Shown: piece after piece, positions 1-64,000 of the stretch
Position numbering within the stretch: position 1 is the first letter of the stretch
Layout of the letters: each line of letters begins with the position of its first letter
IMG/VR virus record: IMGVR_UViG_3300034104_005687
Coordinates: 124,001-188,000 of that record
Direction: 5' to 3' (one strand)
Length of the DNA: 64,000 bases
The notes under the pieces: model-generated
Databases searched by the model: none
What the model was told of the DNA's origin: nothing
Seen by the model: only the letters and a program-made list of their open reading frames with translations
Made by a program: the position numbers and the translations under genes

Positions 1-2
1 AT

Positions 3-440
3 ACCGAACTAGCACCCAAGTATGGGTATACCAGCTACGAGCAGTGCTTTGAAGATCGACACAATCATCGTGCTGAATGGTACAACATGATTCATGAATA
101 CTGCCGAGACGATTATGCTAGACTGGGCAGAGAAATTTTTGCTGAAAACGAAATCTATTGCGGCCTACGCAACAAAGCAGAATTCCATGCCATGAAGAAT
201 ACCAATGTGTTTGATTATGCTATTTGGGTAGATCGTAGTGATCACTTGCCTACAGAGGACAAATCCAGCATGAGCCTGGAAATTTGGATGGCTGATTATG
301 TGATTGACAACAACGGTACACTATCGGATCTCAAGCGCAACACTCGTGAGCTGGTTAGCCGTCTGGTTGCAAATCACCAGGTCGCCATATCGAATCAGAT
401 TTTGATAAATCGACTTCGCAGTTACGACACACCGTTTTGA
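3..440 (+). CDS. deoxynucleoside monophosphate kinase-like protein (5' truncated by window edge)
   Basis: Frame is open from nt 3 (TELAPKYGYTSYEQCFEDRHNHRAEWYNMIHEY...). C-terminal IWVDRS...ADYVIDNNGTLSDL resembles phage dNMP-kinase-type P-loop proteins. Confidence 0.55.
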   Translation, partial: TELAPKYGYTSYEQCFEDRHNHRAEWYNMIHEYCRDDYARLGREIFAENEIYCGLRNKAEFHAMKNTNVFDYAIWVDRSDHLPTEDKSSMSLEIWMADYVIDNNGTLSDLKRNTRELVSRLVANHQVAISNQILINRLRSYDTPF

Positions 441-702
441 GATTTTTTATATCGCAGTTGGCGAGATTCCCGTCTACATGATACACTAGAGTTTGGGCCG
501 AATATCGTGCCTTGAAACCACAACGATCACACTGCATTTTTTTCTTGTACCCAGCTGACTCCCAGCTGGGTTTTCTTTTGGGCAACTTTTTTCTTTTGCG
601 AACACAGTTCTCGCAACGACTGCGATAGTGCACAACTTCGTCGCGTCGGTAGTTTATGGCACAAGCACGTTGATTGCACACAGGACAAGTGGGTCTTTTC
701 AT
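355..702 (-). CDS. HNH-like Zn-binding endonuclease
   Basis: Four CxxC pairs and HVDGN...NLKTVCRNC. Start placed at MKRPTC (702) because a minus-strand TATAAATA lies 4 nt upstream. Confidence 0.65.
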   Translation of the reverse strand: MKRPTCPVCNQRACAINYRRDEVVHYRSRCENCVRKRKKLPKRKPSWESAGYKKKMQCDRCGFKARYSAQTLVYHVDGNLANCDIKNLKTVCRNCEVDLSKSDSIWRPGDLQPDG

Positions 703-706
703 GAGG

Positions 707-771
707 TATTTATAGGTGGACCTTTGCAAAGGGCAACATAGAGGGCGGTTTTTTCAATATACCTATAAATA
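707..771. promoter_or_regulatory. divergent T4-type late promoters (TATAAATA on - at 707-714, on + at 764-771) flanking palindrome CCTTTGCAAAGG (721-732)
   Basis: Exact match to the T4 late consensus upstream of the HNH and sheath genes. Confidence 0.7.
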
Positions 772-796
772 TCTGTAACTTAAAAAGGAACCCACT

Positions 797-3700
797 ATGG
801 CTCTAGTATCACCCGGCGTAGAAGTAACAGTAATTGACGAAAGTCAATATATTCCAAGTGCTGTTAATTCAGTGCCTTACTTCTTGGTTGCAACTGCACA
901 AGACAAAGTATCCGCTGACGGTATTACCGTTGCTGCCGGTACATTGGCTGCCAACGCAAACAAAACTTATCTAATTACCAGCCAACGCGATTTGGCTGCA
1001 ACTTTTGGTGTACCGTTCTTCTACAACACCACCAATGGTACCCCGATCAACGGGTATGAACTCAATGAATACGGCTTGTTGGCTGCTTATTCTTCACTGG
1101 GTGTCACTAACCGTGCTTATGTTCAGCGTGTTGACATTGACTTGACAGAACTAACTGCCAGTTTGAATCGTCCAGTGGGTGAGCCTGCCAACAATACTAC
1201 TTGGCTTGACATATCTGAATCTGTGTGGGGGATCCAAGAATGGAACCAAACTACTGGAACATTCACTGTCAAAACTCCTATTGTGATCACTGACCCTGCT
1301 GAAGTTGTCGATGCTGATGCAGAAGATTACACACCACTATCATCGGTGGGCAGCATTGGCGACTATGCAATGGTTGCTATCGGAGAAATTATATTTGGCT
1401 ATTACAAAAATTCCAGCAACTCCTGGGTGCAAATTGGTGATGACGGGTGGAAAGACTCGTGGCCTACATTGACAGGTACCGCTAGCCCGTCTAGTCTGGT
1501 TGTAGGTTACAATCTTTTTATCAATGGCACACTTGTAGCAGTACCAAGCACCAACACTGTGGCTGGTTTGGCAGCAGCCATTAACGCAGCCACAATCCAG
1601 GGTGTTAGTGCAGAAGCAGTCAGCGGCAAACTTACACTGTACGCAGATTCAACATCTACCAGCGATGGTTCCAGTCTCAACGGTGGCGTAGTTGCAATTG
1701 AACCAGGCGGCAACAACGGTGCAGCACTGCTGACCAGTTTGGGGATCACAGCAGGTGATTATCGTGCCCCTATATACCTTCCGTCTTACAGTTATCAAGT
1801 ACCACGCTGGAGAACAACCGATGCTACACCGCGCCCCACAGGATCTGTATGGAACAACATGAGTGCTGCCAACAGCGGTATAAATGTAGTGATCAAAAAA
1901 TACAGTACAGTGCTGGGAGATTGGGTTGCACAAACCAGCAATGCATACATTGGAGACTTTGCGGCATTGAGCGGTCTTGACCCCAGTGGAGGCGGAAAAA
2001 ACATTCCAGTTGGCACCACGTATGTCAACGTTGATCCATATTTTTATGCAACTACTCCCAATCAAACTGCATCATACGAAATTCTAAGTCGATATGTATT
2101 GGGCGCAACAGTGGTCACTGGTACTGTGGCCAATCCAACTTTTGTTTCAGGAAATAGTTTTACTATTCGAGCCAGTCAAGCGTCAGCCACACCAACCTCA
2201 GTTCTTGGAACAGCAACGTTGGGCGGAACAACTCCAGCAGCTTTTGTTGCTGCGGTTAGTGCAGCTAACATACCTAATGTCAGTGCCAGTGTTAACTCAG
2301 CAGGAAACATTGTGTTGACACACAGTCAAGGCGGAACCATGGTAGTCGAGAATGTTATCGGAACGCCACTGACTGCTGCAGGATTTACGTTGGTTACTCC
2401 GTTGGTTCGTCAAGGTAGATTGTCGGCTACTCAACTAACATTGAGTAATTGGGTTGGTACACCTGAATTTACATACACAGCCAGCGACACTGCACCAGAT
2501 GTTGATCCAGCAGATGGACGACTGTGGTTCTACAGTTCTGTTAGCGATGTTGACATCATGATTCAGGACAATGGCACCTGGCAAGGCTATCAAAACGTTG
2601 TCAATGATGTTCGTGGTTTTGACCTCAGCGAGACCAACGCCAGCGGTCCTATCATTGCTGCCACAGCACCAACTACACAAAATGACGCCAGTGAAAGCCC
2701 ATTGCAATTTGGTGATCTTTGGATCGATTCCAGCGACCTAGAAAACTATCCTGCAATTTATCGTTGGCAAGCTGTTGCTGGAGAAAACCAATGGGTTTCA
2801 ATCGACACCACAGACCAGGTCACTGAAAATGGCGTGCTGTTTGCAGACGCACGTTGGGCCGGCAACGGAACTACTGATCCAATCAGCGATCCTTTCCCAA
2901 CTATCGAAAGCTTGTTGACCAGCAATTACCTGGATCTTGATGCACCTGATCCTGCACTGTATCCACAGGGCATGCTGTTGTTCAACACACGTCGTAGTGG
3001 CTACAACGTCAAGAGTTTCCAAGAAAACTATTTCAATGCCACGAGCTTCCCTGACGATACTCTACCTAGTGTGAAAAACACTTGGTTAACTGCCAGCGGC
3101 AACAAAGATGATGGCAGCATGTGGTCAGGACGTCAGGCACAACGCAAAATGATTGTGGCAGCATTGAAGTCAGGAATTGACACCAGTTTGAGCATTCGAG
3201 AAGAACAAGTTGACTTCAACTTGATTGCTACACCCGCATATCCTGAGCTTACTCCCAACATGATTGCACTCAGCAACGAGCGCAGCAACACATTGTTTGT
3301 GGTAGCAGATACTCCAATGCGACTGGATCCAAGTGGCACAAGTCTTGTGAACTGGGCTACCAACAACAATGGACTGGGATTGGTCACTGAAGACGGTCAG
3401 ATTGCAACCAGCAACTATGCTGGCGCATTCTACCCCAGCTGCCAGACCACAGACCTCAGCGGCAACACCGTGGTTGCTCCTCCAAGTCACATGATGGTAC
3501 GCACCATCCTGCGCAGCGATGCTGTAAGCTATCCATGGTTGGCTCCAGCTGGTACACGTCGTGGCGTGGTGGACAATGCACTGGCTATTGGTTACATCAA
3601 CGGCGCAACTGGCGAATTTGTGCAGTTGAGCATGGGACAAGCACTGCGTGACATCTTGTATGAACGCAACATCAACCCAATCACGTTTATTCCAGGTGTA

Positions 3701-4075
3701 GGTATCACCAACTTTGGTAACAAAACTACCACTGTGACTACCACCGCACTGGATCGTATCAACGTTGCACGACTGGTTGCGTTCTTGCGTGGACGACTGG
3801 AGCAGATTGGCAAGTTGTTCTTGTTTGAACCCAACGACGAAGTTACTCGTCAGGAAATCACCAACACTGTCAACAGCTTGATGATTGACCTGACAGCCAA
3901 GCGAGCAATTTACGACTACCTAGTGGTCTGCGACAACAGCAACAATACTCCAGCACGTATCGATCGAAACGAGCTATGGGTCGACATTGCCATTGAACCA
4001 GTGAAGGCTGTGGAATTTATCTATATTCCATTGCGTATCAAGAACACTGGTGAAATTTCTGGAGCAGCCGCTTAA
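797..4075 (+). CDS. gp18: contractile tail sheath protein
   Basis: N-terminal LVSPGVEVTVIDES. C-terminal YPWLAPAG..RG, INPI, GNKT, DRINVARL, LFEPND, IEPVKAVEFIYI. SD AAGGAA. Confidence 0.95.
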   Translation: MALVSPGVEVTVIDESQYIPSAVNSVPYFLVATAQDKVSADGITVAAGTLAANANKTYLITSQRDLAATFGVPFFYNTTNGTPINGYELNEYGLLAAYSSLGVTNRAYVQRVDIDLTELTASLNRPVGEPANNTTWLDISESVWGIQEWNQTTGTFTVKTPIVITDPAEVVDADAEDYTPLSSVGSIGDYAMVAIGEIIFGYYKNSSNSWVQIGDDGWKDSWPTLTGTASPSSLVVGYNLFINGTLVAVPSTNTVAGLAAAINAATIQGVSAEAVSGKLTLYADSTSTSDGSSLNGGVVAIEPGGNNGAALLTSLGITAGDYRAPIYLPSYSYQVPRWRTTDATPRPTGSVWNNMSAANSGINVVIKKYSTVLGDWVAQTSNAYIGDFAALSGLDPSGGGKNIPVGTTYVNVDPYFYATTPNQTASYEILSRYVLGATVVTGTVANPTFVSGNSFTIRASQASATPTSVLGTATLGGTTPAAFVAAVSAANIPNVSASVNSAGNIVLTHSQGGTMVVENVIGTPLTAAGFTLVTPLVRQGRLSATQLTLSNWVGTPEFTYTASDTAPDVDPADGRLWFYSSVSDVDIMIQDNGTWQGYQNVVNDVRGFDLSETNASGPIIAATAPTTQNDASESPLQFGDLWIDSSDLENYPAIYRWQAVAGENQWVSIDTTDQVTENGVLFADARWAGNGTTDPISDPFPTIESLLTSNYLDLDAPDPALYPQGMLLFNTRRSGYNVKSFQENYFNATSFPDDTLPSVKNTWLTASGNKDDGSMWSGRQAQRKMIVAALKSGIDTSLSIREEQVDFNLIATPAYPELTPNMIALSNERSNTLFVVADTPMRLDPSGTSLVNWATNNNGLGLVTEDGQIATSNYAGAFYPSCQTTDLSGNTVVAPPSHMMVRTILRSDAVSYPWLAPAGTRRGVVDNALAIGYINGATGEFVQLSMGQALRDILYERNINPITFIPGVGITNFGNKTTTVTTTALDRINVARLVAFLRGRLEQIGKLFLFEPNDEVTRQEITNTVNSLMIDLTAKRAIYDYLVVCDNSNNTPARIDRNELWVDIAIEPVKAVEFIYIPLRIKNTGEISGAAA

Positions 4076-4103
4076 AAAGGGGGTCCGCAAGGACTCTCTT
4101 TTT
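4076..4103 (+). terminator. intrinsic terminator after sheath
   Basis: AAAGGGGGTCC-GCAA-GGACTCTCTTTTT hairpin (G:U pairs) with a T tract, followed by a late promoter TAAATA at 4107-4112. Confidence 0.7.
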
Positions 4104-4130
4104 AGGTAAATAAACATATAGGAGAAATTT

Positions 4131-4781
4131 ATGGCAAGTGCATCACTAAACAAAATGACAGTACCCGTTGGAGCAGACGCCGCTGGCGGCGGTGCCCAAG
4201 GCCTGTTGATGCCAAAACTCAAGTATCGCTTTCGCGTGTTCTTTGAAAACTTTGGTGTGTCAAAACCCACAACAGAAATGACCAAACAGGTCATGAGCTT
4301 CACCCGTCCCAACTTGACGTTTGAAGAAATTACTCTACCGATCTACAACTCAACACTGAAGTTGGCCGGCAAGCACACCTGGGCAGACGTCACCACAGAA
4401 ATTCGCGACGATGCATCAGGTCAGGTCAGCCGACTGGTAGGCGAGCAAATGCAGAAACAAATGGACTTCCTGGAAATGGCTTCAGCATCCAGTGGTGTTG
4501 ATTACAAGTTCACCACACGAGTTGAAGTGTTGGACGGCGGCAACGGTGCTGTTGCTCCAGTGGTTCTAGAAACATGGGCATTGTATGGTTGCTACCTCAA
4601 AGGAGCAGATTACGGTTCTCTCAACTACGGCGAAAGTGCTCCTGTTACAGTGAGTTTGACCATTGCTTATGACAACGCCAACCAGGTTGCTGGCGACGTG
4701 GCTCAAGGCGGTATTGGCATTGGAACTGTACTTGGACAAACCATTGCCGGCGCGGTGACTGGTGCTGGTCAAGGCCAATAA
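4131..4781 (+). CDS. gp19: tail tube protein
   Basis: Follows the sheath. PKLKYRFRV, RPNLTFEEI..., AGKHTW, W.LYGC....ADYG.LNY, .TI.YDNA tube-fold pattern. SD AGGAGA. Confidence 0.85.
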   Translation: MASASLNKMTVPVGADAAGGGAQGLLMPKLKYRFRVFFENFGVSKPTTEMTKQVMSFTRPNLTFEEITLPIYNSTLKLAGKHTWADVTTEIRDDASGQVSRLVGEQMQKQMDFLEMASASSGVDYKFTTRVEVLDGGNGAVAPVVLETWALYGCYLKGADYGSLNYGESAPVTVSLTIAYDNANQVAGDVAQGGIGIGTVLGQTIAGAVTGAGQGQ

Positions 4782-4794
4782 GGCAGACTAGCTC

Positions 4795-5964
4795 ATGGCA
4801 GATTTTGGCCAAAACTTCCTTAAGGGGTTTATTGGGTCAGGGCAAGGCTTGCGTGATTACAGTCACGCAAGTCGTACTTTTACCACCAACGCATACGAAC
4901 TCAAACCTCGGTTCAAGTTTCTTTTTCACGTCAGCTTCTCTATCAACACTGGAGAGATTCCTTATCTACGTGGTGTGTTTGGCAGCAGCGATGTGACTGA
5001 ACTGAGTCTGTTGGTCAAAACAGCAGATCTTCCACGATACAACATTCAAACACAAACAATGAATCAGTACAATCGAAAACGACTTGTACAGACCAAACTT
5101 GAATACCAACCTATCAACTTGACGTTTCATGACGACGGTGGTGACAATGCACGACGACTGTGGTACTACTACTTCAGTTACTACTACAATGATCCTGCTC
5201 AACAGTACCTGGCACCCAACGTCACCAACGGCAGTGCAGGCGCCAGTCAAAACAGAAGTACAGGATTTGGATATCCGCGCAGCGACATCTACAATGACAC
5301 GCTACAGGTACCAACCTGGGGATACTCAGGAGAAAGCTGGACCAACGGCACATCAGCTGTGAACGGAAAACCAGCATTTTTCAAAGACATCAGAATTTAC
5401 GGAATGGACCAGCGCAAGTTTGCTGAGTACATTTTGATCAACCCCATTATCAAGAGCTGGAATCACGACACCTATGATTACAGTCAAGGCAACGGCACCA
5501 TGCAACACAGCATGACCTTGGAATACGAAACTGTGAAGTACTACGAAGGTGCTATGAGTCGAGGCGGCCGCTCTGATCAAAACATACAAGGCTTTGGTGG
5601 TCCAGAACACTACGATACCACACTGAGTCCAATTGCCAGACCCGGAGCCAACAGCACAATATTTGGCCAAGGCGGTTTGTTGGACGCAGCCGACGGTATC
5701 TTGGGCGACCTACAAAGCGGCACAGTCGGCGGTTTGATTGGTGCCACACAAAAAGCACTGCTCACACGTGAAACATTCAAGAACAAAAATCTTTCGGCCA
5801 TTGCCAAAAGCGAAGCAACAACTTTGGGCATCAACGAAATCTCTAAATCTTTGCCTGGAGCAATCAGACCCATATTAAATAGACCAACTGGAGTGTTTAT
5901 TCCAACACCGCAACGTGCTGCTCCAGGCCCCACCACAGGCCCAACCCCAGGACCCCCGCCATGA
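4795..5964 (+). CDS. tail tube-fold baseplate protein (gp54/gp48-like tube initiator)
   Basis: KTADLPRY...NQYNRKR.VQTK.EY.PI.LTFHDD and NP.IKSWNHDTYDY...M.LEYE resemble the tube fold. Pro-rich tail. Confidence 0.55.
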   Translation: MADFGQNFLKGFIGSGQGLRDYSHASRTFTTNAYELKPRFKFLFHVSFSINTGEIPYLRGVFGSSDVTELSLLVKTADLPRYNIQTQTMNQYNRKRLVQTKLEYQPINLTFHDDGGDNARRLWYYYFSYYYNDPAQQYLAPNVTNGSAGASQNRSTGFGYPRSDIYNDTLQVPTWGYSGESWTNGTSAVNGKPAFFKDIRIYGMDQRKFAEYILINPIIKSWNHDTYDYSQGNGTMQHSMTLEYETVKYYEGAMSRGGRSDQNIQGFGGPEHYDTTLSPIARPGANSTIFGQGGLLDAADGILGDLQSGTVGGLIGATQKALLTRETFKNKNLSAIAKSEATTLGINEISKSLPGAIRPILNRPTGVFIPTPQRAAPGPTTGPTPGPPP

Positions 5965-6326
5965 CCACAGGTTCAGTCAACAACACCAACTTCAACATTG
6001 ATCAAACTGTCAGAGTTTTTGATCAGTTCTACAGCTTTGATGTAAACATTCCTGCGGCCGAATACGATATTGTTCACAGTTACTTCTTGAAGACCATGAA
6101 TAATCGCCAGGCCGCTGGCAACTTCACAGTGTCGTTGTTTAGAATAGCAGAAGAAACCAAGATTCCTCCACTGACATTGTTGCAAGAATTCCAGGGCATA
6201 AATGGAGTCAATCTCAATGTCTCGTTGGCCTATTATCTCAATCAGATTCGCAGTCGTGCCACACTATTGGGCGTGGGGGTTTCTGTGGTACCCAACGCTT
6301 ATGCTGCAAGAAACGTAATTCAATGA
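5961..6326 (+). CDS. hypothetical (likely virion morphogenesis) protein
   Basis: ATGA overlaps on both sides within the structural operon. Confidence 0.7.
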   Translation: MTTGSVNNTNFNIDQTVRVFDQFYSFDVNIPAAEYDIVHSYFLKTMNNRQAAGNFTVSLFRIAEETKIPPLTLLQEFQGINGVNLNVSLAYYLNQIRSRATLLGVGVSVVPNAYAARNVIQ

Positions 6327-6754
6327 GCAAGTGGGCACAAGGATTCTACACTGTGCAAAATGCCGACAAGTATGTGGGCACCAAGACCCCGCGATACAGA
6401 TCAGGCTGGGAACTCAGCTTTATGCGTTTTTGCGACAGCAATGACAATGTGTTGCAATGGGCATCAGAAGCTGTGCAAATACCTTATCGTCATCCACTCA
6501 CCGGCAAACAAACCATATATGTGCCAGATTTTTTAATCACTTATCGCACTCGCGGCAATACCATGCGAGCTGAACTGATTGAAATCAAGCCCAAAAAGCA
6601 AAGCGTGATTGAATCAAAAATGAGCAGTCGTGACCGTGCTGTGGTAGCCATCAATTATGCCAAATGGGCAGCAGCCCAGAAGTGGTGTGCTCGCCAAGGG
6701 CTACACTTCCGAGTGATCACAGAAAACGACATGTTTAAAAACGGCTCCAATTAA
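6323..6754 (+). CDS. head completion nuclease (T4 gp4-like, TnsA N-terminal PD-(D/E)XK fold)
   Basis: YRSGWE..FMRFCD...QWASE...PY..P.TGK...Y.PDF...IEIKP motif. Confidence 0.8.
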   Translation: MSKWAQGFYTVQNADKYVGTKTPRYRSGWELSFMRFCDSNDNVLQWASEAVQIPYRHPLTGKQTIYVPDFLITYRTRGNTMRAELIEIKPKKQSVIESKMSSRDRAVVAINYAKWAAAQKWCARQGLHFRVITENDMFKNGSN

Positions 6755-6769
6755 CGCCATAAATATGGC

Positions 6770-7276
6770 ATGACTCGTAAACTTGAAGAACTGTTTGATC
6801 TGCCGCCTACTGCACAAGAAGTAGACACTGCCATACCTGACTTGCCTACCAGTCGAGAAACACTGGCAGCACTGGACGCAGCCATAGACAAAATTGACGA
6901 AGCACTGCCAGCAGTGCGCGGACTAGAATCCACAGATTCTGAAATGGACACACTCAGCGACATGGCTCGTGACAGCTACAAAGATCTAATGGATCTAGGT
7001 ATGCAGGTCGACAGTCGGTTTGCCAGCGAGATATTCTCAGTTGCCAGCAACATGCTGGGCCACGCCATCACAGCCAAAACAGCCAAGCTGGACAAAAAAC
7101 TCAAGATGATTGACCTGCAGATGAAAAAAATGCGCCTGGATCAACAGCAAGCAGTGTTAGACAGCAAGCAAGAACCTGAAAACCCTGTGCAGCAAGGCAC
7201 AGGAATGATACTGAGTCGTAATGATTTATTGCAACGAATCCTCGGCGGCAACAAGCAAAACGACACAAAAGAATAA
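6770..7276 (+). CDS. putative terminase small subunit
   Basis: Helical protein. EIFSVASNML..AITAK...KLK and the C-terminal ILSRNDLLQRI parallel the T4 gp16 layout. Late promoter TAAATA at 6760-6765. Confidence 0.45.
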   Translation: MTRKLEELFDLPPTAQEVDTAIPDLPTSRETLAALDAAIDKIDEALPAVRGLESTDSEMDTLSDMARDSYKDLMDLGMQVDSRFASEIFSVASNMLGHAITAKTAKLDKKLKMIDLQMKKMRLDQQQAVLDSKQEPENPVQQGTGMILSRNDLLQRILGGNKQNDTKE

Positions 7277-7296
7277 ATATAGCATAGGATATTGAA

Positions 7297-7905
7297 ATGA
7301 AAACATTCGCCAACTACCTAGCTGAAAGCCAACGCACATACGACTATCGCATCAAAATTTGCGGTACAGTAGATGCCGGTGCTGTACGACAGCTCAAACA
7401 AAAACTGGACCAATTTGATCCAGCTAGCATGACAGATCTCAAAACTACACCTGTTCAAGCTATCCCCACTGACTTCCCCAACTACAAAAACGAGCCTGTG
7501 AGCATGTTTGACGTGAGCTTTCGATACCCAGCTATTGAGCCACAGATCAAACAACTGGCACAGCTCATGGGCATTGATCCAAACCGTGTGGTCATGAGCA
7601 GTCGTGACTACAACGAAGGCATGGCAGAAGAATACAAAAAGATCGCTGATCAAAACAAAGACCTGATTGACGACACTGATTACCCGGCGCCCGATGCACA
7701 ACAACGAGCATTGAGCAAAGATTACGCAACTGGTCCTTACGATCATGCTGTGTTAAAAAACGCTTATCGTAGCAGTTTCAGCATTGCTGGAGAAAAAACT
7801 CCGCCTGCCAAAACCACCAACGAATTGCCACAAGGCAACAAAAGTCCAATGACCAACATCAAGCGTCAACCCAAGCCAGCAACTGGCGCCAACCCAAGAG
7901 GATAA
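7297..7905 (+). CDS. putative internal head protein
   Basis: N-terminus MKTFANYLAE resembles the T4 capsid-targeting sequence. Late promoter at 7274-7279 and SD AGGA. Confidence 0.55.
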   Translation: MKTFANYLAESQRTYDYRIKICGTVDAGAVRQLKQKLDQFDPASMTDLKTTPVQAIPTDFPNYKNEPVSMFDVSFRYPAIEPQIKQLAQLMGIDPNRVVMSSRDYNEGMAEEYKKIADQNKDLIDDTDYPAPDAQQRALSKDYATGPYDHAVLKNAYRSSFSIAGEKTPPAKTTNELPQGNKSPMTNIKRQPKPATGANPRG

Positions 7906-7909
7906 TACC

Positions 7910-9760
7910 ATGAGTTTCTTTTACGATCTAAACAACAAACTAAACGCCATTCGTGAACTGCCCAGCACCACACACGGACAACTCAATGAGCGTGACATGA
8001 GCCGTGCTGCCAAAGGCTACGAAAAGTACGGCAAACAAGGCATGGAAGCCTTGGCCAAGGCTGGACGTGAAGGCAAGGCACTGGATCCAATTCGTGACAA
8101 GTACAACAAGTACGACGAGAGTGTAGAAGAAGGCTTTGGCGATGTGGTCAAGCAAGTAGGCAGTGCTGCCAAAAAGTTAGGCGGTCGTGCATTAAACACA
8201 CTAGGCCACGGCGACGATGCTGACATGATTCGCGATCTACAAAAGAAAATGGGCGTACCACAAACTGGCATGAAGCCCGGCGCAGAACCAAATCCCAAAC
8301 AGATCAAAGAAAAAATGAGCCCAGCCAAGGCCAAGAGCTTTGCTGCATTAGCTGAGCCCAAGGACAAAATCACTTTTGCCGACAAGATTGCTGGAGCCAA
8401 AAAAGAAGTCGACGAGATGCTGGGTGATGTAGCAGCAGAAGCCATGAAGAACGCACTGGGTGGCAAGAAACAAGTTGTTGCCAGTGAAGAAGAAGATCTC
8501 AATCCGTTCACAAACTACAAGAAGCCACGTACCGACACCCCAAGAGTTGGCAGCGTTGAACGCGGTCACAAACACGATATTGAGCACACAGCTACAGGTC
8601 GCAAGGTAACTCGACGAGTTGATCCTGCTGGTATCAGTGTTGGTGCTGATGACGACAAACCAGCAGACGGTGAAAAGCGTGGTCGTGGTCGTCCAAAAGG
8701 TCCTGCCAAGGCACCCGAGCGTGTGACCGGCGGCGCTACCAAGCACAAAGGCGGCCGCAAGACCAACGAAGGCGAAAACGAAAGCGATGAAATCAAACAA
8801 GCCATGGCCATGTTGAAGAAAGCTGGCTACACAGTAGAAAAGGCTGCTGAACAAGTGGACGAAAAAGCTGTGAGCAAGAAGCAACAACGTTTTATGGGCA
8901 TGGTTCATGCTGCACAAAAAGGTGAAAAGCCTGCCAGCAAAGAAGTTGCCAAAGTAGCCAAAGGCATGGGCAAGAAAGACGCAGAAGACTTTGCAGCTAC
9001 CAAGCACAAAGGCCTGCCTGAAAAGAAAAAGTCCGACGATGCTCCCAAGAAGAAAAAAGAAAAAACACAAGAAGCTGGTGGCACTGACACACCCACAGCC
9101 AGCAGCGGCTTCAGCTACGGCAAAGGCATCTACGACAGCATCAATCGCGAAATTGAAGAAATGATCGCAGAGTCAATGAGCGTGACCATGAGCATGAACA
9201 ATGACACAATGAATGGTGGTCCAGGTAAAAACCTCACAGTCAATGCCACAGATGAAGATGCAGTCAAATTGGCATCCATACTGAAAATGGCCGGTGTAGG
9301 CAGCGGTGAATCGTCATGTGGTTGCGGTCAACCTGGCTGTGACTGTGCTCAACAAGGCATGGACGAAGCTTATGGCGACACTGATGCCACAGAAAACGCA
9401 CCTGACTATCCCACAGAAACAGAAACCAGTGCAGATCCATTTCAGTACAGCGGTGGCATCAACAAGCCCAAGTCAACAGGGCAAACCACTGTGCCAGTTA
9501 TTGCTAGCCAAGACGATCGCCAACACAGCTATGCTGAAGCAGAAGAAGATGCTATCAAACGCATGATGGAAATGGCTGGCGTCAAGAAAAAAGAAGTTGA
9601 CGAAGAAAAAACTGACGAAGGCAACAAGTTCACTGGCAATCTAGCCAAGGCTCGTGCTGCTGGCAAAAAAGAAGCTGACCTAGACGGTGACGGTGACCTG
9701 GAAAAAGTCAAAGAAAGTATCTTTGATTTGACCAACCAGTGGCGAGCATACAAAGGATAA
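7910..9760 (+). CDS. Lys/Glu-rich modular internal head (poly)protein
   Basis: 616 aa, low complexity, many hydrophobic-x-E boundaries (QLNE, IKE, VDE, TNE, TQE, IAE, MDE, VKE). Contains an SKKQQRFMGMVHA...KHKGLPEK module. Confidence 0.6.
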   Translation: MSFFYDLNNKLNAIRELPSTTHGQLNERDMSRAAKGYEKYGKQGMEALAKAGREGKALDPIRDKYNKYDESVEEGFGDVVKQVGSAAKKLGGRALNTLGHGDDADMIRDLQKKMGVPQTGMKPGAEPNPKQIKEKMSPAKAKSFAALAEPKDKITFADKIAGAKKEVDEMLGDVAAEAMKNALGGKKQVVASEEEDLNPFTNYKKPRTDTPRVGSVERGHKHDIEHTATGRKVTRRVDPAGISVGADDDKPADGEKRGRGRPKGPAKAPERVTGGATKHKGGRKTNEGENESDEIKQAMAMLKKAGYTVEKAAEQVDEKAVSKKQQRFMGMVHAAQKGEKPASKEVAKVAKGMGKKDAEDFAATKHKGLPEKKKSDDAPKKKKEKTQEAGGTDTPTASSGFSYGKGIYDSINREIEEMIAESMSVTMSMNNDTMNGGPGKNLTVNATDEDAVKLASILKMAGVGSGESSCGCGQPGCDCAQQGMDEAYGDTDATENAPDYPTETETSADPFQYSGGINKPKSTGQTTVPVIASQDDRQHSYAEAEEDAIKRMMEMAGVKKKEVDEEKTDEGNKFTGNLAKARAAGKKEADLDGDGDLEKVKESIFDLTNQWRAYKG

Positions 9761-9764
9761 TATC

Positions 9765-9932
9765 ATGTACAAACCAATCAACGAAAATTTAACAAACCCA
9801 CCGGTGATGAATCCACACAGTCCTGCCAGCAATGGCTACAAACAACAGCCTGTGGATATTCCTGGTGTACTGGATCAAACACGTCGTTTGTTTCAGCCAG
9901 TGATCGCTATTCCGCCTGAAAGCAACAAGTAA
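9765..9932 (+). CDS. small hypothetical protein (55 aa, MYKPINENLTNPPV...)
   Basis: Not in the ORF track. SD AGGA upstream, and the stop overlaps the next ATG (TAATG). Confidence 0.6.
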   Translation: MYKPINENLTNPPVMNPHSPASNGYKQQPVDIPGVLDQTRRLFQPVIAIPPESNK

Positions 9933-10261
9933 TGCCACAAGCAAACGTTTATACCAGTGCATCGGCACAGGCCTGGTTCACCGACAAAGCCAGGATCAGC
10001 ACTGGCAACACTGCTGTGACTTTTCAGGTCAATGCAGTTCAGTTGACCTATGTAAATCCAGGCACAGGCGTCACTGCCAATGCTGGATCCGCTGTGGGCA
10101 ATATCTACAGCAATGCAGTCAGTGTGCCAGCCAGCAGTCGTCAAGACATCTATGTGGGTGTGGGCAATCAGTTGACCATTACAGGCTCTAATTTCACTGT
10201 ACAAGAATTAGGCACAGCAAGTTCTGCTGCCGCTGGCGAAAACGGTGTAGGCAACGGCTGA
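9932..10261 (+). CDS. small beta-rich virion protein
   Basis: Thr/Ala/Gly/Asn-rich, translationally coupled on both sides. Confidence 0.6.
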   Translation: MPQANVYTSASAQAWFTDKARISTGNTAVTFQVNAVQLTYVNPGTGVTANAGSAVGNIYSNAVSVPASSRQDIYVGVGNQLTITGSNFTVQELGTASSAAAGENGVGNG

Positions 10262-10632
10262 TGCGAGCACAGGAGTTCATCACTGAGCGTGACGGCAAAA
10301 TAGGCACACGTAGACAAGCTGCTACTGTGGGTCTAAACACCTTTGGTGATGCTGAACGAACCAACAGTGATTATACTCTCAATCGTGTGATGATGGCTGT
10401 GGCCATGGCTGATGGTTCTGATGATGTCATAGACATGGATGAAAAAAGCTGGATAGGTAAAAAACGTGCAGCTTTTCCTTATACACAAGTTGAACAAGAC
10501 ATGTTGAAACAGGCCTACAAAGCAGCAGGCGCTGTGTATCAAGATATCAACAAAGGAGATCTTGACTCCGAAGAACACCCTGCAGTACATGTCACCAGTC
10601 CAGTTAAAGCTTTCAAGGGATATCCTCGATGA
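10261..10632 (+). CDS. putative internal head protein, paralogue A
   Basis: N-terminus MRAQEFITE (CTS-like), C-terminus SPVKAFKGYPR. Confidence 0.65.
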   Translation: MRAQEFITERDGKIGTRRQAATVGLNTFGDAERTNSDYTLNRVMMAVAMADGSDDVIDMDEKSWIGKKRAAFPYTQVEQDMLKQAYKAAGAVYQDINKGDLDSEEHPAVHVTSPVKAFKGYPR

Positions 10633-11015
10633 GAGCTAGAGAATTTATTCGCGAGCAGAAAGAGCTTCCTCCCGAAACAGCAGAGCCTATGCAATACACT
10701 TATACGCTGCCGGGACTTAGTGCAGCTGATCCATACAAATCTTATCGCATGGGTGTTGCGCTGGCCCGTGCCCGTAGTGAATACCGCAAAGACAATGTGA
10801 ATCCACACATGCCTGAATGGTCAGCAGAAACAGCATTTGGTGAGCATGCTGTGATATCAGGAATGAATTCTGGTATTGAACAGATCATTGACGCCGCGCT
10901 GGCAATGACTGATACTCCAGGTGGCAAACGCTTGGTCAGCACACCTGAAAGCAACGAACCCAAGTTTGTAACAACTCAGAGCCCAGTCAATGCCTTCAAA
11001 GGCTACCCACGCTGA
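10629..11015 (+). CDS. putative internal head protein, paralogue B
   Basis: N-terminus MRAREFIRE (CTS-like), C-terminus SPVNAFKGYPR. Confidence 0.65.
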   Translation: MRAREFIREQKELPPETAEPMQYTYTLPGLSAADPYKSYRMGVALARARSEYRKDNVNPHMPEWSAETAFGEHAVISGMNSGIEQIIDAALAMTDTPGGKRLVSTPESNEPKFVTTQSPVNAFKGYPR

Positions 11016-11057
11016 TTGTTTTTTTTTGCTAAATATTCCAACATAGAAATTTAGCAA

Positions 11058-11666
11058 ATGGCCAATCCACCTCCACCATACGACAACATCACAGGCATAA
11101 GCCGTGCTGTAATGAAAGACAACGCACAAGAAACCATTGGCGATTACAACGGTGTTGCTCGCCCCAGCGAATTAGTAGTCAATCAACTCACACAAGATAT
11201 CTATGTAGGCAACGTCAATGGAAATCTAAATTTGGTTGCATACGGATCTGGTGTTACCAGCACCACAACATTCAACCCGCAGTTCACTGACGGATCAGGC
11301 ACATTTGCTGGCGGCACTGCCACTGCATCCTATGTGCGTATGGGTCCGCTGATGTATATACATGTGTATGTGGATTTTACAGGGGTTACCAACTTTGGCA
11401 GCACAGGATATCAGATTACACTGCCCACACCCGCAATAAACACATTTAGACTGGCCGGCGGCAGTCTGCATCAAACAGCCGGTGCTGGTTCTCCTGCCCT
11501 GTATCATATTGCTGGAATCACAGACGTCGTTGACAGCACCACAGTTATGAAACTATACTATTCTGGCAGCACCACTGATCTAGTTTGGAAATTCAACACT
11601 CCAGCCACAGGCGCCTGGCAATCAGGCGCACACTTTGATATCTCGGGTACTTACCAAATAGCATAA
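11058..11666 (+). CDS. short fibre/receptor-binding-like virion protein
   Basis: First ~65 aa are shared with the next gene. C-terminal beta-sandwich-like region (YVRMGPLMYIHVYVDF...ITLP...DISGTYQI). Late promoter at 11030-11035. Confidence 0.6.
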   Translation: MANPPPPYDNITGISRAVMKDNAQETIGDYNGVARPSELVVNQLTQDIYVGNVNGNLNLVAYGSGVTSTTTFNPQFTDGSGTFAGGTATASYVRMGPLMYIHVYVDFTGVTNFGSTGYQITLPTPAINTFRLAGGSLHQTAGAGSPALYHIAGITDVVDSTTVMKLYYSGSTTDLVWKFNTPATGAWQSGAHFDISGTYQIA

Positions 11667-11702
11667 CATGGCCAATCCACCTCCACCATACGACAACATC
11701 AC
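11058..11702 (+). repeat. 35-nt identical direct repeat at the starts of the two fibre genes (11058-11092 and 11668-11702)
   Basis: ATGGCCAATCCACCTCCACCATACGACAACATCAC occurs in both places. Confidence 0.95.
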
Positions 11703-13134
11703 CGGCATTTCACGTGCCGCAATGAAGGACAATGCTCAAGAGACATTGGCCAACTACAACGGCAATGCTAGACCTGGCGAACTGGTAGTAGATCAAACCA
11801 CAAGCATTGTGTATGTGGGCAACGCTCTAGGCGACCTAACAGCAGTGGCCACACCGGGTGGTGCAACAACCTGGGCACTGTTAAGCAACAAAGATGGTGC
11901 CGCAGGACCCACTATCATAGCCCTGGGCCAAAATGCTGGATTTGACGGCCAGGCCAATGCTGCCATAGCCCTGGGTGAGGCAGCCGGTGCGGGAGGCCAA
12001 AATTCAGCAGCAATTGCAATTGGACAAAATTCCGGGGCCAACACCACCCAAGGCTCGAGTGCTGTGGCCATTGGTGTCTCAACTGGATTTGATGCTCAAG
12101 GCCAGTACGGCGTGGCTATTGGTGCATTTACTGCAACAACTTTGCAAGGTGCTCGATCAGTGGCCATTGGACTCAGTAGTGGCCAAACCACACAAGGCAC
12201 TGACGCTGTGGCCATTGGTCAATATGCCGGCAACGAAGTACAAAGCGTCTCAGCAGTGGCCATTGGTAACAATGCTGGTTATACTGGTCAAGGCATAAGT
12301 TCTGTGGCCATTGGCCAAGGTGCTGGTTTGACCAATCAAGGTAATCAAAGTGTTGCAATTGGACAAAATGCTGGCGCCACCCAAGGATCAACAGCAGTGG
12401 CAATTGGACAAAATGCCGGCGGCGGTGTTGCTTTGCAAGGTGATGACGCAGTGGCCATTGGCCACGGTGCAGGCGCAAATACTCAAGGTACTCAATCAGT
12501 TGCCATTGGATTATATGCTGGCCAGGATGCCCAAGGTATCCAATCAGTAGCCATTGGATCTAGTGCTGGATTGTCTGCACAAGGCAATGTTACAGTGGCC
12601 ATTGGCGTTGGTGCTGGCTCAACCACACAAGGCACTCAATCAGTTGCTGTTGGTAAGCAAGCCGGGCAAACCACACAAGGTGCTTATTCTGTAGCGGTTG
12701 GCGACAGCGCCGGATTAACCACACAAGGTATTCAATCAGTAGCAGTGGGGCAACGAGCTGGATTTTCCAATCAAAGTCCTTATGCAGTGGCCATAGGAGC
12801 GTATGCTGGTAATTCAGCACAGGGTGAGCGAACAGTAGCAGTCGGATACGGCGCTGGAATAGCCTCACAAGGTAATAGTTCAGTAGCCATTGGAAACTTT
12901 GCTGGTAACTCAAGCCAAGGTACATATTCTATAGCAATTGGATCTAATGCTGGTGACGTCAGTCAAGCCAACAACTCAATTATTCTAAATGCCTCTGGCG
13001 GCCCATTAAATCAAACCACAGCCAACACATTCACAGTGAAACCTGTGCGCAACGGTGGTTCCAGCGGATTACCTGCAGGCTTCTACCAAATGGCATACAA
13101 TCCCACAACTGGTGAAATTGTTTACTACACTTAA
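11668..13134 (+). CDS. fibre/adhesin with YadA-head-like beta-roll repeats
   Basis: About 22 copies of a ~16-aa repeat QGxx(A/S)VAIGxxAGxxx. Same N-terminal anchor as 11058. Confidence 0.75.
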   Translation: MANPPPPYDNITGISRAAMKDNAQETLANYNGNARPGELVVDQTTSIVYVGNALGDLTAVATPGGATTWALLSNKDGAAGPTIIALGQNAGFDGQANAAIALGEAAGAGGQNSAAIAIGQNSGANTTQGSSAVAIGVSTGFDAQGQYGVAIGAFTATTLQGARSVAIGLSSGQTTQGTDAVAIGQYAGNEVQSVSAVAIGNNAGYTGQGISSVAIGQGAGLTNQGNQSVAIGQNAGATQGSTAVAIGQNAGGGVALQGDDAVAIGHGAGANTQGTQSVAIGLYAGQDAQGIQSVAIGSSAGLSAQGNVTVAIGVGAGSTTQGTQSVAVGKQAGQTTQGAYSVAVGDSAGLTTQGIQSVAVGQRAGFSNQSPYAVAIGAYAGNSAQGERTVAVGYGAGIASQGNSSVAIGNFAGNSSQGTYSIAIGSNAGDVSQANNSIILNASGGPLNQTTANTFTVKPVRNGGSSGLPAGFYQMAYNPTTGEIVYYT

Positions 13135-13141
13135 TATCGAT

Positions 13142-13576
13142 ATGAAAAAACTACTACTCTCTCTACTACTGATTCCATGCTTGGTCATGGCACAAAAAAC
13201 ACCAAAAGGTGCAACCTATGACGCACAAATTGTGCGCATCAACGATGGCGACACTGTGGTAATTTCCGCACCATTCTTGCCTGCTCCGCTCAAGCCTGAA
13301 CTGGCTGTGCGAATCTTTGGTGTTGACACTCCTGAAAAAGGACATAGAGCACAATGTCCGCAAGAAAATGCCCGCGGTCTAGCAGCCACAGAGTTTACCA
13401 AAAATGCAATAGCAACCAGTCAACAACGACAAGTCACACTGTATGCCTGGGACAAGTTTGGTGGTCGTGTGCTGGGTGATATCATTCTAGATGGCCGTAG
13501 CCTGCGTCAAGGACTGATTGCCAATGGGTTTGCTCGTGAATACTACGGTGACGCCAAACAAAGCTGGTGTAATTAA
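13142..13576 (+). CDS. staphylococcal nuclease (thermonuclease) homologue with signal peptide
   Basis: DGDTV, VRIFGVDTPE, DKFGGRVLG, LIANGFA motifs. N-terminal MKKLLLSLLLIPCLVMA. Start corrected from 13055. Confidence 0.9.
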   Translation: MKKLLLSLLLIPCLVMAQKTPKGATYDAQIVRINDGDTVVISAPFLPAPLKPELAVRIFGVDTPEKGHRAQCPQENARGLAATEFTKNAIATSQQRQVTLYAWDKFGGRVLGDIILDGRSLRQGLIANGFAREYYGDAKQSWCN

Positions 13577-13608
13577 TTTCTCAATCAAATTGGGCATGTA
13601 AATACTGC

Positions 13609-14751
13609 ATGTCCAATTTCTTTTGCGCAGCCCCCTGGCGTGGCCTGCATATCAATCCCCGAGGCGATGTCAAAACCTGCTGTGCAGGCAATCCCAACAT
13701 GCTGGGAAATCTAAATCAACAAAGCATTGTTGAAATTCTCAACAGCAACTTGATGGCAGAAATACGCCAAAACTTAGCACAGGGGCAACCTCATGAATAT
13801 TGCTCTAACTGTGTTCGTGCTGAACGTTTTGGCGCCGATAGTGAACGTAAATGGCACAACGATGTCAATCCAGATTTTGATTATGCCACAGCTGGAGATC
13901 AATATCATTATCCTGTGATTGTTGATGTGCGATGGAATACAACCTGCAATCTGAGTTGTAACTATTGCGGCGAAGCATGCAGTAGCAAATGGGCCAGCAT
14001 CAAAGGAATACCATTCAAGTCAGGCGCCAGACCCTATTATGATCAAGTTTGTGATTTTATTGAGCAACATTACAATCACATACATGAAGTTGCGCTGGTC
14101 GGTGGCGAACCGTTGTTGTTGCCTGAAAACGAACGACTGCTGGATGTCATCCCCAAAGATGCCATTGTTACATTGATTACCAATCTCAACGTTGACTTTG
14201 AAAAAAACAAAATATTCCAAAAGCTTGCTGCTCGTAACCGAGTAGGGTGGTCAATGAGTTTTGATAACATTGGGCCCAGACTTGAATATGTTCGACATGG
14301 TGCAAGCTGGAACACAATCAAAAACAATCTTGCTGTGATCAAAGATTTGATGAAAACACAAGGTCAGTGGGGCGGAATTCACGCAGTGTACAACCTCTAC
14401 AGCGCCACACGTATTTGCGAACTGCGTGAATTTGCTGACAAAACAGGTACCACAGTGCTGTGGCAAAATCTGTTTCAACCCGATTATCTTGATCCGTTCT
14501 TGCATGGTCCAGAAGTAGCGCAAGCTGCCATTGCAGAAATTGAACGTTTTTACGCCATGGGAATAGCAACACCAGCTGAACGCATGTTCTTTGATCAAGC
14601 CTTGCAGAATTATCAAACAGTTAAAACAGCACACCCTGGGATTGAACGTAAATTTGCAAAGCACATTCAAGAAATTGAATCAACGTATCACCCAGACACA
14701 AAAGGAAAGTTTGCCACATTGTGGCCTGAACTAGCAAGTTTATGCAAATAA
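13609..14751 (+). CDS. radical SAM protein with N-terminal SPASM/Twitch-like Cys cluster
   Basis: CAAPW..LHINPRGDVKTCC...CSNC, then CNLSCNYC and GGEP. Late promoter at 13599-13604. Confidence 0.88.
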   Translation: MSNFFCAAPWRGLHINPRGDVKTCCAGNPNMLGNLNQQSIVEILNSNLMAEIRQNLAQGQPHEYCSNCVRAERFGADSERKWHNDVNPDFDYATAGDQYHYPVIVDVRWNTTCNLSCNYCGEACSSKWASIKGIPFKSGARPYYDQVCDFIEQHYNHIHEVALVGGEPLLLPENERLLDVIPKDAIVTLITNLNVDFEKNKIFQKLAARNRVGWSMSFDNIGPRLEYVRHGASWNTIKNNLAVIKDLMKTQGQWGGIHAVYNLYSATRICELREFADKTGTTVLWQNLFQPDYLDPFLHGPEVAQAAIAEIERFYAMGIATPAERMFFDQALQNYQTVKTAHPGIERKFAKHIQEIESTYHPDTKGKFATLWPELASLCK

Positions 14752-15890
14752 CACAAAGCCCTACTTTTTGTCCAGCACCCTGGACCAGTATCAACATAGA
14801 TCAAACAGGCTTAGTAATGCCATGTTTTCACACTGGCTATGAATTAGGTAATATCAAACGCATACCTATTCAACAAGTGTTAAAAGACAACCCGATTAAA
14901 GACATAAGACAGACTATGGCACGTGGTGAATGGCACAAAGCATGCGCCTGGTGTAAGAGGCTTGAAGAAACTACTGGATCCAGCGGAAGAACTGTGAGAA
15001 ATACAAACCCAGAGACATTGGCAGCTATTGATGCTGATATAGATTTTTTTAAGCTGGAGCAGTTGGTAGTCAATTGGAGTAATCTTTGCAATTTAACCTG
15101 TGTGTATTGCAACGATCACACGTCAACGGCTTGGCAAAGCATTAAAAAAATTCCCATCAATTATGTCAAAAACGAACACGACGATTTAATTGAGTTGGTC
15201 AAAACACAAGGTCATAACATTCAAGGATTGTCCCTGGGCGGTGGAGAGCCACTGCTGCAAAAAGGACTTGATGTATTTTTAAGTTACCTTAATCCTGCCA
15301 CAGTATCAGTAATGGTCACTACCAATCTCAGCATGGAAATTACAACCAATCCTATCTATCAAATTCTTAAAACATGGCCCAAGGTAGAATGGATGGTGAG
15401 CTTTGACAATGCCAACAAAGAAAAGTTTGAATATGTTAGAGATCGAGCAAATTGGGAACAGTTTGTAAAAAATTTGCGACAAATGAAACAAGATGGGCAG
15501 CAGGTAAGTGCACATCCTGCGTACAGTATCTATTGCGCATTAGATCTTGAAGAATACTATGATTTTTGTACAAGTGAAAATTTGAATATTTACTGGTGCG
15601 AACTCAATCATCCGATAGAATTGGACATACGGAGACATTCTCAAACATTGCGAGACTTGGCAGTCGGAGAAATCAATCGGGTGATAGATAAGTATGGCGA
15701 TAGAAACGGTTTGGCAATTGATGTGTTGAAAACTTACCGTAATACGTTACAAGACAATAGCTACCTCAAGTATCAAGAAAATTTTAAATCATCAAAAACG
15801 TTAGCATGGCACGTAGACATAGAAAACACTTTGAAAAAAACAAACAAGTTTGTTGACTTATGGCCAGCACTGGCAAAGGAAATACAATGA
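14742..15890 (+). CDS. radical SAM protein with N-terminal SPASM/Twitch-like Cys cluster (paralogue)
   Basis: CPAPWTSINIDQTG.VMPC...CAWC, then CNLTCVYC and GGGEP. Confidence 0.88.
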   Translation: MQITQSPTFCPAPWTSINIDQTGLVMPCFHTGYELGNIKRIPIQQVLKDNPIKDIRQTMARGEWHKACAWCKRLEETTGSSGRTVRNTNPETLAAIDADIDFFKLEQLVVNWSNLCNLTCVYCNDHTSTAWQSIKKIPINYVKNEHDDLIELVKTQGHNIQGLSLGGGEPLLQKGLDVFLSYLNPATVSVMVTTNLSMEITTNPIYQILKTWPKVEWMVSFDNANKEKFEYVRDRANWEQFVKNLRQMKQDGQQVSAHPAYSIYCALDLEEYYDFCTSENLNIYWCELNHPIELDIRRHSQTLRDLAVGEINRVIDKYGDRNGLAIDVLKTYRNTLQDNSYLKYQENFKSSKTLAWHVDIENTLKKTNKFVDLWPALAKEIQ

Positions 15891-16660
15891 CACAATTCAA
15901 AAACACTCCTGTTCATTTTGGTAGCCATAATGCCAATGAAACGCTTGATTGGATGCCCACTGACACCAAAGAAAGTTACGAAAAACTAATTCAAGATCCA
16001 GACCATCGAGCTTATTTTGCCAAAATGGGATGGGATCGGCCAGGCGCTATCACATACCGGATCAACAGTCACGGATTCCGTGCTGACGAATTCGATGGCG
16101 GCCCATACATGGTTGCCTTGGGTTGTAGTTATACTGTGGGCATTGGTTTGCCCGACGAAACAACCTGGGCCAGACAAACTGCCACTGCATTGGGCATGAA
16201 ATGCGCCAACTTGTCATGGGGAGGGTATAGTGCTGATAGTTGTTTTCGATTGGCCGAATACTGGATTCCTGCACTAAAGCCTGACTATGTGTGCATGCTA
16301 GTACCGCCAAGTCATAGAGTCGAACTGTTGCTTGATAACCAGGACCCGCTACTGGGCGATCGTCAAGTAATGGCAGAAGTGTTTATGCCAGAGAGTCAAA
16401 GCCAGTTGTTTAATCCAAACGATCGCTATCTCAAACATTGGTTTCTGAATGACGAGAATGCAATGATAAATCAACGCAAGAACGTTTTGGCGATACGACA
16501 ATTGTGTGCTGACTTAAATATTCCATGTACTATTTTGGATGCCGACCAGCATATGTGGTGGAGCCGTGAAGAAATTGGTTATGCAAGAGATTATATGCAC
16601 GGTGGCCCAAAGATACACGATATACTGACCAAGAAATTTGTAGATGGTTATAAAAAGTAG
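15887..16660 (+). CDS. SGNH/GDSL-like hydrolase-fold protein
   Basis: VALGCSYTVG block I-like, NLSWGG, C-terminal RDYMHGG (DxxH). Start at the ATGA overlap (15887). Confidence 0.5.
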   Translation: MTQFKNTPVHFGSHNANETLDWMPTDTKESYEKLIQDPDHRAYFAKMGWDRPGAITYRINSHGFRADEFDGGPYMVALGCSYTVGIGLPDETTWARQTATALGMKCANLSWGGYSADSCFRLAEYWIPALKPDYVCMLVPPSHRVELLLDNQDPLLGDRQVMAEVFMPESQSQLFNPNDRYLKHWFLNDENAMINQRKNVLAIRQLCADLNIPCTILDADQHMWWSREEIGYARDYMHGGPKIHDILTKKFVDGYKK

Positions 16661-16757
16661 TTTAAAAACAGTGCACATGGACAATACCAAAATAAAATTC
16701 TTACTTTTCTTGACACAATCGGGCGCATTGTGGAATTGCAACCAGGATAGCAAATGA
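16644..16757 (+). CDS. possible 37-aa micro-ORF (MVIKSSLKTVHMDNTK...)
   Basis: Fills the gap before terL and ends in an ATGA overlap with the terL start. No homology recognised. Confidence 0.25.
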   Translation: MVIKSSLKTVHMDNTKIKFLLFLTQSGALWNCNQDSK

Positions 16758-18343
16758 TTGGTCCAAAACTCAACACGCTTGACGCAATACTGGTCAAAGC
16801 ACCGCACCGTAGAGAAACCTATTCAGAATCTGAGCTGGAGCAGTTTGCTCGTTGTGCTGATCCTGTGACCGGTCCCATGTACTTCATGGACAACTTTTTT
16901 CATATTCAGCACCCTACCAAGGGAAAGATGCTGTATCACCCGTTTGATTATCAAAAAAAGCTGATTGAAAATTACCACACCAATCGTTTTAGTATCTCAT
17001 TGATGCCTCGACAAACTGGCAAAAGTACCAGTGCAGCAGGATACTTGTTGTGGTACGCTATGTTTGTACCCGACGCTACTATCCTAATTGCAGCGCACAA
17101 GTACCTGGGCGCACAGGAAATCATGCAACGTATAAGATATGCTTATGAGTTGTGCCCCAATCACATTCGTGCAGGTGCCACCAGCTACAACAAAGGCAGC
17201 TTGGAGTTTGACAACGGGTCACGTATTGTAAGCCAAACAACAACTGAAAACACTGGTCGAGGTATGAGTATTACCTTGCTGTATCTAGACGAGTTTGCGT
17301 TCGTGCGCCCCACTATTGCCAAAGAGTTTTGGACTTCAATTACACCCACATTGAGCACAGGTGGTAAAGCCATTATCACATCAACTCCCAACTCAGACGA
17401 AGATCAGTTTGCTTACATCTGGAAAGGTGCCAACAAAATCGAAGACGAGTTTGGTAACCCAAGGCCCAACGGACTGGGCATCAACGGATTCCGAGCTTTT
17501 CGTGCTTTTTGGCGTGAGCACCCGGACCGTGATGATGCATGGGCAGAAGAACAACGAGCACAGCTGGGCGAAGAACGTTTTCGTCGAGAAATGGATTGTG
17601 AATTTGTGCAGGATGAGGAAACTCTAATTAACCCACTTAAATTAATGGATTTGGCAGGAACAGATCCTATATACAAGACTGGACAAGTTCGTTGGTTTAA
17701 AAAGCCTGAGAAAGATAAAATCTATGTAATTGCATTAGATCCTAGCTTAGGCACCGGTGGAGACCCAGCGGCTATTCAGGTTTTCGAAGCTAACACCACA
17801 ATCCAGGTAGCCGAGTGGCGGCATAACAAAACTATAGTTCCTGAACAAGTTCGTATAATGGTTGACATATGTCGGCATATTAACGAAACGGTCACTGACT
17901 CAAAAAATATTTATTATTCAGTAGAAAATAACACCCTAGGAGAAGCTGCTCTTGTGTCCATTGAACATTACGGGGAAGAAAATATTCCTGGATATTTTTT
18001 AAGCGACAATTCTGTTGTTAACTCTAGTGGCCGAAGATATCGCAAAGGATTTAATACTACCAATAAAAGCAAGTTAGCAGCATGTAGCAAGTTTAAAACA
18101 TTAGTTGAGACTGGCAAGATGACTATTAACAGTGGATTACTAGTCAGTGAACTAAAGACCTTTGTGGCTAACGGCTCTGGTTATGCCGCCAAACCCGGCG
18201 AGACTGATGACTTAATTATGGGCTCGTTATTGGCAGTACGCATGTTGCAATTATTGCAAAGTTATCATAGTGAGCTAGATACTCAGATGCGAGATTTTGC
18301 TGATACGATGATAGAGCCGTTGCCGTTTATATTGATGCGCTAA
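16754..18343 (+). CDS. terL: terminase large subunit
   Basis: Walker A MPRQTGKS, Walker B LYLDEFAF, TSTPN coupling motif, nuclease ALDPSLG and DDLIM. Confidence 0.96.
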   Translation: MIGPKLNTLDAILVKAPHRRETYSESELEQFARCADPVTGPMYFMDNFFHIQHPTKGKMLYHPFDYQKKLIENYHTNRFSISLMPRQTGKSTSAAGYLLWYAMFVPDATILIAAHKYLGAQEIMQRIRYAYELCPNHIRAGATSYNKGSLEFDNGSRIVSQTTTENTGRGMSITLLYLDEFAFVRPTIAKEFWTSITPTLSTGGKAIITSTPNSDEDQFAYIWKGANKIEDEFGNPRPNGLGINGFRAFRAFWREHPDRDDAWAEEQRAQLGEERFRREMDCEFVQDEETLINPLKLMDLAGTDPIYKTGQVRWFKKPEKDKIYVIALDPSLGTGGDPAAIQVFEANTTIQVAEWRHNKTIVPEQVRIMVDICRHINETVTDSKNIYYSVENNTLGEAALVSIEHYGEENIPGYFLSDNSVVNSSGRRYRKGFNTTNKSKLAACSKFKTLVETGKMTINSGLLVSELKTFVANGSGYAAKPGETDDLIMGSLLAVRMLQLLQSYHSELDTQMRDFADTMIEPLPFILMR

Positions 18344-18353
18344 ATATACTACC

Positions 18354-20012
18354 ATGGCACAAGACATCAATATCAGCAAAGACCTTTATGACCTACTGGT
18401 CAGCAAAAACTTCGACCCCAACGTCAGTGACGAACAAGGACGAGAAACCACTCCTGATGAGGGGTCAGTATTCAAATTTGACTACATTGCCAGTTCTGGC
18501 AAGAACTACGGCACAGCAGTGATCTTGATTGGCGACGATCAAGACCTCATGCTGTTCTTTGGAGACAACCTGGGCAAAAGCATGGACGATCCCGAAGACA
18601 AAGACGAGTGGTTCCAGTTCTTGCAGCAAATGAGCAAGTTTTCTACACGTCATAACTTTCACACATTTACACCCAAAAATTTGAATGCCATCAAGCACAC
18701 CATGGCAGGCATGGCTGCCATCAAAGAAGGTTTGTTTGAAGGCTATTACGGCACACGCCGAGTCAGCTACATGGGCGAACGCACACAGGCTCGTCTGGTG
18801 ATCAATCACAATCGACTGCTGGGCGAAAACGACAAGCGTTATCGCTATGTGGAAAGTTTGTTTATTGAAACTGCTGATGGAGAGCGATATCGACTGCCAT
18901 TTACCAAATTGGTTGGTGGTCGTGCCATGCTGGAACATGTGCGTCAAGGAGGCAAGCCTTACGACATACGTGCTACACACATTGCAGAAACCATACAAGA
19001 AATGAGTGTGTTGGCTCGCTTCAACCGCGCCAGCCACAACAAAATGTTTGAAGGTCAAACACAACAACTGGTCGAAGCTGCTCGTGAATACTATCACAAC
19101 CTGCAGAATAACCTAAAGCACATATCCACTGCTCGCGGTTATCAGACTTATTTTGAATCTTGGACACCGGCTGATGTTGGCGCCCAAGAAGCTTTGGTTG
19201 AAGATCTCAAGACCATGTTCATTGAACAAACATTGGACACTAGAATCGAAGCAGCACTGCCTACCCTGGCAAAAATACAAGGAAACACCATGAAAGAAGC
19301 AGATCAATTTGAATCCTGGGCCAACAACTTGGTCGAAGGTACTTGGGCACTGCCCGAAACTCCCGAAGCCAAAGACACACTGTACAGTTTGTTGAATCAA
19401 GAACTACCTGTTGGTCCTGATGCCGCCAATGCAAAAGAGCAACTGTACGACATTCTGGGCGATGATCAACTGTTTGATCGACTGAGTGATCTGGCAGACC
19501 GCGATGCCAATGCTGATGCTCGTCCTGTGATCATTGCCAGAATGAAAGAAATGGGCATGGAAGTACCCGGTGTCAAGGCCGAGCCCGAAGTCAACGAAGC
19601 TGATAATTTGGCCACGTTCGAAGCTGGATGTGACATGGACGAAAGCATGGGCGGTACAGTGGCTGGTGCTGTTGCTCCAATGGAAGAAGGCGGTGAAAGA
19701 GACAAATACTACTATCAGCGCAACAACATCTGGAGAGTCATGGACGGTGACGAACTAGTACACGAATATACGCCTGACCGATATGAAGTTGTTGGCGCCA
19801 AAAAGCTATTGGCTCAATTTGACGACGAAGGCTACGATGTCACACACGTTATAAGCCCAATGGGAACTGTTACATATTTGTATGGCAAACCAGAAGATGA
19901 CATGGACGAAGGCAAGAATGATGACCCCATGAACTACAATGCCGCAATTACCAGCAGCTACTACGAGAGCGACGAATTGGCAAGAATAAAATCACTGGCT
20001 TTGCTCAAATGA
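18354..20012 (+). CDS. hypothetical late protein, probably head-packaged and protease-processed
   Basis: 552 aa. Late TAAATA (18341-18346) overlaps the terL stop. Repeated hydrophobic-x-E sites (LFE, MKE, LVE, VNE, MDE, MEE). Confidence 0.6.
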   Translation: MAQDINISKDLYDLLVSKNFDPNVSDEQGRETTPDEGSVFKFDYIASSGKNYGTAVILIGDDQDLMLFFGDNLGKSMDDPEDKDEWFQFLQQMSKFSTRHNFHTFTPKNLNAIKHTMAGMAAIKEGLFEGYYGTRRVSYMGERTQARLVINHNRLLGENDKRYRYVESLFIETADGERYRLPFTKLVGGRAMLEHVRQGGKPYDIRATHIAETIQEMSVLARFNRASHNKMFEGQTQQLVEAAREYYHNLQNNLKHISTARGYQTYFESWTPADVGAQEALVEDLKTMFIEQTLDTRIEAALPTLAKIQGNTMKEADQFESWANNLVEGTWALPETPEAKDTLYSLLNQELPVGPDAANAKEQLYDILGDDQLFDRLSDLADRDANADARPVIIARMKEMGMEVPGVKAEPEVNEADNLATFEAGCDMDESMGGTVAGAVAPMEEGGERDKYYYQRNNIWRVMDGDELVHEYTPDRYEVVGAKKLLAQFDDEGYDVTHVISPMGTVTYLYGKPEDDMDEGKNDDPMNYNAAITSSYYESDELARIKSLALLK

Positions 20013-20052
20013 TATAAATAACATTGACACAGCAGACAAAAGCGCATATACT
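20013..20052 (+). promoter_or_regulatory. tandem late (TATAAATA 20013-20020) and sigma70 (TTGACA 20024-20029, 17 nt, TATACT 20047-20052) promoters for the SSB gene
   Basis: Both consensus elements read directly, with correct spacing. Confidence 0.8.
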
Positions 20053-20152
20053 ACTACTGTGTTTGCGCTTTTTCTTTTGTGGCACAGGCAACACAAGATC
20101 TAAGCAATTAGATAGGCAACACACATAGGCAACTTTACAAGGAGAAATTACT

Positions 20153-21139
20153 ATGGCATCATTAGCAGAAATCAGAGCACGACTACAGGCAGCAGAAAAC
20201 AACAAAGGTGGGCAATCCACCGGGGGCGGAGACAAGTCAATCTACCCGCATTGGAACATGGAAGAAGGCCAAAGTGCCACACTGCGTTTTCTTCCCGACG
20301 GCAACAGCAAAAACACTTTCTTTTGGATTGAACGAGCAATGATTCGTTTGCCTTTCAACGGCGTCAAAGGAGAAATGGACTCAAAGCAAGTCATGGTTCA
20401 AGTGCCATGCGTGGAAATGTGGAACGAGGCCTGCCCAATCTTGGCAGAAGTTCGCACATGGTTCAAAGACAAGAGTCTCGAAGACATGGGTCGCAAGTAC
20501 TGGAAAAAGCGTAGCTACATTTTCCAAGGTTTTGTGCGTGAAAACCCCATTGGCGATGACAAGACGCCAGACAATCCAATTCGCAAGTTCATCATTGGTC
20601 CACAATTGTTTGCCACTATCAAGTCGGCATTGATGGATCCTGAACTGGAAGAATTGCCAACTGACATGATGCGTGGCCTGGATTTCCGTATCAGCAAGAC
20701 CTCCAAAGGCGGCTATGCAGACTATTCAACCAGCAAGTGGGCTCGCAAAGAGTCAGCCCTGACCGAAGCAGAACAATCTGCTGTGGACACACACGGCTTG
20801 TTTGATTTGAGCACATTCTTGCCCAAGAAGCCAACTGATGTTGAGCTCAGGGTAATGAAGGAAATGTTTGAAGCATCAGTTGACGGTCAGCCTTATGACA
20901 CTGAGCGTTGGGGTCAGTACTTCCGCCCAGCCGGAGTTGGCGCGCCTCAAGGTGGCAGCACAGACGAAGCCGCAGCACCTGCACCTATGGCACGCTCAAC
21001 AGCACCTGCGGTGGCAGCAGAAGATCCTCCTTTTGACATGGAAGACGCACCTGCAGCAGCAGCGCCTGTTGTAAAGCCCGCAGGCGGGAATCAAAAGGCC
21101 GAAGACATTTTGGCCATGATACGCAGCCGTCAGAAGTAA
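20153..21139 (+). CDS. gp32: single-stranded DNA-binding protein (T4 gp32-like)
   Basis: LRFLPDG, VPCVEMWNEACPIL, KKRSYIFQ, GLDFRI.K motifs, acidic low-complexity tail, SD AAGGAG. Confidence 0.9.
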   Translation: MASLAEIRARLQAAENNKGGQSTGGGDKSIYPHWNMEEGQSATLRFLPDGNSKNTFFWIERAMIRLPFNGVKGEMDSKQVMVQVPCVEMWNEACPILAEVRTWFKDKSLEDMGRKYWKKRSYIFQGFVRENPIGDDKTPDNPIRKFIIGPQLFATIKSALMDPELEELPTDMMRGLDFRISKTSKGGYADYSTSKWARKESALTEAEQSAVDTHGLFDLSTFLPKKPTDVELRVMKEMFEASVDGQPYDTERWGQYFRPAGVGAPQGGSTDEAAAPAPMARSTAPAVAAEDPPFDMEDAPAAAAPVVKPAGGNQKAEDILAMIRSRQK

Positions 21140-21147
21140 TAATTATC

Positions 21148-21702
21148 ATGGCTATCTTCTTGAACTACTATCCCTGTAGTTACGGAGATAGCCTGGTTGC
21201 AATGTTTCGTGGTCGTTTTGTTCAACGAAAAAATGACATCATTGAGATGTCAAAGTACGATTATTTTAAGTTCTTGGATTTTTATAATGCTAGCAATTTA
21301 CAAAAAAAAGAATTGTTGTCAAATCTAAAACCAACAAAAATAGTATCGTGTCACAGACAATATCAATTTGATTTTGGCATAGAACACAAAGTAATCTCAG
21401 TAGTTCTAGATGATCTATCTTGGATTGGTAAACGAGTTTGCGATATTCATATAAGTAGACTCGGTAAACAATTAAGCAACAAAAAATTGTTGCAATTACA
21501 ATCTAAAATATCCATTGACCAGATAGTAACATATGAATACCAAAATTGGGCAAAAAATAATATACTAGATGCAGATATCAAGTTGCCGTTCTCGATGTTG
21601 CAAGATGATCAATTTATGACAACTTTTTGTCAAGATCACAATCTAAAATACAATCGGACATGCATTGATGATATCCTAAACAACGTTAAAAAATACACAT
21701 GA
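21148..21702 (+). CDS. AT-rich hypothetical protein
   Basis: 184-aa ORF in an AT-rich block between the SSB and UvsX genes. Confidence 0.6.
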   Translation: MAIFLNYYPCSYGDSLVAMFRGRFVQRKNDIIEMSKYDYFKFLDFYNASNLQKKELLSNLKPTKIVSCHRQYQFDFGIEHKVISVVLDDLSWIGKRVCDIHISRLGKQLSNKKLLQLQSKISIDQIVTYEYQNWAKNNILDADIKLPFSMLQDDQFMTTFCQDHNLKYNRTCIDDILNNVKKYT

Positions 21703-22214
21703 AACGATATCACGACTGGCACAAATTACAACAACAAAATCAAGGATGGAATTGCATTGAGCCAGACGAAATTGTGGCCAACCGATTAAAATCAACTAAC
21801 TGGACTTTGGATTTATCGTATTGTCATCGAAGTTTAAAAGAAATGCTGATGCCTTGCACTACTGCACATCAATACTCTGATTTTTTTGTTTTGACCGACA
21901 TTGAATTAGGAAAGCTACCATTAGAAACATTCTTCAAGCTAGTAAGAAAAAAATACAACGATAGTAAATTTGGTGGTTATATTGCAGTACTAAGTTACTA
22001 TTTGAATACAAATGTTGTCAGACACGATTTACAAGGAAGTTACAGTGAAAATATTGCACAGGTCTTTTCTGAAAATCTGAGCTATGTGAATCGACTTGAA
22101 AATTTAAGTTCAGTGACTGACTTCCCGATCAACAAGACAAAAAACAATGTATTGATTGAAGGCTCAAATTTTATATTTGTGCATCCAAACATAAGGTATT
22201 TTTTATGGAAGTAG
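21699..22214 (+). CDS. AT-rich hypothetical protein
   Basis: 171-aa ORF, ATGA-coupled. Confidence 0.6.
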   Translation: MKRYHDWHKLQQQNQGWNCIEPDEIVANRLKSTNWTLDLSYCHRSLKEMLMPCTTAHQYSDFFVLTDIELGKLPLETFFKLVRKKYNDSKFGGYIAVLSYYLNTNVVRHDLQGSYSENIAQVFSENLSYVNRLENLSSVTDFPINKTKNNVLIEGSNFIFVHPNIRYFLWK

Positions 22215-22837
22215 CCAAGGATTCTATAGACAGCGCCGGCAATCCAACGATAGTGGCAAAATACAAAATGTGGAAACAACCTCTATATAAGTGGGACGAA
22301 TTTGTTGTAAATCGGCACAAAACAAAAAAATACATTGATCCGTGGTCAAAAAAAATTATAGAAGAAGCAGACGGCAATATTGTTGTCTATAATTCCGGAG
22401 GTATGTTTTTCAAAGACTTCAACCCAAACATAACAGTGATTGAACATCAGCCATGTCCTGTTAATGTGCCTGGTATGCAGTATTTTGATGATAGTGTAAA
22501 CATAGAGAACTCGGTTGATAGTTTGATTATGATTAATCCAATTGCATTGAAATACCATCATAGCTTGTCAGATGCGTTGAGTACGCCTGGAATATCTAGG
22601 GCAGGATACAAACCGTCTTTGATAAACTGGCTCAAGCCGTCGGCTAAAATATTTTTGAGTTTCTCAGATTGGCATTTTTACTACGATAGACTCAAATTTA
22701 CTGTAGATGATTTTTTAACCTTGCAATTATTAAACTTAGAAAATATTGGTATCTCGTGTGTCTATAAATCAGTAGAGAAGTCAACAGTTGATCCTATCAA
22801 TGGAAATGTAAAATTAATATTGACATATCAGGTATAA
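22205..22837 (+). CDS. AT-rich hypothetical protein
   Basis: 210-aa ORF overlapping the previous one by 10 nt. Confidence 0.6.
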   Translation: MEVAKDSIDSAGNPTIVAKYKMWKQPLYKWDEFVVNRHKTKKYIDPWSKKIIEEADGNIVVYNSGGMFFKDFNPNITVIEHQPCPVNVPGMQYFDDSVNIENSVDSLIMINPIALKYHHSLSDALSTPGISRAGYKPSLINWLKPSAKIFLSFSDWHFYYDRLKFTVDDFLTLQLLNLENIGISCVYKSVEKSTVDPINGNVKLILTYQV

Positions 22838-22871
22838 TTTTAATTTTTGGAAATATATTTTGTGCTATCTC

Positions 22872-22900
22872 TTGTGCCGGCATAAAAAATATCATATAAT
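22872..22900 (+). promoter_or_regulatory. sigma70-like promoter for uvsX (TTGTGC-17-TATAAT)
   Basis: Perfect -10 at 22895-22900, weak -35. Confidence 0.5.
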
Positions 22901-22923
22901 AGAAACTTCAAAGGAAAAACAAC

Positions 22924-23979
22924 ATGGGTAAACCATTCGACATTTCAAAATTCCGTAAGGAAATTACTAAAAGCATTGATGGCCTCAGTATTGGCTTCAA
23001 TGATCCCACAGACTGGATCTCCACAGGCAACTATGCCTTGAACTACTTGATCTCAGGAGACTTCAATCGTGGCATTCCCTTGGGCAAGGTCACTGTGTTT
23101 GCTGGCGACTCGGGTGCAGGCAAAAGCTACATTTGTTCAGGCAACATTGTTAAACACGCACAAGAACAGGGTATCTTTGTGGTGCTGATTGATAGTGAAA
23201 ACGCTCTTGACGAAGACTGGCTCAAAGCCCTGGGTGTAGACACATCAGAGAGCAAATTGCTCAAACTCAGCATGGCCATGATCGACGATGTGGCCAAGAC
23301 TATTTCCACATTCATGAGCGACTACAAGGGCTTACCCGACGGCGAGCGTCCCAAGGTCTTGTTTGTGATTGATAGCTTGGGCATGTTGTTGACTCCCACA
23401 GATGTTAATCAGTTCGAAGCTGGTGAAATGAAAGGTGATCTGGGTCGCAAGCCCAAGGCACTGACTGCATTGGTTCGTAACTGTGTCAACATGTTTGGTA
23501 GCTACAATGTAGGCCTGGTATGTACCAACCACACATACGCAAGTCAAGACATGTTTGATCCCGATGACAAAATCTCTGGTGGTCAAGGTTTCATCTATGC
23601 GTCCAGTATTGTGGTTGCTATGAAAAAGATGAAACTCAAAGAGGACGAGGACGGCAACAAGGTATCAGAAGTCAACGGTATTCGTGCAGGCTGCAAAGTC
23701 ATGAAAACACGCTATGCCAAACCGTTTGAAGGCGTGCAAGTCAAGATTCCTTACACAACAGGCATGAGTCCGTATTCAGGACTTACAGATTTGATTGAGA
23801 AAAAGAATCTACTGAAAAAAGAAGGCAACAGCCTGGTGTTTACCACAAGCCAGGGCGAGATCATCAAGAAGTTCCGCAAGGGCTGGGAACGCAACGATGA
23901 CGGTTGCCTTGACACAGTGATGACCGACTTTGGCAATCAGAAAGAAGCATCCCCGGCAGTTGAGGACGATGTAGAATGA
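22924..23979 (+). CDS. uvsX: RecA-family recombinase (UvsX)
   Basis: STGNYALN, Walker A GDSGAGKS, IDSENA, VIDSLG, SGGQG..YASS, KTRYAKPF. Confidence 0.93.
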   Translation: MGKPFDISKFRKEITKSIDGLSIGFNDPTDWISTGNYALNYLISGDFNRGIPLGKVTVFAGDSGAGKSYICSGNIVKHAQEQGIFVVLIDSENALDEDWLKALGVDTSESKLLKLSMAMIDDVAKTISTFMSDYKGLPDGERPKVLFVIDSLGMLLTPTDVNQFEAGEMKGDLGRKPKALTALVRNCVNMFGSYNVGLVCTNHTYASQDMFDPDDKISGGQGFIYASSIVVAMKKMKLKEDEDGNKVSEVNGIRAGCKVMKTRYAKPFEGVQVKIPYTTGMSPYSGLTDLIEKKNLLKKEGNSLVFTTSQGEIIKKFRKGWERNDDGCLDTVMTDFGNQKEASPAVEDDVE

Positions 23980-24509
23980 ATCGATTGAGTCTTTTGTTTA
24001 CGGCTACACAATGCAACGGGTGGCCTAAATTAAAATTCTCAATTGACGATGATTTACTGCAAGACTATGAATTTAACAGTGGATCAGCACTGATTACATT
24101 GCCAGTAGATCTGCTAGATGGAGAGCATCAACTGGACATAGAGTTGTATGGCAAATCATCATCGAATACCATGGTAGTCAATGACGTCATTGTTGAAGAT
24201 CAACTAGCAACATTGGAATCTATTTTTATCGATGATGTTCAGGTACCTGATTTTGTAAAGTACAAAGGAATTTATACAGCACGAAATCTTGTTATGCCGC
24301 AGGCGTTGACATGGGGTATACCAGGAGTGTGGTCCTTGAAATTTAATTATCCAATTATTGATTGGATTCTTGAATGCAAAATTAACGATTATTATGAGTT
24401 CGATAAGTACGACGAATGGTCTACGTCAGTCTATCATCCTAAAAAGACTCAGGCATTAATGGACGGATTCCGTGAGCTTGAAGACCTATTAGCCAATGTC
24501 AAAATTTGA
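23976..24509 (+). CDS. hypothetical protein, partner of the downstream radical SAM
   Basis: AT-rich, ATGA-coupled to uvsX and overlapping the next gene. Confidence 0.6.
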   Translation: MNRLSLLFTATQCNGWPKLKFSIDDDLLQDYEFNSGSALITLPVDLLDGEHQLDIELYGKSSSNTMVVNDVIVEDQLATLESIFIDDVQVPDFVKYKGIYTARNLVMPQALTWGIPGVWSLKFNYPIIDWILECKINDYYEFDKYDEWSTSVYHPKKTQALMDGFRELEDLLANVKI

Positions 24510-26013
24510 AAAAGCTTCGTTGATTGCGTCGGGTCTGTTGCCGATTAACAAACCGCCTCCTGCACTTGCATTTTTGTCAAGTATGTGCGAGGTCAATCAG
24601 TTGAGCCACGAATTGTTTGACTTGAACATACATATCAAGAACAGCATTGGGGAAGAATTATGGAATCGCGCATACACTATCTTTGCTTCGTTGGATTATA
24701 TTGCTGACAAAGAAGTACTGGATCCTGTTGTTGAATCTATTGATACAGCAGTTGATCTAATAATAGCACAATCCAGTGATTTGATATTGATGTCAGTTTT
24801 CAGCTATCAGCAAATTGCAATCACCAAATTGTTTTTGATATCGCTTCGCAAGAAAACCAATACCACAGTGATTATCGGCGGTCCAGGTGTTACATACGAA
24901 ATGCCCAGTGGAGTAACAGCCGGTAAACAGATGCTGGATGCAGGTCTAACTGACTACTATGTACTAGGAGAAGGCGAGCATGTGCTCGACCAATTTCTCA
25001 AAGGTTGTCTTGAGCTTGGCATCAACTACTCGGGTGCACCTGAAACTTGGGCCATTCAAATTGACAACTTAGACGATTGTGTTTTTCCCACGTACAAGAA
25101 TATTAATTTTGATAACTATTCTCCTGGTATTGACTTAGACCATACCATCAGTATAACATGTAGTCGAGGGTGTGTTCGTAGATGCACATTTTGTGATGTC
25201 GGGCACCTTTGGAAGAAATTTCGATTTCGAAGTGCCGACAATGTTATTTCAGAAATGCGAAAACACATCAACGAAACTGGAATCAAACAGTTTTTTTTCA
25301 CAGACAGTTTAATCAACGGTCCGTTGAAACAATTCACAGAATTGGTTTCGCAATTGGCCTTGTTGAGAAAAACTGATCCAGTTTTTGCAAGTGTCAGTTA
25401 TGTTGGTCAGTTTATTATACGCAGTCAGGCGCATCACAAAGAAGAAATGTACAAGTTGATGCACGAATCAGGATGTCAGTATATTGTGATAGGCATTGAA
25501 AGCGGCAGTGAACAAGTAAGAAATCACATGGGCAAGAAATTTTCCAATACAGATATAGACTATCATTTGTCAATGTGTTCAAAGTACAAAATTAAAAATT
25601 CATTGTTGATGTTTACTGGATATCCAACTGAAACTCTGCAAGACCATCACGACACAATGACCATGCTTCGTCAATATCAAAAGTACTTGATGGATGAAAC
25701 AGTGATTGCATTGACCTTGCATCAACCATTTGTGTTGCTGAAAAACACACCAATATCAGACATGAAGCACGAAATAGGAATTGTCAACGAGCAAGACAAT
25801 ACATATTTTTTTGAAGTACAGTCAAACCCAGATTTTACTGTCAAGGAAAAATTTAGGCGGTATCTTGAGGTAGTTAAACTTTCTATAGATCTAAAATACC
25901 CCGGATCTTGGGCAGATTTAGCAAGCCTTAGATCACACATACACGCACTTACACAATTTATTGATCAAGGCAATAAAGACACGGTAAGTATCAACCAAGG
26001 AGTTAAAACATGA
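24496..26013 (+). CDS. cobalamin-binding (class B-like) radical SAM protein
   Basis: N-terminal IIGGPG and VLGEGE (B12-binding Rossmann-like). SRGCVRRCTFC, FFTDSLING, IGIESGS, MFTGYPTET. Confidence 0.85.
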   Translation: MSKFEKASLIASGLLPINKPPPALAFLSSMCEVNQLSHELFDLNIHIKNSIGEELWNRAYTIFASLDYIADKEVLDPVVESIDTAVDLIIAQSSDLILMSVFSYQQIAITKLFLISLRKKTNTTVIIGGPGVTYEMPSGVTAGKQMLDAGLTDYYVLGEGEHVLDQFLKGCLELGINYSGAPETWAIQIDNLDDCVFPTYKNINFDNYSPGIDLDHTISITCSRGCVRRCTFCDVGHLWKKFRFRSADNVISEMRKHINETGIKQFFFTDSLINGPLKQFTELVSQLALLRKTDPVFASVSYVGQFIIRSQAHHKEEMYKLMHESGCQYIVIGIESGSEQVRNHMGKKFSNTDIDYHLSMCSKYKIKNSLLMFTGYPTETLQDHHDTMTMLRQYQKYLMDETVIALTLHQPFVLLKNTPISDMKHEIGIVNEQDNTYFFEVQSNPDFTVKEKFRRYLEVVKLSIDLKYPGSWADLASLRSHIHALTQFIDQGNKDTVSINQGVKT

Positions 26014-26267
26014 GCGAATTGATAGCATCAGAAATTTGGGGAGAACTCAAACGTTATGTCAACACTGTTGACCGGGCAGAAGCAGCCGAAACTGTGGTAC
26101 AAATTTTAATGGACAATGATTCAGACATTGACGCCATTAAAAATGCTTTTAAGAGTGATTTAGATATCAAACGTGCTCTTACTGCATATCTTGACAACGA
26201 CAATGATTATGCTGATGACGAGGATGACGAAGACAACATAGACGAAGAGTTGGACTGGGAAGATTAA
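26010..26267 (+). CDS. small acidic hypothetical protein
   Basis: 85 aa with an Asp/Glu-rich tail, coupled on both sides. Confidence 0.7.
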   Translation: MSELIASEIWGELKRYVNTVDRAEAAETVVQILMDNDSDIDAIKNAFKSDLDIKRALTAYLDNDNDYADDEDDEDNIDEELDWED

Positions 26268-27520
26268 TGCCCGACAAATATTTTCCAATCCGTACTGCCA
26301 CTGCTTGCCAACTCAAATGGAACTGGAGCACGCTGTATCTTTATTCAGGAGAAACAGCATCGTGTCATCGTACTGGATGGGGAAATATTGATCCAGAGAA
26401 CTTTGATCAGTTTCACAACACTGAAAAAAAGTTACAAGAACGTCGAGACATGTTGGACGGAAAATGGCCTGAACACAGTTGTGATTATTGCCGAAAAATT
26501 GAAACAGCAGGCGGGTTCAGCGATCGAATGTTGCACTTGACCATGCCAAATCAGAGTCCAATAGAATTGGAAACAGATCCAACCGCAATCAATGTTGTGC
26601 CCACAATACTGGAAGTTTTTTTTAACAATACTTGTAATTTGGCCTGTCTGTATTGCCTGCCTATTTTGAGTTCTAAGATAAACCAAGAAAATATTGCATT
26701 TGGAAAGTTTGACAACAATGGAGTAGTAATTGAGCCTGCAGAAATCAGCAACACTCCTTTGTTGATTGACAAATTCTGGAACTGGATGAGATCTAATTCT
26801 CTTGGGCTAAAACGATTCAATGTGTTGGGTGGAGAACCTTTTTATCAAACAGAATTTTATCAACTGTTGGATTATTTTGAAGAGACTGCACATCCAGACC
26901 TGGAACTAGGTATTGTTACAAATCTAGCAATTAGAACAGAAAAGCTCAATGAGATTTGCGAGAAATTAAAAAAACTTTTGATAAATCGAAAACTCAAAAG
27001 GGTCGACATAACATGCAGCATAGACTGTTGGGGAGCCGAACAAGAATATGTTCGTTATGGGTTGGATCTAGCACAGTGGCAACAAAACTTTGAATTTTTA
27101 CTGAGCAAAAAATGGATAAAACTAAACATCAATCAAACAATCAGTGTGCTAACAATCAAGACCATGCCCGAGCTGCTGAGCAGATTAGAACAGTGGAGAA
27201 AAATTAGACCAGTTGGACATTTCTTTTCAACTGTTTCTCCTCAGCCAACGTACATGGTGCCTGCAATCACAGGAAAAGATGTGTTTAAACAAGATTTTGA
27301 AAAAATCATTGCTGCCATCCCAAATCACACCGATGAACAAAAACTTGCAATTGAATACATGAAAGGTATTCAAACTGAACTTGAAAAATCAACAGTTGAT
27401 TTGACAGAACTTGGTAAACTAAAAACATTTCTCAACGAAAAAGATCGACGTCGAGGAACCAGCTGGGAAACCACCTTTCCTTGGCTAATTGAAATTTTTG
27501 ATCAGAACCTAACAAAATAA
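26267..27520 (+). CDS. radical SAM protein with N-terminal Twitch-like Cys cluster
   Basis: CQLKW..STLYL.SGETASCH...CDYC, then CNLACLYC and GGEP. Confidence 0.85.
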   Translation: MPDKYFPIRTATACQLKWNWSTLYLYSGETASCHRTGWGNIDPENFDQFHNTEKKLQERRDMLDGKWPEHSCDYCRKIETAGGFSDRMLHLTMPNQSPIELETDPTAINVVPTILEVFFNNTCNLACLYCLPILSSKINQENIAFGKFDNNGVVIEPAEISNTPLLIDKFWNWMRSNSLGLKRFNVLGGEPFYQTEFYQLLDYFEETAHPDLELGIVTNLAIRTEKLNEICEKLKKLLINRKLKRVDITCSIDCWGAEQEYVRYGLDLAQWQQNFEFLLSKKWIKLNINQTISVLTIKTMPELLSRLEQWRKIRPVGHFFSTVSPQPTYMVPAITGKDVFKQDFEKIIAAIPNHTDEQKLAIEYMKGIQTELEKSTVDLTELGKLKTFLNEKDRRRGTSWETTFPWLIEIFDQNLTK

Positions 27521-27530
27521 GTGAACAAAG

Positions 27531-27983
27531 ATGTGGTACAGTCGAATAGTTGCTGATCTCAGTAACATACCTGATTTTATACAGCACTACGAGCGAGAGC
27601 TCGATGATGCCAAACGTGATTGCAGGATTGGTGGTCTAGTGGAAAAAAATATCACGGCTTTGCCGGGTATCACAGAACATCGATTCAATCAACTGCAAGA
27701 AATTGAAGCTGTGTTGAATTATCTCAACATTCAGTTGAGAAAGATTCGCCGCCGCCATTTTCAAAAGTATCTAGAAGGATATGCACGAGCATTGACCAGT
27801 CGAGATGCTGAAAAATATGTAGATGGCGAAGACGAAGTGATTGATTACGAAACCATTATCAATGAAGTTGCATACTTGCGAAATCGTTGGCTGGGTGTCA
27901 TGAAAGGTCTGGACAGCAAACAGTGGATGGCTGGGCATGTGGTTCGACTCAGAGCCGCAGGCATGGAAGATATTACAGTGTGA
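27531..27983 (+). CDS. uvsY: recombination mediator UvsY-like
   Basis: Helical protein with Y.RALTSRDAEKYVDGE and GVMKGLDSKQW, near uvsX. Confidence 0.7.
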   Translation: MWYSRIVADLSNIPDFIQHYERELDDAKRDCRIGGLVEKNITALPGITEHRFNQLQEIEAVLNYLNIQLRKIRRRHFQKYLEGYARALTSRDAEKYVDGEDEVIDYETIINEVAYLRNRWLGVMKGLDSKQWMAGHVVRLRAAGMEDITV

Positions 27984-28008
27984 GTGAGTTTGTGCTGTAA
28001 ATACCAGT

Positions 28009-28764
28009 ATGAAAATTGTACTTGTAACCGGCGGCTTTGACCCCATACATTCTGGACATCTTGCTTACTTTCAGTCAGCAAAAAAACTAGGCGATCGACT
28101 TGTAGTTGGCCTTAACTCAGACGAGTGGCTTGCTCGTAAAAAGGGTCGACCGTTTATGCCCATGAGCGAACGCTTTGCATTGGTTAGTGCATTAAGCATA
28201 GTAGATGAAGTTGTTGTTTATAACGATGATGATGGGTCAAGTTGTGATGCTATTCGACTGCTGAAAACACGTTATCCTAACGATCAAATTGTGTTTGCCA
28301 ACGGTGGTGATCGCACTAAAGACAACATTCCTGAAATGGTATTTGATGATGTGGAGTTTGTGTTTGGCGTAGGCGGCGAGAACAAAATGAACAGTAGTAG
28401 TTGGATCTTGGAAGACTGGAAAAAGCCCAAGACTAGCCGCGCCTGGGGATACTATCGTGTGTTGCATGAAGTAGGTGCCAATACCAAACTCAAAGAACTC
28501 ACAGTGAATCCCAAGACCTGTTTGAGCATGCAACGTCATGATCAACGTGCAGAGTTTTGGTTTGTGGCCGAAGGCGAAGCTGCTGTTTACACGTTGGATA
28601 ATTCTAGTGATCACGATCTTGTTGGACATTTTGGAGTGCATGAGCATATCTGGATCAAAAAGAATCAGTGGCACATGCTGTGCAACGAAACTGATCAGCC
28701 GCTCAAATTGATTGAAATTCAGTTTGGTGAAAACTGTGTAGAAGAAGATATCGAACGCCGATGA
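28009..28764 (+). CDS. cytidylyltransferase-like (HIGH) domain fused to a mannose-6-P-isomerase-type cupin
   Basis: VTGGFDPIHSGH, VGLNSDEW, FANGGDR. C-terminal RAWGYY..L, LSMQRH..RAEFW, H.L.N....LIEIQ.G..EEDIER. Confidence 0.88.
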   Translation: MKIVLVTGGFDPIHSGHLAYFQSAKKLGDRLVVGLNSDEWLARKKGRPFMPMSERFALVSALSIVDEVVVYNDDDGSSCDAIRLLKTRYPNDQIVFANGGDRTKDNIPEMVFDDVEFVFGVGGENKMNSSSWILEDWKKPKTSRAWGYYRVLHEVGANTKLKELTVNPKTCLSMQRHDQRAEFWFVAEGEAAVYTLDNSSDHDLVGHFGVHEHIWIKKNQWHMLCNETDQPLKLIEIQFGENCVEEDIERR

Positions 28765-29444
28765 AAGCCATACCAGTTTATGTTGGCTACGATCCTCGCG
28801 AGGCCATTGCTTATCACACTTGTGTGAACTCAATCATACGCCATGCATCAAAGCCAGTGGCTATTATTCCTGTGGCCTTGAACTTGTTTCGAGACTACGA
28901 AGAAACACATACCGATGGATCAAACCACTTTATCTACACTCGTTTTCTTGTGCCGCACCTGCAAGAATACACAGGTTGGGCGATCTTTATTGACGGCGAC
29001 ATGATTGTACGTGATGATATTGCAAAGTTATGGGAATTACAGAATCCCTATATGGATGTAATGGTAGTCAAGCATGACTACCAAACACGCATGCCTGTAA
29101 AATACCTAGGAGCAAAAAATGAAAACTATCCTCGAAAAAATTGGTCTAGTGTTATTCTGTGGAATTGTAATAGCTTTCCTAACAGGCAACTTACTCCCCA
29201 GTTCGTACAAAAATCCACAGGCAGTGAGCTCCACCGCTTCTCGTGGTTAGATGATGCTCGCATAGGTGAATTGCCGCCCGAATGGAATTGGTTGCCCGAC
29301 GAATACGGCGTTAATAAGAATGCCAAACTGCTACACTACACTCTGGGCACACCTTGCTTTCAAGAGTTTGCCGACACACCACAAGGTGATGAATGGCATA
29401 GAGAACGTATTCTAACTGAATATTGTTTGCAACGAGAAATTTAA
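28761..29444 (+). CDS. GT-A fold glycosyltransferase (GT8-like)
   Basis: VYVGYDPRE, FIYTRFLVP, FIDGDM, RKNWSS, EWNWL, HYTLG.P. Confidence 0.8.
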   Translation: MKAIPVYVGYDPREAIAYHTCVNSIIRHASKPVAIIPVALNLFRDYEETHTDGSNHFIYTRFLVPHLQEYTGWAIFIDGDMIVRDDIAKLWELQNPYMDVMVVKHDYQTRMPVKYLGAKNENYPRKNWSSVILWNCNSFPNRQLTPQFVQKSTGSELHRFSWLDDARIGELPPEWNWLPDEYGVNKNAKLLHYTLGTPCFQEFADTPQGDEWHRERILTEYCLQREI

Positions 29445-30082
29445 ACCCAGTGTTGTTGCACCAATGGGTGATGACCCATGGTACTGGGCTTCTGCGACAC
29501 TTTTCTAAACATCAACATTTTTACCGCACTGAGATCCTGGTATTCGTCGTTGCGTGATGCTATGTGAAACCACGATTTGGGACAGTGATCAGTTAATACT
29601 GTGTGTACAGTATGTTCGCTGACAATAGCCTGATCTCCGTACAAGGGTGGTGCTCCGTACAATGCTTGCCAATGAGATAATGGACGACTTTGATACAAAT
29701 CCCAAAGATAGCGGTGATCTCCGTGCCAATACATAAGCGCACTTGAATGTATATTCTTGTCTGCTTCGACCCACATAACAAACTTTTGATTGTGTAGTCG
29801 TTGCACCATTTCATCTAGGTTACTACATATCACAGTGTCAAGATCCAGGAACAAGGTTGGCCCAGTCAGCACACCTGGACGAAACAATTGCATTTTGCTC
29901 CAGAATCCAGAGTCTCCTGGTAGCAATTCTATTCGCTCACAAGGCACGTCACAGTCGCTGAAACAAACAAATCTGTGCGGTATAGTTAAATTACGTTCAA
30001 CTGCACGTTGAAGCTTTGCTACCCAACTGGCATCATATCCCACCTTGCCACCTTGGCGTAGCAAACACACAACATTAAGCAT
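29441..30082 (-). CDS. GT-A fold glycosyltransferase-like
   Basis: RFVCFSD, W.KMQLF, LFLDLDTV, HSSALM, GDQ. Its stop shares a TTAA with the convergent gene. Confidence 0.65.
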   Translation of the reverse strand: MLNVVCLLRQGGKVGYDASWVAKLQRAVERNLTIPHRFVCFSDCDVPCERIELLPGDSGFWSKMQLFRPGVLTGPTLFLDLDTVICSNLDEMVQRLHNQKFVMWVEADKNIHSSALMYWHGDHRYLWDLYQSRPLSHWQALYGAPPLYGDQAIVSEHTVHTVLTDHCPKSWFHIASRNDEYQDLSAVKMLMFRKVSQKPSTMGHHPLVQQHWV

Positions 30083-30614
30083 AACGTTCTAGTACAAGCA
30101 GTCCAGAGTTTTTGTTGCAATGCTCAACAATATGCCATTGTCGATTGTGATGTAAAAATATAATCGCAGCTTCGAACACTCCAGGCCAATCACTGGGATC
30201 GTGTAACACAATGTATTTTTTTGCTAGTTCAGCATGCCTGACTAACTCAGCCATGCAATGATCTCGTTTGTGCACAGTATCAATAAACAACAAGTCACAT
30301 TCTTCGGCGGCTACTTCTAGGCTGTTGCCCACAGAGAATTCAAAATCTGTTCCATTTTGTTCAGCATTGTATTTTAATTCGTCAAGCACAGTTAGATATT
30401 GGTCAGTGATATCATAACTTCGTAAACGTTTGGGTTGGCCTAACAGCCAGGCACAGGTACTTAGGCCTGTGTATACTCCAAACTCTATAATACTATCAAC
30501 ATTGCTGGCATATCGCTTGTAGGTGTCAAATCTTGTGGGACTGTCACCTAACCAGTTGGTTGGACCTATTTTTAAATCAAGGTAATCAGCTCTTAGATCT
30601 TTCAATGTTCTCAT
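30075..30614 (-). CDS. class I SAM-dependent methyltransferase (Methyltransf_24-like)
   Basis: IIEFGVYTGLST, LLFIDTVH, IVLHD. Start at the ATGA overlap (30614). Confidence 0.7.
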   Translation of the reverse strand: MRTLKDLRADYLDLKIGPTNWLGDSPTRFDTYKRYASNVDSIIEFGVYTGLSTCAWLLGQPKRLRSYDITDQYLTVLDELKYNAEQNGTDFEFSVGNSLEVAAEECDLLFIDTVHKRDHCMAELVRHAELAKKYIVLHDPSDWPGVFEAAIIFLHHNRQWHIVEHCNKNSGLLVLERYA

Positions 30615-31153
30615 TTTGACATCCAATACACACCTAGTTTGCTTTTCTGGCTTTTACGATACGATTCCTTGATGTAGTGACCCCAGGTAGCTACAACTTC
30701 GTTATGACTCCAATCATCCTTGACATGGGCTTCGTGCGGGTTAGGATACGCATGTTCATCTTGTGGCATGTGTCTGATAGGAATACTCACAATCAACATG
30801 TCTGAAACTTGCAAAATACGATCCACAAGAGCAACAGCATCCTCTTTGGTCATGTGCTCTAACACATCGCCGGCTATGACTACATCGGGATTCAACACAG
30901 TCCAATCTACTGTACGAACGTCTTGATTGAGTATTTGATTGTATCTGCTTTCTAGATTGAATTCTTCAATGTAGGGTTTCCAAATCTCAATACCAATCCA
31001 GGTAGCATTCACACAGCACTGAGCATCTTCCTTTATGAGTTTAACATAAGTTCCTGACCCAGGCCCAATATCTACCACAGTTTTAATAGTTGATTGATTG
31101 GACTGGAACCAAGCCAATGTTTCAGCTTTTCCTGATTTTAGACTATACGACAT
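30611..31153 (-). CDS. class I SAM-dependent methyltransferase
   Basis: VVDIGPGSGTY, IGIEIW, DVVIAGDVLEH. Confidence 0.8.
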   Translation of the reverse strand: MSYSLKSGKAETLAWFQSNQSTIKTVVDIGPGSGTYVKLIKEDAQCCVNATWIGIEIWKPYIEEFNLESRYNQILNQDVRTVDWTVLNPDVVIAGDVLEHMTKEDAVALVDRILQVSDMLIVSIPIRHMPQDEHAYPNPHEAHVKDDWSHNEVVATWGHYIKESYRKSQKSKLGVYWMSK

Positions 31154-31179
31154 TGTTTTCCTTGTAAATTTTGTATCAC

Positions 31180-31191
31180 TAAATATTTATA
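31180..31191. promoter_or_regulatory. palindromic overlapping divergent late promoters TAAATATTTA(TA)
   Basis: TAAATA on + at 31180-31185 and TATAAATA on - at 31184-31191, between divergent genes. Confidence 0.7.
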
Positions 31192-31205
31192 TACATATAT
31201 AACAC

Positions 31206-31967
31206 ATGAAAGCATTTATAATTTACCTACCCGAACGAGAACACAGTGTTCAACATTCCAAGCTCATGCTAGATCAACTCAAAGAGTACAACATTGACGC
31301 TGAACTATTTGAAGGTACACCTGGTGATCAAGCAGTTGCCATGGCAGCAAAAGCCAAAAAAACATTGTATCCTTACAGTATCAAAAATCGTGTGTTGGAC
31401 AAACACGACATTGAACAACTGATACGCCCTGAACTGTACGAAGAATTCAAAAAGAAACATCGTTATGAAATCATTGAACGACAGTTGATCGGAGAAAAAG
31501 ACGTGGGCAAACTGAGTCGCCCCGGGGTAATTGGCTGTTTCTACAGTCACTACAACTTGTGGAAAAAGTGTGTGGAACTCAAAGAGCCCATTATGATTTT
31601 TGAGGATGATGTCAAGTTCTATCGTGGCTACCATCCTGTGGAATTCGACGGTGTGTTGATTCTGAGCTTGGGCAAGAGCTCGTTCATGACTGAGCCACAA
31701 AAAACCTACTTGGAAAACCCCACAGGTACCCCGTCGGCTCGTAAGTGGCAAAACTTCAGCATGCCTGGCGCCAGCGGCTATGCTATTATGCCCGATGCTG
31801 CTCTTGCCTTGGTCAAGTTTTATCGACCCTACTGGTATCCAGCAGACAATGCTATCAATCAGTTTGTGGTACCTGTGAAGATCAGCAACTATATCATGGG
31901 TCGCAATACCTTGCCTGAAGAAGGCAATGTATCCATGACCAAATCCAAGGACTGGGTCAAAGAATGA
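31206..31967 (+). CDS. glycosyltransferase family 25-like
   Basis: AFIIYL..R, GCFYSHY.LWKK, IFEDDV, GY.I.P.AA..L. Confidence 0.8.
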   Translation: MKAFIIYLPEREHSVQHSKLMLDQLKEYNIDAELFEGTPGDQAVAMAAKAKKTLYPYSIKNRVLDKHDIEQLIRPELYEEFKKKHRYEIIERQLIGEKDVGKLSRPGVIGCFYSHYNLWKKCVELKEPIMIFEDDVKFYRGYHPVEFDGVLILSLGKSSFMTEPQKTYLENPTGTPSARKWQNFSMPGASGYAIMPDAALALVKFYRPYWYPADNAINQFVVPVKISNYIMGRNTLPEEGNVSMTKSKDWVKE

Positions 31968-32875
31968 AAGTAGGAATCTTCTACAACTCCATATCTAACC
32001 CTGCCAAGTTTGGCAACAAGGTCATGCTGATGGATAACTTTGCCGAAGGAGCAAGATCCCAAGGTGACACAGTGATTGAATTTCGAGACAATCGATTGCC
32101 GGATCAAAAATTGGATGCAGGATTTGTGCTGGGCTACACACTGGAAGATAACTTCAGGAAAAAAATCATTGATCAGTTGCGCCTACAAAAAACCCCCAGT
32201 GTGTTTGTGGACAGCAATATTTTGCATTATGCCAGGCCCGAGCATGAATGGCATCGCTACAGTTTGGGATCAGTGTATCCCAATTCAGGCACATACTTTT
32301 TTGATCAACTAGACACCACCAAGTGGGATAGATATTCTGCCTGGCACAATGCTGCCATAAAACCCTGGCGCACACATGGCAATCACATATTGATCCTGTG
32401 TCAACGGCCCAAGGGATTCAACATGTTCACAGATCAAGAAGCCTGGTTGGACAAGACCATCAGCAAACTACGCAAACACAGCAATCGGCCCATCATGATT
32501 CGCATGCATCCAGGCGACGGAGCCAGATTCAAACAAATTGAAAAAATACAAAAGAAGTACGGAACTTTGGTCACTGTCAGTGATCATGCCAACATTCGAG
32601 ACGCCCTGGTCAACTGTTGGTGTACAGTGGGAATCAACAGCACTCCCAACGTGGTTGCTGCCATTGAAGGTGTACCAGGCTACATTGAAGATCCTGCTAG
32701 GTCCTGGGCCGCTGATGTAGCGTTCACTGATCTGAGCCAGGTTGAAAATCCACCCATGCCTGATCGATCAGCATGGACTGCCAAGATAGCCAACATACAC
32801 TGGAGCAACAGCGAAGTACGGTCTGGTGCGTTGTGGACAGCAATCAAACGCTATATCGGCGCTTCTCAGCCATAA
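31964..32875 (+). CDS. capsule-polysaccharide-synthesis-like (KpsS/KpsC-type GT-B) protein
   Basis: ILILCQ, IMIRMHP, TVGINST..VAAIEGVP pattern. Confidence 0.5.
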   Translation: MKVGIFYNSISNPAKFGNKVMLMDNFAEGARSQGDTVIEFRDNRLPDQKLDAGFVLGYTLEDNFRKKIIDQLRLQKTPSVFVDSNILHYARPEHEWHRYSLGSVYPNSGTYFFDQLDTTKWDRYSAWHNAAIKPWRTHGNHILILCQRPKGFNMFTDQEAWLDKTISKLRKHSNRPIMIRMHPGDGARFKQIEKIQKKYGTLVTVSDHANIRDALVNCWCTVGINSTPNVVAAIEGVPGYIEDPARSWAADVAFTDLSQVENPPMPDRSAWTAKIANIHWSNSEVRSGALWTAIKRYIGASQP

Positions 32876-33638
32876 ACTGTGGTAGGTCTTTGCGGGTACC
32901 TTTGGCAGTCCAGATCACACTGCCGGGTCGCATGTCCCAGTCAATCATGCTGATGGGCAAATTGCCACTTGCATAACCTGGCACAATTTGGTCCAGTATG
33001 TCTTGGTCCAGGCCCCAGTAAATTTTGTCAGCAGCCAAGTTGTGTTGTAGTTGTTGAGCATAATGATTCAAAAACTCACTGCTGCGACCTTGTGCATTCA
33101 CATACATACCCCCGGCCAATATGCGAGCCTTGGCACCAGTGATCTTGTGCAGATAAAAATCGCAATCACGACTCAATCTAGGAATAGTGCCGCGCACCAA
33201 AGCGTCTACATCCATGCTCATAAATGATGCAGTCCCGGCCAATTCTGCCAGCCTGATAAATCTTGCACATGCATAGTAGGTCTTTTGCATGCGATGATGT
33301 AGATTGGTATCATGTCCTTTTTTCATGGCGCTGTGAGTGCGTTGTAGCTGTGATTGACTCACAGGATCAGCAACAGGCCTGGCCCACTGTGCCGCAGCCG
33401 CATCAAACAACGATGCACTCACGTGTTCATGGCTCACACTGACACCTGGTTGCGCGGCACAATAATCTAGTTGATCCGGCCGCGGATTGAAAATGTGCAG
33501 GTGCAAGTGATCGGGCGAGTTGGCCTGGATGCTGTTGATCAGTTCACGAGCAAACTGATCAAAATAGTCACGATCGCAGGCTGAATAAATGAAAAAGTCA
33601 CACGGTGCTCGGCTACCGTGCATTTGTGGTAATATCAT
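32844..33638 (-). CDS. putative nucleotide-sugar transferase
   Basis: IYSACD..Y, YYACARF, MDVDAL (DxD), LAG, W.LDQ..L. Confidence 0.5.
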   Translation of the reverse strand: MILPQMHGSRAPCDFFIYSACDRDYFDQFARELINSIQANSPDHLHLHIFNPRPDQLDYCAAQPGVSVSHEHVSASLFDAAAAQWARPVADPVSQSQLQRTHSAMKKGHDTNLHHRMQKTYYACARFIRLAELAGTASFMSMDVDALVRGTIPRLSRDCDFYLHKITGAKARILAGGMYVNAQGRSSEFLNHYAQQLQHNLAADKIYWGLDQDILDQIVPGYASGNLPISMIDWDMRPGSVIWTAKGTRKDLPQFMAEKRRYSV

Positions 33639-33644
33639 AGCAGG

Positions 33645-33662
33645 TATTTAACAGCGTAAATA
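33645..33662. promoter_or_regulatory. back-to-back divergent late promoters (TAAATA on - at 33645-33650, on + at 33657-33662)
   Basis: Each lies 6 nt upstream of an ATG. Confidence 0.7.
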
Positions 33663-33668
33663 TCCTGT

Positions 33669-34517
33669 ATGAAAATTGCTTATTTTCCCGAACAAGTTGC
33701 ACTCAATGGCGCACCTGTGATGGAAGCAGTGTTGGACTGTTTGCAGGCTGCTGGACATCAAACTCAAGAAAACTCACTGAACTCAGACGCCGCGGTGATA
33801 TGGTCAGTGTTGTGGCACGGACGCATGGCCCCAAATCAAGCAGTGTATCATCACTACAGAGCACAGAACCGGCCAGTGATCATTGTGGAAGTGGGTGCAC
33901 TGTATCGTGGCAACACCTGGAAGATAGCTGTGAACAATGTCACTGCTGAAGGTTACTACGGGCACACTGACAATCTGGACTGGGACCGTCCTCACAAATT
34001 AGGCATCAGCTTGGCCACACAAACTCAGCCTGCTGAACACATTGTGATAGCTTTGCAACACACTCACAGTCATCAAGTGGCTGCTGTGCCCAACATGACA
34101 CAATGGATACAAAACACTGTGGCCACACTGCGAAACCATACAGACCGGCCCATTGTAGTAAGGCCACACCCAAGATGTCGTACAGCGTTGCCACCGTTGC
34201 CCAACAATGTCACTGTGCAACAACCACAACGGGTGATCAACACCTATGACAGTTACAATCTGCACTATAATTGCCATGCTGTGGTCAACTACAATTCAGG
34301 GCCAGGAATTCAAGCCGCCATTGCTGGCGTTCGTCCTGTGGTTGATGTCAGCAGTTTGGCACATCCTGTGGGCGTAGACGTTGCACAAATTGAGCAGCCT
34401 TATGTGACAGACCGAGATCTATGGCTTACTCAGATTTGTCACACAGAATACACAGTGGATGAAATAAAAAAAGGATCATGGCTATCAAGAATCGCCCCAT
34501 CATTACAGGCCCCATAG
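33669..34517 (+). CDS. capsule-polysaccharide-synthesis-like protein (paralogue of 31964)
   Basis: IVIALQ, VVRPHP, AVVNYNSGPGIQAAIAGV. Confidence 0.5.
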   Translation: MKIAYFPEQVALNGAPVMEAVLDCLQAAGHQTQENSLNSDAAVIWSVLWHGRMAPNQAVYHHYRAQNRPVIIVEVGALYRGNTWKIAVNNVTAEGYYGHTDNLDWDRPHKLGISLATQTQPAEHIVIALQHTHSHQVAAVPNMTQWIQNTVATLRNHTDRPIVVRPHPRCRTALPPLPNNVTVQQPQRVINTYDSYNLHYNCHAVVNYNSGPGIQAAIAGVRPVVDVSSLAHPVGVDVAQIEQPYVTDRDLWLTQICHTEYTVDEIKKGSWLSRIAPSLQAP

Positions 34518-35215
34518 ACTGTGCCTGTGTAATACACAGCAACGGCTATGACTGGACCTATGTTGACCGACTGTACAACATGTTGAGTCGTCAAATCACT
34601 GCTGGCATACGTTTTCATGTGTACACTGAAGCAGACCGATACGTTCCGCCACACATGATCAAGCACTGTCTTGAAGAATGGCCCGAAGTCAGAGGTCCCA
34701 AACGGTCTTGGTGGTACAAGATGCAGTTGTTCAATCCTGCACACTTTGGCGGAAATCTGCTGTATTTGGATCTGGACGTGGTAGTGTTCAACAGCCTTGA
34801 TTGGGTCACAGCATCCAACCCAGATTATTTTTGGACCATACGAGATTTCAGATATCTACAGCATACCTGTAGTTCCATGAATTCCAGCATGATGTGGTGG
34901 AATGTTGGTCAATATGCCTGGGTATGGGACCAGTTCTGCCTGGAATCTCGCGACACAGTGATACGGCGACACCATGGCGACCAAGACTACATCAACAGTG
35001 TGATCACACCAAAGCACAAACGTTTTTGGCCAGATCAGCATTTTCAAAGTTGGCGTTGGCAATGCCAAGAAGGCGGATACGATTTCCCGCGACGTCGACA
35101 TCGTGCTCCTGGTGCCGCGGCACACGTTGATCCTGATGCTAGTGTGATAGTATTTCACGGTCAACCAAAACCGCACCAAATCAATGATCCTATAGTGCAG
35201 GCACACTGGTGTTGA
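34478..35215 (+). CDS. GT-A fold glycosyltransferase-like (paralogue of 29441)
   Basis: RFHVYTE, WWYKMQLF, LYLDLDVV, NSSMMWW, GDQDY, VFHGQPKP. Confidence 0.65.
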   Translation: MAIKNRPIITGPIDCACVIHSNGYDWTYVDRLYNMLSRQITAGIRFHVYTEADRYVPPHMIKHCLEEWPEVRGPKRSWWYKMQLFNPAHFGGNLLYLDLDVVVFNSLDWVTASNPDYFWTIRDFRYLQHTCSSMNSSMMWWNVGQYAWVWDQFCLESRDTVIRRHHGDQDYINSVITPKHKRFWPDQHFQSWRWQCQEGGYDFPRRRHRAPGAAAHVDPDASVIVFHGQPKPHQINDPIVQAHWC

Positions 35216-35266
35216 CAAATTAATCCCAATTTGCTATAATAACAACATAGCAACAAAGGAGCCACC

Positions 35267-35470
35267 ATGAGCTACATCGTTTTCAAGCACAACAAAGAAT
35301 ACGGTCCACGCAAGGGATTGGAAGGTCCGTTTCACTACCCAAATGGTGCTGTACTGTACTATGATCCACGAGAAGGACAGTACTACGATCCTACTACCGA
35401 CTTCTATGTGCCGCACGACGAGGTTGCAGAACTGCAAAACAGCATCTTTGCCTTGTTGTCTAAACATTAA
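35267..35470 (+). CDS. small early protein with tandem YYDP motifs (OCRE-like)
   Basis: LYYDPREGQYYDPTTDFY. Has its own promoter and SD. Confidence 0.7.
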   Translation: MSYIVFKHNKEYGPRKGLEGPFHYPNGAVLYYDPREGQYYDPTTDFYVPHDEVAELQNSIFALLSKH

Positions 35471-35476
35471 GCAAAA

Positions 35477-35498
35477 AGTGTGGCTTTTTTGCCACACT
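35477..35498. promoter_or_regulatory. inverted repeat AGTGTGGC-T6-GCCACACT just upstream of the second -35
   Basis: Perfect 8-bp stem. Terminator or operator role is not resolved. Confidence 0.45.
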
Positions 35499-35564
35499 GT
35501 GCCCAGTTGACCGAATATTCCCATTTTGCTATAATATAGCATAGAGAAACAAAAAGGAGCCAAA

Positions 35565-35798
35565 ATGATACATCAAAATATACAAAAACTCATTAACGAT
35601 TATCAAGAGATTCTGGACCGAGATCCCATGGATCAGTCAGAAGATACTCCCAGTATTCTGACTAAATTTGCCCAAGCCTTGGCTCAAGAACTAGGCGAAA
35701 TTGTGGTAGCGAGTCCTTACATGGAAGGTACCCGCATGTACTTTGACGAGAAGATTGCTCGTTACGAAATCAAGAAGAGCGTGGGCCTTGCGGAATAA
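35565..35798 (+). CDS. small early hypothetical protein
   Basis: 77 aa with its own promoter and SD GGAG. Confidence 0.75.
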   Translation: MIHQNIQKLINDYQEILDRDPMDQSEDTPSILTKFAQALAQELGEIVVASPYMEGTRMYFDEKIARYEIKKSVGLAE

Positions 35799-35803
35799 CC
35801 GGG

Positions 35804-35856
35804 CTAAAAGTAGTACTTGAGTTTGCAGTTTTACCCCCTAAAACTAGTACTAAAGT
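35804..35856 (+). repeat. 19-nt imperfect direct repeat CTAAAA(G/C)TAGTACT(TG/AA)AGT, period 34 nt
   Basis: Copies at 35804-35822 and 35838-35856 in the largest intergenic gap of the early region. Confidence 0.7.
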
Positions 35857-35999
35857 ACACATTTTTCACTTCAAGGGCGTTTAATTTCCCTAGATGTTGC
35901 ACAAACGCATCAAAGCACACAAAAACAGCTTAAAACCGCGGTTGACCAAATATTCCCAATTTGCTATAATATAGCATAGAGAAACAAAAAGGAACAGTC

Positions 36000-36179
36000 A
36001 TGCAAAGATCCACAGCAATGGCCCAACTTGACAAAGAGTGTAAGTTTTTGGGCATGGAATTTTTTGAACTGATCAAAGACATTCAGATCAACGGCCGCAT
36101 GGTCTATAGCCAAAAGACTGTAGAAGCTTACCACAAATACATGGAAATTTACGCCATGGCCGCACAGATTGACCAATAA
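36000..36179 (+). CDS. small early hypothetical protein (59 aa, MQRSTAMAQLDKECK...)
   Basis: Not in the ORF track. Follows promoter 3 and SD AAGGAA, and its last codons (IDQ*) encode the next -35. Confidence 0.7.
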   Translation: MQRSTAMAQLDKECKFLGMEFFELIKDIQINGRMVYSQKTVEAYHKYMEIYAMAAQIDQ

Positions 36180-36225
36180 TTCCCAATTTGTTATAATACT
36201 TGTATAGTAACTAAAAGGAGCCAAC

Positions 36226-36621
36226 ATGCAGAACTGGACCGACAAGATCATTCATTGGAATCAACTGCCTGGAACAGAAGTCAAACGACTGCTGGCTACC
36301 TGGGGAATGACTCCTGAGCAGATTGCCAAGTATGACAAGAAGCATGGGTTTGCAAACTCTGCCTCCAAAGCTCAAGTGCCTGTGACAGCAGAAAAGGCTG
36401 TGAAACCCACACCAAAGCCTGCGGTTAAAAAGACAGTGGCCAAATCCACAGCCCGTCAAAAGCACACTGGCGCCGACGGTGCAATCAAGTTTGTAGAGCA
36501 TCGCAATCTCTACGTGGGGTTCTTTGGTGGTAAGGTGGTAGTAACCAAACGCACCGTAGATGCTTGTCGTGCCGTGTTGCTGGAACAGTTTGGAATCGAC
36601 GGTGTCAAGGTTGACGCTTAA
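36226..36621 (+). CDS. early hypothetical protein with Lys/Ala/Pro linker
   Basis: 131 aa with its own promoter and SD GGAG. Confidence 0.75.
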   Translation: MQNWTDKIIHWNQLPGTEVKRLLATWGMTPEQIAKYDKKHGFANSASKAQVPVTAEKAVKPTPKPAVKKTVAKSTARQKHTGADGAIKFVEHRNLYVGFFGGKVVVTKRTVDACRAVLLEQFGIDGVKVDA

Positions 36622-36670
36622 TTCCCAATTTGCTATAATATAATTTTAACGCACACTAAAGGAGCCAACC

Positions 36671-37690
36671 ATGAGTGCAATTCGCGTAGTAAACGGTACC
36701 TACCGTAACAAACCCGTCCGTAATCAAGAATTCTTTCTTGTGAGCGGTTTCCAATCCGGTGCCAAAGGTAACTATGTTACTGTTAAAAACAACGGCGCTT
36801 TCCCGAACTGCCCTGAAACGATTCGTATCAGTGTAGACAACATCTCTGATATTGAGTATACTAACGGCATGACTACAGAAAAACCCGCAGAGCCAATCCT
36901 GTCCCGTGCAACAGAAACTGATGAGCAAGCCATGGATCGTATCCGTGAGCGTTTTGACATCCTGCACGAAATGACCAAAGCCACTGTCAGCGGCGACATC
37001 CGTGCCATGATTGTGAGCGGCCCTCCTGGCGTGGGCAAGAGCTTTGGCGTTGAGCAAGAAATTGACAAGGCCACAATGTTCGACAAGCTGGCAGGCAAGC
37101 GACTGCGAGCCGAAGTTGTCAAAGGCAGTGCTACTCCTATCGGCCTGTATCAGACACTGTACAAGTACTCAGACGAGAATTGTGTTGTGGTGTTTGACGA
37201 CTGCGACAGCATTTTGCTGGATGACGTAGCTCTTAACTTGCTCAAGGGTGCTCTGGACTCAGGCAAGAAGCGCAAGATTTCCTGGTTGAGTGAATCCAGC
37301 AGCCTGCGTCGCGAAGGCATCCCGGACAGTTTTGAATTCAAAGGCAGTGCCATCTTTATCACCAACTTGAAGTTTGACAAGATGAAATCGCAGAAACTGC
37401 GGGACCACTTGGATGCATTGCAAAGCCGATGCCACTACTTGGACTTGACCTTGGACACCATGCGTGACAAGATCTTGCGTATCAAGCAAATTGCCAAAGA
37501 CGGCGTGTTGTTTGCGGACTACGACTTTGCACCCGAAGTGCAAGACGAGATCATTGACTTTATGAATGTGAATCAGGATCGACTGCGTGAAATGAGCTTG
37601 CGTATGGCAATCAAGATTGCAGACTTGCGCAAGATGAGTATGCTGAACTGGAAGCGGTTGGCAGAGACTACTTGCATGAAGAGTGCCTAA
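36671..37690 (+). CDS. AAA+ ATPase (early)
   Basis: Walker A GPPGVGKS, Walker B VVVFDDCD, FITN sensor, ALQSR arginine finger. Confidence 0.85.
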   Translation: MSAIRVVNGTYRNKPVRNQEFFLVSGFQSGAKGNYVTVKNNGAFPNCPETIRISVDNISDIEYTNGMTTEKPAEPILSRATETDEQAMDRIRERFDILHEMTKATVSGDIRAMIVSGPPGVGKSFGVEQEIDKATMFDKLAGKRLRAEVVKGSATPIGLYQTLYKYSDENCVVVFDDCDSILLDDVALNLLKGALDSGKKRKISWLSESSSLRREGIPDSFEFKGSAIFITNLKFDKMKSQKLRDHLDALQSRCHYLDLTLDTMRDKILRIKQIAKDGVLFADYDFAPEVQDEIIDFMNVNQDRLREMSLRMAIKIADLRKMSMLNWKRLAETTCMKSA

Positions 37691-37797
37691 TGAGCAGTGA
37701 CAAGGCCTTCTATGGAACCATACTTGCCATGATGGCCTTGTTGTTTGGACATCCTGTTGTGGCTTTGTTTATTTTTTTGATTGCGGTGGTGTTATGA
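37690..37797 (+). CDS. 35-aa membrane micro-protein
   Basis: MSSDKAFYGTILAMMALLFGHPVVALFIFLIAVVL, with TAATG and ATGA coupling. Confidence 0.65.
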   Translation: MSSDKAFYGTILAMMALLFGHPVVALFIFLIAVVL

Positions 37798-37946
37798 GCG
37801 TATGGGTCATTTTGAATATTTTTCTTGCATGGCTCATGCTGAAATGGGCCAAGCGTGATTTTGAAGCTGGGCACAATGGCCTGGGTTGGACCAGCATTGT
37901 GTTTAGTGCCTGGAATGCCGCAGCCGCGGCCAATGCAATTTTTTAA
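37794..37946 (+). CDS. 50-aa two-helix membrane micro-protein
   Basis: MSVWVILNIFLAWLMLKWAKRDFEAGHNGLGWTSIVFSAWNAAAAANAIF, ATGA overlap. Confidence 0.65.
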   Translation: MSVWVILNIFLAWLMLKWAKRDFEAGHNGLGWTSIVFSAWNAAAAANAIF

Positions 37947-37955
37947 GGAATATAC

Positions 37956-38084
37956 ATGACAGTAAAATACATTGCTAATCGTGCAGGTGATATTACACTG
38001 CCTTGGGAACCAGGTCTGTTGGAATGGTTGATTGCAAGGTACCCGCACTCAGGATATGAAATAAAGGAATTGACAAATGTTTGA
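37956..38084 (+). CDS. 42-aa hypothetical protein
   Basis: MTVKYIANRAGDITLPWEPGLLEWLIARYPHSGYEIKELTNV, SD AAGGAA. Confidence 0.6.
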   Translation: MTVKYIANRAGDITLPWEPGLLEWLIARYPHSGYEIKELTNV

Positions 38085-38178
38085 AATTTGGGATGGCGAT
38101 TTGTTTTTGTTTGTCGTTGATACTCGGCACGAAGCAGACGAACAACAGCAACAGGGTTTTCGAGTGGTAGCAAAGTAG
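38077..38178 (+). CDS. 33-aa hypothetical protein
   Basis: MFEIWDGDLFLFVVDTRHEADEQQQQGFRVVAK, SD AAGGAA. Confidence 0.55.
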   Translation: MFEIWDGDLFLFVVDTRHEADEQQQQGFRVVAK

Positions 38179-38204
38179 ATGTAGTTTATTTTGTTTTCTT
38201 TTTT

Positions 38205-38236
38205 CCTGGGCATTACACGGTTGGCTCCGGCCCAGG
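38205..38236 (+). ncRNA. candidate antisense RNA element: 7-bp stem whose 18-nt loop contains GGTTGGCTCC
   Basis: CCTGGGC/GCCCAGG stem. The loop decamer is the reverse complement of GGAGCCAACC at 36661-36670. Function is inferred only. Confidence 0.35.
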
Positions 38237-38242
38237 CTTTAT

Positions 38243-38275
38243 AGTAGGTACCCCTAAAAAGGTACCTACTTTTTT
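38243..38275 (+). terminator. intrinsic terminator ending the early operon
   Basis: AGTAGGTACC-8 nt-GGTACCTACT perfect 10-bp stem followed by a T tract. Confidence 0.85.
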
Positions 38276-38302
38276 GACTTGATAGTCACAACAATATATA
38301 CT
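38274..38302 (+). promoter_or_regulatory. sigma70 promoter TTGACT-17-TATACT
   Basis: The ATG at 38309 follows 6 nt after the -10. Confidence 0.75.
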
Positions 38303-38308
38303 ACAGTT

Positions 38309-39175
38309 ATGAGCATTTTGTATATTGAGCTTGAAGATCTGACATTGCAATTTCATGTGTTGGCCACACCTGTAGCAGAGCTGTGGCAAGAGAGAATGAG
38401 TCAACGCCATGCTTGGCCCTTGGATCACCCTCGACGTTTCTACGGTTTTGACAGTGCCAAAACAGAAGCAGATCGTGCATTGACAGAAATTAATCGTTGT
38501 GTAACCATCATCAATCAGTACCAGCACATTGCAGACCGTGCATTGACAGATGTGCATGATCAAGACACCCTGAACTATCTGCACAATATCTTTGAACGAT
38601 ATCACGGCCTGTTGGATCAGCAGAACAGTGAATACTGGATGTCTGCTCCTGATTGGGTTCGGACCGCACTGGCTGATCTCAACTTGGCTGTACACCGATG
38701 TGAAACTGCTCAGTCTGCACCGACCCCTAGGCTGGTGTGTACCTGGTATGGACAACCCAAACAACACACCTTGCCTCTGACTGTACAACAACAATACGGT
38801 ACTGTGAACCCTCCCTGGGGTAGTGTGTGTTTGAACTATTGCGAAATAGGCAAGACTCTAGAAGATCTTGCCAGAGACAATGATCGCTACATTGGAGATG
38901 ATGCATTTCGTCCATTCTCGTACTACAGCAGTGACTTTGTGGTGAGATTTTTTGAATACGACACACCAGCACTTGACAAAACCCATGCAAGTATGCAACA
39001 ATACTACTCAACACACCGTGAGTTTTTTCACAATCGTGGGTTTGAATCTTTTGACAACACGCAACTACAACCATTGCGGTTTCCGGTGGCACAGCTGATA
39101 GAGACCATGCCACGAGATCAATTGTTGCAGGAAATAGCAGTCAGACAACAAGTGACAAATATACATATACAATGA
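38309..39175 (+). CDS. hypothetical protein
   Basis: Long ORF coupled to uvsW, with an internal ADRALT(E/D) duplication. Start moved from 38279 because the promoter lies inside that extension. Confidence 0.7.
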   Translation: MSILYIELEDLTLQFHVLATPVAELWQERMSQRHAWPLDHPRRFYGFDSAKTEADRALTEINRCVTIINQYQHIADRALTDVHDQDTLNYLHNIFERYHGLLDQQNSEYWMSAPDWVRTALADLNLAVHRCETAQSAPTPRLVCTWYGQPKQHTLPLTVQQQYGTVNPPWGSVCLNYCEIGKTLEDLARDNDRYIGDDAFRPFSYYSSDFVVRFFEYDTPALDKTHASMQQYYSTHREFFHNRGFESFDNTQLQPLRFPVAQLIETMPRDQLLQEIAVRQQVTNIHIQ

Positions 39176-40641
39176 AATTAGCAACCATAGTAATCCGAGA
39201 CGAAGTCAATATCAAGATAGAGGGGCTAGATCTTGATGTGCGTAAAAAACTAGTGAACACATTCAAGTACGAAATACCCGGAGCACGGTATCAACCTGCT
39301 GTGAGACTGGGTCGGTGGGATGGCAAAGTGGCCTACTTTCAGTTGGGCGGCAGCAGTTATATCAATCTATTGCCCGAGATCATTCCCATCCTGGAGCAGT
39401 ACGACTACAACATTGAACTGGATGATCAGCGTGATTACTCCAACACATTTGAATTTGATGCCATGCAGGAACACACATTCCAGGACACAATGTGGCCTGT
39501 GGGGCATCCTATGGCAGGACAGCCTGTGATGTTGCGTGACTATCAGGTAGAGATTGTGAATAATTATCTACAGAACCCACAGTGTATTCAAGAAGTGGCC
39601 ACAGGTGCAGGCAAGACCCTGATGACAGCAGCTCTGAGTTGGAACGTGCAAAAATATGGCAGGTCCATCATTATTGTGCCCAACAAAGATCTTGTGCGGC
39701 AGACTGAAAAGGACTACATCAATCTAGGACTGGATGTGGGTGTGTATTTTGGCGATCGCAAAGAGCTGGGCAAGACGCATACCATTTGCACTTGGCAAAG
39801 TCTCAATGTGCTGATGAAAAACTCAGCCAGCGGTGCGGCAGACTTTACCATGCTGGACTTTATGGAAGGTGTGGTGTGTGTGATTGTGGACGAGGTACAC
39901 ATGGCCAAAGCAGATGCACTCAAAACCATGCTTACAGGTGTGATGTCGCGAGTGCCAATTCGTTGGGGACTCACGGGCACAGTGCCCAAAGAAAAGTTTG
40001 AAAGCCAAAGCCTGTTGGTGAGCCTGGGACCAGTTATCAGCAAGCTCAGTGCCAGTGAACTACAGGACCGTGGTGTGTTGGCACAGTGCCATGTGAACAT
40101 TGTACAACTGTTGGACCATGTGGAGTTCAGCAACTATCAAAGTGAGCTCAAATACTTGCTGGAGGAGAAGGGTAGGCTAGACGCCATGGCAGGGCTGATC
40201 CTGCAGATCAATGAAACTGGCAATACCTTGGTACTAGTAGACCGTGTGGCAGCAGGCACTGAGCTAGTAGCAAGGCTGGGTGACAAAGCGGTGTTTGTGA
40301 GTGGTGCAACCAAATCAAAAGACCGACAGGATGAATATGATCAAGTGGCCAACGCAACAGACAAAATCATTGTGGCCACATACGGAGTTGCAGCCGTGGG
40401 TATCAATATTCCTCGCATTTTTAATTTGGTGCTTGTTGAACCTGGTAAGAGCTTTGTACGTGTTATTCAAAGTATTGGGCGAGGTATTAGAAAAGCAGAG
40501 GACAAAGACCACGTACAAATCTGGGACGTGACAAGTACCTGCAAGTTTGCCAAGCGTCACTTGACCAAACGCAAACAGTTTTATCGAGATGCCAACTATC
40601 CGTTTACTGCGGAAAAATTAGACTGGATGAAAATAGCATGA
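39172..40641 (+). CDS. uvsW: SF2 DNA helicase UvsW-like
   Basis: LRDYQ, ATGAGKT, VDEVH, GLTGT, QSIGRGIR. Confidence 0.9.
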   Translation: MKLATIVIRDEVNIKIEGLDLDVRKKLVNTFKYEIPGARYQPAVRLGRWDGKVAYFQLGGSSYINLLPEIIPILEQYDYNIELDDQRDYSNTFEFDAMQEHTFQDTMWPVGHPMAGQPVMLRDYQVEIVNNYLQNPQCIQEVATGAGKTLMTAALSWNVQKYGRSIIIVPNKDLVRQTEKDYINLGLDVGVYFGDRKELGKTHTICTWQSLNVLMKNSASGAADFTMLDFMEGVVCVIVDEVHMAKADALKTMLTGVMSRVPIRWGLTGTVPKEKFESQSLLVSLGPVISKLSASELQDRGVLAQCHVNIVQLLDHVEFSNYQSELKYLLEEKGRLDAMAGLILQINETGNTLVLVDRVAAGTELVARLGDKAVFVSGATKSKDRQDEYDQVANATDKIIVATYGVAAVGINIPRIFNLVLVEPGKSFVRVIQSIGRGIRKAEDKDHVQIWDVTSTCKFAKRHLTKRKQFYRDANYPFTAEKLDWMKIA

Positions 40642-41342
40642 AAATAATTGTATGCGGTGATAGTTTTTGTGCAAGCAGTAACCAAGAAAGTCTGCTGCCT
40701 GGACCACGAGCTCACTTTAGTCAGATACTGGAAGATCAGTACGGATACCAAGTGCTGAATCTTGCTCACGGTGCTATGAGTAATACAGCTATCTGGTTTC
40801 AAATTGAGCAAGCAACAAAGCTCAATCCTGACATAATTGTTTACAATAGAACATGGAGCAGCAGACTAGATTTGTATGTAAGAGATGCATACTATAATAC
40901 CACTGACAGTCTAAAAAATTTTATCTACTACGATCCTTGTTTTTCTAGTTCGCATACACCTTACGTTGGAGGTGTAGGTGCTGATGACAATAGCAAAGAA
41001 GGAAGTATGATTATCAGCACCGGAAGATTGAACATGGAAAATAGCCCGTTTTTTAAGCTGACCAAAGAACAAATAACTGCGGTTAATTTATATTTCAAAT
41101 ATCTGTACAATGATACTTTACAGACACAAACAGATCGGTGGATTTTTGAATATTGGGAAAGTCGCTGCGAAAAGCAAGGCATAAAAACTTTGTGTTTCAA
41201 CGACGACGATATTGGAGCTCCAGCTTACAAATTTTCAGAATCCAACCGAGAATACGATTCCCCGTTTCACACTGATCGAGCTACGCAAGAAATAGTTGCT
41301 GCCAAGATACATTGTAAAATTGTTGACAGTTTGAAACAATGA
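40638..41342 (+). CDS. SGNH/GDSL-like protein
   Basis: IIVCGDSF, NLAHGAMSN, C-terminal DSPFHT. Confidence 0.5.
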   Translation: MKIIVCGDSFCASSNQESLLPGPRAHFSQILEDQYGYQVLNLAHGAMSNTAIWFQIEQATKLNPDIIVYNRTWSSRLDLYVRDAYYNTTDSLKNFIYYDPCFSSSHTPYVGGVGADDNSKEGSMIISTGRLNMENSPFFKLTKEQITAVNLYFKYLYNDTLQTQTDRWIFEYWESRCEKQGIKTLCFNDDDIGAPAYKFSESNREYDSPFHTDRATQEIVAAKIHCKIVDSLKQ

Positions 41343-41351
41343 TGTTAAAAT
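41323..41351 (+). promoter_or_regulatory. sigma70 promoter TTGACA-17-TAAAAT embedded in the 3' end of the SGNH-like gene
   Basis: Direct consensus match, 8 nt before the ATG at 41360. Confidence 0.7.
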
Positions 41352-41359
41352 AAAATTAT

Positions 41360-41860
41360 ATGCGTATACTAACCTTAGACAATCAACACTACAATCTAGA
41401 TCACCTGCCTGAAGAAATTGACGACATGCGATTTGCTATCCTAGACAATTCAAATCCGGCAGACCCAGATTATCATTTTATACCACTTATCTTTTTGGAA
41501 AGTTTTACTGCACCAGCCCTGGTATTGAGGATAGGCAACAACACAGTGCGTATGCCCATGGACTGGCAGATCCTGATTGGTGAACCCGAAGTAGGCGACC
41601 TTGAAGTGTTGCCTTTGACTTCGATCAACGACCGAGGATTCCGAGTATTTCAATTCAATCCGTTGACCAGCTTTCGTCCTAGTTTTCCCGACATTGAGAT
41701 CCTGGATGTGTATCATGAAGTTTCGTGGTATGCACCCAAACTTAAAAATGGACAAATGCTGGCAGTGCCGTTGAGTGATGATCCTGAACCTGACTGCGTT
41801 TATTTTGTCAAGGATGTCAGTCGCAACTGCGAAATTGTGGACTACAACAAAGCATGGTGA
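41360..41860 (+). CDS. hypothetical protein
   Basis: 166-aa ORF with core-like codon usage. Confidence 0.75.
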   Translation: MRILTLDNQHYNLDHLPEEIDDMRFAILDNSNPADPDYHFIPLIFLESFTAPALVLRIGNNTVRMPMDWQILIGEPEVGDLEVLPLTSINDRGFRVFQFNPLTSFRPSFPDIEILDVYHEVSWYAPKLKNGQMLAVPLSDDPEPDCVYFVKDVSRNCEIVDYNKAW

Positions 41861-41864
41861 TACT

Positions 41865-42200
41865 ATGAACTTGAAATATACTAATCATGATGTTGGTGGC
41901 GAAATTGTCAAAGACAACGAAACCTACTTGCTTAAAGACAACAAGACCTTGAAAAATCTTGTGTTGAGTTCGACCAAACTGTATCGAGGCCAGGCCACAC
42001 GTGGGCACAGTCACGAGGGCCAGGAAGAAGTTTACTTCTTTGTGCAAGGCACAGGCATGATGCTGGTAGACAATGAAAAGTTTAGAGTCAGTGCCGGAGA
42101 TATTATCTTGATTCCCGATGGTGCATTTCACCGAGTAATCAACGATGGCGAAATGCACTTGGTATTCAACTGTGTGTTTGATGGCACAAGGAATCACTAA
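41865..42200 (+). CDS. cupin-domain protein
   Basis: GHSHEGQEEVYFFVQG.G and GDIILIPDGAFHRV metal-binding cupin motifs. Start corrected to MNLKY. Confidence 0.85.
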   Translation: MNLKYTNHDVGGEIVKDNETYLLKDNKTLKNLVLSSTKLYRGQATRGHSHEGQEEVYFFVQGTGMMLVDNEKFRVSAGDIILIPDGAFHRVINDGEMHLVFNCVFDGTRNH

Positions 42201-42499
42201 TGGGTACGTTGAAGCCAGGCGCAACATACATCTATGAACGTGCTGATGGTATTGTGTATGCACGAGAGTCGGGCGCTGATCCAAGCACACGTCAAGTGGT
42301 AGGATACGAATCTGGTGCAGACTATGATCCTTACAAAACTTCAGACTCACGCACTGCTGATGGGCGGCCCTTGCATGATCACATGCGTCAAGACAAACTC
42401 TGGGGAGACATACGCCGTACTGCTCGCACCAATCCCACTTTACAAGATGCCCTAGATCGTGCTATAATGATCTACAACTTGAGTAAAACAGATGAGTGA
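42200..42499 (+). CDS. hypothetical protein
   Basis: 99 aa, TAATG-coupled. Confidence 0.7.
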   Translation: MGTLKPGATYIYERADGIVYARESGADPSTRQVVGYESGADYDPYKTSDSRTADGRPLHDHMRQDKLWGDIRRTARTNPTLQDALDRAIMIYNLSKTDE

Positions 42500-42944
42500 T
42501 AAACTAAGCATTGCCAACGAGATGCGACAATTTGATCGCAAAAATCGAGACTTCTACAACGAACTCACAGACGAAGAACGAAAAAAGTTTTCGCCGTACT
42601 TGATGATTCGCTGGGGTAGCGCAGTAGAAGGGTCGCGAGATCTACAAGAGTTCTATGTTATCTCCACCAACGAGCGCCTCAACAAACACTTCTTTGCAGT
42701 CAACACCACAGCACACAAAAAGCTACAGTGGTTGATGGCCACTGCAGTCAGTCCAGACATGGGCACTCCTAGACATGTCTGGATTGCGCCCAAAAAAAGG
42801 GAAGCCGGGGTTAGTGCCAAGCGCAAACAGTTAATGGCCATTTATCCCACTCACAAGGATGACGAGATTGATGTCATGATGCAAATTATCACAGACAAAG
42901 AGATCAAAGAGTATCTTAAACAAAGCGGGCAGGACACAAAATGA
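42492..42944 (+). CDS. putative clamp-loader small subunit (T4 gp62-like)
   Basis: FSPYLMIRW...NE.LN...H..LQWL....P..G...H.WI..KK parallels gp62-type proteins. Confidence 0.4.
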   Translation: MSDKLSIANEMRQFDRKNRDFYNELTDEERKKFSPYLMIRWGSAVEGSRDLQEFYVISTNERLNKHFFAVNTTAHKKLQWLMATAVSPDMGTPRHVWIAPKKREAGVSAKRKQLMAIYPTHKDDEIDVMMQIITDKEIKEYLKQSGQDTK

Positions 42945-43672
42945 TCGAGCAGTTAGTGGTCAATGGTTGTAGCTACATGGAAACCTATGCGTTTGGTGAC
43001 GGACATGTAGACCTAGCTGAACGACTGGACATTAGAACTCCCGCAGGTGCAATCAACGCAGTGAGCTTGGCCATTGGTGGCAGTGCCAACAGTCGCATCT
43101 TACGCACAGTACACAAGCACAGTTACAATCCAGGCTACAACACATTGTATGTGATGGGCATGACATTTGTAAGCCGTTTAGAAATTCCCATACTGGATGA
43201 TCGTGATCTGTTTGAAGGACGTTGGACCAATCCTCAAAATCAACAGTTTCAAAATCGTTGGATGCAGCATTGGACTACCAAAAATAGTGAACAGTATGTA
43301 GAGCTCAAGTTAAAGTATGAAAGCGACAGTATCCTGGATCGCACTGAAGATTTAATGTATCGTATCCTGGCCACAGTGGACAGTATAAAAATGCGCGGAC
43401 ATCGTGTGTTGGTATTTCAACAAGCTGACAATTTATATCAAGAAATACTGTCTGATGCCAGATTTGCCCCGATGCGCAATCGCCCAGAAATCATAAACGG
43501 GTTGGCCTGGCGAGCAGTGGCCTGGCAACATGAGCAAGGAGTACAGCCCACAATATACGCACCAGGCCATCCTTACGTACCGCCCGAAATGGTGCATCCA
43601 GCTGCCGGCCACCATCACATATTGAATCAATACTTGACAGACTACATCCAAGAGCATAAAATACTAGCATGA
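42941..43672 (+). CDS. SGNH/GDSL-like protein
   Basis: LVVNGCSY, LAIGGSANSRILR, C-terminal EMVHP. Confidence 0.5.
   Translation: MIEQLVVNGCSYMETYAFGDGHVDLAERLDIRTPAGAINAVSLAIGGSANSRILRTVHKHSYNPGYNTLYVMGMTFVSRLEIPILDDRDLFEGRWTNPQNQQFQNRWMQHWTTKNSEQYVELKLKYESDSILDRTEDLMYRILATVDSIKMRGHRVLVFQQADNLYQEILSDARFAPMRNRPEIINGLAWRAVAWQHEQGVQPTIYAPGHPYVPPEMVHPAAGHHHILNQYLTDYIQEHKILA
43634..43662 (+). promoter_or_regulatory. sigma70 promoter TTGACA-17-TAAAAT embedded in the 3' end of the SGNH-like gene
   Basis: Direct consensus match, 6 nt before the ATG at 43669. Confidence 0.75.
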
Positions 43673-44343
43673 GCTTTGTGTGTGAATATTGTAAAAAAAC
43701 ATTTGCACGTGAAAGCACCATTGTGGCTCACATGTGCGAACCCAAACGTCGACGCATGGAGCAGAGTGAGCGCGGTGTGCAGTTGGGCTTGCAGGCCTAT
43801 CTGCAGTTTTATCGCATGGTGCAAGGCGGCAGCAAAGCCAAGTCATTTGACGAGTTTGCAGACAGTCCTTACTACCGAGCATTTGTGAAGTTTGGACGTT
43901 ACTGTATAGATACTAGGGTAATAAATCCCCCACGCATGATTGATTGGTTGTTGAAGCACAACAAAAAAATTGACAACTGGTGTTCAGACAAAGTCTACAC
44001 TGAATACTTGCTGTATCACCTGCAACACGAAGCAGTGGATGATGCATTGACCAGAGCCATAGAGTTTGGTATAGAATGGGCTGAAAAGAATTCAGCACAA
44101 CCACAGGACTGTTTGAGATATGGCAACACCAATGCAGTGTGTTATGCAATCACTGCAGGTCGAATCAGTCCCTGGGCAATCTACAATTCAGAGTCGGGTC
44201 AGAAGTTCCTGGCCAGTCTACATCCTCAACAGGTAGAAATGATCTGGAGTTATATCAACAGCGACACCTGGTCACGTAGGTTTGCAGAGCGTCCAGAAGA
44301 TCAGACCTATGCACAAGAAATATTGACAAGAGCAGGATGGTAA
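43669..44343 (+). CDS. protein with N-terminal C2H2-type zinc finger
   Basis: F.CEYCKKTFARESTIVAHMC fits C-x2-C-x3-F-x5-(L/I)-x2-H. Confidence 0.65.
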   Translation: MSFVCEYCKKTFARESTIVAHMCEPKRRRMEQSERGVQLGLQAYLQFYRMVQGGSKAKSFDEFADSPYYRAFVKFGRYCIDTRVINPPRMIDWLLKHNKKIDNWCSDKVYTEYLLYHLQHEAVDDALTRAIEFGIEWAEKNSAQPQDCLRYGNTNAVCYAITAGRISPWAIYNSESGQKFLASLHPQQVEMIWSYINSDTWSRRFAERPEDQTYAQEILTRAGW

Positions 44344-44344
44344 C

Positions 44345-44692
44345 ATGATTAGAAATATCACAGGTGGCTACGGAATACACGTTGCAGGCAACGTTTACAA
44401 TTCACCTTACGTAGACATGTCTCGACCCAGTGCTGGCATGGTACGGTACAACGGCAACAATATTGAAGTGTATGATGGCAGCTCATGGTTGCCTATGACA
44501 TCGAGCTATCCACAGATTGAACTGGACAGCAAAACACAGGAAATCATACGTTGGGCACAAAACCGTATGGTCGAGGAAGAACGCATGAAGGCCCTGGCAG
44601 CTCAACATCCCACAGTGGCAGATGCACTGGCGGCACAACAACGAGCTGAAGAAGCTGTGCGTATTGCAGTGGCCCTGTGTGACGTAAAATGA
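44345..44692 (+). CDS. hypothetical protein
   Basis: 115 aa with GMVRYN...EVYDGSSW and a C-terminal coiled coil. Confidence 0.7.
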   Translation: MIRNITGGYGIHVAGNVYNSPYVDMSRPSAGMVRYNGNNIEVYDGSSWLPMTSSYPQIELDSKTQEIIRWAQNRMVEEERMKALAAQHPTVADALAAQQRAEEAVRIAVALCDVK

Positions 44693-45474
44693 GCGCAGAT
44701 ATTGATTTTCCGTTGATTTATTGCAACGGAGACAGCTACAGCAACGATGAGTATCATGTGTCGTTAACAAGGAAAACTTATGCCTATGTAGTTGGAGAAA
44801 ACTGTCACGGATTTGTTATCAATGCCGCGGTAAACGGCAGTTGCAATAGAAGAATTATTAGAACTTCTCTGCATGATTTGATCCTTCAACGGCAGCTGAA
44901 TCCTTTACAAAAAATAATTGCGCTAATCGGCCTGAGTTTTGAGTTGAGGTCTGAAATATGGGCGGACAACTTGCCTAGCCGTCGGCCTAGTGAGTCAAAC
45001 TTTGTAACGCACACTTTCAGCGGTCAACAGAACTGGAGAGAGAATCTATTAAACCATAAAAACATTGAATCTCTCAACAAGTATAAATTAGACACTAAGT
45101 TTTATGAAAAATTTAGCCAGGGCCGAGCATATTTTTTTAGCCCATATGCTGAAAGAATTAATTTACTTGCAGACTTGATTATGTTAAAATCAACTTTAGA
45201 CAGTATGAATATTGACTTTTTGATTTTTCAGGGACCTGCTGCTGAAAAATTAGAGAGCGACTATTTGCTAGATTTTTTTAAACAACAAATTGCAATGGAC
45301 CAACGAATTTTCGATCTAGAAACATTTGGATTTTGCGATTGGTCACATGAACAAAAGTTTACACCATTGGATTTTTTAGATCACCCAAAAATTGGTCACT
45401 ATGGCCCAGACGCACATCGTTCGTTTGCAAACACAATTCTGTTGCCTAAACTTAAAGAATTATCCATATTATGA
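44689..45474 (+). CDS. SGNH/GDSL-like protein (AT-rich insert)
   Basis: IYCNGDSYS, NAAVNGSCNRRIIR, C-terminal GHYGPDAH. Confidence 0.5.
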   Translation: MSADIDFPLIYCNGDSYSNDEYHVSLTRKTYAYVVGENCHGFVINAAVNGSCNRRIIRTSLHDLILQRQLNPLQKIIALIGLSFELRSEIWADNLPSRRPSESNFVTHTFSGQQNWRENLLNHKNIESLNKYKLDTKFYEKFSQGRAYFFSPYAERINLLADLIMLKSTLDSMNIDFLIFQGPAAEKLESDYLLDFFKQQIAMDQRIFDLETFGFCDWSHEQKFTPLDFLDHPKIGHYGPDAHRSFANTILLPKLKELSIL

Positions 45475-46040
45475 GTGCAGATATTGATTTGGATTTTGCT
45501 GATCGCAGTGCTGTGCTGAGTTTGATTCAGCATACTGCTGCACGACAAAGTGACGGGCGCCGTCACAATTCAGGAGTGTATGTCACAGACATTCCACAGG
45601 ATCCTGTGCATGGCTGTGCCGCAATAGACTACGAAACTGCAGAACAACGAGGCTATTTCAAACTGGACTTTTTGAACATGAGTGTGTACAGCTTGATTCA
45701 AACACCTGAACACTACGAAGCCATGCTGGCCGCAACTCCTCCATGGAGCCGACTGTGGACTGATGCTCAATGGGTTAGGCAACTAGCACACGTGGGCAAT
45801 TACTATGATTTGCTGAAAGAAATGAAGCCAGATTCAATACCAAGATTGGCTGCTTTTATATCAATTATTCGTCCGGGCAAAGCACACCTACAGAGACAAC
45901 CCTGGGATCAAGTGTTTGCATCAGTATGGGACGGAGACACCAGCCAAGGATACACATTCAAAAAAGCACATGCAATAAGTTACGCAGCTTTGGTGGCGTT
46001 GCACATGAATCTTCTCAATCCATCCGACGCACAAGCGTGA
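45471..46040 (+). CDS. miniature family-C (DnaE/PolIII-alpha-like) polymerase-fold protein
   Basis: DIDLDF, HNSGVYV, GYFKLDFL, IIRPG and GYTFKKAHAISYA match the DnaE palm and finger motifs in order. Confidence 0.8.
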   Translation: MSADIDLDFADRSAVLSLIQHTAARQSDGRRHNSGVYVTDIPQDPVHGCAAIDYETAEQRGYFKLDFLNMSVYSLIQTPEHYEAMLAATPPWSRLWTDAQWVRQLAHVGNYYDLLKEMKPDSIPRLAAFISIIRPGKAHLQRQPWDQVFASVWDGDTSQGYTFKKAHAISYAALVALHMNLLNPSDAQA

Positions 46041-46392
46041 TTGATTTTCGCTTGCTTTTTTTGCGAGCTATGTCTTGAAGGCTGCAGATTGGCCCGTGTA
46101 AAATTTCTAGATCTTTGTTGGAGAATGTGCGCAACGTGGATTTGAATCGATCCCAGTCGCCGCGCAGAAATATGTTTATGGGTATGCTGTGATTGCTTTC
46201 CCACCACCATTGTCCTGCCAGTTCTAAAAATTCCAGCTTGTCGGTTTGATTTTGTATGACCCCAAAGTCGTAGATAGTGGTCACGATCTCGTCGCGATTT
46301 TGTACTACTCCTATATACTCCACGTTGGCATAAACGCACAAGGTTATAAAAGGGTATTTTTCAGTTAGCTTTTTAAATATATTGTTACCCAT
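46015..46392 (-). CDS. hypothetical protein
   Basis: 125 aa from MGNNIFKK, divergent from 46414. Confidence 0.7.
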   Translation of the reverse strand: MGNNIFKKLTEKYPFITLCVYANVEYIGVVQNRDEIVTTIYDFGVIQNQTDKLEFLELAGQWWWESNHSIPINIFLRGDWDRFKSTLRTFSNKDLEILHGPICSLQDIARKKSKRKSITLVRRMD

Positions 46393-46413
46393 AAATACTG
46401 ATTGAGGATTCAC

Positions 46414-47484
46414 ATGTATTCATCCACCGTTTACTTATACCAACAAATTACCAGAGTGTTATTGATTGACACCGGCGGTGGCTATTTCACAGCGAGGTAC
46501 GACCCAGTGTATGCTAAACAACTAACCGTCAACAAAGGCGTTGACAACGTCTTCTTGTTTGAATTTATCAACCAAGATCAAAAACCAGTAAACATCACAG
46601 GCTCTAGTTTTGTGTTTAGACTGATGAATCAAACTGGTGATCGACTGATTGCTGAAAAAAATATGGAAATACTGAGTGCTACCACAGGCCGCGCAAAAGT
46701 GGTGCTGAACAGTGCAGACACCATAGACATCATTGCCCAACCTGGAAGCTACAGTATACAACGCACCTCTGGCAGCTATGTTCAGTCAGCATTTGTGGAC
46801 GACAATTCTGGTGCTCGGGGTAACTGCAACATTGTGGATTCAGTGTTTCCTGAGTTTGTGCCCAGCCAAGAACTTACCATTCCCACAATCTACGGCAAAG
46901 CACAGCAGTTACAACCCGGTCCCACAAACTATCCTGATTGGGCTCTGCAACCTCCTCCAGTCAACACCACACAAACCACAGAATTTTACAGCAGCGAACT
47001 ACCCACAAACGGACAACAGCTGACCACGGTCAGCATGGATCTGGATCATTACACTGGCACAATCAAAGCACAAGCAGCACAAGATTATCAAAGCATATGG
47101 TACGATGTCACTGAGAGTTATGAATTCTTTGATGACACAAGAACTTGGCACATGAACATTGCAGGATTTCACCCGTTGTTGCGACTGGCATTCAACAACA
47201 GCTTGGGATTTGGAGCAACAGCCAACGCCACAGTTACCAATGGTGTGGTCACTGCCATCACATTGACCAACGCAGGACAAGGCTATGTGGCTCCTCCTCG
47301 ACTGCAGATTTTGGGCAACGGTTCGGGAGCCCGAGCCACTACCACTATTGGCGACAACAGTCAAGTTTCTGGAATTACCATTGTAGACGGTGGATCAGGT
47401 TATTTGCCGTTGCAATACCAAAGCACAATTTCAGCCACGGTGCTGTTTGACACAGGTACAATCACTAATCTCCAATATCGTTGA
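46414..47484 (+). CDS. virion structural protein (baseplate upper/BppU-like N-terminus, beta-rich C-terminus)
   Basis: F.NQDQKPVNITG..F.F motif and VTAITLTNAGQGY / ITIVDGGSGY repeats. Late promoter at 46392-46397 and SD GAGG. Confidence 0.55.
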   Translation: MYSSTVYLYQQITRVLLIDTGGGYFTARYDPVYAKQLTVNKGVDNVFLFEFINQDQKPVNITGSSFVFRLMNQTGDRLIAEKNMEILSATTGRAKVVLNSADTIDIIAQPGSYSIQRTSGSYVQSAFVDDNSGARGNCNIVDSVFPEFVPSQELTIPTIYGKAQQLQPGPTNYPDWALQPPPVNTTQTTEFYSSELPTNGQQLTTVSMDLDHYTGTIKAQAAQDYQSIWYDVTESYEFFDDTRTWHMNIAGFHPLLRLAFNNSLGFGATANATVTNGVVTAITLTNAGQGYVAPPRLQILGNGSGARATTTIGDNSQVSGITIVDGGSGYLPLQYQSTISATVLFDTGTITNLQYR

Positions 47485-47509
47485 TATACTTAGCAAACTG
47501 TGTTAAACT
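47481..47509 (+). promoter_or_regulatory. sigma70 promoter TTGATA-17-TAAACT for primase
   Basis: Lies 6 nt before the ATG at 47516. Confidence 0.6.
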
Positions 47510-47515
47510 ACACAA

Positions 47516-48499
47516 ATGCTTGATATTGTTCAATACCTACCTGCCAAACGCAAAGCCAGTCCCAGCGGGTGGGTCAGTTTTAATGCAGTATGTTGCCATC
47601 ACAACAGCAACAGCCCAGACCGACGATTACGAGGCGGAATCAAAGTCAATGAACAAGGTTGGAGCTATCACTGCTTCAACTGTGGATACACTGCTAGCTT
47701 TATCCTTGGCCGTACTGTAAGTTATAAGGCCCGTAGGCTCTTGAGCTGGTTGGGTGTACCTGACCGAGACATAGAATTGGCCAATTTGGAAAGTCTGCGT
47801 CATCGCAGTATCCACGGCATTGTGGAAGATCGGCAACGTGTGGCCAATATACTGCAGGGCATTGACTTTGAAGAACGTGACTTGCCACCAGCATCAGAAT
47901 TGATCACACAGGAACATCCCAAGTACTGGGACTATGTTCGTGATCGTCGGGTGCCCGAAGACTTTCCTGTGATGACACCCATACGTACCGATGGTGTTCA
48001 TTGGACCAGGCCTTGTGTGATTGTGCCGTTCACGCATGACAACAAGATTGTGGGCTACACAGCTAGATTTCTTGACGGCAAAAGACCCAAGTTTATCAGC
48101 GAACAACAACCTGGCTATGTGTTTGGCATAGATTTGCAACCGCCCAATTGGCAGCATGTGTTGGTCATGGAAGGCATATTTGATGCACTCAGCATTGGTG
48201 GTGTTGCGTTACTACACAATGAAATTAGTGATGCACAAGCCAAACTGATTCGTGGCATTGGACGAGAAGTTACTGTGGTGCCGGATCAAGATCGTGCAGG
48301 ACTGGAACTGATTGACAGAGCAGTGGAACTGGGATGGGCAGTGAGCATACCTGCCTGGGAAGATTGCAAAGACGTCAATGATGCTGTGAAGAAATACGGT
48401 CGACTTGGTACCTTGCTAACTATTATGCAGGCACGAGAAACCAGCAGAATCAAAATTGAATTAAGAAAGAAAGCCCTTGTTAAAAGAATACAACACTGA
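47516..48499 (+). CDS. gp61: DNA primase (Zn-ribbon plus TOPRIM)
   Basis: CCHH...HCFNCG, VMEGIFDA, VPDQD, CKDVND. Confidence 0.9.
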   Translation: MLDIVQYLPAKRKASPSGWVSFNAVCCHHNSNSPDRRLRGGIKVNEQGWSYHCFNCGYTASFILGRTVSYKARRLLSWLGVPDRDIELANLESLRHRSIHGIVEDRQRVANILQGIDFEERDLPPASELITQEHPKYWDYVRDRRVPEDFPVMTPIRTDGVHWTRPCVIVPFTHDNKIVGYTARFLDGKRPKFISEQQPGYVFGIDLQPPNWQHVLVMEGIFDALSIGGVALLHNEISDAQAKLIRGIGREVTVVPDQDRAGLELIDRAVELGWAVSIPAWEDCKDVNDAVKKYGRLGTLLTIMQARETSRIKIELRKKALVKRIQH

Positions 48500-49937
48500 A
48501 GTACAACGATTGTTTCTGGAAATGATGCTGGAAGACGCCAGCTCGTATGTGCGTGTTCAGAACATCTACAATCCAGAAAACTTTGATCGCAGTTTGCGCA
48601 AAGCAGCAGAGTTTATTAAAGAACACTCAGACAAGTACAAAACTCTGCCAGACCGCGCACAGATATCTGCGGCATGTGGTATCACATTGCAGTCTGTGCC
48701 TGAACTCAATGAAGGACACAACGAGTGGTTCATGGCAGAGTTTGAGAGCTTTACCAAGCGTCAAGAACTGGAACGTGCTATCTTGAAAGCAGCAGACTTG
48801 CTGGAAAAGGGCGAGTTTGATCCAGTGGAAAAACTGATCAAGGATGCTGTGCAGATCAGCTTGACCAAGGATATGGGCACAGACTACTTTGCTGATCCTG
48901 CAGGTCGTATCAACAAGTATTTCAATTCAGGTGGACAAGTTAGCACAGGATGGCCACAGATGGATCGATTGTTGTATGGTGGATTCAGTCGAGGCGAACT
49001 CAACATCTTTGCAGGTGGATCAGGATCAGGCAAGAGTCTGGTCATGATGAACATTGCGCTGAACTGGTTGCAACAAGGACTCAGTGGTGTGTATATCAGT
49101 CTTGAATTGAGTGAAGAACTAACCAGCCTACGAACTGATGCCATGCTGACCAGCATGAGCACCAAGGACATTCGCAAGGACATTGATTCAGCAGAGCTCA
49201 AGGTCAAGATAGCAGGCAAAAAAGCTGGCCAATATCGGGTCAAAGCCTTGCCAGCACAAAGCAACATCAACGACATTCGAAGCTATGTCAAAGAAGTGCA
49301 GATTCAAACAGGTATCCAAGTGGACTTTTTGATGATTGACTACCTGGACTTGTTGATGCCCGTGAGTGCAAAGGTCAGCCCCAATGACTTGTTTGTGAAA
49401 GACAAGTATGTGAGTGAAGAACTGCGTAACTTGGCCAAAGAGCTGGGTGTGTTAATGGTAACTGCAAGTCAGTTGAACCGTAGCGCAGTTGAAGAAATTG
49501 AATTTGATCACAGTCACATTAGTGGTGGTATTTCCAAGATCAACACAGCAGACAATGTGTTTGGTATCTTTACAAGTCGTGCTATGAAAGAGCGCGGCAA
49601 ATATCAAATACAATGTATGAAGAGTCGTAGTTCAACAGGTGTGGGACAAAAGATTGATCTTGAGTACAACATTGAAACCATGCGCATCACTGACGAAGGT
49701 GGCGAGGATGGTGATGCCAGCGGAGGGTTTGCCCGAAAACCCAGTTCCAACTTGATGGATTCCATCAAAGCTAAGTCAACGGTGGCAACAGAAAATGCAC
49801 CAACTAAATGGGAAAAACCCACTGGCACACATGCCTGGGACAAACCAATGGTTCATTCAGATGATACTTCTAAGGTAACTGCTGATGTACAGAGCGCCAA
49901 ACTCAAACAGTTGTTGGGCAAGATCAAATCAGGTTAA
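48477..49937 (+). CDS. gp41: replicative DnaB-family helicase (TTG start)
   Basis: GGSGSGKS, ISLEL, MIDYLDL, TASQLNR, KSRSSTG. Confidence 0.92.
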   Translation: MLKEYNTEVQRLFLEMMLEDASSYVRVQNIYNPENFDRSLRKAAEFIKEHSDKYKTLPDRAQISAACGITLQSVPELNEGHNEWFMAEFESFTKRQELERAILKAADLLEKGEFDPVEKLIKDAVQISLTKDMGTDYFADPAGRINKYFNSGGQVSTGWPQMDRLLYGGFSRGELNIFAGGSGSGKSLVMMNIALNWLQQGLSGVYISLELSEELTSLRTDAMLTSMSTKDIRKDIDSAELKVKIAGKKAGQYRVKALPAQSNINDIRSYVKEVQIQTGIQVDFLMIDYLDLLMPVSAKVSPNDLFVKDKYVSEELRNLAKELGVLMVTASQLNRSAVEEIEFDHSHISGGISKINTADNVFGIFTSRAMKERGKYQIQCMKSRSSTGVGQKIDLEYNIETMRITDEGGEDGDASGGFARKPSSNLMDSIKAKSTVATENAPTKWEKPTGTHAWDKPMVHSDDTSKVTADVQSAKLKQLLGKIKSG

Positions 49938-50005
49938 GCAATTGCACTTTTAATCACAACAAAGTTCAGTACCAATGCTTCGCTTAATGGTCCGGCACCT
50001 TGGTT
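49934..50005 (-). pseudogene. orphan duplicate of the C-terminal tip of the 50004-50930 gene
   Basis: Translates NQGAGPLSEALVLNFVVIKSAIA*, against NNTAGTLGEALVIRYAVINGSVT* in the intact gene (10/23 identical). Out of frame, no start codon. Confidence 0.7.
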
Positions 50006-50930
50006 AAGTTACTGACCCGTTGATCACAGCATAGCGTATGACCAGGGCTTCGCCTAGTGTACCAGCAGTGTTGTTTCTAACATAAATGGTAGCACTACCG
50101 GCTGCACATGCAGCATTGAGAGTGTATGACCCCAGTGTACCACCGCTTTGGTGTTGCAACAACAACAAGTCATTTGCACCAATGGTGCTGTTGGTCAATA
50201 CAAAATTCACTATAGTTGCAGCAGCCAAATTGGTGTTTTGCATGGTAATTTGGCCGCAACGTTTGTTTAACGTAACTCCTGTGGATTTGTTAGTAGCCTG
50301 TGCAACCGTCCCGCCAGTTCCAGTACTGTACCCAATGGCAGATTCTGTACTACCGAGCAATGGACGATTTAGATCATAAACAGTTATGGTAGTCCCGGCG
50401 TCTACAGTAGAGAATTCAAATTGATATGTTCCTGTGGCAGCAAACGTAATTACATTTGATGCATAACCTTGCAATCCTGTAGTGCCCAAACTGACGGCCA
50501 CTGGCAGGGTTAAAGTATGAGCAGTGCTGGTCACGGTCACAGCTACCACAACTGCACCTGCAGTGCCTGCTGTGGGCCAATTGGTAAAGTTCAAGCTGAC
50601 TGAACCGCTGGTGTTTATTTGTTGATACTGAGCAGCACTGTAGTCCACAGTAACAGATCCTGCAGTGGCAGTCAGAGCTGAATATGCATAGCTTACGTCT
50701 CGTAACTGCACAGCATAAATCTCTTGATTGTTCATGTTGTTGTCGAGAGTGGTTCCTGTGATGGCTGCTTTCAGCACTGATTTGTTCTGAAGCTCGGTTA
50801 TTTCATCCGATGCATATTGAAAATTTGTTCTAGTATTAGTAAAATTGTCACGCATGCCTTGTGTGTTGTTGGGCACACCGGCTACTGGGTAGGTCCCGTC
50901 GATGTTGTTGGGATTGATTTGACTGGTCAT
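50004..50930 (-). CDS. virion fibre/baseplate-type structural protein
   Basis: N-terminal helical anchor (INPNNIDGTYPVAG...RDNF...EITELQ), Thr/Ala/Gly-rich beta domains. Late promoter on - at 50955-50960. Confidence 0.7.
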   Translation of the reverse strand: MTSQINPNNIDGTYPVAGVPNNTQGMRDNFTNTRTNFQYASDEITELQNKSVLKAAITGTTLDNNMNNQEIYAVQLRDVSYAYSALTATAGSVTVDYSAAQYQQINTSGSVSLNFTNWPTAGTAGAVVVAVTVTSTAHTLTLPVAVSLGTTGLQGYASNVITFAATGTYQFEFSTVDAGTTITVYDLNRPLLGSTESAIGYSTGTGGTVAQATNKSTGVTLNKRCGQITMQNTNLAAATIVNFVLTNSTIGANDLLLLQHQSGGTLGSYTLNAACAAGSATIYVRNNTAGTLGEALVIRYAVINGSVT

Positions 50931-50954
50931 AAGAGATCCTTGTGGAGTATTAGA

Positions 50955-50984
50955 TATTTATTCCCTGCCCTATTTCGCTAAATA
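50955..50984. promoter_or_regulatory. divergent late promoters (TAAATA on - at 50955-50960, on + at 50979-50984)
   Basis: Both motifs lie in a 75-nt intergenic gap. Confidence 0.65.
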
Positions 50985-51005
50985 ATACAAAGGTCATAGA
51001 AAACA

Positions 51006-51254
51006 ATGCAAAAAAAGACCCGCAGCTTGCTGGAAGAATTGGACTCGTTATATGTCGAACGTGATCGCAAATTGCTGATCGAAAATCGAGCTACTACAGT
51101 AATTGAGTCTGCCATCAGGCTGATCCAACAAATAGAAGATGAGTACACAGCAGATCAAGCAGAAAATCTCACACGCAAATTGCTGAACGCAATTCGCACC
51201 AAAGACACTGGCAAATTTTCTAGGTCAGTAAAAAGAACACATTCAGACTCATAA
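51006..51254 (+). CDS. small helical hypothetical protein
   Basis: 82 aa, first gene of a late unit. Confidence 0.7.
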   Translation: MQKKTRSLLEELDSLYVERDRKLLIENRATTVIESAIRLIQQIEDEYTADQAENLTRKLLNAIRTKDTGKFSRSVKRTHSDS

Positions 51255-51255
51255 C

Positions 51256-53187
51256 ATGAACATTTTCGAAGGCGGCAACGTATTCAAAGACAAAATGGGC
51301 GTACCGCTCACTCGTCGTATCAAACAGGGCGAAATTGCCGGCACCATCAAATGGTTGGAATCTGTAACAGGGCTGGATTTGCACGGTGTCAATGACCCAG
51401 GCACAAACTACCCCGTGAAATGGCTGGGCAGCACCGGCAAAAAAGACGACTCGGGCGATCTTGATCTAGCAGTGGAGTTGTCAGACACTACCAAGCCTGA
51501 ACTCAAGGCACACCTGGACAGTTATGTGTCTGGACAAAAGCAAGATCCCCGAGATTTTGTGCGTCTCAGTGGCGAAGCAGTGCATTTCAAAACGCCCATA
51601 TTGGGCGATGCCAACAATGGATTTGTGCAAACAGATTTCATGTTCATGCCCAACATCGACTGGGGTTCTTTTTTCTTGGCTGGCGGCACAGACTCCCAGT
51701 ACAAGGGCATGTTTAGAAATGTGCTGATGAGCTCCATTGCCAAGTCTCAAGGACTCAAAGCCAGTGCCAAGGGCATTACCAGTCGTACCACAGACAGTGT
51801 GATCACCATGGATCCAGATCGTGCTGCTGAAATGCTGCTGGGACAGGGCATGAAGCGTGGCAACTTGAAAAACGTTGAAAGCATCTACACAGCCTTGGCC
51901 AATCACCCTGATCGTGACGCCAAACTCAAAGACTTTAGAGAATACCTGGCCAGAGAAGGTGTCAAAGAGCCCAGCACAGTGGCCGAAAGTGATGTGAACT
52001 TTTTGTCCCGACTGCGTGATCGCATTGTGAATCAAGGCATGGCGCCCTTGATCGAAGCTGGCTCAGCAAACCCGTATCAACTGTACGAAGCTGAAGCGGC
52101 TGGTGTTGGCGGCAGAGCCAAGGGCATCGAGCACCTGGAAGACCTGGTGTTCAGAAACGGCGCAGCTGGCATTAGCCAAGCACTGACCATTGCACAACAG
52201 GCCACTGAACAGCCCAGCACAGTCACTGCCAAGTGGGACGGCAAACCTGCTGTGATCTGGGGCCGCAAACCCGCCACAGGTGAGTTTGTGCTCACAGACG
52301 GATCAGGATTTGAAGCCAAGAGCTACGACGGTCTTGCTACCAGCCCGCGCATGATGGCAGACATTCAGAATCGACGATCTGGCGAACGCTCAGGCCTGAT
52401 ACAGTTGTATGCCACACTGTGGCCTGCACTAGAAGCCAGTTTGCCGCCCAACTTCCGTGGTTATGTCAAAGGCGACTTGCTGTACACAGACACGCCGCCT
52501 GTGGAAGCCGGAAACTATGTGTTCCGTCCCAATACTATAGAATACAAAATTCCAGTTCGCAGTGCCTTGGGACAACGCATTGGAGCCAGCAACATTGGCA
52601 TTGCAGTTCACAGCATGTATGCAGACACAGGCGAAGCCCGACAACCACTCAGCGGGGTCAAATTCAACGAAGTTCCGGGACTGATGCTGGAACGCCCAGC
52701 CACACCTTCAGCACTGGTACTGGACAAAAACATAGTGCAACAGCTCAAGACCATTGTGAGATCACAAGGTGCCAACATGAAAGTGCTGTTTAATCCTGCT
52801 GAACTGCGTGCTCAACAAGTCACAGATCTGTTTAGATTGGCAGTGGATTTTATCAACACCAAGGTAGGCGGTCCCTTGGAACCAGCTAACCAGTTAATTG
52901 TGGAGTTTGGAGAATGGCTGCAAGGGCGAGTAACACCGCGCAAGTTCAACAACATTGTGGAATATCTCAAAAACCCCAGTACAAACCAGGAAGCACTGAG
53001 TGCGGCGTTTTTGGCATTTGAATTGCTGCATGCACTCAAAACAGACCTATTGCGTCAAGCAGACACTCAGCATCCTGGGCAAGAAGGCTGGGTAATGGCC
53101 ACGCCTGCAGGCTATGCCAAAGCAGTAAATCGCTTTGATCCCAATGCTTTTGCTGCTCAAAATCGAGCCAGAAATAACCCCAACTGA
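51256..53187 (+). CDS. PolX/Pol-beta-like nucleotidyltransferase fused to a covalent-NTase (ligase-fold, KxDG) domain
   Basis: N-terminal LGSTGKKDDSGDLDLAV, VQTDFMF and YKGMFRN..M..IAK.QG. C-terminal AKWDGKPA, YVKGDLL, QEGWV, YAKAV. Confidence 0.65.
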   Translation: MNIFEGGNVFKDKMGVPLTRRIKQGEIAGTIKWLESVTGLDLHGVNDPGTNYPVKWLGSTGKKDDSGDLDLAVELSDTTKPELKAHLDSYVSGQKQDPRDFVRLSGEAVHFKTPILGDANNGFVQTDFMFMPNIDWGSFFLAGGTDSQYKGMFRNVLMSSIAKSQGLKASAKGITSRTTDSVITMDPDRAAEMLLGQGMKRGNLKNVESIYTALANHPDRDAKLKDFREYLAREGVKEPSTVAESDVNFLSRLRDRIVNQGMAPLIEAGSANPYQLYEAEAAGVGGRAKGIEHLEDLVFRNGAAGISQALTIAQQATEQPSTVTAKWDGKPAVIWGRKPATGEFVLTDGSGFEAKSYDGLATSPRMMADIQNRRSGERSGLIQLYATLWPALEASLPPNFRGYVKGDLLYTDTPPVEAGNYVFRPNTIEYKIPVRSALGQRIGASNIGIAVHSMYADTGEARQPLSGVKFNEVPGLMLERPATPSALVLDKNIVQQLKTIVRSQGANMKVLFNPAELRAQQVTDLFRLAVDFINTKVGGPLEPANQLIVEFGEWLQGRVTPRKFNNIVEYLKNPSTNQEALSAAFLAFELLHALKTDLLRQADTQHPGQEGWVMATPAGYAKAVNRFDPNAFAAQNRARNNPN

Positions 53188-53252
53188 GCGTTTTTTTGTC
53201 AGTTTCATAAATAAAAGCAGGGACACTGTTCCCATATATTAAGGAGCTTAAA

Positions 53253-53669
53253 ATGGCACAAATCACAAAAGTAAACGGCACAACACAACCAGTGTTTGCC
53301 ATCGACGTACAAAACGGTACAATCGCTAACACAGCCAACGTGGCTGCTGGCGGCCCAGTTCAAATGGCTGGTCCCAAGCTGGACTTCTTCAGCTTGACAG
53401 CTAACAGCAGTCTTGGTGCTTCCGGTGTTGCTAACGCTACTGGTTATTTGAACAACGTGTTGCAATCTATTCAGCAAAACGGTACAATTGCTATGTATCA
53501 AGTTACACCTAGCGCACCTACTGTGTTGAACATTGCGATCTACCCAACTGGCGCTTATACCACAGCTACTCTGGTTGCTGCTGCACAAACAGCCAACGCA
53601 ACTGGCGGCTTGAACATTGGTATCCCAACTGCCAACGTCGCTGGCGCAGCTACTTTCACCAACGTTTAA
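53253..53669 (+). CDS. abundant small virion protein (decoration-like)
   Basis: Own late promoter (53208-53213), SD AAGGAG, own terminator, strongly biased GCT/GGT/AAC codons. Confidence 0.65.
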   Translation: MAQITKVNGTTQPVFAIDVQNGTIANTANVAAGGPVQMAGPKLDFFSLTANSSLGASGVANATGYLNNVLQSIQQNGTIAMYQVTPSAPTVLNIAIYPTGAYTTATLVAAAQTANATGGLNIGIPTANVAGAATFTNV

Positions 53670-53690
53670 TTTTTGAACTAGGTACAGAAC

Positions 53691-53720
53691 AGCCTCGGAT
53701 TTATTCCGGGGCTTTCTTTT
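53691..53720 (+). terminator. intrinsic terminator
   Basis: AGCCTCGGA-TTTAT-TCCGGGGCT followed by TTCTTTT. Confidence 0.8.
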
Positions 53721-53737
53721 GGGTGTAAATATCAACA

Positions 53738-54169
53738 ATGAAGATCATATGCAAAACATTGTTTGACTGCACGTACACCGGAATAACTGGCAATTTTCGG
53801 CCGGGGCAGATACCTTTTCGCGATCGTGCTGGACAGCACATTCAAAGTTTGGGCGACTGGACCAAGGCCAGAAACCAGCAACGCAACTGGGAAGCCCTGC
53901 TGCAGGTTGTGAGTTTGACAACTCAGCCCCACAACATAGTGACACCCCGGCTAGTAGACCGTTACTGGGAATTTGAATTCACAGTTGAGTCTGTTGATGT
54001 GTTTGGGCTCAACAGCAACAGTGATCCTTTGGCAGGACTAAAACAAAATTGCACAGGCGTGCCCATGATGACTGATCTCAACGAACAACATTCGTTGGAT
54101 CCCATGCTGTCAAGCCACGGTGCAGAACAGAACATCTGGTTTGAAATCATAAATATGGCATTGGAGTAA
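53738..54169 (+). CDS. hypothetical late protein
   Basis: 143 aa with TAAATA at 53726-53731. Confidence 0.7.
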   Translation: MKIICKTLFDCTYTGITGNFRPGQIPFRDRAGQHIQSLGDWTKARNQQRNWEALLQVVSLTTQPHNIVTPRLVDRYWEFEFTVESVDVFGLNSNSDPLAGLKQNCTGVPMMTDLNEQHSLDPMLSSHGAEQNIWFEIINMALE

Positions 54170-54173
54170 ACCC

Positions 54174-54437
54174 ATGGCCGAAACCACTGACATCGAAAAG
54201 AAAAGCCTAGAAGCACACGTTGAATTGTGTGCTGAGCGGTATCGCAACATTGACTCAAGACTGGACGAGTTGAGCAAAGATGTCTCCAAAGTCAACATCA
54301 CAGTAAGTGAAGTACACTCTATACTGCACCAAATGATAGAAAAAAGAAACAACCAATTAATCAATTGGGGTATTGGTATTATTGGCTCTCTAACAGCAGC
54401 CGTGGCATATTTGTTGATCAACTACGTATTGAAATGA
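54174..54437 (+). CDS. coiled-coil protein with C-terminal TM helix (holin/hemolysin XhlA-like)
   Basis: Heptad region followed by WGIGIIGSLTAAVAYLLINYVL. Confidence 0.55.
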   Translation: MAETTDIEKKSLEAHVELCAERYRNIDSRLDELSKDVSKVNITVSEVHSILHQMIEKRNNQLINWGIGIIGSLTAAVAYLLINYVLK

Positions 54438-54907
54438 ATCAACAACAAAAACTAGAAAAATTTGCACACAGTCATGCTCGTGCAGCTTTGAAACAATCAA
54501 TTATTCCATTGGATGACGGATATTTGGTGTTTGGGCAATACGTCATAAAAGAAGCTGATCACGGTTTTGATGTGTTTCAATACAATGATCAGGTTGGATC
54601 ATTTGGCAGCAAAAAATCTGCCATGAGCTGGTGCATAGCTGATAGCTGCAAACAGTACCGACTGAGCTTTGAAATACAAACACTAGATTCAAAAAAGTCT
54701 CAGTTGTCTGCAGACATATCTATCAGGCGCCAGGTAGGTGAAATGAGCAAACACAGCAGCATCACTGAACTGATTGAAACCAAGCTAGAACCCAAAATTC
54801 GTTACTATAATTCAGTAAAAGCCGAACTTGAAAAATGTATTAATTCGGCTAAATATCTACAACTTAGAGGATTCTCAAATGAAACTGCAAGACCTAGCCG
54901 CGGCTAA
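54434..54907 (+). CDS. hypothetical protein
   Basis: Start at the ATGA overlap (MNQQQ). Confidence 0.65.
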   Translation: MNQQQKLEKFAHSHARAALKQSIIPLDDGYLVFGQYVIKEADHGFDVFQYNDQVGSFGSKKSAMSWCIADSCKQYRLSFEIQTLDSKKSQLSADISIRRQVGEMSKHSSITELIETKLEPKIRYYNSVKAELEKCINSAKYLQLRGFSNETARPSRG

Positions 54908-55793
54908 ACCCACACAACAAATTTCCAAAGTATTTGAAAGTTACTTTGGGGCAAAGTTTGATGTCAGCCAACTCACTGCTGCCCAAACTAATTCTATGCT
55001 GCGCCGAGTACGTCAAGTCATTGGTGAACATCGTTCCAGCACCAATCGTCATCAAAGCGAGCGCAATCCTGGTTATCTTAAACTGGTAATGGTTGAGCAA
55101 GCATTGAGCGCACGTCTGTCAGAAATGGCTCCTGTGCAACCTGCTGGAACACCTGAGCAACAAAAAGCTCAACAAGCAATGGCCACTGCTACCATCAGCG
55201 CCACCAAGGACCCCAAACTCAAAGCTGCACTGACCAAGGCCACCAAAGGTCAAAGCCTCACACCCGATGAACAGAAAATGGTTGCTGGCGCTGCACTCAT
55301 GAAAACTGAAAACAAGTTGGCCCGTGCCTACAAGATGTTGAAAGAAAGCGAAGTTCAACAAGCTCAGGTCGTGTTGGCTGCTCAAGACATGGTAGACAAA
55401 ATGCAAGCCATGCTGGAAGATGTCAGCGAACTGCAATTCAAAGAATTGCCTGCTTTGGTTGATTCAATCAAGAATCAAGTGGGCATTGACCAAGCTCAAC
55501 AATTCAATGCTGACGCCAGTGCTGCTCTCAGCGGGCTGATGCAGAATCTACAACAAGCCAAACAGCAGATGGACGCTGCACTTGGTGTAGTAACTGGACA
55601 ATCTACTGGCGCTGCCGCTGATCTTGGTGCCGAACTAGGTGCCCAAGCTGGCGCTGAAGCAGGTGCAGATCTTGGTGCTGAACTAGGTGCCGATGCCGGC
55701 GCCGATCTAGATGCTATGGCCGCTGATGCTGTTGACGACTTAGACAACGAAGAACCAACTGGTGGTCAAGCACTGGGTCGTGCACGTAGATAA
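54879..55793 (+). CDS. coiled-coil head/scaffold-like protein with Gly/Ala/acidic tail
   Basis: Late TAAATA at 54850-54855 and SD GAGG. (A/G)DLGAELGA repeats, with 24-nt duplicates at 55620-55643 and 55668-55691. Confidence 0.6.
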   Translation: MKLQDLAAAKPTQQISKVFESYFGAKFDVSQLTAAQTNSMLRRVRQVIGEHRSSTNRHQSERNPGYLKLVMVEQALSARLSEMAPVQPAGTPEQQKAQQAMATATISATKDPKLKAALTKATKGQSLTPDEQKMVAGAALMKTENKLARAYKMLKESEVQQAQVVLAAQDMVDKMQAMLEDVSELQFKELPALVDSIKNQVGIDQAQQFNADASAALSGLMQNLQQAKQQMDAALGVVTGQSTGAAADLGAELGAQAGAEAGADLGAELGADAGADLDAMAADAVDDLDNEEPTGGQALGRARR

Positions 55794-56143
55794 TGCGAAT
55801 TCTCGAAGTTGATTCGTCAATGACACCAAGCCCAGACAAACTGCTGGGACTGGTGGAATTCCTAGCTGGACGAGCCGACGATACCAATGCTACCAAACAA
55901 ATCAGCAAAGATGCGTTTGTTCAAATGGCCAACAATTTAGGCATCAACGTCAACGCAGCCAACTTGCCCGGCATAATCGATCGTCCGCCATTGAACAATG
56001 TGCTGGAGCCATTTGATCCTAATTCAAACATGATCACATTCAAAGGTGCCAACATCGGCCCCACTCAGATGCCAGTGAACAAGGCACAAGACATTGTGGC
56101 CAAAGCCGCCAAATCTGCTGCTCGCAAAGACCGAGGCCTTTAA
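55793..56143 (+). CDS. hypothetical protein with short CTS-like N-terminus (MRILE)
   Basis: TAATG-coupled, 116 aa. Confidence 0.65.
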   Translation: MRILEVDSSMTPSPDKLLGLVEFLAGRADDTNATKQISKDAFVQMANNLGINVNAANLPGIIDRPPLNNVLEPFDPNSNMITFKGANIGPTQMPVNKAQDIVAKAAKSAARKDRGL

Positions 56144-56163
56144 TCAAAACTGTCAACATTTGG

Positions 56164-56192
56164 TTGACTTTAGGCGTTATATATAGTATAAT
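56164..56192 (+). promoter_or_regulatory. sigma70 promoter TTGACT-17-TATAAT
   Basis: Direct match. SD AAGGAG precedes 56211. Confidence 0.85.
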
Positions 56193-56210
56193 AACTTAAA
56201 GGAGATCACT

Positions 56211-56525
56211 ATGAAAAAGATCTTAATTTCACTAGCATTGTCAATGGTCACTGTGCCAGCACTAGCACAACATTGGCATCATGGACACAGGTATCATGGC
56301 CCAGTCAGACACCACGGGCATTATGGTCATAACAACTGGGTCGCACCGTTGATCATTGGCGGCGTAGTAGGTGCTGTTATTGCCAATAGACCCCCGCAGC
56401 CAGACACAATAATTGTTCATCAATACCCACCAACAGTTTTTACTCCACAGGTCAACTGTACTGTGTGGAAAGAGATTGTAACCCCCGAAGGTAATGTTTA
56501 CCGCGAAAGAACCTGTACACAATAA
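56211..56525 (+). CDS. exported His/Gly-rich small protein
   Basis: Signal peptide MKKILISLALSMVTVPALA, His-rich stretch, hydrophobic WVAPLIIGGVVGAVIA, two C-terminal Cys. Confidence 0.75.
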   Translation: MKKILISLALSMVTVPALAQHWHHGHRYHGPVRHHGHYGHNNWVAPLIIGGVVGAVIANRPPQPDTIIVHQYPPTVFTPQVNCTVWKEIVTPEGNVYRERTCTQ

Positions 56526-56526
56526 T

Positions 56527-56919
56527 ATGGCATATTCAAACAAAGTTGTAGACCACTATGAAAATCCCAGGAATGTCGGATCTTTTGACAAGAGTGATAC
56601 TGATATTGGTACTGGTATGGTTGGCGCACCTGCTTGCGGCGACGTTATGAAATTACAGATAAAGGTAGATCATGATACAGGTATTATTACAGATGCAAAA
56701 TTTAAAACGTATGGCTGCGGATCGGCTATTGCGAGCTCGAGCCTCATTACAGAGTGGGTCAAAGGTATGCACATCGACCAAGCCGGAGAAATCAAAAACT
56801 CCGACATTGCTGAAGAACTGGCCTTACCCCCAGTAAAGATACATTGCTCAATTCTTGCCGAAGACGCCATCAAAGCGGCTGTAGAAGACTATCGCAAGAA
56901 ACATGATCTCGTTCACTGA
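56527..56919 (+). CDS. iscU: Fe-S cluster scaffold IscU
   Basis: MAYSNKVVDHYENPRNVG, GAPACGDVMKLQ, FKTYGCGSAIAS, LPPVKIHCSILAEDA. Confidence 0.97.
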   Translation: MAYSNKVVDHYENPRNVGSFDKSDTDIGTGMVGAPACGDVMKLQIKVDHDTGIITDAKFKTYGCGSAIASSSLITEWVKGMHIDQAGEIKNSDIAEELALPPVKIHCSILAEDAIKAAVEDYRKKHDLVH

Positions 56920-57226
56920 TATAGCAAGAAACAAAATCCAAAAACTAGTCACAGCCAAAGGTTATGCTGGCATTCGGCTTGGCGTTAAAACTACAGGTTG
57001 CTCAGGTCTTGCTTATGTGTTAGAATACGTTAAAGAATACACATCAGAAGTCGGTGTTACAAACTATGCACAAGATGGCTTTGTTGTTTTGGTTGGAATC
57101 AAAGACGACATCTATCTTAGAAACATGACGGTAGATTATGTACGTCAAGGCCTTAACGAAGGCTTTGAATTCAGCAACCCCAATGAACGTGACCGATGTG
57201 GTTGCGGCGAAAGTTTTAGAGTTTAA
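56903..57226 (+). CDS. iscA: A-type Fe-S carrier IscA/HesB
   Basis: IRLGVKTTGCSGLAY, GFEFSNPN....CGCGESF. Confidence 0.95.
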   Translation: MISFTDIARNKIQKLVTAKGYAGIRLGVKTTGCSGLAYVLEYVKEYTSEVGVTNYAQDGFVVLVGIKDDIYLRNMTVDYVRQGLNEGFEFSNPNERDRCGCGESFRV

Positions 57227-57936
57227 TGATCACACAAAGATACAACTACACACCACTGAACCGTGAAACCATTGACGGCAAACGACACTACTGTTTGCCT
57301 GATGGCAGCAAGGTGCCCAGTGTTACAACTATTCTAGATCGAACCAAGCCCGCTGAAGCTCGAGAAGCCTTGGCCAACTGGAAACGTGCAGTGGGAGAAA
57401 AACGTGCCCAAGAAATCACCACAGAAGCTGCCAACCGCGGCACACGCATGCATGCCTATCTTGAGCAGTATGTGTTGACCACGGATCTAAAACCACTGCC
57501 CGGCAATCCTTATGCACATCCCAGCTGGTTTATGGCAGCAGAGGTCATACTCAAAGGACTACAACATGTAGATGAGTTTTGGGGTACGGAAGTTCCACTG
57601 TACTATTCGGGTCTGTATGCAGGCACCACCGACTTGATTGGCACCTGGAAAGGCCAGCCTGCTATTATGGATTTCAAGCAAAGCAACAAGGTAAAAAAGC
57701 GCGAATACATCGGGGACTATTTCCTGCAACTTGCAGCCTATGCAGCAGCACACAACGAAATGCACAGCACTAATATCAACACTGGTGTTGTATTGATGGC
57801 TGTGCAGCCAAAACTGCAGGCCGATGGTACTTACTCTACTCCTGAATACCTGGAGTTTGTGATCGAAGGCAACGAGTTTGCGTACTGGGCCGACGAATGG
57901 ATGAAACGAGTTGAGTTATACTATTTGACACGCTAA
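57226..57936 (+). CDS. PD-(D/E)XK exonuclease (Cas4/lambda-exo-like)
   Basis: PSVTTIL, RGTRMH, E..LY...YAGTTDL, IMDFKQS, QLAAYA. Confidence 0.85.
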   Translation: MITQRYNYTPLNRETIDGKRHYCLPDGSKVPSVTTILDRTKPAEAREALANWKRAVGEKRAQEITTEAANRGTRMHAYLEQYVLTTDLKPLPGNPYAHPSWFMAAEVILKGLQHVDEFWGTEVPLYYSGLYAGTTDLIGTWKGQPAIMDFKQSNKVKKREYIGDYFLQLAAYAAAHNEMHSTNINTGVVLMAVQPKLQADGTYSTPEYLEFVIEGNEFAYWADEWMKRVELYYLTR

Positions 57937-57965
57937 ATATGTGATACCTAGTAAGGAATCACACT

Positions 57966-59747
57966 GTGGCAATTGTACAAATATCAAGAATAACCCAACG
58001 TCAAGGTCTACTTGACGATTTACCCCAACCGCTGGCTGGCGCTGAATTTGGGTGGGCACTAGATCAACGAAGACTGTTTATCGGCAATGGCGAAGTGGCC
58101 GAAGGTGCTCCTGTAGTTGGCAACACTGAGATTCTGACAGAATTCACTGACGTGCTGTCGTTGGCCAGCGCCTACACATATCAAGGTCAGGCAGCAGGCT
58201 ATGATGCTCAAACTGGTCCCACAACCGGCGACCCTATAAGTCAAAGTATTCAAAGCAGATTGGACAGCTATGCAGTGTCCACAGTGTTTGGCGCAGTAGG
58301 TGACGGCGACACTGACGTAACAGCAGCCATTAACCGAGCACTTTTTCAGTTGTACTGTGTGCAGTCTAACACACAAATTCGCCGTAGCTTGTTTTTCCCG
58401 GCTGGCACATATATCATCACAGATACTATCAAGGTACCGCCATACGCCAAGCTCTACGGAGAAGGCGCTGACAGCACAATCTTTTTGTTTGAAGTACAAA
58501 TATGGGCAGCCAACACCGGCTATGCAGAAGGCGTCCTTGTCAAGGTAGAATCTGCGACTCCAGGGATATTCAACTACTATCGATCAGTAGCAACAGTTCC
58601 GCCCACAGGCATTCTTATCTCCAACACTGCTTATTGGGATCCAACCACACTGCCAACCTATGTAGTAGAAACTGCAGACAGCCTGCAGCAAACCGGTGTC
58701 AACATTGGTCAAGGCAACGCTGTGTCTCCGCGCAATGTGGAAATTTCTGGCATGACATTCCAGACCACTGAAGTAGGCAGTCATCAGATCTGCAATCTAG
58801 AACGTGTACAACAGTGTTATTTTGACAGTGTGAACTTTGTGGGTCCTCTGACCGAACAAGACTTGGACACTGATATTGACAATTTTAGCTGTGTGGTATT
58901 CAACGGTACTGCACAAGTACCGCCTACTCAAATTACACTGGACAAGTGCAAATTTATTGGTGCCACATATGCTGTCAGCACTGATCAACTGGTCAAAGGT
59001 GTGACCATCAGCAATGGATGGATGGATACGCTGTATCAAGGTGTGTATCTTGGTGATACCACTGTGGTCAATGGCGGCCCAACTGGCGTGAGAATTGTAC
59101 ACAACGAATTTGACAACATCTTTGCCGAAGGCATTGTGATGGAAAATTGCAGTCTCAACGCCAGTGCATACAACACATTCTATGATGTAGGCAATCACTT
59201 TTTTGGTACGGCGTTGCCTCAAACTCCTATCATCAACATCAATGCTGACAGCAATCTCAGCATAGGTGATCTGTTTCAGCGCACTGACACTCAGGCACTG
59301 ACACAGCCTAGAATACAGATCTACAATGTTGCCACTGGAGTTATTCCGCAATCCACAGGATACTCAGGTTCCAGCAAGCTTCAACTTGGCAGCTATGTTC
59401 AAGATGCAGGGCAACAAGAGGTACTGGAAGATGCAGCGACTGCTGAGCCTTTGTTTACAATTGACGTGTCAGAGTCAGTGTCTTTGGGTGGATTTTCTAG
59501 TTTTTCCGTAAACTACACTATCAAACGCCCAGGGTCTGCCCCATTGATTTCACTGCGTACTGGAGTACTCAGTGTGCAATCAGCCGGAGGGTACACATTG
59601 AACTACACCGACGACTACAGCGAAAACAATTCTACAGGTATCACACTGAGCGTGACACAGGTTAGCGATGCAGTAACTGTTCGATACACAGCTACATCGA
59701 CTACTTTTGACGGAACTATTTACTATACTATCACACACTTTGCTTAA
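57966..59747 (+). CDS. tail/baseplate protein with pectate-lyase-like beta-helix (GTG start)
   Basis: Anchor LAGAEFGWALDQRRLFIGNG, FGAVGDG.TD.TAAI, LFFPAGTY. Late promoter at 57934-57939. Confidence 0.75.
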   Translation: MAIVQISRITQRQGLLDDLPQPLAGAEFGWALDQRRLFIGNGEVAEGAPVVGNTEILTEFTDVLSLASAYTYQGQAAGYDAQTGPTTGDPISQSIQSRLDSYAVSTVFGAVGDGDTDVTAAINRALFQLYCVQSNTQIRRSLFFPAGTYIITDTIKVPPYAKLYGEGADSTIFLFEVQIWAANTGYAEGVLVKVESATPGIFNYYRSVATVPPTGILISNTAYWDPTTLPTYVVETADSLQQTGVNIGQGNAVSPRNVEISGMTFQTTEVGSHQICNLERVQQCYFDSVNFVGPLTEQDLDTDIDNFSCVVFNGTAQVPPTQITLDKCKFIGATYAVSTDQLVKGVTISNGWMDTLYQGVYLGDTTVVNGGPTGVRIVHNEFDNIFAEGIVMENCSLNASAYNTFYDVGNHFFGTALPQTPIININADSNLSIGDLFQRTDTQALTQPRIQIYNVATGVIPQSTGYSGSSKLQLGSYVQDAGQQEVLEDAATAEPLFTIDVSESVSLGGFSSFSVNYTIKRPGSAPLISLRTGVLSVQSAGGYTLNYTDDYSENNSTGITLSVTQVSDAVTVRYTATSTTFDGTIYYTITHFA

Positions 59748-60172
59748 TGTGGCCCCGAACTTTTTCTGACCGGTTGCAGGCCTGGGCAGTGTTGCGAGAA
59801 CAGTGCACTACTGCAGAGTTACCTGTTGCATTGACCGCCATCGACACATGGTGGCAACAAACCCCTTGGTGCCCGTATCACTTGCACTGGGACGATCGAC
59901 CCACTTGGCCAGATCCTTGGCAATTATTGGATGATAATCTGTATTGTTCTCTTGCTCGTGGCTTGGGAATCATGTATACTATAGCAATGCTTGATCGAAA
60001 AGATACTCAAGATGCGGTATTGTTTGAAGCCGAAGGCGACAATTTAGTCCAGGTTGCTTCAGGGAAATATATATTGAATTGGTCCGGTGGAACTCTGTTA
60101 AATATCAACCCAGGCACAAAAAACTTGCGCCGCCGTATTAGTCAGCAAGAAATATTACAACAAATTCAGTAA
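59747..60172 (+). CDS. hypothetical Trp-rich protein
   Basis: 141 aa, TAATG-coupled. Confidence 0.65.
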   Translation: MWPRTFSDRLQAWAVLREQCTTAELPVALTAIDTWWQQTPWCPYHLHWDDRPTWPDPWQLLDDNLYCSLARGLGIMYTIAMLDRKDTQDAVLFEAEGDNLVQVASGKYILNWSGGTLLNINPGTKNLRRRISQQEILQQIQ

Positions 60173-60179
60173 GGATAAA

Positions 60180-62501
60180 ATGAAACAGATTACAGTGGTC
60201 AAGCGTGACGGCAGTCGCGAGCCGTTGGCGTTGGAAAAGTGGCAAACTCAAATTGCCAAGATCTGCAAGGGAATTGCAGATGTCAGTCAGAGCATGGTAG
60301 AAATCAAAGCACAACTACATTTTTATGATGGTATTACTACCAAAGAAATTGACGAGATTACTCTACGTGCCATTGTGGATCTCATTGATGTAGAGTCCAA
60401 CCCAGATGTGGGGCACACCAATTACCAGTATGTAGCAGGCAAACAGCGTCTCAGTATGTTGCGCAAAGACGTTTACGGCAGCTACGAGCCTCCTCACTTG
60501 TATGAAATTGTGAAGAAGAACGTGGCCACAGGCCTGTACACTCCTGAACTGCTGGAATGGTACGACGAAGCTGAGTGGAATCGTATGAATGACATGATTG
60601 ATCATGTCAAAGATGAACAGTACAGCTATGCAGCCATAGAGCAATTGATTGAAAAATATCTTGTCAAGAATCGTAGTACCAAGGAACTATATGAAACTCC
60701 GCAAATCAGATACATGGTTGCAGCAGCTACTGTGTTTCACAAAGAAGAACCTAACAGTGCTCGTATGCGCTATATTAAAGAATACTACAACGCGGCTAGT
60801 GACGGTTTGTTTACTCTTGCTACTCCTGTACTTGCTGGCCTTGGTACTCCCACCAAACAGTTTAGTTCTTGCGTACTCATCAGAAGCGACGACGACCTGG
60901 ACTCAATTTTTGCGTCCGGAGAAATGATGGCCAAATATGCCAGCAAACGTGCTGGCATTGGTTTGGAAATTGGACGCTTACGTCCATTGGGTAGTCCCAT
61001 CCGCGGTGGTGAGATTATGCACACAGGTATGATACCGTTCTTGAAAAAGTGGTTCGGCGACCTACGTAGTTGCAGTCAAGGAGGTATTCGTAATGCAAGT
61101 GCTACTGTTTTTTATCCTATTTGGCATCATCAGTTTGATGATCTTATTGTACTTAAAAACAATCAAGGAACCGAAGAAACCCGAGTCCGTCATATGGATT
61201 ATGGGGTTGTGCTTAGTGCTTTCTTCTGGAGACGATTCAAGAACCGAGAAAACATAACCTTCTTTGATCCCAACGAAGTGCCCGAGCTGTATGAGGCCTT
61301 CTACAAGGACACTGCAAAGTTTGAAGAACTTTATGTTGAATATGAATCACGACGTGATCTCAGAAAAAAGATCATGAGTGCCGAAGAAGTATTCAAGGGC
61401 GGCATCTTAAAAGAACGCACAGACACAGGACGCATCTATCTAGTGTTTATTGACAATGTTATGAATCAAGGTCCGTTCGATCCCGAATACCACACAATTT
61501 ACCAGAGTAATTTATGCTGTGAAATTCTTTTACCTACTAAATCCTTTAAACGTTTGGATGACAGCGATGGTCGTATTGCACTTTGCACATTGGGCTCAAT
61601 CAATTGGGGTGCGTTCCGTAACCCAGAAGATATGCGCCGTGCTTGTCGCATATTGCATCGTAGCCTCAATAACATTCTTGACTATCAAGATTTTTTATCC
61701 ATTCAATCTAAATTATCAAACGATGAAATCAGACCTCTTGGAATTGGACTCACTAATCTTGCATACTGGCATGCTAAACGAGGCTTCCGTTACGGAGAGC
61801 AAGACGCCTTGGCTGAAGTCAAGACGTGGATGGAACACCAAGCCTACTACCTAACCGAAGCGTCAGTTGAGCTGGCCAAAGAACGTGGTCGTTGTGAAGG
61901 GTCAGATCAGACTCGTTACGGCAAGGGTGTGTTTCCATGGGAACTGCGTGCCAAAGGCGTCAATGAACTCACTGACTTCTCGCCAGAACTGAATTGGGAA
62001 GGCCTACGTGCAGAGATGCGCAGTTACGGTGTTCGCAATGCTACCTCAATGGCCATTGCTCCTGTGGAATCAAGCAGCGTGGTAATCAACTCGACCAACG
62101 GCATCGAAATGCCCATGAGCTTGATCTCAGTCAAAGAATCCAAGGCAGGTAGTCTTACACAAGTGGTTCCTGAATATCACAAGTTGAAAAACAGATATCA
62201 GCTGATGTGGGCACAAAAAGACTGTGATGGCTATTTGAAAACTGCCTCAGTATTGGCAGCTTATGTGGATCAATCAATCAGCACCAACACTTTCTACAAT
62301 CCTGCACACTTTGAAGGTCGCAAAGTGCCCACTACATTGATTGCCAAAAACTTGATGCAGGCTCATTACTGGGGACTCAAAACATTCTACTACAGTCTGA
62401 TCAACAAGCAAGGCTCAAAACAAGTAGAAGAGGCAGCGCCGGCAGTTCTAGAAGCCATAGATTTTGACGATCAAGAAGACTGTGAAAGCTGCAAGCTATG
62501 A
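60180..62501 (+). CDS. nrdA: ribonucleoside-diphosphate reductase class Ia alpha subunit
   Basis: ATP cone VVKRDG, QFSSC, QSNLCCEI, AIAPVESSS, WGLKTFYY, C-terminal CESC. Confidence 0.97.
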   Translation: MKQITVVKRDGSREPLALEKWQTQIAKICKGIADVSQSMVEIKAQLHFYDGITTKEIDEITLRAIVDLIDVESNPDVGHTNYQYVAGKQRLSMLRKDVYGSYEPPHLYEIVKKNVATGLYTPELLEWYDEAEWNRMNDMIDHVKDEQYSYAAIEQLIEKYLVKNRSTKELYETPQIRYMVAAATVFHKEEPNSARMRYIKEYYNAASDGLFTLATPVLAGLGTPTKQFSSCVLIRSDDDLDSIFASGEMMAKYASKRAGIGLEIGRLRPLGSPIRGGEIMHTGMIPFLKKWFGDLRSCSQGGIRNASATVFYPIWHHQFDDLIVLKNNQGTEETRVRHMDYGVVLSAFFWRRFKNRENITFFDPNEVPELYEAFYKDTAKFEELYVEYESRRDLRKKIMSAEEVFKGGILKERTDTGRIYLVFIDNVMNQGPFDPEYHTIYQSNLCCEILLPTKSFKRLDDSDGRIALCTLGSINWGAFRNPEDMRRACRILHRSLNNILDYQDFLSIQSKLSNDEIRPLGIGLTNLAYWHAKRGFRYGEQDALAEVKTWMEHQAYYLTEASVELAKERGRCEGSDQTRYGKGVFPWELRAKGVNELTDFSPELNWEGLRAEMRSYGVRNATSMAIAPVESSSVVINSTNGIEMPMSLISVKESKAGSLTQVVPEYHKLKNRYQLMWAQKDCDGYLKTASVLAAYVDQSISTNTFYNPAHFEGRKVPTTLIAKNLMQAHYWGLKTFYYSLINKQGSKQVEEAAPAVLEAIDFDDQEDCESCKL

Positions 62502-62689
62502 ACAGCATTGAACGCATTTGGGCCAGGGCAACTGGGCACTTGATGGGAAAATCAGATCACGATCGTCCAGATGTTCCTATATTAACTCTTCAAGAAGCTC
62601 GGATAGCCTTGTGGCTCAAGACTTTTTGGATTATACTACACGTAGTGACTTGCTGCTTTATTATTGCAAACACAATAAGACATTGGTAA
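62498..62689 (+). CDS. small membrane protein
   Basis: 63 aa with a hydrophobic C-terminal helix, ATGA and TAATG coupling. Confidence 0.65.
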   Translation: MNSIERIWARATGHLMGKSDHDRPDVPILTLQEARIALWLKTFWIILHVVTCCFIIANTIRHW

Positions 62690-63609
62690 TGGAATTTTTA
62701 AAAAATATCGATTGGCAAAATCATAACGGAGTAAATCTGCCCATGATCAACGACTTTGTTCGAAATCAGTTTTATGATCGAATACTGTCAAGATATGTAA
62801 AAGATCAACACTGTACTGACATTGGATTTGGCACAGGCTTGTTGTCCATACTGGCACTCAAACACGGAGCTGTCCATATTCGTGCATTTGAAAGTGACTA
62901 TGATCGCTATCAACTGGGATGTGAAATTATTGATCAATTGAAATTGTCTGACCGCATTGAGTTAATCAACGAATATTATGATCACAATTATGAACCAACA
63001 CCAATCACATTTACTGAAACTGTAGATGGCAACTTATGGTGGGAAGGATTATGGAACAGCCTGCCATTTGATAACGAGTCTGTTTTCTTGCCAGGCCAGT
63101 ATTTTTTAGAAATGTGGGCAGTAGAAATACCCAGTAGTTTTGCACAAGGGCTGTGCGTACCTATGCAAAACCAATCATTCTTCTCTCCAGGGGTAGATAT
63201 CGACCCTGCATTTGTTTCTGTAGTTAACCAGTTGTCGGGCAACCTGTATGTGGAGTCTGAATCATTGCCACCTGGTATTGTAAACTTTGAACGCCAACAA
63301 GAAACTATATGGGGATGGGTGCCGTATCTTCGAGCCGTGGCAGCAGGATCTTGTGTGGCCGGCTACAGTGCTTCGCAGTGGGCAGCAGACACTGAGTTCT
63401 TCGAGTTAACCATACCAACTGCTGGTTGGAAAAACAAAACAGTGTTGATTGTACCACGCATGGGCATGCAACAAGATTCAGACAAACTGTATCTAGACAC
63501 AGGACACTGGGGTGCTGCAATAAAGCCAATTGTATTGGTAAACCCAGTTTCTAATTTGACAGTCACACACCGTGTGATTGACGGACTAATTACATACTCA
63601 TTGGAATAA
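62689..63609 (+). CDS. SAM-dependent methyltransferase (PrmA/PRMT-like)
   Basis: MINDFVRNQFYD, DIGFGTGLLS.LA...GA, AFESD, TETVD. Start corrected to MEFLK. Confidence 0.75.
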   Translation: MEFLKNIDWQNHNGVNLPMINDFVRNQFYDRILSRYVKDQHCTDIGFGTGLLSILALKHGAVHIRAFESDYDRYQLGCEIIDQLKLSDRIELINEYYDHNYEPTPITFTETVDGNLWWEGLWNSLPFDNESVFLPGQYFLEMWAVEIPSSFAQGLCVPMQNQSFFSPGVDIDPAFVSVVNQLSGNLYVESESLPPGIVNFERQQETIWGWVPYLRAVAAGSCVAGYSASQWAADTEFFELTIPTAGWKNKTVLIVPRMGMQQDSDKLYLDTGHWGAAIKPIVLVNPVSNLTVTHRVIDGLITYSLE

Positions 63610-63610
63610 C

Positions 63611-64000
63611 ATGCTAGAAACAATCTGTGACATCATGGTAGATGCATACAAGCGAAACTGGATCACCAGCCGTGACGGAAATGTCAGCATTCGTCACCAC
63701 GACCGTGATCACTTTTACATCACACCCAGCGGTGTGCGCAAGCAAACACTGCAACCTGATCAGTTCAAAAAGATCAGCATTGACAAAAGCATTCACAGCG
63801 GCTATGGGTCGGCTGCCTTCAACTACAGTTGGAGAGACTTACCTTATTCGGACATCAGTGCAAATTTAAAGCCCAGCGGTGAAATCCCATTGCATTTTGG
63901 GTTGCAACGTGAAATGGGCCAACACAAGGATGATGTTCGGGTAGTGGTTCATGTGCATCCTACCTATTGTATTGCTGCCATGCATGCCGGGATTGATCTC
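63611..64000 (+). CDS. class II aldolase/adducin family protein (3' truncated)
   Basis: Not in the ORF track. DGNVS.R, ITPSG, KPSGE..LH, VVHVHP.Y. Confidence 0.88.
   Translation, partial: MLETICDIMVDAYKRNWITSRDGNVSIRHHDRDHFYITPSGVRKQTLQPDQFKKISIDKSIHSGYGSAAFNYSWRDLPYSDISANLKPSGEIPLHFGLQREMGQHKDDVRVVVHVHPTYCIAAMHAGIDL

Follow-up and report, generated by a model that had tools for sequence, protein, structure and literature searches.

The analyzed stretch of DNA (the window, 64,000 nucleotides) comprises bases 124001–188000 of the IMG/VR virus record IMGVR_UViG_3300034104_005687, a single record of 349,369 bp with a G+C content of 45.7%, which CheckV estimates to be 97% complete. Its DNA occurs in at least 16 lake-water metagenome runs, so the record represents an uncultured freshwater jumbo phage; a search of the phage collection returned no near-identical record. 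The region 35212–36670 holds five near-identical sigma-70-type promoter–leader cassettes (TTGAC..TTCCCAATTTGCTATAAT..AAGGAGCC..ATG), each driving one small gene and some preceded by a terminator (for example, at 35475–35500), which resemble the mobile promoter–early stem-loop cassettes of T4-type phages. The last of these drives an AAA+ ATPase gene, which is followed by four small open reading frames, a hairpin, an intrinsic terminator, and a new promoter that precedes a 288-aa gene and a UvsW-type helicase. The features of this predicted transcription unit, all on the + strand and numbered from the first base of the window, are as follows.

36611–36639 (+): sigma-70-type early promoter of the ATPase unit, with −35 TTGACG at 36611–36616 and −10 TATAAT at 36634–36639; the inferred, unmapped start near 36646 gives a 5′ UTR of about 25 nt.
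36661–36673 (+): target site in the ATPase leader, consisting of the Shine–Dalgarno sequence plus spacer GGAGCCAACC (36661–36670) and the start codon ATG (36671–36673).
36671–37690 (+): AAA+ ATPase gene, 339 aa, the putative regulated gene.
37690–38178 (+): four small ORFs (37690–37797, 37794–37946, 37956–38084, and 38077–38178), variable cargo of the same unit.
38205–38236 (+): anti-leader hairpin, with a 7-bp stem (CCTGGGC at 38205–38211 with GCCCAGG at 38230–38236) and the 18-nt loop ATTACACGGTTGGCTCCG.
38219–38228 (+): anti-leader seed GGTTGGCTCC, the exact antisense of 36661–36670.
38237–38242 (+): U-rich single-stranded linker CUUUAU between the hairpin and the terminator.
38243–38275 (+): intrinsic terminator, with a 10-bp stem and an 8-nt loop (38243–38270) and a run of six T ending at 38275.
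38274–38311 (+): next promoter, overlapping the T run, with −35 TTGACT at 38274–38279 and −10 TATACT at 38297–38302, followed 6 nt later by the ATG at 38309; it marks the end of the ATPase unit, and the same arrangement is present in most relatives.

The ATPase belongs to phrog_1250, a family of unknown function, and has a weak DnaC-like match. Homologues occur in 1308 phage records, the closest named relatives being PA5oct-like phages (Pseudomonas phage PA5oct, 41% protein identity), while sequence and profile searches of the PDB returned no relative, and an AlphaFold model built from a shallow alignment was too poor (pLDDT 65) to be used for a structural search. The four small ORFs gave no family hits, and in relatives this stretch is anything from absent to about 2.1 kb long; the last of them (38077–38178), a 33-codon ORF (MFEIWDGDLFLF...) directly before the hairpin, has recognizable versions that precede the element in many relatives, including ones whose other cargo differs. 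The promoter is conserved upstream of the ATPase gene in relatives, and a CGCACAC motif upstream of the Shine–Dalgarno sequence (36650–36657), outside the pairing region, is conserved in the ATPase 5′ UTR across the class A and class B relatives described below. The promoter at 38274–38311 also exemplifies what looks like a second class of promoter and start site in this phage, in which the −10 hexamer is followed 4–8 nt later by the ATG of a long ORF, so that the transcripts would have no leader and no Shine–Dalgarno sequence; further examples lie at 41323, 43634, and about nine more places in the genome. A promoter-like site at about 36832–36872, inside the ATPase gene, is likewise followed 6 nt later by an in-frame ATG (TTGACA-N17-TATACT-N6-ATG in relatives, with TAGACA as the −35 in the window), and might give a leaderless 274-aa form of the ATPase that would escape control at the leader, or may only reflect the protein sequence. 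The window contains no tRNAs, and no Rfam 15 covariance model reaches its gathering score on either strand.

The original prediction had noted that the loop of the hairpin is the exact antisense of the leader directly before the ATPase ATG, and every sequence statement it made was confirmed when read directly. The seed at 38219–38228 is the exact reverse complement of the leader at 36661–36670, which abuts the ATG at 36671, and after one A:C mismatch, the U and G of the start codon can pair with A38217 and C38216. The neighboring leaders GGAGCCAAC (36217), GGAGCCAA (35556), and GGAGCCA (35258) match the loop over 9, 8, and 7 nt, and the hairpin is the last structure before the terminator, from which it is separated by 6 nt. 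Within this genome alone, however, the case is only modest, as the match was noticed after the fact, the 10-mer occurs three times on the + strand and twice on the − strand of the 349-kb genome, and a scan of all predicted terminators for 9-mers complementary to nearby start regions returned about ten other hits that look random and, on inspection, lie in coding sequence at false terminators; no second such element was found in this genome. A 13-nt exact complement of the ATPase leader including its ATG (CATGGTTGGCTCC, 3534–3546) lies in the + strand mRNA of the 1092-aa sheath-like gene (797–4075), but this site encodes a conserved PWLAP motif and, in four relatives with other leader classes, does not follow the leader, although one of them happens to read GGTTAGCTCC; this second site was therefore rejected as a coincidence.

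Comparison with relatives, which had been set beforehand as a test of the idea, removes this doubt. Four scans of IMG/VR with ATPase proteins returned several hundred relatives, from which 144 distinct loci with ATPase identities of 74–100% were extracted (numbered with the prefix L below), and in 132 of these a terminator lies in the DNA examined. Of the 132, 128 have at least 7 nt and 114 have at least 9 nt of exact Watson–Crick complement between the ATPase leader (−16 to +3) and the 55 nt before a terminator downstream of the ATPase gene, whereas the chance expectation for 9 nt or more is about 0.002 per locus. In most loci (class A), the loop GGTTGGCTCCG and the leader GGAGCCAAC(C/T/A) are both invariant, while everything around them varies. 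In the variant classes, the leader is replaced as a block together with the 3′ element, and at least ten different matched pairs exist, which are listed with the leader first and the 3′ element second.

Class A: GGAGCCAACC and GGTTGGCTCC.
Class A2: CGGAGCCA and GGCTCCG.
Class B: GGGCTAGTAA and TTACTAGCCC.
Class B2: GGGCTAGAAA and TTTCTAGCCC.
Class C: GGAGTTGGC and GCCAACTCC.
Class D: (CA)GGAGCTAA(C) and GTTAGCTCC(TG).
Class D2: GGAGCGAAA and TTTCGCTCC.
Class G: TGGAGCAACA and TGTTGCTCCA.
Loci L160/L214: GGAGCAA and TTGCTCC.
Class H: ACACGGA and TCCGTGT.

Classes B and B2 differ by a single compensatory switch (GGGCTAG-T-AA/TT-A-CTAGCCC versus GGGCTAG-A-AA/TT-T-CTAGCCC), and in class B the Shine–Dalgarno sequence itself has changed (GGAG to GGGC), with the matching change in the loop. 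With ten class representatives, none of 500,000 random re-pairings of leaders and elements reaches the observed summed match length (88 nt) or duplex energy (−176 kcal/mol), and with eight classes, exhaustive permutation shows that 2 of 40,320 pairings reach the length and only the true pairing reaches the energy. The complementarity is weak or absent in some lineages, being only 7 nt in class E, L160/L214, and L251, and 5+3 nt with a bulge in class F, while L229 has no clear match. On an ATPase protein tree, the variant classes are nested at several places among class A, with class D at three places; matched pairs have therefore been replaced or moved repeatedly and stayed matched. In L257, L262, and L270, a second anti-SD-like stretch, TTTCTCCTTTTT, lies about 25 nt upstream of the hairpin beside the usual loop seed and complements AAAAAGGAG of the same leader, and many class A relatives have CCCTCC at the same place. 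Among more distant relatives, PA5oct has, directly after the homologous gene (2640–2680), a hairpin whose 3′ arm (ATGCTACT) complements 8 nt of that gene's own leader (GGAGTAGCAT), a leader that resembles the class F leader of the lake clade; this could be a distant counterpart of the element, although no judgement is possible without covariation. Nothing comparable was found in Vibrio phage D506, which likewise cannot be judged without covariation.

The element is an RNA structure of the + strand. In an alignment of 61 distinct class A elements, all 7 pairs of the hairpin stem show changes on both sides and 97.9% of cells are paired, and in the terminator stem, 5 of 9 pairs show changes on both sides and 100% of cells are paired; none of 500 shuffles reaches the observed values, and sliding the partners destroys the signal. 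The U–G and G–U wobbles that occur in the hairpin stem would be mismatches on the other strand. The hairpin of the window is read from the minimum free energy fold; the element folds at −31 kcal/mol (z = −2.9), and the free leader is predicted to be essentially unstructured. The seed is presented in two ways: in classes A, B, B2, and C it sits in the apical loop of a 7–9-bp hairpin, and in classes D to H it sits in the single strand just 5′ of a different hairpin, with a mean unpaired probability of 0.41–0.93. In all classes, a U-rich linker and a U-tailed terminator follow, and in the class A alignment the UUU of the linker (T44–T46) is invariant or nearly invariant; the linker and U tail are compatible with Hfq binding but prove nothing, and describing the linker as an Hfq-type binding module is an inference from analogy with sRNAs. 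That two architectures present the same antisense argues for function rather than a shared DNA site.

A DNA-level explanation, namely a 10-bp inverted repeat flanking the ATPase cassette (recombination or transposition ends, or sites for a DNA-binding protein) or a ribosome-binding site for a minus-strand gene, was considered because the two copies are an inverted repeat, and because on the minus strand the loop reads GGAGCCAACC followed by a start codon, with a 54-codon frame running from 38213 to 38049. This explanation is very unlikely and was rejected, as the stem wobbles fit only the + strand RNA, the complementary block slides around the Shine–Dalgarno sequence between classes, the sequence upstream of the hairpin is not homologous among relatives, so that no minus-strand protein is conserved, class B has no minus-strand start codon, and the ATPase gene is in a syntenic place throughout; the segment was not seen inverted or excised precisely at the repeats in any of the 144 loci.

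The original prediction further proposed that a 3′UTR-derived sRNA, or a long-range cis pairing, switches off translation of the early cassettes once the operon is fully transcribed, acting as an RNA timer for early genes, and this interpretation is supported only in part. The loop–leader complementarity is a selected RNA–RNA interaction between the 3′ end of the unit and a ribosome-binding leader, as either form of the proposal predicts, and the conserved CCAACC after GGAG, whose CCAA had been noted as a puzzle, is explained by pairing with the loop rather than with 16S rRNA. A general shut-off of early cassettes with GGAGCC leaders is not supported. In this genome, the loop also matches 9 nt at 36217 and at window coordinate 155041 (outside the 64-kb window, on the same contig), and 8 nt at 35556 and at three further leaders outside the window, and GGAGCC is the commonest continuation of GGAG at start sites (17 of 95). 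However, where the ATPase leader and the 3′ element have changed, neighboring early leaders have not followed; only 8 of 149 other early leaders in class A genomes match the loop over 8 nt or more, none match their own element over 7 nt or more in class B or D genomes, and GGAGCCA leaders also occur in genomes whose element is different. The GGAGCC shared by the cassettes is best explained by their being repeats of one another, and the general reading is unlikely. The selected target is the ATPase leader alone; the 9-nt match at 36217 may be a secondary target, but nothing shows selection for it.

In the window and in most relatives, leader and element lie in one predicted unit, and in 123 of the 128 loci the first terminator after the ATPase gene carries the element, at a distance that varies from under 50 nt to 2.1 kb with unrelated cargo in between. 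This arrangement is consistent with an element that acts only in cis, folding back on the leader of the same mRNA molecule once the 3′ end is made and closing that molecule to further initiation without any separate sRNA. In L041, L047, L063, and L064, however, a strong terminator and a fresh early promoter, belonging to an inserted promoter–leader cassette, lie directly after the ATPase stop codon, and the element lies 1–1.2 kb further on, at the end of the next unit, yet still matches the ATPase leader in both class A and class B genomes. Terminator read-through could restore cis action in these four loci. The layout of hairpin, U-rich linker, and U-tailed terminator is that of a free sRNA, and the upstream flank is non-homologous coding or intergenic DNA among relatives, with no conserved promoter of its own, although this rests on sequence only. 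A purely cis mechanism thus remains possible but is the less favored view.

Taken together, the best explanation is that the roughly 70-nt 3′ end of the ATPase unit carries an accessible antisense of the ATPase ribosome-binding site, which base-pairs with the Shine–Dalgarno-to-start region of the ATPase mRNA (about −21.8 kcal/mol for the pair in the window) and most likely blocks 30S binding, so that ATPase synthesis would be limited once the unit has been fully transcribed, as post-transcriptional negative feedback or delayed shut-off. The active form is judged most likely to be an sRNA-like fragment acting in trans, while pairing within the same mRNA molecule may occur as well or instead, and a probability of roughly 0.7 is assigned to this reading. 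The analysis itself establishes the two sequences, the structure and its conservation, and the covariation of leader and element, with the selection for pairing that it implies, whereas it is inferred that the unit is early, that the pairing represses and acts as a timer, and that a fragment is released by processing and acts in trans, and any chaperone requirement would likewise be an inference. As the host is an uncultured lake bacterium, RNase E and Hfq cannot be assumed, and family searches of the phage genome returned no Hfq or ProQ hit. Two freshwater metatranscriptome runs hold assembled contigs of relatives at about 90% identity that begin in the promoter–leader region and cover the ATPase gene (36651–37690), so that the clade appears in RNA libraries, though DNA carry-over cannot be excluded; these contigs show no transcript ends and do not cover the element, and a run labeled RNA but probably DNA covers it once, so that these data neither support nor refute the model.

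Covering a Shine–Dalgarno sequence could also protect or activate rather than repress, for example by shielding the GGAG of the leader from an endonuclease or by stabilizing the mRNA through joining its ends. Pairing of the 5′ and 3′ UTRs stabilizes the hbs mRNA of Bacillus subtilis (PMC5737220), and T4-type phages have a nuclease, RegB, that cuts GGAG in early leaders. This alternative appears improbable, as the duplex covers the Shine–Dalgarno sequence up to the start codon, which excludes the ribosome, and the free leader is predicted to be essentially unstructured, leaving nothing to relieve; no RegB family match was found in the genome, though that search had no positive control.

Both forms of the proposed mechanism have precedents in bacteria. 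The autoregulatory 3′UTR-derived sRNAs OppZ and CarZ of Vibrio cholerae (Hoyos et al. 2020, PMC7398697) lie at the 3′ end of an operon, share its terminator, and are complementary to the translation initiation region of a gene of the same operon, with negative feedback as the outcome expected here as well. The element described here agrees in position, with the terminator of its unit shared, and in its 10–11 nt of exact complement to the SD-to-ATG region, but it is found in a phage, its seed sits in a hairpin loop in most lineages, its target is the first gene of the unit, and the evidence is evolutionary covariation and not experiment. In the icaR mRNA of Staphylococcus aureus (Ruiz de los Mozos et al. 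2013, PMC3868564), a pyrimidine-rich anti-SD motif in the 3′ UTR pairs with the Shine–Dalgarno region of its own mRNA and blocks initiation. An anti-SD motif complementary to the leader is likewise present here, but the icaR duplex is an RNase III substrate, whereas the duplex here is only 7–11 bp, which is short for RNase III, so that icaR-type cleavage is unlikely, and the element stays matched even where a terminator and promoter separate it from the target gene, which suggests trans action. Anti-SD-like sequences hundreds of nucleotides from the ribosome-binding site have also been shown to pair with it within one mRNA in vivo and to inhibit initiation (Gill et al. 2025 preprint, PMC12697547); such sequences are generally selected against in genes, while here one is positively maintained, extended beyond the SD core into the spacer, and co-evolves with its target. 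The T4 RegA repressor gives post-transcriptional shut-off of early and replication genes at the ribosome-binding site, and a homologue is annotated beside the ATPase homologue in Vibrio phage D506; the gene neighborhood, with a UvsW helicase downstream, is T4-related. RegA, however, is a protein acting on many mRNAs, whereas here an RNA would act on one, and no RegA family match was found in this genome, in a search without a positive control. Antisense RNAs that start pairing by loop contacts (CopA/CopT, RNAI/RNAII, Sok/hok) likewise present the seed in an apical hairpin loop, but they are transcribed from the opposite strand of their target, whereas this one is encoded 1.5 kb away on the same strand.

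A more speculative possibility, considered unlikely but of great interest if true, is that the anti-leader RNA acts in trans and also across genomes, silencing the ATPase of a rival related phage in a co-infected cell if the leaders match. In this view, the many discrete "lock and key" alleles would reflect diversifying selection for escape and orthogonality, and not mere drift with compensation. The idea is prompted by the replacement of whole 5–7-nt blocks, even within the Shine–Dalgarno sequence, by the scattering of alleles over the ATPase tree, and by the presence of different alleles in the same samples, as judged from contig names; none of this is evidence for conflict, but none excludes it.

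Regulatory RNAs of phages are largely unexplored (PMC11512511), and a search of the literature collection consulted turned up no phage case of a 3′-end element that controls the ribosome-binding site of its own operon. The many matched allele pairs from an abundant, uncultured clade of lake jumbo phages provide unusually clean natural genetic evidence, showing that such circuits can be found and tested from metagenomes alone, and the natural pairs are ready-made orthogonal sets for reporter tests and possibly for synthetic regulation. The result also explains why a leader sequence beyond the Shine–Dalgarno sequence is conserved, and suggests that the dosage of this widespread phage AAA+ ATPase of unknown function matters.

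What the first reader, a model, noticed from the sequence alone, without database searches (positions are those of the whole stretch)
45471..46040. 189-aa 'mini-DnaE' that keeps the catalytic triad but lacks PHP, thumb, most fingers and the OB domain
Seen, in order: ADIDLDF, RSAVLSLI, HNSGVYV, AEQRGYFKLDFL, MKPDSIPRLAAFISIIRPG, GYTFKKAHAISYA. Established: these match DnaE PDFDVDF (D401/D403 in E. coli), HAGGVVI, GLVKFDFL (D555), ALFRPG and GYGFNKSH. Full DnaE is over 1000 aa. Here the protein starts three residues before the first catalytic Asp, and the thumb between DIDLDF and HNSG is absent. The ORF is intact, coupled to its neighbours and lies in the replication cluster (clamp-loader-like, primase, helicase). 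Inference: this is a maintained enzyme rather than a decayed fragment. It could be a distributive or template-independent nucleotidyltransferase, a primer-maturation factor, or half of a split polymerase whose partner lies outside the window.
Basis: partly seen in the sequence, partly recalled or inferred. Interest (0 to 1): 0.72.

Follow-up and report, generated by a model that had tools for sequence, protein, structure and literature searches.

The report
Half of a split mini-DnaE polymerase
This 189-residue gene of an uncultured lake-water jumbo phage is the catalytic C-terminal half of a two-piece, stripped-down DnaE-type DNA polymerase whose other half lies 87 kb away. The system was predicted by comparative genomics in 2021 and, as far as I could find, has never been tested biochemically.

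Summary
Window 45471..46040 (+) is an intact 189-aa ORF carrying the DnaE catalytic motifs in order.

- **Not a self-sufficient enzyme.** It is the C-terminal half of a minimal Pol III alpha catalytic core. The N-terminal half (172 aa, invariant GVGRGS dNTP-phosphate loop) is encoded 87.3 kb downstream, outside the window. It ends exactly where this ORF begins on the DnaE sequence.
- **Evidence for one enzyme.** Both halves co-occur in 93-96 cultured jumbo phages, always far apart. Natural fused 375-376-aa forms exist. The predicted heterodimer scores 0.90, against 0.00 for controls.
- **Fold.** The fused model superimposes on Taq, Mycobacterium tuberculosis and PolC polymerases at Z 21-22.
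- **Selection.** D4, D6, K64, D66 and P135 are invariant in 77 diverse sequences. The steric-gate His is kept in 76 of 77. dN/dS is about 0.12.
- **Ruled out.** Intein, intron and pseudogene explanations are all ruled out.
- **Rest of the genome.** It has a separate 912-aa family-B polymerase and no PHP, beta-binding or other DnaE parts.
- **Novelty.** Iyer et al. 2021 (PMC7824862) already described this split minimal Pol III of "group 2.2" jumbo phages. This is a new member of a known, still untested kind. New here are the re-fused natural form, the exactly conserved split point and the selection and structure tests.

The parts
45471..46040 (+). C-terminal half ('C-piece', 189 aa) of the split minimal Pol III alpha-like polymerase. 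It carries the Mg2+-binding catalytic residues and reduced fingers. Its partner N-piece (172 aa) lies OUTSIDE the window at G000:C1:257340-257858 (+) = L001:1201-1719, 87.3 kb downstream.
   Evidence: ORF. phrog_11778 'DNA polymerase', E 9e-52, full length. Profile hits only Pol III alpha in PDB. Model pLDDT 94.9 with best fold matches Pol III alpha. dN/dS 0.07-0.12. Predicted heterodimer with the N-piece: ipSAE 0.90, best of 3 controls 0.00.
45477..45497 (+). A-D-I-D-L-D-F: catalytic DxDxD strand (D4, D6, D8 = E. coli D401, D403, D405)
   Evidence: D4 and D6 are 77/77 invariant, D8 75/77. Aligned to E. coli 399-417. Residues 3-10 lie in the predicted interface with the N-piece.
45660..45668 (+). 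K64-L65-D66: third catalytic Asp (E. coli D555) and the conserved Lys (K553)
   Evidence: K64 and D66 are 77/77 invariant. Aligned to E. coli 553-555.
45870..45878 (+). R134-P135-G136 finger motif (E. coli R639-P640-G641)
   Evidence: R 75/77, P 77/77. Alignment.
45957..45971 (+). F163-K-K-A-H167 finger helix. H167 corresponds to E. coli H760, the proposed sugar steric gate.
   Evidence: H 76/77, K164 71/77, K165 62 K + 13 R of 77. Alignment to E. coli 756-760. Steric-gate role of H760: PMC8485763.
46015..46413 (-). Conserved small opposite-strand ORF (132 aa, phrog_11637, function unknown). It overlaps the 3' end of the C-piece by 26 nt.
   Evidence: A homologue is present on the minus strand in 70 of 71 related IMG/VR loci with room for it, in PA5oct and 121Q, and downstream of the fused gene.
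46402..47484 (+). Virion structural protein (360 aa) in the conserved block
   Evidence: PHROG structural hits. The orthologous position is MS-confirmed structural in PA5oct and annotated virion structural in 121Q. Found in 69 of 80 loci.
47516..48499 (+). DnaG/Toprim-type DNA primase (327 aa)
   Evidence: Toprim_2 above cut-off; phrog_47, E 9e-32. Present downstream of the C-piece in 44 of 45 loci with room.
48477..49937 (+). DnaB-like replicative helicase (486 aa)
   Evidence: DnaB_C, E 3e-21; phrog_19, E 6e-72.
43669..44343 (+). Conserved upstream neighbour: 224-aa protein with an N-terminal C2H2-like zinc finger (phrog_11058)
   Evidence: Found in 74 of 80 related loci and 16 of 16 MAG-binned phage loci.
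44689..45474 (+). 261-aa ORF immediately upstream with an ATGA overlap. It is a lineage-specific insertion and not part of the conserved system.
   Evidence: No family hit. A homologue is present in only 5 of 73 related loci. A relative's contig skips 44706->45513. The overlap was read directly.

Best explanation
The ORF encodes the C-terminal half of a two-chain, minimal C-family (Pol III alpha / DnaE-like) nucleotidyltransferase. This enzyme is characteristic of 'group 2.2' jumbo phages.

The half in the window supplies three elements: the metal-binding DxDxD strand, the third catalytic Asp, and a drastically shortened finger module that still carries the RPG motif and the FKK(S/A)H helix with the steric-gate His. 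The other half is a 172-aa protein encoded 87.3 kb downstream. It supplies the first part of the Pol-beta-type palm, including the invariant GVGRGS loop that binds the triphosphate of the incoming nucleotide.

The two polypeptides are made separately and assemble non-covalently. The N-piece C-terminus abuts the C-piece N-terminus, which rebuilds one catalytic domain equivalent to E. coli alpha residues ~272-773 without the thumb and most of the fingers. No intein, intron or RNA joining is involved.

Shown: the split, its exact conservation, co-occurrence, purifying selection, the fold, and a confident predicted interface.

Inferred: the assembled enzyme is an active, dNTP-using, template-directed polymerase that is non-proofreading and poorly processive. 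It would serve as an auxiliary to the phage's 912-aa family-B replicase. Given the conserved linkage of the C-piece to primase and helicase, the most likely site of action is the primosome or lagging strand, or gap-filling and repair.
For: Split and partner:
- PF07733 matches a second ORF at G000:C1:257640-257852, above the curated cut-off.
- That ORF ends '...EFLR-stop'. Its profile aligns to E. coli alpha 320-393, while the C-piece profile starts at 399.

Co-occurrence and conserved split:
- The C-piece is in 96 phage records and the N-piece in 93, from the same phage groups and 31-224 kb apart.
- All 80 IMG/VR N-pieces stop at the identical position, with no C-piece within 3 kb. No N-piece lies within 4 kb of 80 C-piece loci.
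- Each half sits in its own conserved block.

Rosetta stone:
- Three independent fused proteins of 375-376 aa join the halves through a 9-10-residue linker.

Assembly:
- ipSAE is 0.90 in 3 runs, against 0.00 for the best of 3 controls. In the tool's calibration, 58 of 80 solved complexes and 2 of 110 mismatched pairs reached the mark; the counts hold only roughly because own alignments were used.
- The interface joins the GVGRGS loop and N-piece C-terminus to the DxDxD strand and the FKKAH helix.

Fold:
- Fused model pLDDT 85.6.
- The 18 best Foldseek hits are all C-family polymerases.
- VIA Z is 22.2 to Taq and M. tuberculosis Pol III alpha and 21.2 to PolC, with ~290 residues at 3.0-3.5 A. 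The next fold scores Z 4.

Selection:
- D4, D6, K64, D66 and P135 are 77/77; H167 is 76/77; GVGRGS is 60/60.
- Median dN/dS is 0.12 over 252 pairs, and 0.07 for the window's gene against its nearest relatives.

Genome context:
- A family-B polymerase is present in a 912-aa frame.
- There is no PHP, no HHH_6 beta-binding domain and no further finger domain.

Literature:
- The same system was predicted by Iyer et al. 2021, PMC7824862.
- H760 is the steric gate, PMC8485763.
Against: No biochemical or genetic data exist for any member.

Expression of either half could not be shown. No RNA run holds the locus, and the relatives' 'RNA' libraries are probably DNA.

The complex score may partly reflect the model's memory of the intact DnaE palm. 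It shows likeness, not binding.

The enzyme lacks the thumb, most of the fingers and the beta-binding/HhH and OB domains that hold primer-template DNA in cellular Pol III. Templated synthesis may therefore need unknown partners, or may not be the real activity.

No clamp-binding motif was recognised, and no sliding clamp was detected with PF02916.

Three phage records had a C-piece hit without an N-piece hit at E<=1e-5 (96 vs 93). This was not examined and is probably a sensitivity effect.
Confidence: 0.82

Rival explanations
1. The two halves do form one enzyme, but its real activity is not templated DNA synthesis. It could be a template-independent or specialised nucleotidyltransferase, like other Pol-beta-fold enzymes: 3'-end tailing, a nucleotide second messenger, or modification of DNA ends for counter-defence.
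For: The thumb, most of the fingers and all DNA-duplex/clamp-binding domains are missing. The palm belongs to the Pol-beta NTase superfamily, which includes many non-templated transferases; Cid1, CCA-adding enzyme and MenT are weak fold matches at Z 2-4. The genome already has a complete family-B replicase.
Against: The retained finger elements are exactly those that contact the incoming dNTP and template in Pol III: RPG and the FNKSH helix. H167 = H760, the deoxyribose steric gate, is kept in 76/77. Structural similarity to C-family polymerases (Z 21-22) far exceeds that to any other NTase (Z<=4). There is conserved linkage to primase and helicase.
Confidence: 0.13
2. The 189-aa protein is a self-sufficient miniature enzyme that works without the N-piece.
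For: On its own it is predicted to fold confidently (pLDDT 94.9). It carries all three catalytic Asp residues.
Against: It lacks the first half of the palm, with the invariant GRGS phosphate-binding loop. That half is conserved as a separate gene in the same phages. About 155 confident inter-chain contacts are predicted, many through residues 3-10, 60-63 and 164-167 around the active site. Natural fusions join the two.
Confidence: 0.03
3. It is an exon or extein of an ordinary DnaE, joined to its partner by protein trans-splicing (a split intein, as in cyanobacterial DnaE) or by RNA splicing.
For: Split DnaE genes joined by split inteins are known in cyanobacteria (own knowledge). The two pieces abut precisely on the DnaE sequence.
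Against: The N-piece stops 0-1 residue after the conserved EFL motif, and the C-piece starts 1-10 residues before DxD. There is no room for the ~100-aa plus ~35-aa intein halves. No Hint/intein family hit in either protein. The pieces are 31-224 kb apart, with the C-piece upstream of the N-piece on the same strand. Even when joined the product is only ~360 aa, and no PHP, beta-binding or OB parts exist anywhere in the 97%-complete genome.
Confidence: 0.01
4. It is a decaying pseudogene fragment of a once full-length phage DnaE.
For: It is very short relative to DnaE, and single-sequence searches barely recognise it.
Against: dN/dS is 0.07-0.12. Catalytic residues are invariant across 29-63% identity. 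There are 5,940 clusters of the same ~189-aa length in metagenomes. 87 representatives at 50% identity are 177 aa or longer, almost all of them 177-233 aa. Synteny is conserved.
Confidence: 0.005

Closest known systems
Split minimal DNA polymerase III alpha of group 2.2 jumbo phages (predicted by Iyer, Anantharaman, Krishnan, Burroughs & Aravind 2021, Viruses 13:63, PMC7824862)
   Same: It matches in every defining respect. There are two stand-alone proteins from distant genes. The N-terminal one is the NTP-binding subdomain, and the C-terminal one is the Mg2+- and template-binding subdomain. A family-B polymerase accompanies them, and no other Pol III domains are present. Orthologues of both halves occur in the paper's group 2.2 phages, e.g. 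Atu_ph07, 121Q/PBECO4-like and PA5oct.
   Different: Nothing fundamental. This copy is from an uncultured lake-water phage, at most 44% identical to any cultured phage's copy. Not in that paper, and added here: natural re-fused 375-376-aa forms, the exactly conserved split point, dN/dS, the predicted heterodimer interface, retention of the steric-gate His, and the very large environmental abundance.
Bacterial C-family replicases: DnaE (Pol III alpha) and PolC
   Same: It has the same Pol-beta-type palm with three catalytic Asp residues, the GRGS phosphate loop, and the RPG and FNKSH finger motifs including the steric-gate His. About 290 residues superimpose at Z 14-22.
   Different: It totals ~360 aa in two chains, against 1,100-1,450 aa in one. 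There is no PHP domain, no real thumb, about 100 aa of the fingers deleted, and no beta-clamp-binding/HhH, OB or tau-binding domains. It is not the only or main polymerase of its genome. It is found only in phage DNA: the 16 hits in 185,579 species genomes are all mis-binned phage contigs in MAGs.
Cyanobacterial split-intein DnaE (DnaE-n / DnaE-c joined by protein trans-splicing; own knowledge)
   Same: It is a dnaE-type gene divided into two distant genes whose products must come together.
   Different: It has no intein halves or Hint domain. The split site is different, inside the palm between the GRGS loop and the DxD strand. The product is a minimal core, not a full replicase. Assembly must be non-covalent.
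Bacillus subtilis DnaE as primer-extending second polymerase beside PolC, and eukaryotic Pol alpha (functional analogy only; own knowledge)
   Same: A second, non-proofreading polymerase accompanies the main replicase. The C-piece is genetically linked to primase and helicase, which would fit a primer-extension/hand-off role.
   Different: No functional data exist. T4-type family-B replicases can extend RNA primers themselves (own knowledge), so such a role is not required a priori.
Other Pol-beta-fold nucleotidyltransferases (Cid1/TUTases, poly(A) polymerases, CCA-adding enzyme, MenT toxins, ANT)
   Same: They share the core NTase palm topology. Weak structural matches cover ~85-100 residues.
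   Different: Z is only 2-4, against 14-22 for C-family polymerases. They lack the DnaE-specific finger motifs.

Membership tests
Split minimal Pol III alpha of group 2.2 jumbo phages (Iyer et al. 2021) | [quoted passage not shown] | tested here: met
   The C-piece is at G000 169471-170040 and the N-piece at 257340-257858, 87.3 kb apart on the same strand. There is no adjacency in 80 + 80 related loci.
Split minimal Pol III alpha of group 2.2 jumbo phages (Iyer et al. 2021) | N-terminal protein = NTP-binding subdomain of the Pol III alpha palm | tested here: met
   PF07733 scores 26.2 bits against a cut-off of 23.9. The profile aligns to E. coli 320-393. GVGRGS is invariant.
Split minimal Pol III alpha of group 2.2 jumbo phages (Iyer et al. 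2021) | C-terminal protein = Mg2+-binding and template-binding subdomain | tested here: met
   The DxDxD motif and third Asp are invariant, and the RPG and FKKxH finger motifs are conserved.
Split minimal Pol III alpha of group 2.2 jumbo phages (Iyer et al. 2021) | Accompanied by a family-B DNA polymerase; no other Pol III alpha domains in the genome | tested here: met
   PolB lies in a 912-aa open frame. PHP, HHH_6 and extra finger domains are not found in a 97%-complete genome.
Split minimal Pol III alpha of group 2.2 jumbo phages (Iyer et al. 2021) | Host genome is a group 2-type jumbo myovirus (gp23-type capsid, T4-like primase/helicase/UvsW set) | tested here: met
   The record is 349 kb. 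Gp23 capsid protein, E 1.6e-97. Toprim primase, DnaB-like helicase and UvsW-like helicase are present. A GroES-like gene lies next to the N-piece. The sliding clamp was not detected with PF02916 (inconclusive). The sigma factor was not tested.
Split minimal Pol III alpha of group 2.2 jumbo phages (Iyer et al. 2021) | The two proteins reconstitute one active enzyme | not testable with these tools
   Only indirect support is available: natural fusions and a predicted complex at 0.90 against 0.00 for controls. No assay exists in the literature searched.
C-family replicative DNA polymerase (DnaE/PolC) | Pol-beta-type palm with three catalytic carboxylates and a GS phosphate-binding loop | tested here: met
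   Met only by the two chains together.
C-family replicative DNA polymerase (DnaE/PolC) | N-terminal PHP domain | tested here: not met
   There is no PF02811 match anywhere in the genome, while the control rings in 14 of 14 reference genomes.
C-family replicative DNA polymerase (DnaE/PolC) | Thumb and complete fingers domains | tested here: not met
   About 35 aa replace the ~120-aa thumb, and about 10 aa replace ~100 aa of fingers. Nothing lies beyond E. coli ~773.
C-family replicative DNA polymerase (DnaE/PolC) | Beta-clamp-binding/HhH and OB domains; role as the genome's main replicase | tested here: not met
   No HHH_6 match. A separate family-B polymerase is present.
Split-intein DnaE | Intein N- and C-fragments (Hint domain) flanking the split | tested here: not met
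   No intein/Hint hit. The N-piece ends right after EFL(R/K) in 80 of 80 loci. The C-piece starts 3 residues before DxD.

The most novel reading that the evidence does not exclude
The two-chain mini Pol III is the phage's dedicated primer-extension polymerase, a Pol-alpha-like or B. subtilis DnaE-like enzyme. In this reading it is physically coupled to the neighbouring primase/helicase, takes over the RNA primer, lays down a short DNA stretch and hands off to the family-B replicase. Group 2.2 jumbo phages would then run a hybrid replisome in which a bacterial-type (C-family) and an archaeo-eukaryotic-type (B-family) polymerase divide the labour. At ~360 aa it would also be the smallest known functional C-family polymerase core, and a model for the ancestral enzyme.
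Probability: 0.2. Interest if true: 0.8.

Novelty: new member of a known kind. Interest (0 to 1): 0.45.

Why it matters
If active, this is the smallest natural C-family polymerase: about 360 residues in two chains, or 375 in the natural fused form. It contains little more than the nucleotidyltransferase palm and a stub of the fingers.

It would define the minimal catalytic unit of the bacterial replicase family. It also bears on whether Pol III grew by accretion around such a core or whether phages reduced it. And it would show a replisome that combines B- and C-family polymerases.

The family is very abundant in nature: thousands of 90%-identity clusters in metagenomes, and it is present in therapeutic-candidate jumbo phages such as PA5oct and the 121Q/PBECO4 group. 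No experiment on it was found in the literature searched.

The naturally fused variant and the well-defined split point give ready-made constructs for biochemistry and for split-protein engineering.

For the scan itself, the lesson is that the 'odd short DnaE' is explained by a partner gene outside the window and by a 2021 paper.

Tried and rejected
- **Single-sequence searches.** Both halves against PDB found nothing. Profiles were needed.
- **Megablast.** 12 kb around the ORF against phage records gave no near relative.
- **First complex job.** Those sequences were not sent anywhere else. The job was rebuilt from own-genome, IMG/VR and protein-search sequences only (A4, A5).
- **Alignment A6.** The combined fused + N + C alignment was mis-registered by MAFFT, with N-pieces laid on the C half. 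It was discarded and replaced by A7, which was checked.
- **Genome-contig scan with A5.** It failed for lack of a conserved stretch and was repeated with the smaller A8.
- **DnaQ proofreader as obligatory partner.** 121Q has an RNase_T-family gene in the block. This genome has no PF00929 match, and the positional ORF is unrelated. Rejected as a universal partner.
- **Expression evidence.** No RNA run holds the locus. Contigs from four 'RNA' libraries at 80% likeness belong to relatives and are mostly flagged as probably DNA, so they are no evidence of transcription. The PA5oct supplements are not held, and its main text does not mention these genes.
- **P0267.** This 229-aa apparent N-terminal extension is a frameshifted or miscalled ORF, not a fusion.
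- **N-terminal motif of the N-piece.** Its conserved 'DKFGQxIF' was considered as a clamp-binding peptide. It is a beta-hairpin that lies in the predicted interface with the C-piece, so this was rejected.
- **Sliding clamp.** Not detected with PF02916. Inconclusive.
Full report
**Observation**

Window 45471..46040 (+) is an intact ATG-initiated ORF of 189 codons.

The start codon overlaps the stop of the upstream ORF (ATGA). That upstream 261-aa gene is a lineage-specific insert: a homologue is found in only 5 of 73 related loci, and one relative's contig skips it.

A Toprim primase (47516..48499) and a DnaB-like helicase (48477..49937) follow within 2.5 kb. A UvsW-like helicase and an AAA+ ATPase lie 5-9 kb upstream.

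The window is bases 124001-188000 of a 349,369-bp viral record estimated 97% complete. The phage is from lake water, and its locus is held nearly word for word in at least 24 DNA runs listed under different coded sample and study ids. No cultured phage is close at the DNA level.

**Is the DnaE likeness real?**

Single-sequence methods barely see it. Pfam gives 12.5 bits, and phmmer against PDB finds nothing. The ORF is, however, a full-length member of phrog_11778 (E 9e-52).

A profile of 77 diverse homologues (29-63% identity) hits only Pol III alpha chains in the PDB (E 1.3e-5). The hits form three collinear blocks: E. coli 399-417, 539-641 and 739-769. This maps the residues as follows:

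| Window ORF | E. coli alpha |
|---|---|
| D4 / D6 / D8 | D401 / D403 / D405 |
| K64 / D66 | K553 / D555 |
| R134-P135-G136 | R639-P640-G641 |
| K165 / A166 / H167 | K758 / S759 / H760 |

The thumb shrinks to about 35 residues, about 100 finger residues shrink to about 10, and nothing follows E. coli residue ~773.

An AlphaFold model of the ORF alone is confident (pLDDT 94.9). Its best structural matches are Pol III alpha.

**The missing half**

Searching the phage's own genome with PF07733 found a second ORF at G000:C1:257640-257852. Its true product is 172 aa, because homologues are almost all called at that length; it runs L001:1201-1719. It scores above Pfam's cut-off for DNA_pol3_alpha and belongs to phrog_11127.

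It carries the invariant GVGRGS loop and ends '...EFLR-stop'. Its profile aligns to E. coli alpha 320-393, six residues before the point where the window's ORF picks up. The gene is therefore cut inside the palm, between the phosphate-binding loop and the DxD strand, and the two pieces lie 87.3 kb apart on the same strand.

The genome has no PHP domain, no HHH_6 beta-binding domain and no further finger domain. It does encode a separate family-B polymerase in a 912-aa frame and a gp23-type capsid protein.

**One enzyme in two chains: the evidence**

1. *Co-occurrence.* tblastn finds the C-piece in 96 and the N-piece in 93 phage records of the same lineages (PA5oct-like, Phosso, Atu_ph07, 121Q/PBECO4/Rak2-like and others). 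The two are always 31-224 kb apart.
2. *Fixed split point.* All 80 IMG/VR N-pieces end at the identical EF(L/I)(R/K)-stop, and none has a C-piece within 3 kb. None of 80 C-piece loci has an N-piece within 4 kb.
3. *Separate conserved neighbourhoods.* The C-piece block runs Zn-finger protein, C-piece, small opposite-strand ORF, structural protein, primase, helicase. The opposite-strand ORF is present in 70 of 71 loci and primase in 44 of 45, and the order holds in PA5oct and 121Q. The N-piece block runs N-piece, small ORF, GroES-like co-chaperonin, with a clamp loader further on in 121Q and Atu_ph07.
4. *Natural fusion.* An exhaustive search of 1.84 billion representatives returned one 375-aa protein (P0172). 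Its residues 82-180 match the N-piece (E 5e-14) and its residues 190-373 match the window's ORF. Two further clusters at 78-81% identity come from other samples. A 9-10-residue linker joins EFIK to ADFDID.
5. *Predicted complex.* ipSAE was 0.90 in three runs, against 0.00 for the best of three controls. In the tool's calibration, 58 of 80 solved complexes and 2 of 110 mismatched pairs reached the mark; these counts hold only roughly because my own alignments were used. About 155 confident contacts link N-piece residues 133-146 and 169-172 to ORF residues 3-10, 60-63 and 164-167. This shows likeness to the intact palm and supports binding, but does not prove it.
6. *Fold.* The fused protein models confidently (pLDDT 85.6, pTM 0.83). 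Its 18 best Foldseek hits are all C-family polymerases. VIA-align gives Z 22.2 to Taq and M. tuberculosis Pol III alpha, 21.2 to PolC and 14-16 to E. coli alpha 272-773, with ~290 residues at ~3-3.5 A. The next fold scores Z 4.

**Maintained, not decaying**

- D4, D6, K64, D66 and P135 are invariant in 77 sequences.
- D8 and R134 are kept in 75 of 77, and H167 in 76 of 77.
- GVGRGS is invariant in 60 of 60.
- Nei-Gojobori dN/dS has a median of 0.12 over 252 unsaturated pairs. It is 0.07 for the window's gene against its closest relatives.
- The metagenome protein collection holds 5,940 C-piece clusters at 90% identity and at least 7,989 N-piece clusters, of nearly uniform length.
- Among 185,579 species genomes only 16 loci match. 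All are in MAGs of unrelated phyla, and all carry the phage gene block, so they are mis-binned phage DNA. On this evidence the family is viral only.

**Alternatives excluded**

- *Intein or intron joining.* There is no room and no Hint domain, the distances are tens of kilobases, and even the joined product is only ~360 aa.
- *Pseudogene.* Excluded by the selection data above.
- *A self-sufficient 189-aa enzyme.* Very unlikely, because the phosphate-binding half of the active site is on the other chain.

**Likely function (inferred)**

The retained elements are the ones that bind metal, the triphosphate, the sugar and the template. [quoted passage not shown] This favours a dNTP-using, template-directed polymerase over an rNTP or untemplated transferase.

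Loss of PHP, thumb, clamp-binding and OB domains predicts no proofreading and low intrinsic processivity. A DnaQ-type exonuclease is present in 121Q but absent here, so it is not a fixed partner.

With a full family-B replicase present, an auxiliary role is most plausible. Candidates are primer extension or hand-off at the primosome (suggested by the conserved primase/helicase linkage), gap filling, or repair. Iyer et al. likewise suggested one-strand synthesis or repair. A specialised non-templated activity remains possible (about 0.13).

**Comparison with what is known**

Iyer et al. [quoted passage not shown] They locate it in group 2.2 jumbo phages, next to a family-B polymerase. The present locus meets every defining feature of that system. 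GenBank and PHROG annotations of orthologues already say 'DNA polymerase' or 'DnaE-like'.

I found no experimental follow-up. That paper does not mention fused forms.

In an ML tree the fused clade (support 100/100) is nested inside well-supported clades of ordinary split C-pieces (99/82, 99/89, 99/88). The gene downstream of the fused gene is the same conserved opposite-strand ORF (E 9e-5). So the fusion is probably a secondary re-joining at the C-piece locus. The tree is unrooted and its bootstrap had not fully settled, so this is provisional.

**Verdict**

The thing itself is a new member of a kind already described in silico. Interest is moderate (0.45). It is no longer a discovery, but it is an untested, abundant and unusually small polymerase core, for which this analysis supplies constructs and sharp predictions.

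Noticed in passing
L007:1066-2193 (protein P0172); also P0271, P0272: These are natural unsplit mini-DnaE proteins of 375-376 aa, in three clusters at 78-81% identity from different samples. The N- and C-halves are joined by a 9-10-residue linker. They are nested among split forms in the tree, so this is probably a secondary re-fusion. Iyer et al. 2021 do not mention them.
   Followed up: yes
window 46015-46413 (-): This 132-aa ORF (phrog_11637, function unknown) converges on the C-piece and overlaps its 3' end by 26 nt. It is conserved in this position and orientation in 70 of 71 related loci, in PA5oct and 121Q, and next to the fused gene. It is a possible functional partner or regulator.
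   Followed up: partly
window 43669-44343 (+): This 224-aa protein has an N-terminal C2H2-like zinc finger (phrog_11058). It is conserved just upstream of the C-piece in 74 of 80 IMG/VR loci and 16 of 16 MAG loci. It might be the stand-alone primase-type zinc-binding protein that Iyer et al. mention for group 2 phages.
   Followed up: partly
window 44689-45474 (+): This 261-aa ORF has no family match and is translationally overlapped (ATGA) with the C-piece. It is present in only 5 of 73 relatives, so it is a recent insertion between conserved genes.
   Followed up: partly
L173-L188 (genome contigs): Sixteen MAGs of unrelated phyla carry contigs with this jumbo-phage gene block. They include a Natrialbaceae archaeon, a Pacearchaeota archaeon, Elusimicrobia and Marinimicrobia. 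These are almost certainly phage contigs mis-binned into the MAGs.
   Followed up: yes
L172:2629-3447 (phage 121Q gene 9) vs window 38279-39175: 121Q has a DnaQ/RNase_T-type exonuclease just upstream of its UvsW-like helicase in the syntenic block. The ORF at the equivalent place in the window (298 aa) is unrelated and has no family match. The whole genome lacks a PF00929 match.
   Followed up: yes
L001:1147-1719 (G000:C1:257286-257858): Mechanical ORF calling gives the N-piece a 190-aa TTG start. Homologues (mostly 172 aa) and the conserved 'M-x-x-D-K-F-G' start show that the real start is the ATG at L001:1201, which overlaps the upstream gene by 11 nt.
   Followed up: yes
window 31206-31967 (+) and 34478-35215 (+): Two glycosyltransferase genes lie here: Glyco_transf_25 (E 1.6e-16) and phrog_1962 glycosyltransferase (E 1.3e-24). 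They are flanked by short opposite-strand ORFs in a lower-GC stretch. This may be a DNA- or surface-modification module.
   Followed up: no
window 51256-53187 (+): A 643-aa protein whose C-terminal 340 residues match DUF6267 (E 8e-30). It lies just downstream of the helicase.
   Followed up: no
proteins P0284 (540 aa) and P0285 (551 aa): These are short PHP + DNA_pol3_alpha proteins weakly similar to the fused mini-DnaE (E 6e-6 and 8.6e-4). P0284 fills its short contig and may be cut by it. P0285 sits on a 16-kb contig and could be another truncated or split DnaE type.
   Followed up: no

Follow-up and report, generated by a model that had tools for sequence, protein, structure and literature searches.

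We report here that a late gene of a jumbo phage encodes a 643-residue protein in which a minimal PolX-like nucleotidyltransferase is followed by a predicted ligase-like domain, DUF6267, and given that relatives of the PolX-like half are found inside virus particles, the protein is probably a fill-and-seal repair enzyme delivered together with the phage DNA. We give about an even chance to this proposal in its complete form, namely, a capsid-loaded protein with two enzymes that enters with the genome and fills and seals the incoming DNA. The gene was analyzed within a stretch of 64,000 nucleotides, hereafter the window, and its features are as follows.

50979..50984, + strand: TAAATA promoter-like motif, 27 nt 5' of the 82-aa ORF, probable start of a two-gene unit
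51006..51254, + strand: 82-aa ORF, homolog of a small virion protein of jumbo phages; its stop lies 1 nt before the ATG of the 643-aa gene
51256..53187, + strand: whole gene, ATG start, 643 aa, 70.3 kDa, two-domain protein
51256..51990, + strand: N domain (aa 1-245), predicted minimal family-X-like (Pol beta fold) nucleotidyltransferase, from AF2, Foldseek and Atlas
51427..51465 (G58..D70), + strand: L-G58-S59-x8-D68-L-D70-L-A-V, nucleotidyltransferase signature with the two putative metal-binding Asp, from conservation (n=48)
51625..51645, + strand: V-Q-T-D127-F-M-F, putative third catalytic Asp, from conservation (n=48)
52000..52041, + strand: conserved basic inter-domain helix F249-L-S-R-L-R-D-R-I-V-N-Q-G-M262, flanked by h-x-E sites (E244, E267, E278)
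52123..53184, + strand: C domain (aa 290-643), Pfam DUF6267 (PF19782), predicted divergent covalent nucleotidyltransferase, ligase-like
52231..52242, + strand: K326-W-D-G, motif I, with invariant K, D and G; K326 is the predicted AMP-accepting lysine
52468..52482, + strand: K-G406-D407-L-L, motif III-like strand in which Asp replaces the usual Glu, from conservation and the AF2 strand
53083..53121, + strand: E610-G-W-V (motif IV-like) and K622 (motif V-like) on the last two strands, from conservation and hhalign

The Gene and Its Transcription Unit

The gene is a real one because its product has some 4000 homologs, many of them full length at 70-99% identity and located on contigs of up to 360 kb. 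The reading frame at 51256-53187 and every motif quoted in the original prediction are present and conserved, and the proposal that the gene belongs to a late unit driven by TAAATA also held. The window contains 29 TAAATA motifs, 19 of which sit 8-80 nt 5' of a start on the same strand, against 4.4% expected from the share of positions, and the genes that it precedes include those of the tail sheath and tail tube as well as those of non-structural enzymes (radical SAM, 2OG oxygenase). In related phages, AATAAATA and TATAAATA stand 5' of the S-PM2 and Melnitz homolog units. The 82-aa ORF matches phrog_11854 (E 1.1e-14) and has homologs in PA5oct (gp259), Phosso, and PBECO4. The sequence supports a unit made of this ORF and the 643-aa gene behind a late-type TAAATA motif.

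The N Domain Resembles PolX Enzymes

The first half of the protein had been proposed to be PolX-like, and the structural models bear this out. The AF2 model of the N domain (pLDDT 90, pTM 0.80) finds only PolX enzymes among its best 50 Foldseek matches in the PDB, with E from 4.5e-5 to 9e-4, probability of 0.99-1.00, and modest TM-scores of 0.30-0.41. The Atlas neighbours of a relative of this domain are carriers of DNA_pol_B_palm/thumb, and the model of that relative reaches TM 0.5-0.7 against the minimal PolX of phages and the PolX of giant viruses. Our alignment of 48 diverse N-domain sequences shows no variation at G58, S66, and D70 and at least 90% conservation at the other two acidic residues, D68 and D127, and at V124, Q125, M129, and F130 around the third Asp; the Y-K-G-M-F-R-N...I-A-K-S-Q-G stretch is also present at aa 149-166. 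These models and conserved residues support the assignment of aa 1-245 as a minimal Pol-beta/family-X-like nucleotidyltransferase, with D68, D70, and D127 as its likely metal ligands.

Sequence searches gave little for this domain. Neither phmmer nor profile hmmsearch against the PDB linked it to a known family, a Pfam scan of the 643-aa protein with E up to 10 returned no match to DNA_pol_B_palm or DNA_pol_B_thumb, and only 2 of the 48 family members reached DNA_pol_B_palm, at E 0.002. The Pfam domains for the 8-kDa dRP-lyase and the helix-hairpin-helix are absent from these ~245 residues, where D68 lies 67 residues from the start. The identification of the N domain as RlaP (PF10127) was also tried and rejected, given that neither the 643-aa protein nor its 48 relatives matched this model, to which the T4 NrdC.11 control gave E 4.6e-12, and that hhalign of our N-domain alignment against T4 NrdC.11 gave a probability of 0.15. 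Melnitz gene 15, S-PM2d140, PA5oct gp255 and gp257, S-SM1_191, and S-CREM2 gp154 were rejected as N-domain homologs.

The C Domain Is Predicted to Be Ligase-Like

The second half of the protein matches DUF6267 over aa 291-627 (104.9 bits against a cut-off of 27, E 8e-30), a family not mentioned in any paper of the literature that we searched. Its AF2 model is of high quality (pLDDT 95.5, pTM 0.90). In an alignment of 62 C-domain sequences, K326, D328, G329, and D407 are invariant, and G406, E610, G611, V613, K622, and R626 are at least 90% conserved. In the model, K326-W-D-G stands at the end of a strand (aa 323-326), the G-D407-L-L candidate for motif III lies on the strand of aa 402-410, and the other conserved candidates, Y430 (IIIa), E610-G-W-V (IV), and K622-x-V-x-R (V), follow on strands in the order found in ligases, with motifs III, IIIa, IV, and V being assigned from the pattern and not from superposition. 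A helical insert of ~115 aa separates motifs IIIa and IV. A C-terminal OB domain with motif VI, as in DNA ligases and capping enzymes, is lacking: the protein ends ~20 residues past motif V, and the AF2 model shows no OB barrel.

The prediction of a ligase fold in this half stands as far as the invariant KxDG and the best 13 PDB matches are concerned, all of the latter being polynucleotide ligases, but the fold match is statistically weak (E 0.012-0.24, probability of at most 0.90, TM ~0.2). MthRnl, Trl1, T4 Rnl1, and the ASFV ligase are among the matches, and capping enzymes rank after the 13 ligases. In BFVD, the first annotated folds after the domain's own family are RNA ligases (E 1.4e-3 and 8e-3), and the Atlas neighbours are mostly PF09414 RNA_ligase. 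By sequence, hhalign aligned the stretch of E610 and K622 to PA5oct gp256 (probability 87%, E 4.5e-6). The same program gave no link of our C-domain alignment to T4 Rnl2 (probability 0.06) or to the ligase-like proteins of Atu_ph07 and Phosso, phmmer and profile hmmsearch against the PDB found no ligase, and a Pfam scan of the 62 members with E up to 10 yielded just one ligase match, RNA_lig_T4_1 at E 0.14. From the motifs and the weak fold scores, we predict aa 290-643 to be a divergent covalent nucleotidyltransferase of the ligase type, which in the models looks more like RNA ligases than DNA ligases because it has no OB domain, in agreement with the lack of this domain in RNA ligases, has no Arg after KxDG, and has RNA ligases as its nearest annotated folds.

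Homologs in Virus Particles

Two N-domain homologs are virion proteins. Atu_ph07 gp65 (hmmsearch E 4e-31) was found in the published virion mass spectrometry of this phage (Table S5) with 10 unique peptides and 36.8% coverage, and the molecular weights of gp60-69 map exactly onto that table. PA5oct gp253 (hhalign probability 99%, E 2e-18) is annotated as "structural protein, ESI-MS/MS". Homologs of the 82-aa ORF are also among the virion proteins of jumbo phages, as is the case of Atu_ph07 gp68 (9.95 kDa), detected in virions with 5 peptides and 63.8% coverage. In cyanophages, a cytidylyltransferase-like partner of DUF6267 was detected in the virions of S-SM1 and S-CREM2. The ligase-like proteins encoded by separate genes went undetected in the Atu_ph07, PA5oct, and cyanophage virion proteomes: Atu_ph07 gp66 does not appear in Table S5, PA5oct gp256 lacks an MS annotation, and no proteomic flag is given for cyanophage T4-GC71. 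Therefore, the original claim that both enzymes are packaged found backing in gp65 and gp253 but not in the separate ligase-like homologs, and virion association is supported, through homology, for the PolX-like half only.

The Inter-Domain Stretch and Its Possible Processing

The helix between the two domains is retained down to ~35% overall identity, with variable surroundings, and AF2 places it at aa 246-259. The hydrophobic-x-E (h-x-E) sites that had been taken as possible cleavage sites, V-A-E244, L-I-E267, and L-Y-E278, are present between the domains, and [LIV]-x-E is enriched there (4 observed against 0.6 expected in aa 236-290), although no excess is left over the whole 643-aa protein (7 observed against 6.9 expected). 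The start of the protein, MNIFE, does not work as a sign of capsid targeting: we rejected it as a simple N-terminal targeting peptide because it begins a conserved domain motif, h-x-E-G-G-N-V-F-K, that also occurs where the N domain is internal to a longer protein. Of 87 representatives, 86 have an h-x-E no more than 14 aa upstream of the C core, compared with 16% in controls, and the residue after this motif is A, G, or S in 67 of those 86. By its sequence, the h-x-E motif placed before both domains throughout the family resembles the capsid-targeting peptides of T4, and the one before GGN, being at a fixed position, may be merely a part of the fold.

In T4, the packaged proteins IPII, IPIII, gp24, and Alt lose N-terminal peptides to the gp21 protease. 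The T4 leaders, in which M-x-x-x-x-E-h-h-x-E precedes A or S, resemble those of many standalone DUF6267 proteins and of Atu_ph07 virion paralogs, as seen when M-K-I-I-E-L-L-T-E-A of a standalone DUF6267 is compared with M-K-T-Y-Q-E-F-I-A-E-A of IPII/IPIII and M-A-K-I-N-E-L-L-R-E-S of gp24. The T4 packaged proteins share with our gene the expression from late promoters, whereas the first h-x-E of the 643-aa protein belongs to a domain motif. Atu_ph07 carries a gp21 homolog; in the 64-kb window, tblastn gave no match to the head, protease, and sigma proteins of T4 and S-CREM2.

Arrangements in Other Phages and Comparison with Known Systems

The N domain and DUF6267 occur alone, adjacent, fused in either order, or with HAD/NT5C phosphatases, and in many lineages an RNA-ligase-like domain is fused to the N domain or encoded next to it. 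In Atu_ph07 and Phosso, a KLDGS ligase-like gene adjoins the N-domain gene, with the ligase-like one first, and PA5oct has both, gp256 as the ligase-like protein and gp253 as the N domain. The Atu_ph07 ligase-like neighbour has a weak PF09414 match (E 0.002), and only 3 close relatives of it were found. Other phages carry fusions of DUF6267 and, separately, of the N domain to a CTP_transf_like (NMNAT-like) domain, as well as an Amidoligase_2 fusion, and in L009 a second Pol-beta nucleotidyltransferase, of MNT/PAP-like type, abuts the DUF6267 gene.

A working PolX-ligase fusion in DNA repair has a precedent in PgVPolX of Phaeocystis globosa virus, a giant-virus PolX fused to an NAD+-dependent ligase domain that fills the gap and seals the nick (PMC5537341). 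Besides sharing this fusion, the PgVPolX architecture appears among the Atlas neighbours of the N-domain relative. The differences are that PgVPolX has the full PolX set of lyase/fingers, palm, and thumb Pfam domains, in contrast to the 245-aa minimal version without a Pfam match described here, that its ligase is of the LigA type instead of the RNA-ligase-like DUF6267 without an OB domain, and that our protein has a bacterial host and an indicated virion association that is not known for PgVPolX.

ASFV Pol X is a minimal PolX of palm plus thumb that repairs short gaps together with a dedicated viral ligase; its minimal architecture is like that of the N domain, and the ASFV ligase is one of the C-domain fold matches, but these are separate proteins, and that ligase, unlike the C domain, has DNA-binding and OB domains. 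Bacterial LigD unites modules for polymerization, end cleaning, and ligation in a single chain, and its polymerase has the primase (AEP) fold, in contrast to the Pol beta fold of the N domain. T4 RNA ligase 1 and the archaeal Rnl3 (MthRnl), both top PDB matches of the C domain, likewise consist of a nucleotidyltransferase core and a helical module, with no OB domain and no DNA-ligase Arg at motif I, and T4 Rnl1 also has the short spacing from motif IV to V. However, their helical module is appended and not inserted between motifs IIIa and IV, there is no detectable sequence similarity with the C domain, and the C domain has Asp instead of Glu in motif III. Finally, in RNA repair operons and jumbo phages, RlaP is a Pol-beta-superfamily nucleotidyltransferase also coupled genomically to ligases (Rnl1, Rnl2, or RtcB), with the same predicted order of adding the missing nucleotide(s) and then ligating; here, in contrast, the N domain fails PF10127 and resembles PolX, the two enzymes are fused and not just operonic, and the homologs are packaged in virions.

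Proposed Mechanism and Alternative Explanations

In the mechanism that we propose, the 643-aa gene would be co-transcribed with the 82-aa virion-protein gene from the late-type TAAATA promoter, and its product would be loaded into the capsid, possibly with trimming or splitting at h-x-E by a prohead protease of the T4 type. After entering the cell with the genome, the PolX-like half would use D68/D70/D127 to extend a 3'-OH by one or a few nucleotides, and K326 of the DUF6267 half, connected by the conserved basic helix, would take AMP and transfer it to a 5'-phosphate, with the nick being sealed as a result; gaps, nicks, or ends of the incoming DNA would thus be filled and sealed. Several observations speak against this mechanism: the weak fold scores of the C domain, its missing sequence link to ligases and its likeness to RNA ligases, the RlaP precedent, which concerns RNA, the failure to detect separate ligase-like proteins in virions, the TAAATA motifs before non-structural enzymes, the lack of a prohead protease match in the 64-kb window, and, for the N domain, the modest TM-scores and the missing 8-kDa and HhH modules with which Pol beta binds DNA. 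That this repair might precede phage gene expression and serve against host defences, as originally suggested, is a further conjecture. Its broadest form is possible, if doubtful: jumbo phages and their relatives would inject a capsid PolX-DUF6267 kit for gap filling, sealing, and end joining before expression, evading for instance exonucleases or nicking defences, and DUF6267 with an NMNAT-like partner would be the missing ligase of T4-like cyanophages.

The protein may alternatively be an enzyme of intracellular RNA repair, in which an RlaP-like half would restore 1-2 nt at the RNA 3' end and the ligase half would reseal tRNA or mRNA cut by anticodon nucleases or RNase defences. RlaP enzymes, which are common in jumbo phages and tied genomically to RNA ligases, do add 1-2 NMP to an RNA 3'-OH, the C domain and the Atu_ph07 neighbour both lean to PF09414-type RNA ligases, the C domain has no OB domain, the HAD phosphatase fusions could serve as end-healing modules, and the MNT/PAP-like enzyme of L009 abuts DUF6267. 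We nevertheless regard RNA repair as rather unlikely, since the N domain does not belong to PF10127 and has nothing but PolX DNA polymerases as its best structural matches, the virion location of its homologs is more in keeping with a role bound to DNA, no fusion to a polynucleotide kinase was seen, and the 64-kb window has no tRNA gene.

A late DNA maturation or replication enzyme that stays unpackaged in the cell is unlikely in our judgment. Such an enzyme would fill gaps and seal nicks of Okazaki or recombination origin in concatemers before packaging, DUF6267 then being the "missing" ligase of T4-like cyanophages; indeed, no g30 ligase is recognisable in cyanomyoviruses (PMC2984593), whereas the 295 phage records with DUF6267 belong mostly to cyanophages, and the ligase-like proteins went undetected in virions. 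The gene lies just 3' of the primase and DnaB/gp41 helicase genes in the window and in S-PM2, S-SM1, Melnitz, Phosso, Atu_ph07, PA5oct, and L009, but we gave less weight to this synteny as evidence of a replication role because the block beside primase/helicase in the PA5oct, PBECO4, and Atu_ph07 records consists mostly of virion-protein genes, so the order may mean shared ancestry instead. The PolX-like homologs, moreover, are robustly virion-associated, and S-CREM2 has no DUF6267 in the 58 kb searched, and its own annotation includes a small "DNA ligase" and an RNase H. We consider it very unlikely that the C domain is not a polynucleotide ligase at all and carries out a nucleotide- or NAD-linked reaction with an NMNAT-like partner, a cap-like modification of nucleic-acid ends, or a purely structural role in the virion. 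The weak fold scores, the missing sequence link to ligases, the capping enzymes among the fold matches, and the CTP_transf_like and Amidoligase_2 fusions would suit such functions; the invariant KxDG, the I-III-IV-V order of motifs on the expected strands, and the ligase-only best 13 PDB matches oppose them.

Significance

The injected fill-and-seal enzyme proposed here provides a testable function for two very abundant phage families that had none, DUF6267 and the PolX-like family, for which Pfam has no model. Should the activities be borne out, nucleic-acid repair enzymes would join RNA polymerases and ADP-ribosyltransferases as a new class of cargo that phages package and inject, and a compact fill-and-seal enzyme of 70 kDa may become a useful reagent. 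If true, it would also offer a candidate answer to the apparent absence of a ligase in the marine cyanomyoviruses, which are ecologically dominant viruses.

The target gene and its relatives

The gene is genuine and widespread, and all the motifs quoted in the original prediction were found at their claimed residues in the translation of the following ORF:

51256-53187, plus strand: target ORF with an ATG start, 643 aa

About 4000 homologs came up in a word-seeded search, and many are full length with 70-99% identity; their contigs measure up to 352-360 kb, which makes the source an uncultured jumbo phage. Phage records gave no DNA-level match to the window. Of 1.84 billion cluster representatives, scanned exhaustively, 1390 are relatives at E ≤1e-3. 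How the N part (aa 3-245) is combined with the C part (aa 288-640) varies among the representatives: each may stand alone, in proteins of ~230-260 aa and ~360-400 aa, respectively, they may be fused in the order of the window or in the reverse order, and they also lie within longer proteins having HAD/NT5C phosphatase, DUF2608, DUF5661 or Amidoligase_2 domains. The two parts are independent domains.

The PolX-like half

In an alignment of 48 N-domain sequences, G58, S66 and D70 are invariant, and conservation is at least 90% at D68, D127, G6, G7, K11, H110 and Q125. The N domain (aa 1-245) had no match among Pfam, PHROG or PDB sequences. Its AlphaFold model, built on this alignment, is confident (pLDDT 90.0, pTM 0.80), and its best 50 Foldseek matches in the PDB are, without exception (50/50), family X DNA polymerases, including Thermus and Deinococcus PolX and Pol beta, lambda and mu (E 4.5e-5 to 9e-4, probability ~1.0, with modest TM-scores of 0.30-0.41). 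Additionally, two of the 48 relatives reach Pfam DNA_pol_B_palm (E 0.002), the ESM Atlas neighbours have DNA_pol_B_palm or DNA_pol_B_thumb domains, and the model of one relative resembles minimal phage PolX, giant-virus PolX and the PolX-NAD-ligase architecture at TM 0.5-0.7. These folds, together with the conserved catalytic-looking residues, bear out the PolX-like nature originally predicted for this half, and, because lyase and HhH modules are missing, it is a minimal palm-plus-thumb enzyme.

An identity with RlaP was rejected, given that the N domain did not match PF10127, which the T4 NrdC.11 control reached at E 4.6e-12; hhalign also found no similarity between the N domain and T4 NrdC.11. 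One member of the alignment matched weakly the Pfam family crAss_CARGO2 (crassvirus cargo protein 2, E 0.0012), and such cargo proteins are ejected virion proteins; this match is probably noise.

The ligase-like half

The C domain (aa 290-643) belongs to Pfam DUF6267 (E 8e-30), on which a literature search found no paper. In 62 aligned sequences, E295, D296, K326, D328, G329, D348, D407, Y430, H452 and K595 are invariant, and conservation reaches at least 90% at E610, G611, V613, K622 and R626. Structure prediction gave a very confident model (pLDDT 95.5, pTM 0.90), and its best 13 Foldseek matches in the PDB are all polynucleotide ligases, although with weak scores (E 0.012-0.24, TM ~0.2): archaeal RNA ligase, Thermococcus/Pyrococcus DNA ligases, human LIG1, fungal tRNA ligase, ASFV ligase and T4 Rnl1, with capping enzymes ranking after them. 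RNA ligases are also the first annotated folds beyond the DUF6267 family itself in a viral structure library, and the Atlas neighbours are mostly PF09414 RNA_ligase. The motifs follow the ligase order along the secondary structure: a strand ends at K326-W-D-G, G-D407-L-L is itself part of a strand, and the final two strands carry E610-G-W-V and K622; a helical module of ~115 aa is inserted ahead of motif IV, and the OB domain is absent. By sequence, no link to any ligase family was found. Membership of the ligase superfamily, in line with the original prediction, is likely, short of proof.

Conserved pairing of the two domains

The two domains also keep together where they are not fused. In two jumbo phages, Atu_ph07 and Phosso, the gene of a K-L-D-G-S protein (in Atu_ph07, with a weak PF09414 match, E 0.002) lies directly upstream of the N-domain gene and overlaps it. 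In PA5oct, each domain is encoded by a gene of its own, gp256 (hhalign probability 87%, E 4.5e-6, and Foldseek E 4.7e-6 against the C domain) and gp253 (99%, E 2e-18 against the N domain). The metagenomic locus L009 contains an N-domain gene, and a different Pol-beta NTase adjoins its DUF6267 gene:

L009:7306-8004: 232-aa Pol-beta-superfamily NTase with T-G-S...S-D-V-D-L-H-L; weak NTP_transf_2 and MTPAP palm matches

This NTase gene overlaps the start of the standalone DUF6267 gene; its product has no sequence relationship with the N domain of the window, and the N-domain gene lies two genes upstream.

In T4-like cyanophages, DUF6267 (T4-GC71) overlaps or is fused with a CTP_transf_like, NMNAT-like enzyme (T4-GC190), and N-domain relatives are also fused to this kind of domain. 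The two are separate, overlapping genes in S-SM1; in S-PM2, the 2010 cyanophage table lists two ORFs at wild-type coordinates 103025-104804, and the later deletion-mutant record has a single 591-aa ORF covering the region (L001:3986-5761). The window itself has a TAAATA-preceded gene (28009-28764) with a CTP_transf_like domain (E 1.2e-15) and a mannose-6-phosphate isomerase/cupin C-terminus. Its product falls, broadly, in the enzyme class of the cyanophage partner, but it may be an unrelated sugar-nucleotide enzyme.

Putative processing signals and promoter-like motif

In every one of the 58 N domains examined, internal ones included, the first h-x-E site ('NIFE') has a fixed place ahead of G-G-N-V-F-K, and it therefore may simply be part of the fold. 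An h-x-E precedes the C-domain core (R-I-x-H-x-E-D) by no more than 14 residues in 86 of 87 representatives, versus 16% of control windows, with variable spacing and with A, G or S after the Glu in 67 of the 86. The N-terminal peptides of T4 IPII/IPIII and gp24 are removed by gp21 after Glu. Standalone C-domain proteins with an 8-40-aa leader start with M-x(1-4)-[EQD]-h in 20 of 31 cases, resembling those N-termini in the T4 record, and Atu_ph07, which has a gp21 homolog, has virion paralogs beginning M-[RK]-W-x-Q-L-x-E. The stretch between the domains, originally read as a linker, actually contains a conserved basic helix (here F-L-S-R-L-R-D-R-I-V-N-Q-G):

52000-52041 (aa 249-262): basic helix [FY]-L-[AS]-R-L-R-D-R-I-V-N-Q-G

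This helix persists down to ~35% overall identity and might serve in nucleic-acid binding or domain docking.

TAAATA lies upstream of gene starts in 19 of its 29 copies in the window (4.4% expected). It stands ahead of the tail sheath and tail tube genes, and also of some enzyme genes, among them those of a radical-SAM enzyme and a 2OG-Fe(II) oxygenase (13609-14751 and 31206-31967), so the motif is not limited to structural genes. One copy is 27 nt upstream of the 82-aa ORF (51006-51254, plus strand), whose stop is 1 nt from the target ATG, and homologous units have AATAAATA and TATAAATA upstream in S-PM2 and Melnitz, respectively. A late or middle-late unit is plausible, short of proof. Its divergent neighbour is:

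50004-50930, minus strand: 308-aa gene, phrog_18251 (function unknown), with its own TAAATA at 50960 (minus strand), 30 nt upstream

Promoter-like motifs thus stand back to back in the 75-nt intergenic region. In S-PM2, ARAGORN places a tRNA-Ser(TGA), absent from the record's feature table, in the gap immediately upstream of S-PM2d138 (L001:3813-3900), and AATAAATA lies between this tRNA and the S-PM2d138 start codon.

Virion association

The family of the 82-aa ORF is annotated as a virion protein. The computed molecular weights of Atu_ph07 gp60-gp69 match exactly the published ESI-MS/MS table, in which the N-domain homolog gp65 was detected with 10 unique peptides (36.8% coverage) and the 82-aa homolog gp68 with 5 peptides (63.8% coverage), and from which the ligase-like gp66 (38.04 kDa) is missing (PMC6102473). 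For PA5oct, virion evidence is on record for gp253 and for the 82-aa homolog gp259, and there is none for gp256; the paper on this phage counts 93 virion proteins. Virions of the cyanophages S-SM1 and S-CREM2 yielded the cytidylyltransferase-like partner, and T4-GC71 has no proteomic flag. Experimental support for the packaging originally proposed for the whole protein thus extends to homologs of the polymerase half and of two companions, but not to the ligase half. The same Atu_ph07 locus encodes:

L004:6558-9935: gp60-gp63, virion proteins of roughly 30-41 kDa, 4/4 detected by MS

These are seemingly paralogous, with M-[RK]-[WL]-x-Q-L-x-E N-termini resembling T4 capsid-targeting peptides.

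Proposed role

The best-supported reading is that of a late fill-and-seal enzyme, probably carried by the virion, which would fill and then seal gapped DNA. DNA is favoured as the substrate on three grounds, namely that the fold is PolX-like, that homologs are located in the capsid, and that repair of gapped DNA was demonstrated for PgVPolX, which is likewise a PolX-ligase fusion, from a giant virus (PMC5537341). A serious rival is RNA repair on the model of RlaP plus RNA ligase, where 1-2 NMP would be added before ligation, and the RNA-ligase-like appearance of the ligase half speaks for it. Another possible role is that of a non-packaged enzyme in late DNA maturation, which would also cover the function of the ligase that cyanomyoviruses seem to lack.

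The principle of a Pol-beta-fold NTase coupled with a ligase is already known. What is new is that both protein families are unannotated, that the ligase would have an unusual architecture according to its model, with a helical insert and no OB domain, that such an NTase-ligase system is located in phages, and that homologs of the polymerase half point to capsid delivery.
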